The notes beneath the pieces are model-generated. The model saw only the letters and a program-made list of their open reading frames with translations, was not told the origin of the DNA and did not search any database. Position numbers and translations under genes: made by a program. From Catajapyx aquilonaris (taxonomy: Eukaryota), in assembly GCA_000934665.2 (NCBI GenBank), contig KZ538201.1:62001-103036 (forward strand): a stretch of DNA of 41,036 nt. The letters run 5' to 3'. Positions 1 to 41,036 of the stretch are shown here, in pieces; the first letter of the stretch is position 1; the number at the start of each line of letters is the position of its first letter.

Positions 1-314
1 GAATGGAAGCCATCTTGGAAATAAAAAGAGGGAGCAAAGTTTCGATACGATGAGTGCGACGTGACGTATCGATGCTACATACGAGGTTCCAGCTTTTCTG
101 CCTTTTCGCCTCCTGCAGCCAAGGATGACCACAAAGGTCAAGTTCAATGTGCTACAAACCTTCCCCGTTAAAAACTACCCCTAATGATCTCCCTGGGGCA
201 CATGTCGACGCCTCCGTATTGATTTGCATAGGGAACGTACAGACATACGTTGGGATATATATGTATAAGATCAATATGAACTCATAATTATGTGGTAAAA
301 CTCATATGACTCAC

Positions 315-3300
315 TGTAGAACAGTGAAGTATTGCACCAGCTCCTCTCTGTTACACGTCCTCCAGTCCGATTTGTATCCCATCATGAGTATGTTAGGTCT
401 GAGCTTCCCAACACCAGTGGCTTGTAGGAGGGCTCTGGATCCGTCTGCAAAATCTCGTTTGTCTACCACCACGTAAAAAGCCTTGGTCTTGTGCCACCGG
501 AGCCACTTGTAGACCTTCTGGACCAAGATGGCACGGCTCTTGTATGGCAGAGCTTCTCGACAGACATGTCCGCAGATGAGAAGAGACACGCTCTTTGTCA
601 TGGAGTAGGCCAGATCTATGAGAGGAGGTCTGGACTGAGGTCTGCCACACAAGAGGAGGATCTGGGGACGGAAGTTCTTGACATGCTCCTGGATGTTTAC
701 TAAACTTTGGACCGAACTCAGAGCAGTCTTGTACGTTTGGGCCTGAGTGGAAGAACCCCAGTTCACATCTGTGGAAAGGACATTAGTTACTCCGATTCTA
801 AGCGCTCCAGGTTAGCATCGTACCTGGTTTCCTGTACAGCATGTAGATGTAAAGGACTATGACAATGGCAGTGGTGATAAGCGCAGTTCCCCAGCTCATC
901 AAAAACATGATGCCAAAGCACAGCAGGCTCCCAACCAGGCTGGTATGCCACGTGTAATACTGCCGAATTTGACAAGACCGTTACTGTCAGCTAATCAAGG
1001 ATTTATAGGAGTAAACTTACTTTGAAAGTGGGCCTCCAACCTACGGGTTTGACAACTACTGCATGGAAGCAGCAGAAGTTTACCAATCCGTAAGACGCCA
1101 TGAAGAAGTTGGAAATGAGAGGAGCAATGGCGTTCAGATCAGCTGGAATAATGAGCAAAATGAAATGAGCTACAGAGAAACAGACTATGGCCTCCACACA
1201 GTTTATATACGGATCTTAAACGGTTTCTCATATAAAAAGTCTTATAGAATGGCTCTGTCTGTCTGTGTACAGGTATCATGGCCTAAACAGCAAAAGATAA
1301 AGACAAACAGTTTTCGGATTCGAATTCAGCGGCTCCTAAATTGGTTTCCTGGTCAACTTCCGGTGACCGGCCACTTCTGGTCTTCCGGGTTCACACTATC
1401 TACATGCGGTAGAAATTATTTTCCTTCAGATTACTTGGAAACCGGACATGAGACTGACAACTTTCGATGGTCATTGTTGCCCAATTGAATTTCATTGGCA
1501 ATGAGAAAATGTCTACTCGAATCACGCACCAATGGTGAATTTTCATCAATTGCGGTTACTTACCAACGAGAATGAAGGCCAGAGCGATGAGAAAGGTGAG
1601 AGCATATGCAAAGAAGGGATCATTTCCCTTCCTAAATCCCTTAGCGAAGATGTCCAGGTACGGAAACAGCTTGTCCTTGCATAGGGCCTGGAAGAGTTTG
1701 GGCGCGGAAACGAGGCAGGCGAGCGCAGAGGACAGCGTGGCCGCGAAGCACCCTGCGTAAATCAACGGTCCGAAGATGGATATGAGCTCCATGATCTGGA
1801 AACTGTGGTGCATTCCCCATCCGCACTCTCGTCCTGTGCAGTTCAGGTATTCCTCTCCACCTATCTCGACCTCTGTAGCGTTTCCTGACGCTTCTCGTAC
1901 GGCTTCTGCACCGGCCAACAGCACGAACGCGATGTAAGACAGAGTGGTCAGTATGATGGCCCATAGTGTTCCCTTGGGTATGGCCGATGACGGATCCCTC
2001 AGGTCACCAGAGATGTTGGCTCCGGCCATGATCCCGGTACAAGACGGGAAGAAGATGGAGAAGACGGTGAAGAAACTGTGGTACTGGCCTTCGCTGAACC
2101 CGTAGTCCGGTTGCATGTTATCAGCGAACACGGTAGCTGGAATGGTAACGGTAGGGTCATTCACACTACAAGATGAACGAACGCAACCTAGTGCGCACCA
2201 CAGTTCGCGCAGCGTGTACGATTGGCATTAACAACAATGCACTTATTTCCAACGCTACGATTATGGGAGAACAAAATGGCCGACGTTGCCACGGAACCTC
2301 ACAGTGCTGTGAATTATTATTTGGCTCGTGGGGACGACATTGTTGTCACAACAGGGGAGCTGCGCGAGTGTGGGTGCGCACTCGGTTGAGCTTGAAAATA
2401 TCAACTGGCAGCTACTCACCATTGAATCCGACGTACCCTTTGGCAATTTCTTCGTCATTGATAGGTCCTATGAAGGCGCCTATAAGGAAATCGCCGATAG
2501 CCACAAGCAGGATGACCAGCAAGCCTTGCTGAGCCTGTAACATTACGTTTGTAATATTTTCGCACAATTTTTTTTTCAATTGGTAATTTTTTTTTACAGG
2601 AGCAACTGTTTCTCTTGAGTGACCAACCTTGGATTCCCATTCCATTCCGATGATGATGATGGACTGGAGGAGGATAAGCGCGAGTGTACCTGTCACCCTG
2701 ATGTCATTCTGTCCATTGTCCACGATCTTGGTTCCCAGTGACTTCAAGAGGTCATTGAGCGATTCCGAGAATCCCACGGTGTGCATGGCTACCGCCACAG
2801 CATTTGCGAATGAGAAGATCAAGCCCACAACCGCACCCCATTCTGGACCAAGTGACCTCGATATCATGTAGTATATCCCGCCTAGAACAAGAGGTCATCA
2901 AGTGTCGAACTATAGGGTCAGTAACATTGACCGATCTAACCTCCTTTGATGACTCCATTGGTGCTGATGGCCGACAGTGACAAAGTAGTAAGTATGGTGA
3001 CCACCACCGACAGCAGGATGATGAGGATGGCCTGGCCTGATTGTTAAAATCATGCAAAGAAAAAGAATGGTAACAATAGTATGCATGGCATCTGTGCACC
3101 AAGGATAAGACGTTGTGACGCAGCTGCTAAAATTGGTTTTTATTGGCAGCGTGGCTTCAATTGGTTCTGAATATTCATCTTCATTTGCAGGGGCCGACGC
3201 AGGTGTCTGTGATGGGTGCATGTAACTTACCGATTCCAGCTTGGGCGACGACCCAGGAGAGACGGAGGAAGAGCATGACCCCCCAAATGTTGAGGAGACA

Positions 3301-6300
3301 ACGGACCATGACCCCTTGAATCCAACCGAATTTAGGAGCCGCATTTTGGGCCTCTTCGTTTTCCTCAGCATCTGTCTTGGGCTGGAGGAATAGAAAGGTT
3401 CATGAGTCTGGAGGTGTTATGCAATAATGGGTCAACCCACAAAAATGTCAAAATTTGAGTTAAGCCCAGGAACATACACCTAAAGGATCCTACTTCATTC
3501 AGTTAAAATTACGCTGGTAAAATCAACATACATCTGCCATAAATGACCGAAAGGGTATAACCTTCAAAGCCCATTTTTTCAAAACTGGTATCATGTGGGT
3601 TGACTCATTATTGCATAACGCCATCCAAATTATAAATTAAAATACACAAACTATAGAAAAACAATTAAATTGGTACTATAAATTAATTAAAATTAGCCAA
3701 TATGAATTATGGCCCCCTGAGGAGTACGGTGGCTTTGGCAACGTTGTTTTCAGGTCTGCGCCAGTGTGGGTGCGCACTCGGTTCCGCTCGTAATAATATT
3801 CATCGATAGTTCACATGCAATGTAGGATGAGCTGAAGTGTCTAATCAGCATATGCTCACCATATATGAATATTATTATTAGGAAACAATTAATAGGCTGC
3901 AACTGTAGGCAAGTAGTGACGCAAACTTATTAGCTTTATAAGAAGCCAAAATTGCTAATTTTTGACCCCAGCACTATTCACTTTATAACGACCAAAGTAG
4001 ATATTGCTGCAATATTGAACCTATAAGCGGATAGATCTGGCCTGGAGCAGTTAAGCCGCCTATCGGAAGTGTTTTAACCCTTTTAAACTCCAAGTCACGT
4101 CTCTGAATCCATAAATTGAGACGTCCCCAACCCGGCCTTTGAGCTACTTTGCGACGCAGCATGGACCACATGCGTTAAACCGTCCTGTTGGACATGTTCA
4201 TTAACAATGGTTGCGCCAAACAAACTGCCAGAGGACAAAAGAGCATGCGTCGGAGGAGAGCGTAAGAAGAGCGTAACTGCTAGCTAATTGGACGAAAATT
4301 AAGTGCTTGTCAAAATAGTGTGATCTCATTTGAGTAGGTTAAGTTGCAAAGACCTTAGTCCGGTTGCAGATATGGAACCGTGGCCTGATTAGTAGCTAAT
4401 CCAGGACAGCTGTTTAAAAGTGGGTTACAGTTAAATTCAGTCATTTTGTGCCTTTAAAAAAAGGTCGAGCCGATAGATGTTTCATATCCCAGATTAAATT
4501 GTGATTATCTACAGGTTTTTTACGAGCTTAATCGAGTGCGCATCTACACACGCGCAAGTCCATCGTTCCGACAACAATGTTGCCACAGTAAGGTTCGTTA
4601 CAAGGGCCTTGGCAACAATGCAAAAGTCGGCCATATTGTATGCAACCCCCTCAATAGTAGTGTTGGAAACAATTTGCGCGAACTGTGTTGCGCACTCATA
4701 ATAAATTCATCTAATAGCTGGTTTGGAAGTTTGGTTTAATCGTTATGAAACACACCTTAGCCTAAGGAGTTAACTTCCTCAGGTAAATTACCTGAGGAAG
4801 TTAACTCCTTAGACTATAGGGAGCGAGTGTGTTTCATTAGAATAATTATAATTAGAGCTGAATTAATTATTCTCAGGTGACCTAACCTAACACGTGCTGC
4901 TGACGCTCGCTCTCTTCGCAGTAATGGTTATACGTAAGTTATGCTTAAAATAATACACAGTCGTCACACTGTTGATATTGTTGGCAATATTATTTGTCAT
5001 TAATTACTAATTATTTTATTTTATTGTTGACAGTCCTGTGACAACTGCCTAAATGATTTTCAACCATCAGCTGGCAGTATTTAATTGTGACGTCAGTATA
5101 TCCTTCTTTGAGCGTCACAGTTGGTACCGCTGAGACCTTGCATCGTTTTTCCTCGAAGGTTGACGATTACCGTTTCCCAGATGCTTCGATAATTTAGCCA
5201 GGGCATTGTTCGGTCTGACAGAAGAAGAAACGACCTAATACATGTGTCCTCGACCTACACTACGGACATTGTTATCAGTCTCTTGAGTTATACCTGGTAT
5301 TGCTCAAGATACAGTTGTAAGGATGTCATTGATACATATAGGATACGTATAGGAGATGAGTAAGTGCAGGGTGTTTCACTACCTTCAAGTGAAGCAGCTG
5401 ATTGTTGGTTGCTAGAGTGAATAAACCGTCGTTTGAAATTGTGAATTTGAGCAGTGTGTATGTGGGACACTGCTTGTTTTTGATGTAATCTAAGGATAAG
5501 GATTTGGAGGGTGTATAGGGCAGCGTTCAGGTGAGTGCATAAGTGAAGGCCATTTTACTTGAGAGGAAACATCCCAGTAATTATTACTTGAAAAAAATTA
5601 CATTATTCGATTATTGCATCTTGCAGGTTTCATGCGTTCTTCAGATATTCATTGGATAAGTTATGTCAATTTGATCAGCAATGACAGCAGGGTTGCCAGT
5701 GTCACCTCAAGCACAAAGGCCTTCAACTACATTCCTCGTGACAGTAACCTAATAGAAGCAACACAGTCAGTGTGTACACCCGGTATGACCTGAATGCAAG
5801 GAACATCATAAAGTTAGTCTGGATATCTGTTAGGCCAACACTGTCGTAAAGGATTGCATGAATCCCCAGGATTACAGCAATTCACTGAACAATCTGACAT
5901 TGTAACACTTATGCCAAGATGGTTCAGATATGTATATTTTTAAATATACGATGGCAAAATTAGAAACAGGCAGTGTACAAGGTGCCATTTATTTTTGGTT
6001 AAAACCATAATTTTTTAGCAATAGTAAGATCAAAATATTCGGTGTTATGGAATTGATTCTTAACAATATTAGCATGTTCTATTTGAGAAATATCCTGTAT
6101 AGCATACCACACATCACAGAGTCCTGCTTGTACAGAGACATGGTCTGCAGGATATTCCCTATTCCATCAAGGCTAGCGCGTGTAGGTAATATTCTGCAGA
6201 GCATATGGCCCGTCAGTGACAGTTGCTAAAAGTGTGATGTGCTATACAGGCTGTGCCACCAAGCTAATATAATCCAGGCTTAATTATAGTCACTCGAATA

Positions 6301-7537
6301 AATTAATACCTCCTCCAGGGTAGATAATGACAAAACATCAACTGGTACCGACATAGAAACATTGAACGTTACACAAGCATAGGCCGTGGATATGTTCCAG
6401 GATAAGGTGCAATGTGGGTTGCCGCTTGTGTCTAAGGGGCACCCACACCTTTGTTATCGTGTATGTCGGTCATGTCATTACTGGTAGGTCTCGCCACATT
6501 TCTTACCGCTACATTTCATACTTATTTTGAGTCAATCTATCGACTGACGGCTGTAGGACTCCAGTTTCTGACACACTCTGCAGATTCGCCTGTACTTGAA
6601 ACGCTTCATCTTTCGAGTCCAACAGGAGCCACGTTATATGGCACTTTCGTAGCGCTTCCTTTCAAAACGACCCGATTTCGGTAGAGTACGTGCTACAAGA
6701 CAGCAGTGAAGCGCATGTGAAGGGTGCTCAACGGAGAGGAGTATCTCAACACGCTTTGAATTTCGACGCGTTTTATCACCAGTTACGCAGCAGCAATGGA
6801 GCGCTCTACTTGCTGAAGCTCTTTTAACTTGCTCCATGTAACGTGGCTCAAAGATAATGCGCTTTATCCTGAGTCGCTTTTAGCATGGTCCATGTAACGT
6901 GGCTCCAGCACAAAGATAACGCATTAACGCTCTTCATCTTGAGACGCTTTTACTAGATTCGGTGTATAATGTGTATCAAAGATAACGCGCTTTATCCTGA
7001 GTCACTTTTGCTGTGGTCCATGTAACGTGACTCCAGCACAAAGACGACACGTTTTATCTTGAGACGCTTTTACTAGATTCCGTGTCATGTGGCTCAAAGA
7101 TAACGCGCTTTATCTTGAATAGATTTTACTAGGTTCTAAGTAAACTGTCTTCCAATTTGGCTAACCTTATGAATGACCACAGGACTGTGCAGTTCTTCCA
7201 ACGTTGGCCTCGTTTGGGCAGCTCCTCCCTGGGCCTGGATGGACAGCATGTTCCTGTAGTGGTCAAGCCTGGGCAGGGCTTCCTGGGTGGCATAATTGAA
7301 GGTCTTCCCATACACAGTGGCCTCATGGACATCTCCTAACTCCGGAGCCCTCAGAGTGCTTCTCCTTCTGCCCATGGGCCCCCGAAAGCCACCCATCGGG
7401 GGCGGTTGGCCCAGCTCCAGTGTACCTTCCTCCGGTATGGTCTCGTCCATCTGCATTCCAGCCACCATAGAGTTGACCCTGTTGACCCGGAATCTACTGG
7501 AGTCCACATCCTCCGAGGAATTGTTGTTGTTGGCCAT
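315..7537 (-). CDS. NKCC: SLC12 cation-chloride cotransporter, NKCC/NCC-type (N-terminus, TM domain and start of the C-terminal domain; continues beyond the left edge)
   Basis: Phase-consistent GT-AG exons in gene order: 7537-7166, 3381-3231, 3036-2941, 2881-2628, 2534-2420, 2136-1564, 1142-1021, 959-824, 768-315. Motifs [99 protein letters not shown] are typical of NKCC-type SLC12. An acceptor at 7578-7580 suggests a further upstream exon. Confidence 0.96.
1234..1450 (+). mobile_element. Non-autonomous DINE-1/HINE (Helitron-type)-like element in an NKCC intron
   Basis: AAAAAGTCTTATAG..GCTCTGTCTGTCTGT head shared with the elements at 9714-9957. A GTCT microsatellite near the 5' end is characteristic of DINE-1-like elements. 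Right boundary approximate. Confidence 0.5.
2165..2405. mobile_element. MITE-like element, family A copy 1
   Basis: Imperfect inverted repeat 2180-2213 (AACGCAACCTAGTGCGCACCACAGTTCGCGCAGC) versus 2359-2392. The same motif recurs at 3756-3790 and at 4534-4557/4673-4697. Confidence 0.6.
3408..3628. mobile_element. MITE with about 29-bp terminal inverted repeats
   Basis: GGTGTTATGCAATAATGGGTCAACCCACA (3413-3441) versus TGTGGGTTGACTCATTATTGCATAACGCC (3594-3622). No clear TSD. Confidence 0.7.
3731..3811. mobile_element. Partial MITE, family A (one arm)
   Basis: CTGCGCCAGTGTGGGTGCGCACTCGGTT nearly identical to 2360-2387. Confidence 0.5.
4506..4717. mobile_element. MITE-like element, family A copy 2
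   Basis: GAGTGCGCATCTACACACGCGCAA (from 4534) inverted to TTGCGCGAACTGTGTTGCGCACTC (to 4697); internal GTTGCCA/TGGCAAC pair. Confidence 0.55.
4745..4837. repeat. Perfect palindrome (25-bp arms, 1-nt spacer) inside an outer 11-bp inverted repeat
   Basis: CTAAGGAGTTAACTTCCTCAGGTAA-A-TTACCTGAGGAAGTTAACTCCTTAG at 4762-4812; ATGAAACACAC/GTGTGTTTCAT at 4745-4755/4827-4837. Confidence 0.9.
6833..7132. repeat. Degenerate minisatellite, about 55-70-bp units with alternating A/B structure
   Basis: Recurrent TCCATGTAACGTGGCTC..CAAAGATAACGCGCTTTATCYTGAGWCGCTTTT, about 5 units. Confidence 0.85.
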
Positions 7538-7757
7538 CCTTCTGGACCCTTCCTCCGACACTCTCCACACGTGGGTACTGAGTTTGGGTCCCAGGGTGGA
7601 CCAATATATTTGGTTAGCTCGGGTATATTAGTTACTTTTTACAAAAAAAATATATATGTAATAAAATAATTTTTTTGGCAGGAGGTTGTTGTGAGTCGCA
7701 ATGCACGCCACGTTATGAAGAGGAGCACACACCATGCCCATTTCTTATATATGACAA

Positions 7758-7820
7758 GGTTGGGGGGATTGGGAGGGGGGATAGTTGGGGGAGTTTAAGG
7801 AGGGTGGGTGGGTGGGTGGA
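7758..7820 (+). other. G-rich tract with canonical G-quadruplex motif
   Basis: GGGTGGGTGGGTGGG at 7802-7816, preceded by several longer G-runs. Confidence 0.55.
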
Positions 7821-9713
7821 GATTGCACTTGGCATTGGGTAGTCTGAGATGGGCTTCAAGACGGGACGGTTGATGCAATGGTGGGTCATGTGCTGGTTTT
7901 TGAGATGCTTTTTAAGGAGGTTTGTCTCAGGGGGCAAGTTCATGTAGGTCATGCTTTTGGGATCAAGTCGCATTAAGTCGGTATTATTGATTAATATATT
8001 AGATACAGTTATTATACAGTACACTGGTCAATTACTACATGGTCATGAAATTACTGTAGGCAACAAATCTAATCAGTAATTTATTTATTTATTTATTTAG
8101 GGAAATGATATTATGTTATGCAATTAAAAAGAGTTAGAAAACTGCTCATGATGGCTTGTTTATAAAATTGCAAATTCTGAGTCCTTTTTTCGCAAAATGA
8201 AATGCGACTGACCTTGCTGTCGACACTGGCAAACCTCAACAGAAGTCCATGATTTTTATGTCAGGGACAGATTTCTCCACCTGTACGATCTGGGACGGCT
8301 GCACCACATTTATGTAAATTATTTCCAGGAACTTAATATTAACACGGCCGTACACATGAATTTTCTTTCCAACAGTTATGAAGAGAAAAGGCCTGTATTT
8401 CATATCTGTGCCATTGGTTTTTTTTGACACTCTGTAGATTGAAATCCAGCTACGGTTGGATTCAAGATAAAGAGCAGGTATATGTATGAATGTAACTATG
8501 AGCAAGTGATGAGTACTTGGGGGTCAATGGTCACTGCTTTGACCATGCACTTCGATACTCTAGATTCCGCTAGACCGTGTGGTGCTCAGAAGGTTGTTTG
8601 TTTTGTTATTTTTTTCCAACATTCTCCAATAGCTATCTGGTGGAAGGTCTTCGACCTTACATTCCTCTTATTAATTAATAGACATACTGCACGACTTCAT
8701 TAAAAAATTTGCAGCATTATTGCAAATGACTAAGCAATGCTAATAAAGCTTTCAAACTTATTTACATATTGTTCGACTCCATAATTATATTCTCTTACAA
8801 ATTAATTAATATTAAACTCTTCAAAATTGAAATTAACGATAAAACCTTCCCAACAACTTCCTGATTGAATACCATCGGAATCCGGTATAATCTCAAGAAG
8901 CTCTCGATATCAGTCTGGAAACAAGGCTGTTGGATACGTGCCTTTTATTATCACCAATCCAGGGGTCAAAATACACCACCTTGTACAGGGTGCACTGCTT
9001 CACACATATCAGACGTTTTCTCAAAACAAACTTCAACAATTAAAATAATAAATAATTATATAAATTACATATATTACATATATTAAATTACATAAATACT
9101 TGTGTTTTAAGGCAAAGTTGGTTTGTTTGTCTGTCCAGATTTGTCTGTTTGTTTGTCCATGGTTGCTGGTAAAATTATAAATTAAATGACAATTAATTCG
9201 CAATAAAATGTCACATCTTTCTTGCTAAAAAGTGACTAAGAATGAACTAGATTTAAAAAATGGACTGATTCAAGCTTTATATTCAAAACTTGCTGTGAAT
9301 AGACATGTGCTGCACCTGTGCCTTTCTTTTATAGAATATTTTAAAATGTGCTTCTCCAGGTTTTGTGTAAGGTCCTTCCAGCCTTGACCCCGATCACCAT
9401 CACCATTTAGCAAAAAAGTTGCGACGTCCATTTAGTTTACCGCCATTGTTTTCCACGCCAAATATGAAATTCAAATTTGCACTTATTGCCGTTAAAAAGG
9501 CGTCCTCCGCCCGATAGTCCGTGGCCAAAAATAATTCGTGATGGCCATGTCGGCGTGCTTCCTGCGCGGTTCGTGACAAATCACATGGTCGCATAGCTGG
9601 TCACACGAGAAGTTACACAGTTGAAGCCCCCCCTCTTTTGTTGCAGCCTGCTTTTGTACAAGCATTGCGAATTGAGGGCAGCATGAAGATTATGGTGCCC
9701 CGAAAATCGGAAA

Positions 9714-9873
9714 AAAGTCTTATAGCACGGCTCTGTCTGTCTGTCTAATACCTGTCCACAGTCAGACAGACAGACAGACAGAGCCGTGCTATAAGACTTT
9801 ACCCACAACTCCCATATTTTAGAATTTTTCGAGTCTTATAGCACGTCTCTGTCTGTCTGTCTGATACCTGTCC

Positions 9874-9909
<36 letters not shown>

Positions 9910-9957
9910 AGACGTGCTATAAGACTCGAAAAATTCTAAAATATGGGTGTTGTGGGT
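9714..9957. mobile_element. Two tandem foldback hairpins built from a DINE-1/HINE-like element end with GTCT microsatellite
   Basis: Hairpin 1 at 9714-9800 and hairpin 2 at 9801-9957; four copies of AGTCTTATAGCACGKCTCTGTCTGTCTGTCT in forward/reverse/forward/reverse order. Confidence 0.75.
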
Positions 9958-11724
9958 TTAAAAAAATTAATGTTTCATACCTATTTTCTACCCATTTTTA
10001 TGCTTCTGATATAACTTATGTTTGTTTGGTTACCGGTATGTAAAAAGACTAGAGACATTAATATCAGACCTGCTACAGGATGTGGGATGTCACATTTTAC
10101 TTGCAGATATTTCATCGCTAGGTGGTCTCTGATATTGTTGGGAAGTTCAAACTGTGCTTTTGTAATGCAACTAAGCAATGAAACTGGTTTTCTTTTAGAA
10201 ACTGACCGGTATGAACTAGTTCTTTCACACAGAGCAAGTGCTGGCATGTCAAGTTACCCCTGATTGATTGATATTTCCGATTCAGTTATACAGTTTGTGA
10301 ATATTCATGTAAGCTGCTCCATTATTAAGCAGTTACTGTTAGAAAGCAAAAAAAATATTTAGGGACTTAGTATTAAGTTAAATATACTTATCGTTTATGG
10401 AATTGAGGTACAGTAAAGGGGCAAAAATATCAGCTCAACTTGGCCATTCACAAGGCACAAAAAAATTTGCACAATAGGATGGCGTTGTTGTTCAGTAGAC
10501 AATTAACCGCCATGTCAAATTAACAATGAAAGACACTTTCGGATCACAACATGTAACATGTTTTGTGACTTTTGGCCCCTATTTCGATTCTACTCGATTG
10601 GTTCAAAAATTTCAAGGAAATTTAAAAACCTGAAAAATAATGTCCATTTGTTTATTTGTTGTCCTAATCTCATCATACGTATATATGGAATATGTAAGTT
10701 CTAAGCACTACTTAATATTTTGTTAGGTGACAGGTTGTAATGTTGATCTTTTTATTTACAAAGTAGCTTTCCCTGCCTGCACCTATCCGACCATATTACC
10801 TGGGTATAAGTAAACAGCGCAGCTTACATAACTCATGTACAGTGTATTCAGCAATATATAATAGTAGCTCTTGATAATAGTGATACTAAGTCTCAAGGCT
10901 CAGCACATTGTTGGTAGTCATTGTGTGCCAGTACAATAATTTTAATACTGAATACGTTAGACCTAATGTAGATGTTTGTTCATACAAAGACCATAATATT
11001 ACATGCTTCGCTCTTGTACACATAAACACGCGTTACACATACAGTACATGTTCTTACACCTAATTACCTGGATGTATGTCCGAATGTCCAACGATCGTGC
11101 TGCACACCCCAGCAGATGATGACAAGCGACTGAATGAGTATAATAATTCGGTGGGAATGCGTACCGATGTATTGTCATTATAGTTATTCCTCCGATAGAT
11201 ATATATCCTATCTATTATTCGGCACCCCACAGGTACAGAGGCTTGTAACCAGATGCGTTCATTGTGCGCTTTCATGACTCGCCTGGCTACCATGCTCCGT
11301 GCCATTCAGATGCTGCGATTGTATTATGCACTGTGACATTCCTGAGTCACTACCTAACCTAACTGTGATTATTGTGCACGCAAAACCTATAGGTCCAGTC
11401 ATTGTTATCTACCCACATTTATTGTTAGTTATCATTGTCTGGCCTTAATAGGAAGCGTTTTGTGAAAAACAACTTGTTCATTTATTTTTCGCGTTGTTTA
11501 TTTATTATCAACAGTGTATTCATGTATATTCTGATTTTGAACTTCATATTATTTTATGTAGTAATGAATTCTTTCATTAACTGTATATGCAGTAGGCTAT
11601 TTCTTGAGTTAATCATTAAATGGTATACTGTGTTTATTTATTTGCCAATTTATTTATTAGTTTATTTATCGAATCTATCTATATTTTTATTTGTTTATTT
11701 ATTTATATGAATACATGCTATTAT

Positions 11725-12073
11725 CAGGGAGCATATACTACATAAGAGGCGCAAACATTCGATTTCCACGTCTCTCTGTTTGGGGCGTTGCCAAGGCTCG
11801 CGGCCATCTTGAAGTGTGGGGAACGCCAACGAGGTATAAATAGGGTACAGGCAAAAATAGGGTCCGCCATCTTTGATTCGCTCGTGTTCTTGCCGTGTAG
11901 TTGCCATGGCCGCCAAAACCATCAAAGATGGCGGACCCTATTTTTGCCTGTACCCTAGTTATACCTCGTTGGCGTTCCCCACACTTCAAGATGGCCGCCA
12001 GCCTTGGCAACGGCCCCAAACAGAGAGACGCGAACATCAAAGGTTGCGCCTCTTATGTAGTATATGCTCCCTG
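11725..12073. mobile_element. Foldback MITE with 7-bp TSD, probably P-element superfamily
   Basis: About 153-bp inverted arms (11725-11877 / 11921-12073) starting CAGGGAG; direct repeat CTATTAT at 11718-11724 and 12074-12080. Confidence 0.9.
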
Positions 12074-13850
12074 CTATTATGTTCATCAATGTTAATTTTA
12101 TTCTCAGTTGAAAATTAAGGACATTCAGATAGTAATTGAAGCTATATGCAAATAATCTGGGCTTAGAATAGTCAAATTCCTGAACATTTCAATTGACGCC
12201 TAATAAAAATTGCGATTTGAAATATTTCTGCACTTTTTTACACACCATGATTACATTGTATTATTTACATAGTGAAGTGACGCAACCCTTATTTCGAGAT
12301 AATCGCGAATTCTTCTTTAGCAAACCGGCTGAGCACTTGACGACAGACTTCTCCATGACCTTACTCATGTCTCTTATCTTATATTCTGGATTGGAATTTC
12401 AAAGAGTGTTTGCGAACATCCAACCTCACCACACCACACCGTATTCATTGATATCATTGTGTCAATATGAATGACCAGACCTATATTGCAAATCCAGTTG
12501 AGACTATTGCTATAGCCATTTTGCACGAATCTTTGTCCTTTTTTTAATTCTGGATATTTCTGACTCTTTACATGCCACTGAAAAATATATGTCGTTTGGA
12601 GCCTGTTTGCACCAACCTGCGACTAATAATAATAGAGGGTGTCCCAATGATATATTCGGAGACACGTCTCCCGATTTGTTGAGCAGGGTTTCATTTGGAC
12701 GTTCACCTGTGCACTCAACATTGCGACATTTGGGCAAGCCTGCAATAATTAAAGGGGAGGTGGGCAGTTCGGTTAATAATTTTTTTGCAACAATGAATTA
12801 TTCGAGCACCTCACAATAACTTTACTCTCATTGTTATAATAACAGCACTAGTAATTTTTGTTTTCTACAATAATTCATTATGTTTGAAACGAGAAGAATA
12901 GTGCTACTGTTGCAATAATTTATTTAGTTAGTTGTTAATAAATAAATAAATAGATAGATAGATGGATAGATAGATAAATAAATCAATAAATACGTATCTT
13001 TATTTGTGCACGTATAAATTAATAAATTTATTTCCCTGTTTATTAGTTATTTACTTAATATTTATTCAGTTATTAATTAATTAATTGCTATATTATTCAT
13101 TCAGCTATTAATTAATAAATTAATTAATTTGTCTGTTATTTACTTATTTTTTATTTTTTTATCTATACTGCATGCCTTATTTACAAGGTTGGACTATTCT
13201 AAACATATCTGTTGATTATAGTAGTTGCTTCCATAATCATGCATTGATCATACACGTTACGTAATGCAACAATATGTAATTTTTAGTATCCGGTAATACA
13301 CCTAGTATACATCATGGTTGGTTTGGCGCTGTTTTTGCGACGTTGCATTTTGTCGCTCAATTTCAATCCACGTAACTTACATTTTTTTTATTGTTTTTGA
13401 CAAATTGTGACACTAACCTACTTTTTTTTAGGAGTCTTATAATCTCTGGCTTCTAGAATAAATATTACCGAGCATTGTCGGTTCTAACAAGTCTCAACTC
13501 CTTATGGGTTGTAACTCACGGGTCATATCTACGTAAAAAAAAAATACAAGTAACCAGTAGGATTGCGACAATTATGACACAAAGGTAGGTAATTGGGGCA
13601 CAAAAAGTTAGGCAATTGAGATACGATGTTATCAAGTCTTCGATCGGGATTGTAAAAAAAAGAGAGGTGATAAATATATATATTTTTATCAAATCTTAAT
13701 TGACACTATTGGACTCCTTTTTCTGGCACCATTATTTTGCAATATGAAGTTCTCTTGGGGGGGGGGGGGGGANTAATATTGTAGGCATTTTTCTAAATAA
13801 GTTTCCAGAAATCCCAAATACTGTATATGAACACTGAGAAGGGAAGTATA

Positions 13851-13930
13851 ATCTGTCTGTATGTATATAAAAATCAATGTTTGTTTGTTTGTTTGTCCAA
13901 GCAGAAATTTGAAACTACTTATCTTGTGAC
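13851..13930 (+). mobile_element. Possible Helitron-like 5' fragment
   Basis: TATATAAAAATCAATGTTTGTTTGTTTGTTTGTCC...AAACTACT resembles the 5' ends of common non-autonomous arthropod Helitrons. Recognition by pattern only. Confidence 0.35.
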
Positions 13931-15306
13931 TAATGACAATATGAATCAACATGACTGTCATGCCCACATTAATAGTACTTAACTGCCTCATTTTAATCCC
14001 CAAAATTAGCTCGCTTCCTAGGAATGTTTCCGCAACAATATTGACGTCAACGTGACTAACAATTGCTCATGACGTCAGGTACGTGAGAAATACGCATACA
14101 TGACTGCTCGAAAACTTTTTTTAAAAAAAGGAGGATGAGTAGGTATAATGACAGTGAATTTTGATCATACAGAGAGAGGGGGTCTTGCGCTCATGCTTTT
14201 GTTGCTTGCAAATAATGCAATGAGATTCACGCGAGGACGCCTCGCATTAGTTCAGGAATATGGGGTCAGTCACGGTCCAATTCAGCAGAGGTCAAAGAGT
14301 GCAGAAAACGGACACAGCCAATGCCTCCCTGATGATGATGAACCCACAAAAGAATATGAAACGTGTACAACAAGGTGCATGTAAGCAATTGATGACGTGT
14401 GGGAAAATTGTGTTTAAATTTGTCATGAGCCTCTATTTGGTTTGACGTCATCATGTCTAAATACAGCTTCAGTAACGTCACAAAAATATAATTTGTTTCA
14501 AGGGGTAGTGTACTATTTGTCCCCCCCCCCCCNCCCCCCCAAAAAAAAAGGTCCACGTGTCCTGGCTTACAGAACTGTCAAAATTCATTAAAGATGACAT
14601 CTGTAGAAAAGTAAATAATGGAGTGCTCATCATTATACATAGCACCATGCATTGTTGATGTCAGATTTTGGGTACTGTCTTATTGTTGCTTTTCTTCGGT
14701 TTCTGGTATAAACAGTCCATAACTGTTCATATCTTCCTCCCTCTTGGTCTGTGGACTAGGCCAGGGCACTACTCTGTACACACACCATTGTTGGCTTGCA
14801 ACAATACTACCGCACTAAAATGTTGGTTGCTGTACTGTATGTAATAAAAGCATGTCTCAGGAAGTGTTTGTCTCCATTTTTATTTATTTCTTCCAACAAT
14901 GACAAGGAGTACAGCGCTTTAATCAGGACAATTAACGAACACATGGCAATTTTAGCTTTTTAAAAACATTGTCCTGTTTAATTGTAATCAACTGCAGTGT
15001 ACCTTGGACATATCTGAAACTTTCCTCCACATCATTTTTGTCTCCACAACTTTTAGTACCGTACTTACTGATCTTCAAAAGTAGTTGCTGGAGCAAACAA
15101 TCAATTTCCAGCAGCGCACCTCTTTCTAAAAAGAGGTTGCTTCCGTTTCAAGCAGGTTGCTAGGAGCAAACAATCCCTGTTGACCCCCCCAGTGAATGAA
15201 CCACCTGTTATTTAAATTCAAGTTGTTATTTTAATAAGTGGTTATATAATAGCGTGGATTAATTTTTTATATTTAAAGTTTTAAACGAAAGCGATTTTTT
15301 TAATGA

Positions 15307-15375
15307 GCGGCCATATTGGTGCGTCTTACCAGCTAGCCAATCAGAGGGCAGTGAGTTCCAACATGGCGGCCACCT
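15307..15375 (+). promoter_or_regulatory. Putative Vps34 promoter / 5' region
   Basis: YY1/Pho-like CAACATGGCGGC at 15359-15370, an inverted similar motif at 15307-15318 and CCAAT at 15337-15341, about 160-220 bp upstream of the ATG. Confidence 0.45.
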
Positions 15376-15525
15376 AAGTCGACTTCAACACAAATCATTC
15401 AGATGATTCAGAGATCATGGCGCATATCAGCTGAGGACACTTCAACTTTCTCTTGGTCTCGATTAGTCCTAGGTACCTAGTTTCTTTTCCTCCTGGAGCT
15501 GTAGAAGAAGGAAAAAAAGAGAAGA

Positions 15526-18500
15526 ATGGAGGATCCGGAGGGCAAGTTCAGATACGTCTACAGCTCGGACCTGGACCTCAAAGTTCAGATCAAAATGTGA
15601 GTATCCTCTTTTGTTTGTCTGTTTTTTGCGCAATGCAAATGTTATCAGTCAGACCTAGTTTATTGGCCAAAATTATTGCATAAGTAATGCCCGGGGGGTC
15701 ATGCCAGTATGAGACGCATCATGTACATGCAATGCGTACGTGCACATCTTACCACTTGTATGTAAAGAGCAAACTGTAACGTGATGCATCGTTTACTTGC
15801 AAAAATGTGTACATGCTCATTACGCCTTGTCTGTATGGAGTCAACTGTAACGAGATACGTCATGTACTTGCAATGCGTACGCGCCACTTGTCTGTAAAGC
15901 GTAATCTGCTGTAATGAGGCGTTACAAAATGTGTACATGCGCATTACGACTTGACCGTTAAGGGTAATGAGATGCAACGTGTATTTGCAGTGTGTACTGG
16001 CACCTCGTGCGACTTGCCTGCAAAGAGTAATTTGTAACGAGATGCATCGTTTACTTGCAAAAATGTACATGCATTACAACTTGTCTGTAAAGAGTAAACT
16101 ACAACAAAATGTGTATGTGCTTATTGTACAACTTGCCAGTAAATGCATCGTGTACTTGCAATGTGTACGTATGCACATTATGACTTCGCTGTAGCGTAAC
16201 CCATATGTGCGTACATGTTTATCTTATGACCTATTTGCATATTTACAGCGGCACACTGGAAGGGAAGAGAGAGAAGCCCGAGTATGACAAGCTGCTGGAA
16301 GATCCGATGCTCAAATTTTCAGGGATGTACCAAAGCAATTGCTCCGATCTCTGCGTACATTGTCAGGTAAGAAGGTACGAGCTGAGCGATTGGGCAATGG
16401 TAATTTCACGGTGTTGCTTTCAGGTTTATGTGGATGGAAAACCTCTGGCGCTTCCAGTGATGACGTCGTACAAACCGTTTACATCCAGGTGGAAGTGAGT
16501 TCATTTTTTTTGGTTAAATTATCTGACTGTTTAATGAATTACCAGCTTAGTATGAAATGTTGTAAAAGTTAACTTCATAACACACCTAAGCCGAAGAATA
16601 ACTGCAAAATTTTTGAATATGAAGTAAATTATTTTTGCGTGTGCTTAAAATAAAGGCTCTCTCCAATCCTACTGCGATATTTCAACACGTGGATGTTTTT
16701 ATCCTGACCATTCCTGCTACATTTTTTTCCGATATGAGAATGTACATTGAACGACAAGACTTAGAAACTTTCTCTGGATTAGATAGTGTGCGATAAAGGA
16801 GTATTGTATCAGATATTATTGTGACTCCCTTAATTCTATATCCTTTACGTAAAATTTGAGCTGACTGTTGGGAAGAGCTTTATCACGTATGATTAATTGC
16901 TGACGAATGTGGATTTGCATGTTGACAAATGTATTGAACAAATGTTATGCTCAAATGTTGTTTTGGGCGACTGTGACCTCCATTTGTTTTGTTTATAAGA
17001 AGCAGTCACTACATTTGAGTAATGACGTGATATTCGCTCTGAACATTACTTGTCTATATTATGTCTATAGTTACTCTGCCTCATGCACATTTTAATCGTC
17101 CTACAGCTGGAATGAGTGGGTGAGCCTTCCGCTACTGTACAGTGACCTTCCCCGCAACGCAGTTTTGGCCTTGACCATATTCGACTGTGGCGGACCCTCC
17201 AGACTCATCCCAGTCGGTGGTACCACCGTGTCACTATTTGGGAAGCATGGAGTCTTCCGACAGGGAATACTTGACTTGCAGGTCTGGCCAGGAAGGTCAG
17301 CCGATGGTGGTAACGTTACGACCACGCCTGGGAAAGGACAGGGTGAAGGAAAGGAGAAGATGCATCGACTCTCGAAGGTGAGATTACCAAATTTTTAGTC
17401 GTAAGGTATTCTCTTTGACTACTACATTTTTATGTGATTATTTCAGCTGACCAAGAAGTACCGCAACGGCCACATGACCAAAGTGGACTGGCTGGATCGC
17501 TTGACTTTCCGTGAGATTGAGATGATCAACGAGCGACAGAAGCGCGAGTCTGAATTCATGTACCTTATGATCGAGTTCCCAGTTGTCGAGTTTGACGGCA
17601 CTGAGGTTTGTTCCTCCACATGTCTGTACTTATGTAATCTTCTGTCATTGCACTGAATTATGCCAATATTACTGATGACTAATTTTAGCAAACTGTAGCT
17701 ACTGTCTGTCAAGAGAGCAGATGCATTAATTCTTGTATGACGTATTTATTTTTTGTGACTATTGTTATGTGAAGCGCATGGATTAGAATTACTTCCGGGT
17801 TGCATTCGTTACAATCGCCACAAGTTTATTATCTGCAGATTCCTAACACACAAATCGTATTGCTTCATGTCATTGAAAAAAGTTACTCTTTCCGTGTTCT
17901 CATTTCCATATTTAATTGCAGTATTGTGTGATATACTACGAGAAGGACGGAGATGAACCAAACCACTTCAGGTCCGAAGCTGAGATCGTGTGCGTGCCTG
18001 ATTTTGAGATCATGAAGGACAACTTGGTGGAGAGCAAGCACCACAAGCTGGCTAGGTGTTTGCGTAGTGGGGTGTCCGACAAGGATTTGAAACCAGATGC
18101 GTCCACTAGGGACCAGCTCAACACCATTGTTGCATACCCGCCTACAAAGCAACTGACAGTTGAGGAGCAGGACTTGGTCTGGAAGTTCAGATTTTATCTC
18201 AGCAATCAGAAAAAGGTACGCATTTCGTGCAGTATCCGCAGTATTACAAAACTAAATTGCACCTCTAATTTCAGGCGCTGGCAAAGTTCCTGAAATGCGT
18301 TAACTGGCATGTTCCAACAGAAGCCAGGCAAGCTTTGGACCTGCTTCAGAAATGGGCTCCTATGGATGTCGAAGATGCGCTGGAATTGTTGGGACCCAAT
18401 TTTACACATCCGTTGGTCCGAAGATATGCTGTCACTCGTCTCAAACAAGCACCTGACGAGGTGCGCTTAATTTTATTTGCGGCGTATTTCTCGGTGGATT

Positions 18501-20593
18501 CTGCTTAACTGTTGTGTTTCTATTCGGCAGGACCTTCTCCTGTACCTGCTTCAGCTGGCTCAGGCCCTTAAATGGGAAGACTTTGAGGAGATCAAGTCCG
18601 GCTGGCTCCAGACTCAGAGCCTCAAAGAATCTGCCCCTATCCTTCAGACGCAAACTTCCTGCAGCGGGGCTTCAGAATCAGGAAGAACCGAGAGGAGTTC
18701 CAGCGTCGGAAGCAGTGTTGGAGAAGCCACGAATGGTAACAACACTGCTTCGGTGATGCAAGTCCAGGTGGAAGCTGGACCATCTCTGATCGAAGGGGCT
18801 GAAGTCACGTCTGAATCTGTTCAGAAGGAATCTGACATTAGCACATCGGACAGCCGACTCATAGACCCGTTAGCCGCTGGGTCGTGTGATCTGGCCACCT
18901 TTCTCATACACAGGGCTTGCAATAATTCGCTGCTGGCCAACTACTTTTACTGGTTAGTTTTCTGCTTCACTCGCTTCCTTATCGCTTATCGGACAACTGA
19001 GTTAATCACGTTTCTCACGCCTGCAGGTATTTGCTAATAGAGTGCGAGGACCATGAGTCTGCGGTTTTGAACCAGGACTCCCAAGTGCGTGAGATGTACC
19101 TGACTGTGCTGAAGCGTTTCTCGAAGGTTCTGCAGAGAGGCGGAAGGGAATGGCAACTGAGGAGGACCTTCCTCAACAGGCAGCAGACATTCATCGACAA
19201 GTTGGTTCTCCTAGTCAAGACGGTGGCTCGGGAGAGCGGGAACAGGAAAAAAAAGGTGTGCTTCAAACATTATTTCATTAAAAATTATTCGATAGGAACT
19301 AATATTTTCCCCCCTATTATTGTTTTTCAGATTGAACGTCTGCAGGCTTTACTTTTCGATTCGGATGCGTTCAAGTTCAACTTTGCAAGCTTCGAGCCTC
19401 TTCCTTTCCCCTTGGATCCGGAGGTGAGCATCAAGGGCATCATTCCCGAAGAGGCGAACCTGTTCAAGTCTGCCATGATGCCCTGTCGCTTGACCTTTCT
19501 AACGACCCAGGGGACCAAATACATTGCCATTTTCAAGCACGGTGACGATCTCAGGCAGGACCAGCTGATATTACAGATTATTACTCTGATGGATAAGCTG
19601 CTCAGGAAGGAGAATCTGGACCTAAAGCTTACGCCTTACAGGGTTTTGGCAACGAGTAGCAAACACGGTACATTTTTGTTATACACGTTATGTGTACGTT
19701 TCGGTTCATGTACTCAAGACACCTATTTTGGGTTCAGGTTTTGTGCAGTTTGTGACGTCGACCCCAGTAGCCGAGGTGTTGTCAGCAGACGGCTCTATAC
19801 AAAATTTCTTCAGGAAACACAACCCGTCTGAATCCGGTCCATATGGGATTCAGGCTGAAGTTATGGACACATACGTCAAGAGCTGCGGTGAGTTGATGGC
19901 ATCTTTACCAATGAATACTGAGCAGCTTTTGCACTCTCGAGTCTTTCTGTGAATGGTTCTCGGGAGATTTTTAACAATTTTGTCAAGTAATTTATTTTGT
20001 TAACAGCTGGGTACTGTGTGATAACTTACCTTCTGGGAGTGGGTGACCGTCACTTGGACAACCTGCTTCTGACCAAGTCAGGGAAGATGTTCCACATCGA
20101 CTTTGGGTACATCCTCGGAAGAGATCCGAAGCCCATGCCACCTCCAATGAAGCTTACCAAAGAAATGGTGGACGCCATGGGAGGGATAAACTCCGAGTAC
20201 TACCAAGAATTTAGGAAGCAATGCTACACTGCCTTTCTTCATCTCAGGAGGTTACTCCTTTATTTGCGTTATTTTGAGTCGCATCATTCCAAATGCCGAG
20301 CGTCGCCTGGCATTTTTGTTTTATTACACTACTACTATATACTCATTATTTTCATCCGCAGACACTCAAACCTGATCCTGAACTTGTTCTCGTTGATGGT
20401 CGACGCAAGTGTTCCAGACATTGCTCTGGAGCCTGACAAGACTGTGAAGAAGGTTCAAGACAAGTTCCAGCTCCATCTTAGTGACGAAGAAGCTGTACAT
20501 TACATGCAGAACATTATAGACTTATCTGCCTCCGACATGGTGGCAGTTCTGGTTGAGCAGCTGCACAAGTTTGCACAGTACTGGAGAAAGTGA
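15526..20593 (+). CDS. PIK3C3: Class III phosphatidylinositol 3-kinase catalytic subunit (Vps34), 927 aa
   Basis: Exons 15526-15596, 16249-16366, 16424-16494, 17107-17377, 17447-17605, 17922-18215, 18275-18460, 18531-18952, 19027-19255, 19331-19667, 19738-19887, 20007-20250, 20362-20593 sum to 2784 nt in one frame. C2, helical and kinase domains; [44 protein letters not shown] and the Vps34 C-terminus HKFAQYWRK. Confidence 0.98.
15710..16200. repeat. Degenerate minisatellite of about 70 bp filling most of Vps34 intron 1
   Basis: About 8 units of GAGATGCATCGTKTACTTGCAA..TGTGTACATGC..ACTTGTCTGTAAAGAGTAAACTGTAAC. Confidence 0.8.
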
Positions 20594-21401
20594 ACAGGGT
20601 CTCGTTTTTGTTATTTTTTTGGCCATTTGCATGTGGACATATTCACGGGTGGGGATTACGGGAATCAAGTCTTTCGGGGGATTTGTTGTCTAGTGGAGTT
20701 AATTATGTCCATCTCAACAGTGTAGTGTATTTATTTGCATTGTTTTGCATACATGTCTATGAGGTATATTAAATTACTGTTGTATAATATCGCCTGAATT
20801 TGCTTTTAGTAATCTTGCAAGCTAATATTTTGAAGGTTTCTGGGACGCACATTACATAACAAAATTACTGTTTGTCTCGATGGTGATGACAATGATTTGG
20901 GTAGTCTGGATTTCCAAGATATTACGCAGACAATTATTTATTCGTGTTTACAGTTGGTACATCCTAGTCAAGTAATTTTTTATTTGTTATTACAACGAGC
21001 CCAAGTCTAAGAGGAAGTGCAAACCTTACGAACCACCCTGTATTTTTCTAACTATTGCCATCAGCTATTACAGTGTAACAGCAGAGATGATGCCTGGTTA
21101 TTCATAAGCTGGCGGGCCTAATTTTAGATGCAAGTTTTGCCTTAAAAAGAAAACAATAACACAGGATGTCATTGATTCCGTCTTCATGAGTCATCGTACA
21201 TCTACTGGGATGCAAGGCGTAAGCCCAGAGTAAGTAAGATACTGTTTAGTACTTATGATTTTTTCATTATTATCAATATAAATTACTACAATTATTATAT
21301 TCTGAACTGGAAAGGGTTTTGTGGCATGAAATCATAGGAAGTCCGTCGTTACATACTCGTAGGTGCTGACATCTGGTTTTTGTTCGCAACGTGTGTCGAC
21401 G

Positions 21402-24163
21402 ATGAGACGACGTTTCGTGAGGGTGGAAAGGGCACCAGTGCCGTGTCGTAAAATTATTTTGTACTTGTTTATAATTGTCATCCTGTACTCAATATTTCGT
21501 CCAACTCACAAACGACATCATGAAGATACAGACTGTCCATTTCAACATGATCAGGGGTAAAGTCAAATCTCTTAAATTTTAAAATTAATTATTTTATTTG
21601 TAAAAAGTGTGCTAACATTTTTTCCTCCCATACTTTAGAATACCTGCATTGTCACCGTGTGTCCATCCAGAATTAGATGTTCACAACAGAGACTTGGAAA
21701 AATATTTTACGCATGTTGAGCTGCTCACTTGTGATGTCGAACCTGATTGGGTTCATGTTGTCGGTTCAACTGCCAAAATTTCTATGATTGCTCTTGAGAA
21801 ATACGGAGATATTGAGTGCAATGTTACAGGTAGGTTTTAGTAGTGATCAAGTACAGTTGCGATGGACTTGGACTCACACTATTTGCCCTGCAGATATAAT
21901 ACGACAAGATGACTGGACCAACATTGCGAATCAAGCTGTTACTCTGAACACTCATTATTCCTTGTCTCGCAGTGATTTTGTCAAAGTGAAATGCTTCGCA
22001 AAGTCTGTACGCAAGAGGTAGGCATAATAATTGATTCCAAACACATTCTACTTGTCAATCAGTCAACTCCTGCTTTTGTTATTATGTTATGAGAACAATT
22101 TCTTTCGTTTACCGTATGCCTTAATTTTCAGTTGGGAAAATGTAATGGCAGGCATGCGTTACAATTTTTCTATCCATGCGAGAAGTGGTTGGAAGAAGAT
22201 TCCAAAGGATGGACTTAGGTTGAACGTACTTGTGTTTGGATTTGCATCAGTATCGAGAATGCATTTTATTCGCAAACTACCCAAGTCATACAAGTACATG
22301 ACTAAAGAGTTGAATGCGGTTGTGCTTGAAGGTTACAATATTTTAGGGGATGGCACTCCTCAGGCACTCATACCCATTCTTACTGGTGAGTTTCATAACA
22401 ATTTCTGTGGCTGTATCGCAGATTAATTGAGTACATTGATGCAGTAACTAGACCTAGTTTTTGCATTCATACACTCAACTGTGAGCCGACACTTGCGTAT
22501 GTAATTTATTTATCATAGGAAAGACGGAGCCAGAATTGCCCGAAGTCAGAGCAAGAATGACCAGGGAAGCCTCACATGTTAATGTCTACCCTTTTATCTG
22601 GAATGAATTTCAGAGGCATGGATATGTGACAGGTAGCTTTGGGAAATGAATATGTAAATATTTAAATATTCAAGTGCCATTCATAGATTACTTATCTAAT
22701 TGCAGCATATGCAGAAGATTGCCCAGAATTTGGAACTTTTACATATCGGCTGAAAGGCTTTAATGAAATGCCGACTGATCATTACATGCGACCATTTTTC
22801 CTGGAGGTTAATCGTGAGATGGCAAACCACAGAAAGTTTTGTCTCGGAAGCGTTCCCAGACACAAGGTCAGCCAATGTCCAAATATTGTGCCTAAGCATC
22901 ATTATGCACTATGTGTAATTATGCAAATAGCAGATGGTAAAAAACGTAACACGTTGCTGATATTTCAGATTTTGATGAACTACGTTGAGAATTTTTTCCA
23001 CTACTACTATCACAAGCCAAAATTTATGTTTGCATTTCACGGAGAACTATCGAATTCTGACCTCAACTTAATTGAAGCCGCAGATGGTGACCTCTTAGCA
23101 ATGCTGCAGAGTCTTCACGAAGCAAATTTACTAAACAACACCTTACTGATAATCATGAGTGATCATGGAGCAAGGTAATTCTTTTTTCAAATTAGCACTG
23201 TAAATCGCATTAGCCATGAAAACTGTGTTTTCAGGTCTTTGAAAATGCGACAGACTCAGCAAGGGAAGCAGGAGGAAAGGATGCCAATGTTCAGCCTTAT
23301 TTTTCCTCCGTGGTTTAGTAAAGCTTACCCTGAAGCTTTTTCTAATGTTCAGTAAGTAAATAAGTACCTGCAATAAAAATTTTATGCATGAATTTTTTCA
23401 TTAGGTACACATTTGTAATTTCAGAGACAATGCTCAACGGCTGACGACACCACTTGACATTCATGAAACACTGCGTAATGTCCTGCGTCCCACATACGAA
23501 GAACCTGCAAGCTCCAGAAAGCGGTCATTCAGCCTGTTTCAAAGGGTAGGGCTGCCTTGTTTGTAAGTACGAGTACCGTAATACAACTTGCCCATTTTCA
23601 GATTCCTCCAGAACGAAGCTGCTTTCATGCCGGGATCGCACCTCACTGGTGTTCGTGCCTGAATTGGCAACAATTGTCCCCAACAGACCACCACGTTCGC
23701 AAGGCATCCAAAGCGGCAGTAGACTTCCTGAACAAATACACAAGTTCAAATAGAGACAAGTGTGCTTTGCTTTCACTCTTCAAGGTGGTGTGGGCATCCA
23801 AATTGCTACCAATCATGAGTACGTCTCAACAATATGCCTCAACAATATTGGATAATGCAATTAAATATTATTTCTGCAGGTGTTATGCATTACAAGCAAA
23901 GTGCAGATGCAGATGGATTTGCCCCGGACCTTTCAGATAACACGAGGGTTACTGAGGAGACATACCAAATTTATTTTTACACACAACCAGGCGACAGGCA
24001 TTTCGAGGTGTCCATCAAGCATTATGTGCAGGATGATACGTACGACATGAAGCCATCGCAAGTCAGCAGCATGCAAAAACGTGAATCAGTTGGCAATTGC
24101 ATTACGGATCATTATGCTGACCTGCAGAGATTTTGTCATTGCAAATATACAGTTGGCAATTAA
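21402..24163 (+). CDS. DUF229-family protein (alkaline phosphatase/sulfatase-like superfamily), type II membrane anchor, 647 aa
   Basis: Exons 21402-21556, 21639-21829, 21894-22017, 22132-22385, 22519-22632, 22706-22866, 22969-23174, 23235-23351, 23425-23545, 23602-23818, 23880-24163 sum to 1944 nt in frame. Motifs NVLVFGFASVSR..LPKSY, GYNILGDGT, YPFIWNEF, PTDHYMRPF, MSDHGAR, EERMP, LTTPLDIHETL, RSCFHAGIAPHWCSC. Likely 5'UTR intron 21230-21362. Confidence 0.92.
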
Positions 24164-24230
24164 ATATTTAGGAACTCAAGCTGTATTCCATGTGAAATTA
24201 CCATCAATCCAAACCGGATGTATTCTCGAT

Positions 24231-25510
24231 ATCGCATAGATTTAGTACAGCTTAAAAGTTATTTGCTAAGCCCAAATAAGGTATATCTCCAGCCATTATT
24301 ATGCATTGCTATAACAACATGTTTACAAAGCCATGGTGAAATATATTAGTTATTATTGATTAGTGTGAAAGGTAGCTGCACCAATAGTCAGTTCAGTCAG
24401 ACAAAGTCACGCAGGTCCCATCTCTTTAAGTTGCCTTCAAGAATATTTCACGGACTTCATAAGTGCTTCTGGTCGTAGAACAAGGTAGGCATTTTAATAT
24501 TGGTCACTATCTCCACCGTCCCCCATTTTTTTTGCAAATTTAGCCCAAAATACATCAGGTCTAACTCAACCCATTATTGTAATTGTTATAACAACGTGGT
24601 TACAAAACAACGGTGAATATTAGTCGTCACTGATTAGTTGAGAAAGCAAACAGTAGTCGGACAGGTCGTCTCTCAGTAAGGGTATCGCCGGGGTATCGTT
24701 AACTAAAAAAATTTGAACCTATCATTTGAATACACTTTTCAAAATATGGTACACATGATCCTGAAAAATCAATCATATTTAGTTATAATGTTATAATTTT
24801 GATACTCGTCTACACAGCCTCCAATTTTTTTTTGAGACTAATGTAATAAAAATAAGTAGTGGTACTTGAAGGGACTAAGTAAATGTGTTTTTTTTGCATT
24901 GATTATACAACAAATTAACGCACTGAAATGGTTTAGGAAGACATTTTTGATTGAAAAACATGATCATATCACAAAATAATATACCATAAAATAGCTATTT
25001 TAATAGGAGGCGTAAAATTCAGAGAGTACGTACAGGGACCAGATTTTTTGAAATTATTTTTTTCTATTAATGTTAACTTGTCTCCATATTTTTAGCCATG
25101 TATTGCACAAAGTTGATGTTAACATCTGCCCCACTCTCGTAATATTTCACACACCACCTCACTGTTAGACACTGGTCATAAGGCAAGGTAGGCCTTCAAA
25201 AATATTGGTTGACATCTCCTCCTTTTCCAGTGAATGTTTGCTTTCTTGATAGCCTATTGCTTAGATTTAGTATAGCTTAATAGTGCTTTGCAAATTTTGC
25301 CCAAATAACCTCAAGCCATTATTGTAATATTGCTATAACAACATGGTTGCAAAGCAATGGTGAAATATTAGTTATTATTGACCAGTTGATAAGCAAACTC
25401 TGGCAGGGTCAGACCTAGGTTCAGACAGCTCCTATCTTTCAAGCCGTCACGGACCTCATAAGACCATTTCTGGTCAAAGAGCAAGGTAGGCCTTTTAATA
25501 TTGGTCACCC
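24231..25510 (+). repeat. Three diverged tandem units of about 290 bp, each ending in a splice-donor-like CAAG/GTAGGC; the second is interrupted by an AT-rich insertion (about 24675-25140)
   Basis: Shared CCATTATT..TTGYTATAACAACRTG..GGTGAA and CTGGTC..CAAGGTAGGC..AATATTGGT; donor GT at 24485, 25188 and 25486. Confidence 0.8.
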
Positions 25511-25906
25511 CCCTTCCCCCTCATCGTTTGCTGTTATCATCCTACACCTCCTATTAACATTAATATATTCAAGCATGTGCCCTGAACATATTGTAAGCTT
25601 ATTAGTTACAGGACACCATTTAGTGTCGCTATTTTAAGTACCTCTCTAATTTCATGCAATTATAGCAGTGGTAATAAGCAATGAGTAATGAGCTATCCGA
25701 CATGATTTTGTAGATGCCACGCAGCAGCTACTTATTTAGACTTATTATTGAGACCACAATCACAGCTGCGATGCTTAGCAACTGGCCATAATATTGTTAA
25801 AGTTTTTAACATAGAATGATGCTATGAGAATAATATTACACAAGCATATTACAGGCTGTCACATCCTTCACATGGCAGCCTGACTGCAGCAATTAACATG
25901 TCATTA

Positions 25907-26244
25907 GGGGAGGTGCGGTGGCCGAGATGGTAACGTCTCGGCTTGCTGAGTGAAAGGTCCCAGGTTCGATCCCCGCCTGGGAGTTCCCTTTCGCCTGCGT
26001 CGGGAGGGTCTCTGACCTGCACCAAGGAGGTGTCTGGCAACCTAACCTCCTAGGGGACTGCACATGACCCCTTTTCAGACAATGCACTTGCACATGTTCC
26101 CTCCCCAAAAATCCCTACCCTTACCCAATATCCTTGACTCCCTGCACCGGTGATTGAAGAAAAAAATTGATAAATGCCAGAAAACTGATGATGGTGTGCC
26201 ATCCCCGTATAATGGCTAATAAGCCCTATCACGTTTAAAAAAAA
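25907..26244 (+). mobile_element. tRNA-derived SINE (family 1)
   Basis: Pol III A box TGGCCGAGATGG, B box GGTTCGATCCC, non-tRNA body, A-rich tail, degenerate TSD AACATGTCATTA/AAAATGTTATTA. Confidence 0.85.
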
Positions 26245-26492
26245 TGTTATTATAACAGTTTATTTCAAAACAGCCACGTTATAGCTATGATCCAATTTTA
26301 TAAGTCCAAATGCAACATATTAATTATTCATTATTGCATGTCATTACTTGCATAGTAATGATAAGAAGAGTAATGACTCAGAATCTCAGTGGATTCTCAG
26401 TGGGTATGAGTAGACAATAGTTTTATGGTTTACCCCTGATTCTGACTATTTCTCATCGCATGGCCTGCAGTTTTCTGCAGAAAGCAAGGAAG

Positions 26493-27839
26493 ATGTCATT
26501 CGCATACCAGTCATCTGGAAGTTCAGGACCATATTGCCAGCGTCAGAAGGAACTACAGGAAGAATGCTGGGACGAGATAGTGGAAGGAAGCTATGATCCA
26601 ACCGAAAAGTTGGACTCCGGTATCTACTTAGTGTGAGTCTCATAAAATAACACTGGGCAATAAATTTTGACAAAAGTTATGGCTCTGAAATTAAAGTACC
26701 AATTTCTTAATGATTTCGAGGTGCTAAACACCAATATGACAATGAAAATGCAAAATTTGTAATTCATAATATGCATACTGATATGCCATATTTGCTGTAC
26801 TTGCAGGGTGCCGCATGGTTTGACCAGAAAGCAGAGGAAGCATTACTACGAGCAACAGAGGGCCCGGTACCAGGTGATGAAGGAGCAGCAGTAAGTCAAA
26901 TTAGCAATTAGTAATGATAAGAAGGGTAATGTGTCCCATAGTGGATAAATTTACATGGGTATGAGAAGACAATAGCTTGGTGGTTTTACCCCTGATTCTG
27001 ACTATAATTTCTCATCACATCGTAGCAGATTTCAGTGCAAGCAGATGTCATTCGCATATCAGACTTCTATGGAGGAAAGCTCAGAAAGTAATTTCCAGCA
27101 TCAGGAAAAGAAGGAAGTATGTTGGGATGGTGTTGAGGAGGAGAAAGAATGTTGGGATGGTGTTGAGGAGGAGAAAGAATGTTGGGATGGTGTTGAGGAG
27201 AAGACATATGATCCCCTGCAAAAGTTGGAGTCAGGAATATACCTAGTGTGAGTCTCATAAAGTCGCCTCCAATACGTTTCAGCAACATTATTCATGGACA
27301 CCATGACATCAACAGATGACATCAGTCGTCAATAATGCAGCGAATTGAAGTCAAACCTATTGATATTATCTTTACCTGATGTTTCTGTATGAGTATATGG
27401 TGATTGCGTTAAGGAAAGTTTATGAAAATGGTTGTTACTGACCTCACCCCACCTTCTACAGTCTACAGTAATGTACGCAGACTGATGTGCCATATTTCCT
27501 GTACTTGCAGGGTGCCCCAGCTGCTCACAAAGTACAAAAAGAAGCAACACCGTGAAGAACTCTGGGCCCGGTACCAGGAGCAGATGTACAAGTAAGTCAA
27601 AAATTGTCTACCACCGTCATTCAGGTGTGTACAATGATTTGTGACTTTTCAGGATGCAGTATGATGCAAATGATGCAAAGGTGAAGAAACTAGGAAACGC
27701 AGAAGCAGCCCACGGACAACAGGCAGACAATTCCCAGATGACAGAAGAGAAGAACATGATCAAGGCCATGGTGTCCCTCAAAGTGACGGAAGACAAGGGA
27801 CTCAAGTCTAATCCTGCCAGCCGATATTCAAGGAATTAA
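26493..27839 (+). CDS. Predicted orphan protein, 236 aa, five exons, internally duplicated
   Basis: Exons 26493-26632, 26807-26890, 27029-27247, 27511-27591, 27653-27839 with GTGAGT/GTAAGT donors and CAG acceptors; all four introns phase 2; 711 nt stop-free. AATAAA near 28120. The true start could lie upstream. Confidence 0.78.
27115..27203 (+). repeat. 30-bp coding minisatellite (about 3 copies) encoding ECWDGVEEEK
   Basis: GAATGTTGGGATGGTGTTGAGGAGGAGAAA repeated nearly perfectly. Confidence 0.95.
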
Positions 27840-27884
27840 GATTGTGTTCATCTGCGAGACTGCGACATTCTGCTAAAACTATAG

Positions 27885-28089
27885 AACCCCTAAACTCCCC
27901 CTGGAACCCATATTTTTTGGGGGGCATGTTCTCCTCATAAAAGGACCGTCCATTTCCTCTCTAGCTAGAGGATGTTGCTTTTTGCCCTCCCGACCCCTAA
28001 ACTATATCCCCACCACCGGAATCTCCATATTTTTTGTCATATTGTCCCCATAAAGGGACCACCCATTGACTCTTTCTAGAGGATGTTAC
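27885..28089. repeat. Diverged tandem duplication of about 105-110 bp in the putative 3'UTR
   Basis: ACCCCTAAACT..CCATATTTTTTG..CATAAARGGACC..CTAGAGGATGTT present twice. Confidence 0.7.
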
Positions 28090-29055
28090 AGTTCGACGTT
28101 AAAACCTGTTACATAATCAAATAAATGGAAAAAAAATTGTTCATATCATCACATATTCAGCATACTGATTTTTGTGTGCAGCAATTGATTTTGGTGATAT
28201 CTCTTTACATCTCTGTGGCGACACTTCGCTGGCAACAGTCAACAATTTGCCAACAATTTTTGTCAACAATGAAGCAGATGTTGTCATTTGATCACCAAAA
28301 TGTGTCCTTCAAATCGAACAGTCCCGCCAATTTTTTCATACCGTTCCGTTCCCTGTTCCGTTCCTACAGTTTTCCAACCTGTCCGTTCCGTTCCGTTCCT
28401 TAGTTTATCAGTTTTGTTTCTTCTTTGATGTCACTTCCGGTTGTTTGTTCCTGGAACATTATTATTGCATGATTTGCAGTGAGTACGACAAGTGCACTGT
28501 ACTTCTTCTGGTAGCCTTCCCTTGCCACTGATCATGTCAGTTACATCCGAAGGTAGCCTGAGCACTTGTTCTGATGGTTTGTATTCACCTGTGGTGTTGT
28601 CCGCAGTTGTTGCATTGCAAAGCCAAAGAGCGTTGACATATGGTGACTGGTGTCTATGCCTCTGTTGATTATTTTCCTTCCAATGGAAGGAACACCTCAT
28701 TGCGGCTGAATATTAGTCCTCCCAGCTGACCTCTTGGCACTGCGGAGGTGCTAATAATGCCTTATTTCTACTTCTTGCATCACCATTGCTTTGGATCATA
28801 GAATATTCAAACAGAGGTATTGGTGCTCTAATAGTCTCCAAGACATGCTATTCAAGATGTCACTCATCGCAAGTAGGGAACTAATTCCTTTTCTCACATT
28901 TAGAAAATCGGTCACAATTATTTTTTGTGTGTGTGGGCTGGCACAATAAGCAGTGCTGCCCTTTCAATATGTGCAAGTAACTCAATTATTTTTGCTTGTT
29001 TGAACATTGAATTATTAATAATGTGCTATAAGCAGTTGCTGTACCACCCTGTATA

Positions 29056-29610
29056 CAGGGTGTAAATGAATTCAACCGACAAACTTCTAGGGGTGATAGA
29101 GGTGACCAAGACAAACATTTTTGACATAGGAAACCGTGTCCGGAAACGCCATCTAGAGGGGGTTCATAGGCGAGGAACGGGTGCGCTCAGACGCGAGAGG
29201 CGCAAGTCGAGCGGACTGTTTTGTTGATAGATGGCGCTCGGATAGTAACCAATGATGCGATGTGCCATAACGTGGCAACAACAGAGCCATCTAGCAACTA
29301 AAGTCTGCCTCCTAGGAGACGCGCGGCTAGTCAACAGCGGTTCTGTTGTTTAGAGGTTATGGCGTATCGTGTTGTTGTTTACTTACAACGACGCGATACG
29401 CCATAACCTGGCAACAACTGCACGCCATCTATCAACAAAGCAGTCCTCTCGACTTGTGCCTCTCGCGTGACGCGTCTGAGCGCACCCGTTCCTCGTCTAT
29501 GAACCCCCTCTAGATGGCGTTTCCGGACACGGTTTCCTATGTCAAAAATGTTTGTCTTGGTTCCCTCTATCACCCATAGAAGTTTGTCGGTTGAATTCAT
29601 TTACACCCTG
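29056..29610. mobile_element. Tc1/mariner-type MITE, TA TSD
   Basis: TA-CAGGGTGTAAATGAATTCAACC...GGTTGAATTCATTTACACCCTG-TA; inverted arms of about 180 bp (29056-29236 / 29423-29610). Confidence 0.93.
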
Positions 29611-30531
29611 TATTGAAGCAGTCATCAATTTCACTAGAAATGCATTATTTAATCTCCTTTCCTAATTGCATGTAAATGAGAAACACACGTGAATATTTAA
29701 TCCAACAGCCATGAGGGATTAACTTGGCTAATTTTTGTCTTGGAAATTCACAAAAAGCCTAAATCTGAGAGGTTGAAATAAGCATTTTCGATGGTGACTT
29801 CACAAGGAAAGACATAGGTATCCACTAACCAGCCTGTATCCACTTTTTGTGCGTAAGTTTGCATAAACTGAAATAGACTATTACATGTAACGTCAATTAA
29901 AGGGTCCATGTAGTTCCTATGCTAGGTCTTCATAGATTGATCCGACTCGATGGGGACAACAAAAACTGTACTGAATATGAATGTACAGCATGTGTAGATA
30001 TTTTTTGTAAAAAAAATCAATTCCCTATTTGACTGCGAATATTGAAGATTTTAGCAAAACATTAGCATTATGTCCAACAGGTTTTCTCCCCGAATATTAA
30101 TAAAACTGATTAGGGCCTGTTCACACGTGGCCACTTCAGTCAGCCACAGCCTACTGCAAGCGCTCGATTCGGCCACTGCACTGGGGCACAGCAGGTGGGC
30201 CAGCTTCAGTATGGCAACCAGTGGCTCTAAATGCATTATTGCTACTCCTTCTATTGACAAGGAATAAAAAGTGCAGGCAAAACAGGAAAATTCATGTTCA
30301 TCCTTGCCTGGAAAGGTCGTCGTCAAAAGGACTGTGCCAGATACTATTCCAAGATCTGAGGCAAGTTGATGAAAGGTTTCTTCCCCCCGGTATTTTCAGC
30401 AACTGATGTGTCCCAAATATCGGGATAGGCGCACAAGCCTCAACTTCAGATATAAAGTCTTTGATATTAATTTCCTTCACTAATTGCACAATCCAAGGTG
30501 GTAAACTGCCCTTTCCTCACAGCATGAAACA

Positions 30532-31204
30532 CAGGGTCATCAAAATAGAATGTCCCATTTGAAAAACCCTGTGACTCGAAAACTAAAGATCTACAGCTTT
30601 GGTTTCAGGTTGGTTTTTTTTCGATATGAGCTTCATTTATTTCTAGGCAGATTTAAATGCCTGTTTTCGGTGTCGGGACAAACCATATCAATCACATCTG
30701 GAGTGACCATTGCAATCCTATCCCGTAGGTGTTGGATATCTCTGATATTTACACCACAGACATTGTTCTTGATGATTCAAATAAAAAAGTAGCCTCATCC
30801 ATGAAATAAACCTGCCGTAGAAATTTTTTATTTGTTCAGCTTCCCGGTGTGAGAAGTCTCGTATGAGAAATTTCTCCATGCATAGCCCCTCCAGCAGCCC
30901 AGATTTTACCCCGATGGACTTTTTTGTGGAGATACAGTCATGTATGGTGACAAGATTCGGCGCCACCATCACCTGCTAGAAAACATTTCAGCGGTAACGC
31001 CAGACATGCCTGAGCGGGTTAGGCAGGACACCAATTACCATATTTCCATTTTTTGAGCGACAAATGGAGCTCATATCGAAACAAATTATGGTAAGACCAA
31101 AACTTTAGACACTTGTTATCATTTCAAAACTTAACTCATTACGATATCTCTACCTTTCGAGTAAGAGGGTTTTAAAAATGTGACATTCTTTTTCGATGAC
31201 CCTG
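30532..31204. mobile_element. Decayed Tc1/mariner-superfamily element carrying the transposase 3' end on both arms
   Basis: Termini CAGGGTCATC(A/G)AAA(T/A)AGAATGTC. Plus strand about 30880-31080 reads with frameshifts/stops ..SSPDFTPMDF..W..AVTPDM..ATNGAHIE (cf. WPPRSPDLTPLDFFLWG..GAHIE). Minus strand about 30750-30620 reads ..NIRDIQHLRDRIAMVTPDV..INEAHIE. Confidence 0.8.
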
Positions 31205-31768
31205 TAGCGTGGACATATGACTGGGCCTGTGGGCCTGTTGCTGGCGTCAGTGGCCTGTGGCTGTGGCTCCGTGTGAATGCACCAATGGAAACGAATGGTC
31301 CGCTACCAAGTGGCGCCTGGCCTTGAGCGCTTGTATGAGCAAAGACGCTCGGGCCTGCCGCACAGTCACACGGTCAAGCAACTTCCAAGCTGTGTGTAAT
31401 ACATATCTCGAAACACATATGGAATCACATTGAAAAATTTGATTGAATAAAATGATGATTAAGTGACTCATTTTGAGTCATCAGTCTGGGACCGGATGGA
31501 CCCTTTAGCATTGTCAGCCTCAAACCATGTGCTATGCATGCATGTACGGGACCTGACGTATCAATTCTACTCATGCAATTGTTTTCCGCTTCATCAAGGT
31601 GCATAGTAACAAGGTCATGAAATATGTGACCCCATTACTAAAGGTCAAGGGTGTCAAGGCACTTTGCTCATTCATACTGGGCTGCATTACGTTACGTTTG
31701 GTTTTCACTTGTGGTTAACTCTCTTGGCTCTCTTGGCTCACCATATTGTCTTCTTTTCAGACGCATGC

Positions 31769-32800
31769 ATGAAAATGGCTGAGCCACGAGGACAGCACAT
31801 TGTCACCTCTCCAGAAGTTCAGCCAATCTTCTTCCAGTGGTCCATCAAGAAGTACAGCTTTTTGAAAACCAGAGCTAAGATTAGCTCTGGTCCATTTATC
31901 GTTGGTGATCCTACGACTCCTACTGCATGGATGATTGATCATTTGGGGCAAAATGGTAATAGGTCGAGTCTGACGGCAAACCTGACTTACCTTCCACTTC
32001 ACAAAACTGCAGAAGATTTCCCAATCAAAGCGAGATTTACTCTCAGGATCGAGAACAAATTGGAGGGAGTTTTTTCTTGGGATTCAGGCCTGGTCGAATT
32101 CTCTGCAAGTAATCTGACCCTCGGAGGCAATCTTATAACCTTCACAGACTTGGCAGCAAATGAAGAAGCCCTGCTTCCAAATGATACACTCACCATTACT
32201 TGCAAAGGAGAGATTATGTGTGGGTTTCGCAGTGGGCCCCAAGAGGTTCCTATTAACATGGATATTGTTGCTCCTGGATTATCCACTGACATGAAGCATC
32301 TCCTGAAGTCCGGCAGAGGTAGTGATGTGAAGTTGATGGCGGGAAGATCTTCATTTCCTGTTCACAAGATCATTTTGACTGCTCGGAGCCCCGTATTTGC
32401 AGCCATGTTTGAACACGACACCCTGGAGAATGAGACAGGCGAAGTGGTAATCAAGGATGTGAAACCAGAAGTGCTGGACAGCCTGATTTACTTCCTGTAC
32501 ACTGACGAATCGCCCCCGGATCTGCCAGAAATGGCCACGGAGCTCGCTGCAGTTGCACAAAAGTACATGCTTCCCCGTCTCCAGTCAATGTGTGAGAACC
32601 ACCTTGCAAATGCTCTCACAGTAGATAATGTTATAGACACGTTGGGTGTTTGCATGTTCTGCAACTATTCAAGTAAACTGAAGAAGGCCTGCTTGCGTTT
32701 TGCCAAGTCACACATGAAGGAGGTGCAAGAAAGCGAGTCTTGGAAGGCCTTTCCCACTGGGGAAGTCGTTACTGCCCTTTTTGAGTTCTGCAATGTGTAA
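31769..32800 (+). CDS. Divergent MATH-BTB (SPOP/TDPOZ-like) Cul3 adaptor, 343 aa, single coding exon
   Basis: MATH-like FQWSIKKYS..LLPNDTLTITC; BTB SDVKL..FPVHKIILTARSPVFAAMF..YFLYTD..AQKYMLPRLQSMCE; BACK-like LTVDNV..LKKACL. A splice acceptor at 31759-31760 places the start at ATG 31769 or 31775. Confidence 0.92.
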   Translation: MKMAEPRGQHIVTSPEVQPIFFQWSIKKYSFLKTRAKISSGPFIVGDPTTPTAWMIDHLGQNGNRSSLTANLTYLPLHKTAEDFPIKARFTLRIENKLEGVFSWDSGLVEFSASNLTLGGNLITFTDLAANEEALLPNDTLTITCKGEIMCGFRSGPQEVPINMDIVAPGLSTDMKHLLKSGRGSDVKLMAGRSSFPVHKIILTARSPVFAAMFEHDTLENETGEVVIKDVKPEVLDSLIYFLYTDESPPDLPEMATELAAVAQKYMLPRLQSMCENHLANALTVDNVIDTLGVCMFCNYSSKLKKACLRFAKSHMKEVQESESWKAFPTGEVVTALFEFCNV

Positions 32801-34156
32801 CGTTGACAAGTCACCTTGAGTCCTTGATGTCGGTTGCTTTCTGGGTTTCTCCAGCCTCCTATTGATGTTATGATATTTGAATTTTTGTACTGAACTATCC
32901 CGTACATGGTTTTGTCGACCTGCAGAGAGTAGGCAAGTGTTGACACCGAATGGGGACTTTTGTATTCTACGCTTCACTACCTAACTTGGTGTGAGAGTGT
33001 GTCGTGTAGTATACACGCTGACTGATGATAAGTACCTATTTTGTACTGGCTTGTGCTTAATTCGGATCCAAACATCCTCCATGACACTTGTAAAAGTCTT
33101 TATTAAACGGTGTCCTGCAATGACTTGAGAGAGCGTTGTTATTTCCACACCATGCTACTCTCCTCCCATCTCCAGATGGCCAGCTGTCTAGATACTACCA
33201 TGGACTCTTTTCTATCCTTTTCCAAACCATGTACCCAGTGAATTTCTTATGAAATTCCACAGCAGCTACCTCAGCTTATTATAAAGCTGTTGAACTTAAA
33301 AAGTTTATTTTTCAGTAACCTGCTTTTTTCAATTGCTGGTACATAGTGTACAAGCATATGTTTGCACACTCATAATTTGCACTACCATGGCTGTAGGCCT
33401 TGAAAAAGGTGTAAAAGTAAAAATAAATCGGTTGTTATGAAGAGGACTCGAGTCCACTTGATTGTCGCATTCAAGCGTATGCGGTAATTCGTATAAGCGA
33501 GTAACCATTTATTTTTGATCTGTACCATTAAAAAGTTGTGTAATGGACCATCAGATGTTTTAAAATATAAAACAGGCAATACCGGTTCGAATTTTTAGTT
33601 TGAATATCCCGGATTTTAAAAACTGTTGCCAACAGATATAATTAGCATTCAATTATTTAAAGAGTAATAATATCCACATCATCGAAATTAAAAACCCCCT
33701 TTTTAAAATGAATTATAATTAGCTAATTAGATAATAATTATTAAGATTTATTTGTTGGCACCATTGGTGACTGTCATCATTTGTTTGGAATCCAACATGG
33801 CACCGATGCGATGTTTTGTCCACGTGGTTTTGTCACACGAAGAGGAAACTTTCACTTGTATGACGTTTAATTAGACGTGAATTCCACTGGGACGAGTGCA
33901 GGTAACTAGAGTTGAGCTTCAGAACATGCTTCGTACTGTCAAAGACACAAAGAGAGTAAGTACGCTCAGGTACTATTGAAATGTTGAACACGCCGGTATG
34001 TATGGCAGTGGTTTGCAAATTTTGGGCATGGAACATTTATTAAAACCTGAAAGGGTATGTTCCTAATAACCCCCAGCTGTGTGCTGAAAAGTGACTAACA
34101 AGTTCACCGCACCTTTGGGGGCAATGACATGACCAGCAGTTTTGTATTGCAGGACA

Positions 34157-37100
34157 ATGTCATTGGCAGTGAGGGTAAAGAAAGAAGAGGTGGAGGAAGG
34201 AGAAGATGTAACTGTGGAGGAGACCTGGCAGTTGCCCTTGAAGAAGGAGACCCCATCATGCTTCGATAGTGACTCCACGCTTATAGATGATGCGCTTCGC
34301 GAGATCAAGCAGGAGGCAGTGGAGGAGGAGGAAGAGATGGTGATGGCCATGTCCAGTGCAGTGGAAGATCAAGATGACCCTTTAGAACTTGGTTCCAGAA
34401 GTGTGGTACGTAATGACGTAATGTGGTGCCTATTTCGGGGTTTTTCCCTTGACTAAAAATCCGGACTCCAGTAATTACTTGAAGCAAAAAAAATTAAGTT
34501 CTCTGATGACTTACCGAACCTTCCGTCAAATATTATTAACGCGCTTCGCTAATATGGGACACTCCGGGCAAAAACTGGCGAAGCCGCCGCGCGCGCCATC
34601 TGTTGGCTCGGGGTGGGGTTAGCCCCTCAGCCCGCAGCCACTAGTGCAAATACGTCAATGTTTTCCAATTTAATTTAATTATTTCACAGCGTTTACGTGC
34701 ATGACCCGTGCCCCAAAAAATCAGAAATGATCTATATTAGGCCTACAGGTTAAGTATCCGGCTCTTTCGAGTGCTGACGCTCCATGCCACTATAAGGAAA
34801 ATGAAACGGAAGGGAAGCTATTTGTTTGGCTCTAATTACTGACGTAAATATCACTTAAGTGCTTAACAATGGGTTGGTCAAACACTTCATACTGCTGATA
34901 AATGATGTCATGCAATTCATGCCATATCACAGGTACTAGCTTGGTTGAACTTAAGTGGTATTAAGTCATACAGGTTTAAAAGAAACTCCAGGGAAGAATT
35001 CAACTAACAAGGTTCTAATTGTGCTTATTTACTCTATTACTCAACATGAATGCACCCTACTACGTTTCTTTTCATGATACACTCTTCAGGACATAGCAAC
35101 AATAAATCATTTCATACGCAATTAACCCTTAACTACTTAGGTGGAGCCGGAGCGGCTCCGACGGTATATATTTAAATTTCTGCTTATCAGCTAAATTGTT
35201 ATATTGAACTTTTCACATACAGAAAGTGCAGTTCAGATTATTAGGCTTCCCATAACGTACTAAAATCACTCGTCGAGTCAGCATATTCCGACAGAAAAAA
35301 AGGCCTTGTTTATGACTTAGTTACATCACGTTTAAATATGGTTGAAGCCGCTCAGGCTCCACCTAAGTAGTTAAGGGTTAATTGTGTATGAAATGATTTA
35401 TTGTTGCTATGTCCTGAAGAGTGTATCATGAAAAGAAACTTAGCATTCATGTTGAGTAATAGAGTAAATAAGCACAATTAAAACCTTGTTAGTTGAATTC
35501 TTCCCTGGAGTTTCTTTTAAACCTGTATGACTTAATTCCACTTCAGTTCAACCAAGCTAGTACCTGTGATATGGCATGAATTGCATGACATCATTTATCA
35601 GCAGTATGAAGTGTTTGACCAACCCATTGTTCAGCACTTAGGTGATATTTACGTCAGTAATTAGAGCCAAACAAATAGCTTCCCTTCCGTTTCATTTTCC
35701 TTATAGTGGCATGGAGCGTCAGCACTCGAAAGAGCCGGATACTTAACCTGTAGGCCTAATATAGATCATTTCTGATTTTTTGGTGCACGGGTCATGTACG
35801 TAAACGCTGTGAAATAATTAATTTAAATTGGAAAACATTGACGTATTTGCACTAGTGGCTGCGGGCTACCGAAGCAGGTTGGCATAGGGGATAGGGCGTC
35901 CGCCTGCTAATCGGGAGGCCCTGGGTTCGAATCCCGGGGTCGGCAACCCTGACCGTGGTTTTCTGTGGTTTTCCACGGTCTCCCTAGGATAATTCCGGGG
36001 TTGTTTCCATATAATAGGCCACAGCCGCTTTCTTCCTTCCCTATCCTTGGAGGTTGAAAGGCAATGCTGGGCCAACCTCCTTAATATCAATAATAACGTG
36101 GCTGCGGGCTGAGGGGCTAACCCCACCCCGAGCCAACAGATGGCGCGCGTGGCGGCTTCGCCAGTTTTCTGTAGAGGGAGTGTCCCGTATTAGCGAAGCG
36201 CGTTAATAGTATTTGCTTCCGTTACACGTTCCTGTAAATCTTCCTCTGATAGATGAAGTGTCAGAGGTGGTTCTGTCACATATCTGCCAGTTGATAATGT
36301 CAGCGTAACCTTGAGCTTTGAGGTTATGGGAATATTGAATTCGGTGTACAGATGACCTCATGGAAAGTATTCTACGCATAGCTACCTCTCGAATATGTTT
36401 TTCTGCATCAGTTACCATGGCTACAAGTAAATTCTCGGGATGCACCAAGAATTATCGTAGTATCCACAATGAGTTTCAGTTCACCACTTGGGCACCGTGA
36501 GAAGGATATAGTCCGTCATAGGTTCACTTGATGGTTGGATTATATTATACCATATCACCTCACCACAAAGCTGCATGCCGGTGTAGCCGAGGTCGACCAG
36601 TTTTTAGAAATGCACAATCTGGTGGCTAGGCTATACTGGCTTGACGGTATAAGGCGAGGTTTTTACCTAAGTTACATTAAGCTGGGTTCACATTAGCTGA
36701 CGATAGCATACGAAACGAACGAAACGGTACCGCAGACATATCGGAGCTACCGACCTTCCCTTCCATGTTCCCTTCCGTTTCCACCAATGGGAGAGGCAGA
36801 AAAGCGGCGGGGGCCTTCGTCTGCCTCCACCAGAGGGGTTGCCCCCACTCGCCAGCCACCACCCTGGCTGGCTTTTCTGCCTCCCCATTGGTGGATACGA
36901 AAGCGACGGACCAAACTACCGTAAAAAGTAACTCGCCCATTTTCACCATGACATAATTTCAGTTCGGTACTAGAAGCATTCCATTAAAAAATGACAAGGA
37001 TCAAAATTACAGAAATCTACCTCGGTTATTGCGGCATGCTGGCCACCCCCGGTTATACCGGCATGACGCTTTATGTGAAGTAATATGGTATTTATTGTAC

Positions 37101-38858
37101 GTAAAACCACATTGGAGAATACACTTTTATGATGAAAGTAGCGAGTTCCTGTAAGTTGACAGATGGGTCGGTAGTCAGTAGAACTAATGTAAATTTGAAG
37201 CACTCGTTTGGCAGTAGTGAGCCATCTTGCATGGGATAACTTCCTTTGTGGTGTACCAGATGGGGTGAAACATGCCTGAAGTACACATTACCAGGTTCTT
37301 GAATCATCAATATGTACTTGCAAAAAATGTCACAATGACGGCTCTCGTGGGGATTAATTACAAAAGAGAAAAGACGTCCATGTGGCTTGTGAACTCCTTA
37401 CTTTATCCACACTGCATGATAGAAATTGATGTACTCTGATTCATGTTTCAGATTGTGCAAGAGACCATTGAAGATAGAGATGAAAAAAATTGCTACCATA
37501 GTTCCCAGGAAAAAAATCTTAAGTCAGGACATTTGAAAACTCTTATGCGAAGTCATACAGGAGAGCGACCATTTCATTGTGAGGTGTGCCAGAAAAAATT
37601 TCTTCAATCACGTGATTTGAAACGTCACATGCGAACTCATACAGGAGAGAAACCATTCATTTGTGAGGTGTGCCAGAAGAAATTTTCTAATACATATAGT
37701 TTGAAACGTCATCTGCGAATTCATACAGGGGAGCGACCATTTCATTGTGAGGTGTGCCAGAAAAAATTTCTTCAATCACGTGATTTGAAATCTCACATGC
37801 AAACTCATACCGGAGAGAAACCATTCATTTGTGAGGTGTGCCAGAAAAAATTTCGTAACTCGACTAAATTGAAATATCACATGCGAATTCATACCAGAGA
37901 GATACCATTCATTTGTGAGGTGTGCCAGAAGCAATTTGATAACTCGACTAATTTGAAACATCACATGCGAACTCATACAGGAGAGAGATCATTCATTTGT
38001 GAGGTGTGCCAGAAGAAATTTTCTGCTGCATATAGTTTGAAAGTTCATCTGCGAATTCATACAGGGGAGCGACCATTTCATTGCGAGGTGTGCAAGAAAA
38101 AATTTCTTACTCAGAGTAGCTTGAAAGTTCACATGCGAAAACATACGGGAGCAAGACCATTTAATTGTGATGTGTGCCAGAAAAAATATCTTACTCCGAG
38201 TAGTTTGAAAGTTCACATGCGAATTCATACCGGAGAGAAACCATTCATTTGTGAGGTGTGCCAGAAGAAATTTTCTCATGCATATAGTTTGAAAGTTCAT
38301 CTGCGAATTCATACAGGGGAGCGACCATTCATTTGTGAGGTGTGCCAGAAGAAATTTTCTCATGCATATAGTTTGAAAGTTCATCTGCGAATTCATACAG
38401 GGGAGCGACCATTTCATTGCGAGGTGTGCCAGAAAAAATTTCTTACTCTGAATGGTTTGGAAGTTCACATGCGAAAACATACGGGAGCAAGTCCATTCAT
38501 TTGTGAGGTGTGTCAGAAGAAATTGTGTGATGCAAGTAGTTTGAAAGCTCACATGGGAAAGCATACCGGAGAAAGACCATTTAATTGTGATGTGTGCCAG
38601 AAAAAATATCTCAGGTCAAGTGATTTGAAATCTCACATGCGAATTCATACCGGAGAGAAACCATTCATTTGTGAAGTGTGCCAGAAGAAATTTTCTAATG
38701 CATATAATTTGAAAGTTCATCTGCGAATTCATACGGGGGAAAGATCCGTTATTTGTGAAGTGTGCCATAAAAAATTGCATGGTGTAATAAGTTTGGAATC
38801 TCACATGCAAATTCATACAGGGGAGCGACCATTTCATTGCAAGGTGGGCCAGAAATAA
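34157..38858 (+). CDS. C2H2 zinc-finger protein, 551 aa, acidic N-terminus plus 15 intact tandem fingers
   Basis: Exon 34157-34405 (donor GTACGT) joins in phase 0 to 37452-38858 (acceptor TTTCAG). Fingers CxxC-x12-H-x3-H with TGE(R/K)PF linkers. Additional middle exons are not excluded. Confidence 0.88.
35126..35377. mobile_element. piggyBac-type MITE
   Basis: TTAA-CCCTTAACTACTTAGGTGGAGCC...GGCTCCACCTAAGTAGTTAAGGG-TTAA. Confidence 0.8.
35868..36097 (+). mobile_element. tRNA-derived SINE (family 2) with 13-bp TSD
   Basis: A box TGGCATAGGGG, B box GGTTCGAATCC, central GTGGTTTTCC..AGGCCACAGCCGC domain seen in many invertebrate SINEs, (AAT)n tail; TSD GTGGCTGCGGGCT at 35855-35867 and 36098-36110. 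Confidence 0.93.
36216..37330 (-). pseudogene. Fragmented DNA transposase relic, probably hAT-related (hATm-type)
   Basis: Collinear frameshifted blocks MIQEPGNVYFRHVSP, KLSHARWLTTAKRVLQIY, PSVNLQELATFIIKVYSPMWF, HPENLLVAMVTDAEKHIREVAMRRIL, YADIINWQ, TEPPLT. Superfamily assignment is from recall. Confidence 0.7.
36550..37088. mobile_element. Old MITE with TA TSD (Tc1/mariner/pogo-type) splitting the transposase relic
   Basis: TA-CCATATCACCTCACCACAAAGCTGCATGCCGGTGTAGCCG inverted to CGGTTATACCGGCATGACGCTTTATGTGAAGTAATATGG-TA. Confidence 0.7.
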
Positions 38859-38996
<138 letters not shown>

Positions 38997-40117
38997 TGAC
39001 CACTTATTTTTGAGCTGTGCCAAAAAAACAAAAAAAAATGTAATGCACCATCATGCTTTTTAAAATACCAATAAAAGTGATATGTGCTGTTGTGATATCA
39101 TTTCAAAACCAGACTCTAAGTGCAAGCATAAATTTTCTGTGTGAGATAATGTCAGATTTTTAAAACAACAGACTGCATTTTAATTTACACTTAATACATC
39201 TGACTTGCACATGTGATTGAAGACATTTCAATTCTACAGTTGTTCTCAGTAATGTTGTGCATGACACTTACTGCTTTCCATTATTGTCTTGTACTCTGCA
39301 GATAATAAGTTCCAATATTTTCATATTTAGGAATGGATGTTGTGAAAATTGTATGCGTAGAATTTTGTTACTACAATTTTTAACATACCCTTACCAAAAT
39401 TACACTAATAAATATTTCAAGCAAAATGTCTGCAGTCCATCTAACTCCAGCTTCCTTACCAAAACCACCTCCGACAGCTGGGTTATGTCCCAAACAAGGT
39501 TGTCAAACATTTCCTTCACCCAGAAACTTCATCTCTTTCCACAAGGGTTAACCATGCCATGTGTAACAGAGACTAACAGTGCCTTGCTTATGAAAATGTT
39601 AACTGATGTCAAAATTTGAAAAGTTCAGTTATCAACTATCCTTTGCATTGTTTTAAAACATGTCCTGTGTGCTCCGTCTACTGCCGCAAACTATGAGAAT
39701 ATTTTGCTCTGGTCAGGAGAATCCTCACCCATATGATTTGCTCCACATGTGGATGTGTTCGTCAGCATAATATTCAAGGTTACTGCTGAGCAAGCGACAT
39801 GCATGGACAGAAAGAGAATGCATTTTTAAGCTTGTCACTTGCTTGTGAGGGCCTCTCAGCCTATGCTTTGAATGTGCAACCATGATATAAGAAGGTAAGT
39901 TTGTGCAAAACATGCAAAACAGGTCTATGTAAAAAAAATTGCTAATTGAGGCGAAAAAGGGTTTCATCCACAAGTGATGACCAGCACAGTACGCTGCTCA
40001 TATTCACTAAAGTTTAGTGAATGTTTATCTTTGTTTTGACAGTAAGCAAAAAAACGTTATGTTGCTAATTTTATAATGGTAAAGTTTCAATTATAAAATT
40101 ATTAGTAAAATAATATT

Positions 40118-40193
40118 TTGCAGTCTCAGGCGATTTTGGTGCAAAGACCAGCAGTTCTAGTTCTTTGTCTTTGCACCAAACTTGAGACTGCAA
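40118..40193 (+). other. 76-nt stem-loop
   Basis: 13-bp outer stem (one G-U), 4-nt bulge, perfect 14-bp inner stem TTTGGTGCAAAGAC/GTCTTTGCACCAAA, 18-nt loop. Confidence 0.7.
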
Positions 40194-41036
40194 TAGCGGC
40201 GTCACAAAATTGCACTTGTCCAGCTGGTGTGTATGTCGATTCACTCATGAAACTCAAAAGTATGATTTGAAATCAATTTTAAAATATTTTTCAAATATCT
40301 TCTCAGGTGTAGGAAATATGCTTAAATTTTGAGTCTGATGGTGACATTTTATTACCATTATATCCCATGTTTAAGGCACGATCACATGTACAGTTAAAAT
40401 TACAATGATGTATGTACAGTAGCATATGTTAGTGTCAGCTGAAAGCCAAATGTTATGTGATCATGGCTATTCAGGTGTGGACCGCCTAATTTTCCTACCC
40501 ATTAGATTCACCAACAATATATTCATCAAATGTTGCAAAATATTTTGTATGAAAATGAATGTCACATTTGAGGGGGAAAAAAATGTATGTGCACTACACC
40601 ATACAGGCATTGGCAGATCTAGTTCCAGATCAATACATAATGCCAAGCGAATTACAGGCTTTTTCACTTGCAATGCATATGAAAGACTTTGAGCTTGTTT
40701 ACACGCTCAGTGGCTCACACCCACACAACAGGGTGTCCAATAACTGTGATGATGAGATTAGGCTCGAATAAGACAAAAAAATAGAAGCACCCAGGCATAG
40801 GTAATTCTATTTAATAAATTATGCCTCAGTACAAATAGCGAAATGATAAAAACACACATGTATTAAGCCATCCAATGGAAATATTTTCCCACTGGACAGG
40901 GGATTTCCCCATTTGCTATGTGCACTGAGTTGGTTGTCTTAGTCCGGCGGCTTAATGCCGATATGTGGCTGAATTATGCACTTCGAGCCAAAAGCGATTT
41001 TAATTTTTTTTCGTGATGTACGCACCATAAGGAGCA

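Follow-up and report, generated by a model that had tools for sequence, protein, structure and literature searches.

Tandem exon duplication is common in animals and often goes unannotated (PMC9013439); a 2002 survey cited in that article placed it in approximately 10% of animal genes. The locus described here lies on the forward strand at positions 26493–27839 of a 41-kb stretch of animal genomic DNA, which was analysed as a whole and is referred to below as the window. In the model set out here it comprises two successive units, each with an exon A followed by an exon B (exons 1 and 2, then exons 3 and 4), and a single-copy exon 5. It resembles the tandem exon duplications considered in PMC9013439 in that adjacent paralogous exons share the same phase, the flanks of the introns were copied along with the exons and the second copy is easily missed. 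It differs in that the repeated element is a two-exon block, that this block carries a start codon and that both copies are in frame. The duplication may therefore be one that gives an internal protein repeat rather than a substitution. A second point of comparison is provided by clusters of mutually exclusive exons, which are controlled by competing RNA structures involving docking and selector sites (PMC6071210). Here too, a conserved intronic element precedes each duplicated unit. Unlike in such clusters, however, 10 duplex comparisons revealed no single site complementary to both elements, and the two copies of exon A differ widely in length (140 versus 203 nt). Joint inclusion of the two units keeps the reading frame, the 138-nt intron 2 is not sterically limiting and no docking site common to both elements was found, so that the features that define mutually exclusive exons were not seen.

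Two further kinds of gene have repeated units of a related sort. Genes of the protocadherin and UGT1A type use alternative promoter/first-exon modules that are spliced to shared 3′ exons. The present locus is similar in having repeated units, each with an ATG and a conserved upstream block, and one shared last exon; it is dissimilar in having two exons per unit, only two units, and upstream blocks that look like splice acceptors rather than promoters. Some box C/D snoRNA host genes have repeated exon–snoRNA units, and the element of approximately 100 nt that precedes each exon A is reminiscent of an intron-encoded box C/D snoRNA (for example, PMC2817437 and PMC10324135): it is associated with a short intron, exceeds the exons in conservation and shows a terminal stem along with a C-like box and a candidate D box. 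In contrast to such hosts, box C is imperfect here, there is no Rfam match and the host exons look coding. Finally, the predicted product is short, charged and of low complexity, with no domain and no relative detected in a collection from which close relatives are absent, as is typical of taxonomically restricted genes. We consider the locus to be an exon-block duplication of an ordinary and common kind in an uncharacterised gene, and a fresh example of a known process.

The locus occupies the gap between a DUF229 gene (22687–23178) and a single-exon MATH-BTB gene (31769–32797). Elsewhere in the window, Pfam identified an SLC12-type permease (AA_permease and AA_permease_N, in reverse-strand ORFs between 311 and 7627), a PI3/PI4-kinase gene (19001–20593) and a C2H2 zinc-finger array (37440–38858); the DUF229 and MATH-BTB genes were likewise assigned with Pfam.

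A five-exon gene had been proposed in a preliminary description of this DNA, with internal exons of 84, 219 and 81 nt, introns uniformly in phase 2 and 236 stop-free codons; all of these features were reproduced, as were the coordinates. The two copies of exon A are exon 1 (26493–26632, 140 nt counted from its ATG) and exon 3 (27029–27247, 219 nt, with the conserved ATG at 27045). The two copies of exon B are exon 2 (26807–26890, 84 nt) and exon 4 (27511–27591, 81 nt). Exon 5 (27653–27839, 187 nt) is present once and ends with the stop codon TAA (27837–27839). Between them lie intron 1 (26633–26806, 174 nt), the ends of which match intron 3 while its middle is unalignable, the proposed intron 2 (26891–27028, 138 nt), intron 3 (27248–27510, 263 nt) and intron 4 (27592–27652, 61 nt), all on the forward strand. 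The four donors all conform to GTRAGT (GTGAGT or GTAAGT) and every acceptor is AG. Each intron is in phase 2, and the joined frame runs for 236 codons with no stop before the TAA, an openness that is partly by construction since the splice sites were picked with the frame in mind. The acceptor before exon 3 is a tandem TAG/CAG (27025/27028), and an exon starting at 27026 (222 nt) would also be in frame; the other AGs ahead of exon 3 (exon starts at 27036, 27042 and 27045) break the frame and introduce six stops each. Downstream of the gene, an AATAAA at 28120–28125 is the sole canonical poly(A) signal in 27840–28400. Neither AATAAA nor ATTAAA occurs between the two modules, intron 2 included, so unit 1 would be left without a 3′ end of its own and is not easily seen as a separate gene.

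As judged by sequence comparison, the paralogy of exons 1 and 2 with exons 3 and 4, which the preliminary description had put forward, is real. The two copies of exon A share 27 invariant residues, out of 47 in copy 1, and detect each other by tblastn inside the window (E = 7e-8 and 8e-7). The copies of exon B have 12 of 28 residues in common, and exon B alone was not significant in the window by tblastn (E 1.9–3.3). At the DNA level, local alignment of 26343–26900 with 26900–27601 yielded 512 aligned bases, 447 of them identical. A search of the 41-kb window revealed no further copy of the modules. Exon 3 contains a 30-nt tandem repeat (27115–27204; 3.0 copies, in frame, 96% matches); as a result, an acidic Cys-Trp-Asp motif of ten residues, single in copy 1, occurs three times here.

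The duplication was originally described as that of a two-exon module. Both exons were indeed copied, but this account is incomplete, as the non-coding flanks were copied too, and the earlier interpretation of the locus is in this sense partly supported. According to the alignment, a genomic stretch of approximately 560–700 bp was duplicated. This block starts approximately 130–150 bp before each ATG, takes in exon A, the intron and exon B, and ends approximately 10–13 bases past the donor. The first 10–13 nt of intron 4 are the same as the start of intron 2 and mark the right edge of the block. On the left, a conserved non-coding block precedes exon 1 (26343–26470), and its counterpart in unit 2 (26900–27028) almost fills intron 2; the first 16 nt of exon 3 form a linker homologous to the pre-ATG sequence of unit 1.

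Conservation between the two units varies sharply along the block. In the upstream block (the 26343–26470 region versus 26900–27044), 119 of 132 positions are identical. The first 24 nt of exon A, ATG included, agree at 21/24 positions, the middle of exon A at 29/40 (with 63 gap positions) and its 3′ part at 59/72. The intron is conserved at its 5′ end (23/27) and 3′ end (33/37), while its interior is essentially unalignable (51/67, with 169 gap positions); exon B follows with 55/78, and the post-donor bases with 13/13. The non-coding islands are thus 85–100% identical, compared with 71–82% for the exons, and mismatches are far rarer in the upstream block (13/132) than at third codon positions (27/56; p = 2e-8). 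Given that the intron interiors no longer align, the duplication is old. The conserved islands were either constrained in both copies or homogenised at a later time; we favour constraint, because the islands are short and parted by diverged sequence. Gene conversion was considered as a source of the conserved flanks and is less likely, given islands that are short, located at each splice site and separated by diverged stretches.

For the locus as a whole, a coding status is supported by three kinds of evidence that are independent of how the splice sites were chosen: divergence by codon position, length differences and codon usage. In ungapped blocks, the copies differ at 15/55, 10/56 and 27/56 of codon positions 1, 2 and 3, respectively, an excess at third positions (27/56 versus 25/111 at positions 1 and 2 combined, p = 0.0013). 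Among the 39 identical aligned residues, 16 are encoded by different codons, and pS is 0.71 compared with a pN of 0.28, which bears out the original remark that shared residues often differ at synonymous sites. The exon pairs differ in length by multiples of 3 (140 versus 203 nt and 84 versus 81 nt, differences of 63 and 3), whereas the intron pair does not (174 versus 263 nt, a difference of 89). On these comparisons, the two copies diverge like coding sequence.

Codon usage was scored as log-odds, with ten stretches of the window that are recognisably coding as the training set. The proposed frame scored +52.1 bits and was the best frame in all five exons; the two alternative frames came out at −60.6 and −54.3 bits. 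Per codon, the joined frame reaches 0.221 bits, within the range of the training genes in the window (0.12–0.29), a value attained by only 2% of 194 stop-free non-coding ORFs of at least 45 codons. The strongest signal comes from exon 5, with 0.35 bits per codon, which none of the 194 null ORFs reach. By itself, module 1 does not stand out (0.091 bits per codon, a score that 22% of null ORFs attain), and exon 1 scores only +0.1 bits. Because the codon usage of module 1 is unremarkable, the argument that copy 1 is coding is drawn chiefly from comparing the two copies. We conclude that the locus probably is, or recently was, a real protein-coding gene.

The joined product would have a mass of approximately 27.8 kDa, a pI of 5.35 and a GRAVY score of −1.19, and would lack a hydrophobic N-terminus. 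The preliminary description had an acidic half followed by a basic half in each module, and the calculated net charges agree: −6.5 for exon 1 and +4.9 for exon 2, then −14.4 for exon 3 and +4.0 for exon 4. Exon 3, predicted alone, was modelled without secondary structure (pLDDT 54.0, pTM 0.13), while the exon 5 tail was modelled with modest confidence as two helices (pLDDT 64.8); both models are too weak to be compared with known folds. Matches to [WFY]xx[LIV], a short pattern of the autophagy or SUMO type that is common by chance, are found at residues 26, 45, 107, 117, 127, 135 and 146 of the joined product; we treat them as a lead only. With regard to function, we can offer a guess, held with low confidence, that the product might be an intracellular, largely disordered adaptor acting through short motifs. 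Candidates for such motifs, equally conjectural, would be the acidic Cys-Trp-Asp motif (present once in module 1 and three times in module 2) and one hydrophobic strand-like stretch per module. The basic segment could bind nucleic acid or serve as a nuclear-targeting patch.

Relatives were sought exon by exon, on contiguous translations from the window. Pfam gave no family at E < 0.1, returning only matches at E ≥ 0.12, consistent with the earlier statement that no domain could be recognised. Word-based protein searches with exon 3 and the tail, which were set to longer proteins, scored nothing, and a profile of the two exon A copies had no matches among 1,835,955,588 representative proteins, a collection that lacks close relatives of this organism. 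The Atlas gave no usable match for exon 3 or the tail; in a sequence search of the PDB there was nothing for exon 3 or the tail, and for exon 1 only RAD51 (E approx. 0.5). In metagenome contigs, a protein-pattern scan gave 130 pattern matches, none of which was confirmed. Ten metagenome loci recovered in a 19-mer scan were dismissed as chance matches, sharing only the 19–20-mer itself. As a control, the neighbouring MATH-BTB protein yielded 18 proteins at E ≤ 1e-10, none of them more than 44% identical (best 31–44%). This shows that the organism and its close relatives are absent from the collection, so the blank searches say little about taxonomic restriction. A transposon or viral ORF was also considered, and no feature of one was seen: there is no Pfam family at E < 0.1, such as a transposase, RT, integrase or capsid domain, no enclosing terminal inverted repeats or long direct repeats, and no third copy in the window.

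The last 45 nt of the upstream block have the appearance of a splice acceptor. In unit 1, CTGAT and CTGAC at 26436 and 26442 are followed by a pyrimidine tract and a first downstream AG at 26469–26470; in unit 2, where the block lies in intron 2, the same motifs fall at 26992 and 26998 and the AGs at 27025/27028. Exons 1–4 are all preceded by this layout, namely CTGAY, then 12–14 pyrimidines in 20, then the first AG. The A of CTGAY lies 24–27 nt before the AG in each case (the acceptors of exons 2 and 4, AG 26470 and AG 27025/27028), and a motif of this kind, at 22–34 nt, accompanies only 73 (3%) of the window's 2444 AGs. Those before exons 1–4 are also the only in-frame AGs. The ATG follows the AG after 22 nt in unit 1 and after 16 nt in unit 2, intervals that are free of stops and fit phase 2. 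As the block before exon 3 ends like the acceptors of exons 2 and 4, which are clearly real, the proposed splice from exon 2 to exon 3 gains its best support here. Exon 1 has the same acceptor architecture, implying an intron before it and hence an upstream exon; judging from these signals, the gene probably includes a further exon upstream of exon 1, and so more than five exons. Exon 1 itself may begin at 26471, if AG 26470 is the acceptor used. On the forward strand no GTRAGT donor occurs in 23900–26480, and a relaxed donor scan for the upstream exon produced seven weak candidates, none of them convincing; the best, at 26150, has a frame of 34 codons.

The most likely explanation, to which we assign a probability of roughly 0.45, is that the locus is one forward-strand transcription unit for a small, highly charged protein that would have grown by an old tandem duplication of a block. 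This block would have begun with the 3′ part of an intron (its branch point, pyrimidine tract and AG, and approximately 75 nt of other conserved sequence) and gone on through exon A, a short intron and exon B to a donor. With every junction in phase 2 and every internal exon divisible by 3 in length, the copy could be spliced in directly, and a coding linker would have arisen from the 16 nt that separate the acceptor from the former ATG in copy 2. The default product that we infer, e1-e2-e3-e4-e5, would be 236 residues long and contain two modules, each acidic and then basic, and behind them a tail that is unique and probably helical. A later in-frame expansion of 30 nt would then have multiplied one acidic tryptophan motif. 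That this joined product of five exons, probably extended by another 5′ exon, is the real main isoform is a tentative proposal, for which we would give slightly less than even odds.

The main rival to the joined product is that each block alone is joined to the shared last exon and the two are used one at a time, so that the product would be e1-e2-e5 (136 residues) or ATG27045-e4-e5 (156 residues). Two promoters could bring this about, with the conserved block as promoter or 5′UTR, and so could mutually exclusive splicing that starts from an exon further upstream; we regard this rival as unlikely. Every exon is symmetric, so all combinations are in frame; the same is true, however, of the transcript that includes both modules, and classical mutually exclusive exon pairs are usually forced apart. 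The ATG and the first 24 nt, kept at 21/24 positions, would fit an independent start as well as they fit an internal repeat, although the A at −3 of ATG 26493 has its counterpart in a C at ATG 27045. Also in favour of alternative modules are a putative GATA-type TGATAAG in each unit and, in unit 2, a TATAA approximately 40 nt before the ATG. The conserved block is longer than splice signals need, yet it ends in a branch-point/pyrimidine/AG layout that would be needless for a promoter. That no strong donor was found upstream of unit 1 is in favour of this rival, as is the statement in PMC9013439 that tandem exon duplicates are often mutually exclusive, whereas no docking complement shared by the two elements was found here. 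It could also be argued that the locus is not a working protein gene, but a relic that is decaying or is not expressed, or that it yields non-coding RNA with a leftover frame. The protein searches found no homologue and no domain, fold confidence is low (pLDDT 54.0 and 64.8) and the codon usage of module 1 is weak, all of which speak for this reading. In a relic, however, one would hardly expect both copies to have stayed open, with in-frame length changes and an excess of third-position differences, while the intron interiors diverged beyond alignment. The splice signals of both copies are conserved and the tail exon has codon usage above that of all 194 null ORFs, and we consider a relic or non-coding transcript rather improbable.

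Splice signals leave approximately 75 nt of the conserved block (26353–26428 and its copy) unexplained. One reading of this sequence is that the element of approximately 98–100 nt before each exon A (26352–26449 and 26908–27007, forward strand) is an intron-encoded box C/D snoRNA that was copied with its flanking exons. Such RNAs are approximately 70–120 nt long, with a box C (RUGAUGA) near the 5′ end, a box D (CUGA) near the 3′ end and a short stem. In both elements a terminal stem of 4–5 bp closes in the minimum-energy fold. A box C-like AUGAUAA (at 26358 in unit 1) lies within a 23-nt stretch that is 96% identical, though it departs from RUGAUGA at the sixth base. An invariant 21-nt stretch ends in CUGA, but this could just as well be the CTGAY branch point, which also lies 25 nt before exons 2 and 4. 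The least conserved part falls between the two box stretches, and there is no clear D′ box. The pattern [AG]TGAT[GA]A, 55–110 nt, CTGA, chosen after the sequence was seen, occurs five times on the forward strand of the 41-kb window, and two of these are the elements in question. Intron 2, at 138 nt, would have little room beside the element, whose conservation is above that of the exons. On the other side, Rfam gave no match to the element on either strand at E ≤ 10, and none at gathering score over the whole window, and the folds are unremarkable (z-scores −0.41 and +0.75). A snoRNA host is compatible with the coding reading; all the same, we think a snoRNA here very unlikely, and it is just as doubtful that a conserved intronic RNA of approximately 100 nt, resembling a box C/D snoRNA, and not the protein, lies at the heart of the duplicated unit. 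Were this so, the locus would be a young protein-coding host growing by copies of ‘snoRNA + two exons’, in which the small RNA is more constrained than the protein and intron or leader sequence has turned into a coding linker. Selector elements that pair with one docking site were considered separately and are not supported, as 10 duplex comparisons revealed no site common to both elements: only element 1 with intron 4 stood out (z-score −2.57, 0/40 shuffles), while element 2 with intron 4 gave +0.47.

Regarded as a one-step block duplication within a single gene, the locus opens no long-standing question and is an ordinary case of a common process. Its instructive details are the uniform phase of the two-exon block, the leader turned linker and the flanks that have been kept better than the exons. 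For annotation, the locus illustrates that tracks based on ORFs miss genes of this kind, and that conservation between internal duplicates can take the place of missing orthologues when coding status is judged. If the gene is expressed as proposed, a small gene would have doubled its product in one step, the copied block splicing in without breaking the frame because all junctions share one phase.

Conserved element 1 (26364–26434), within the non-coding block that precedes exon 1 of the proposed five-exon gene, was predicted to pair with the start of intron 4 (27592–27651) with a dG of −31.8 and a z-score of −2.57, outperforming 40 of 40 shuffled controls. By eye, the core of this pairing is a perfect complement of 9 nt. 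In the same duplex comparison, the duplicated block before exon 3 (element 2) showed no comparable pairing with the start of intron 4. As ten comparisons were made, the pairing of element 1 may have arisen by chance.

The region is flanked by a PI3/PI4-kinase gene, whose introns are short, and by a MATH-BTB gene that consists of a single exon (16000–20600 and 31769–32797, respectively). The best database match of the MATH-BTB protein is only 31–44% identical, and the gene thus has the appearance of a fast-evolving, lineage-specific copy. Undetermined residues (X) in the translations of the ORFs at 13689–14066 and 14266–14577 indicate that approximately 13700–14550 includes two or more N positions or short gaps in the assembly.

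Several families of direct repeats lie between the DUF229 gene and the five-exon locus (24230–25510). They are interleaved, with spacings of 277–1025 nt and identities of 75–93%, a pattern suggestive of one element present in two or three degenerate copies. Further downstream, a plus-strand stretch at approximately 25930–26060 looks like a candidate tRNA-derived repeat, judging from how approximately 25950–26050 translates, and ARAGORN called a tRNA-Ser(GCT) at 35874–35945 (+). Either of these could be the head of a SINE rather than a working tRNA.

In the presumed 3′UTR of the proposed five-exon gene, a unit of approximately 110 nt occurs twice (27880–28100). The repeat search located a shared core of 18 nt at positions 27959 and 28070, a spacing of 111 nt, and by eye the copies are alike across most of 27885–27990 and 27995–28095; the unit may be a small repeat element. 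Intron 1 contains the poly(A) motifs AATAAA and ATTAAA (26659 and 26690), which, if used, would yield transcripts terminating after exon 1.
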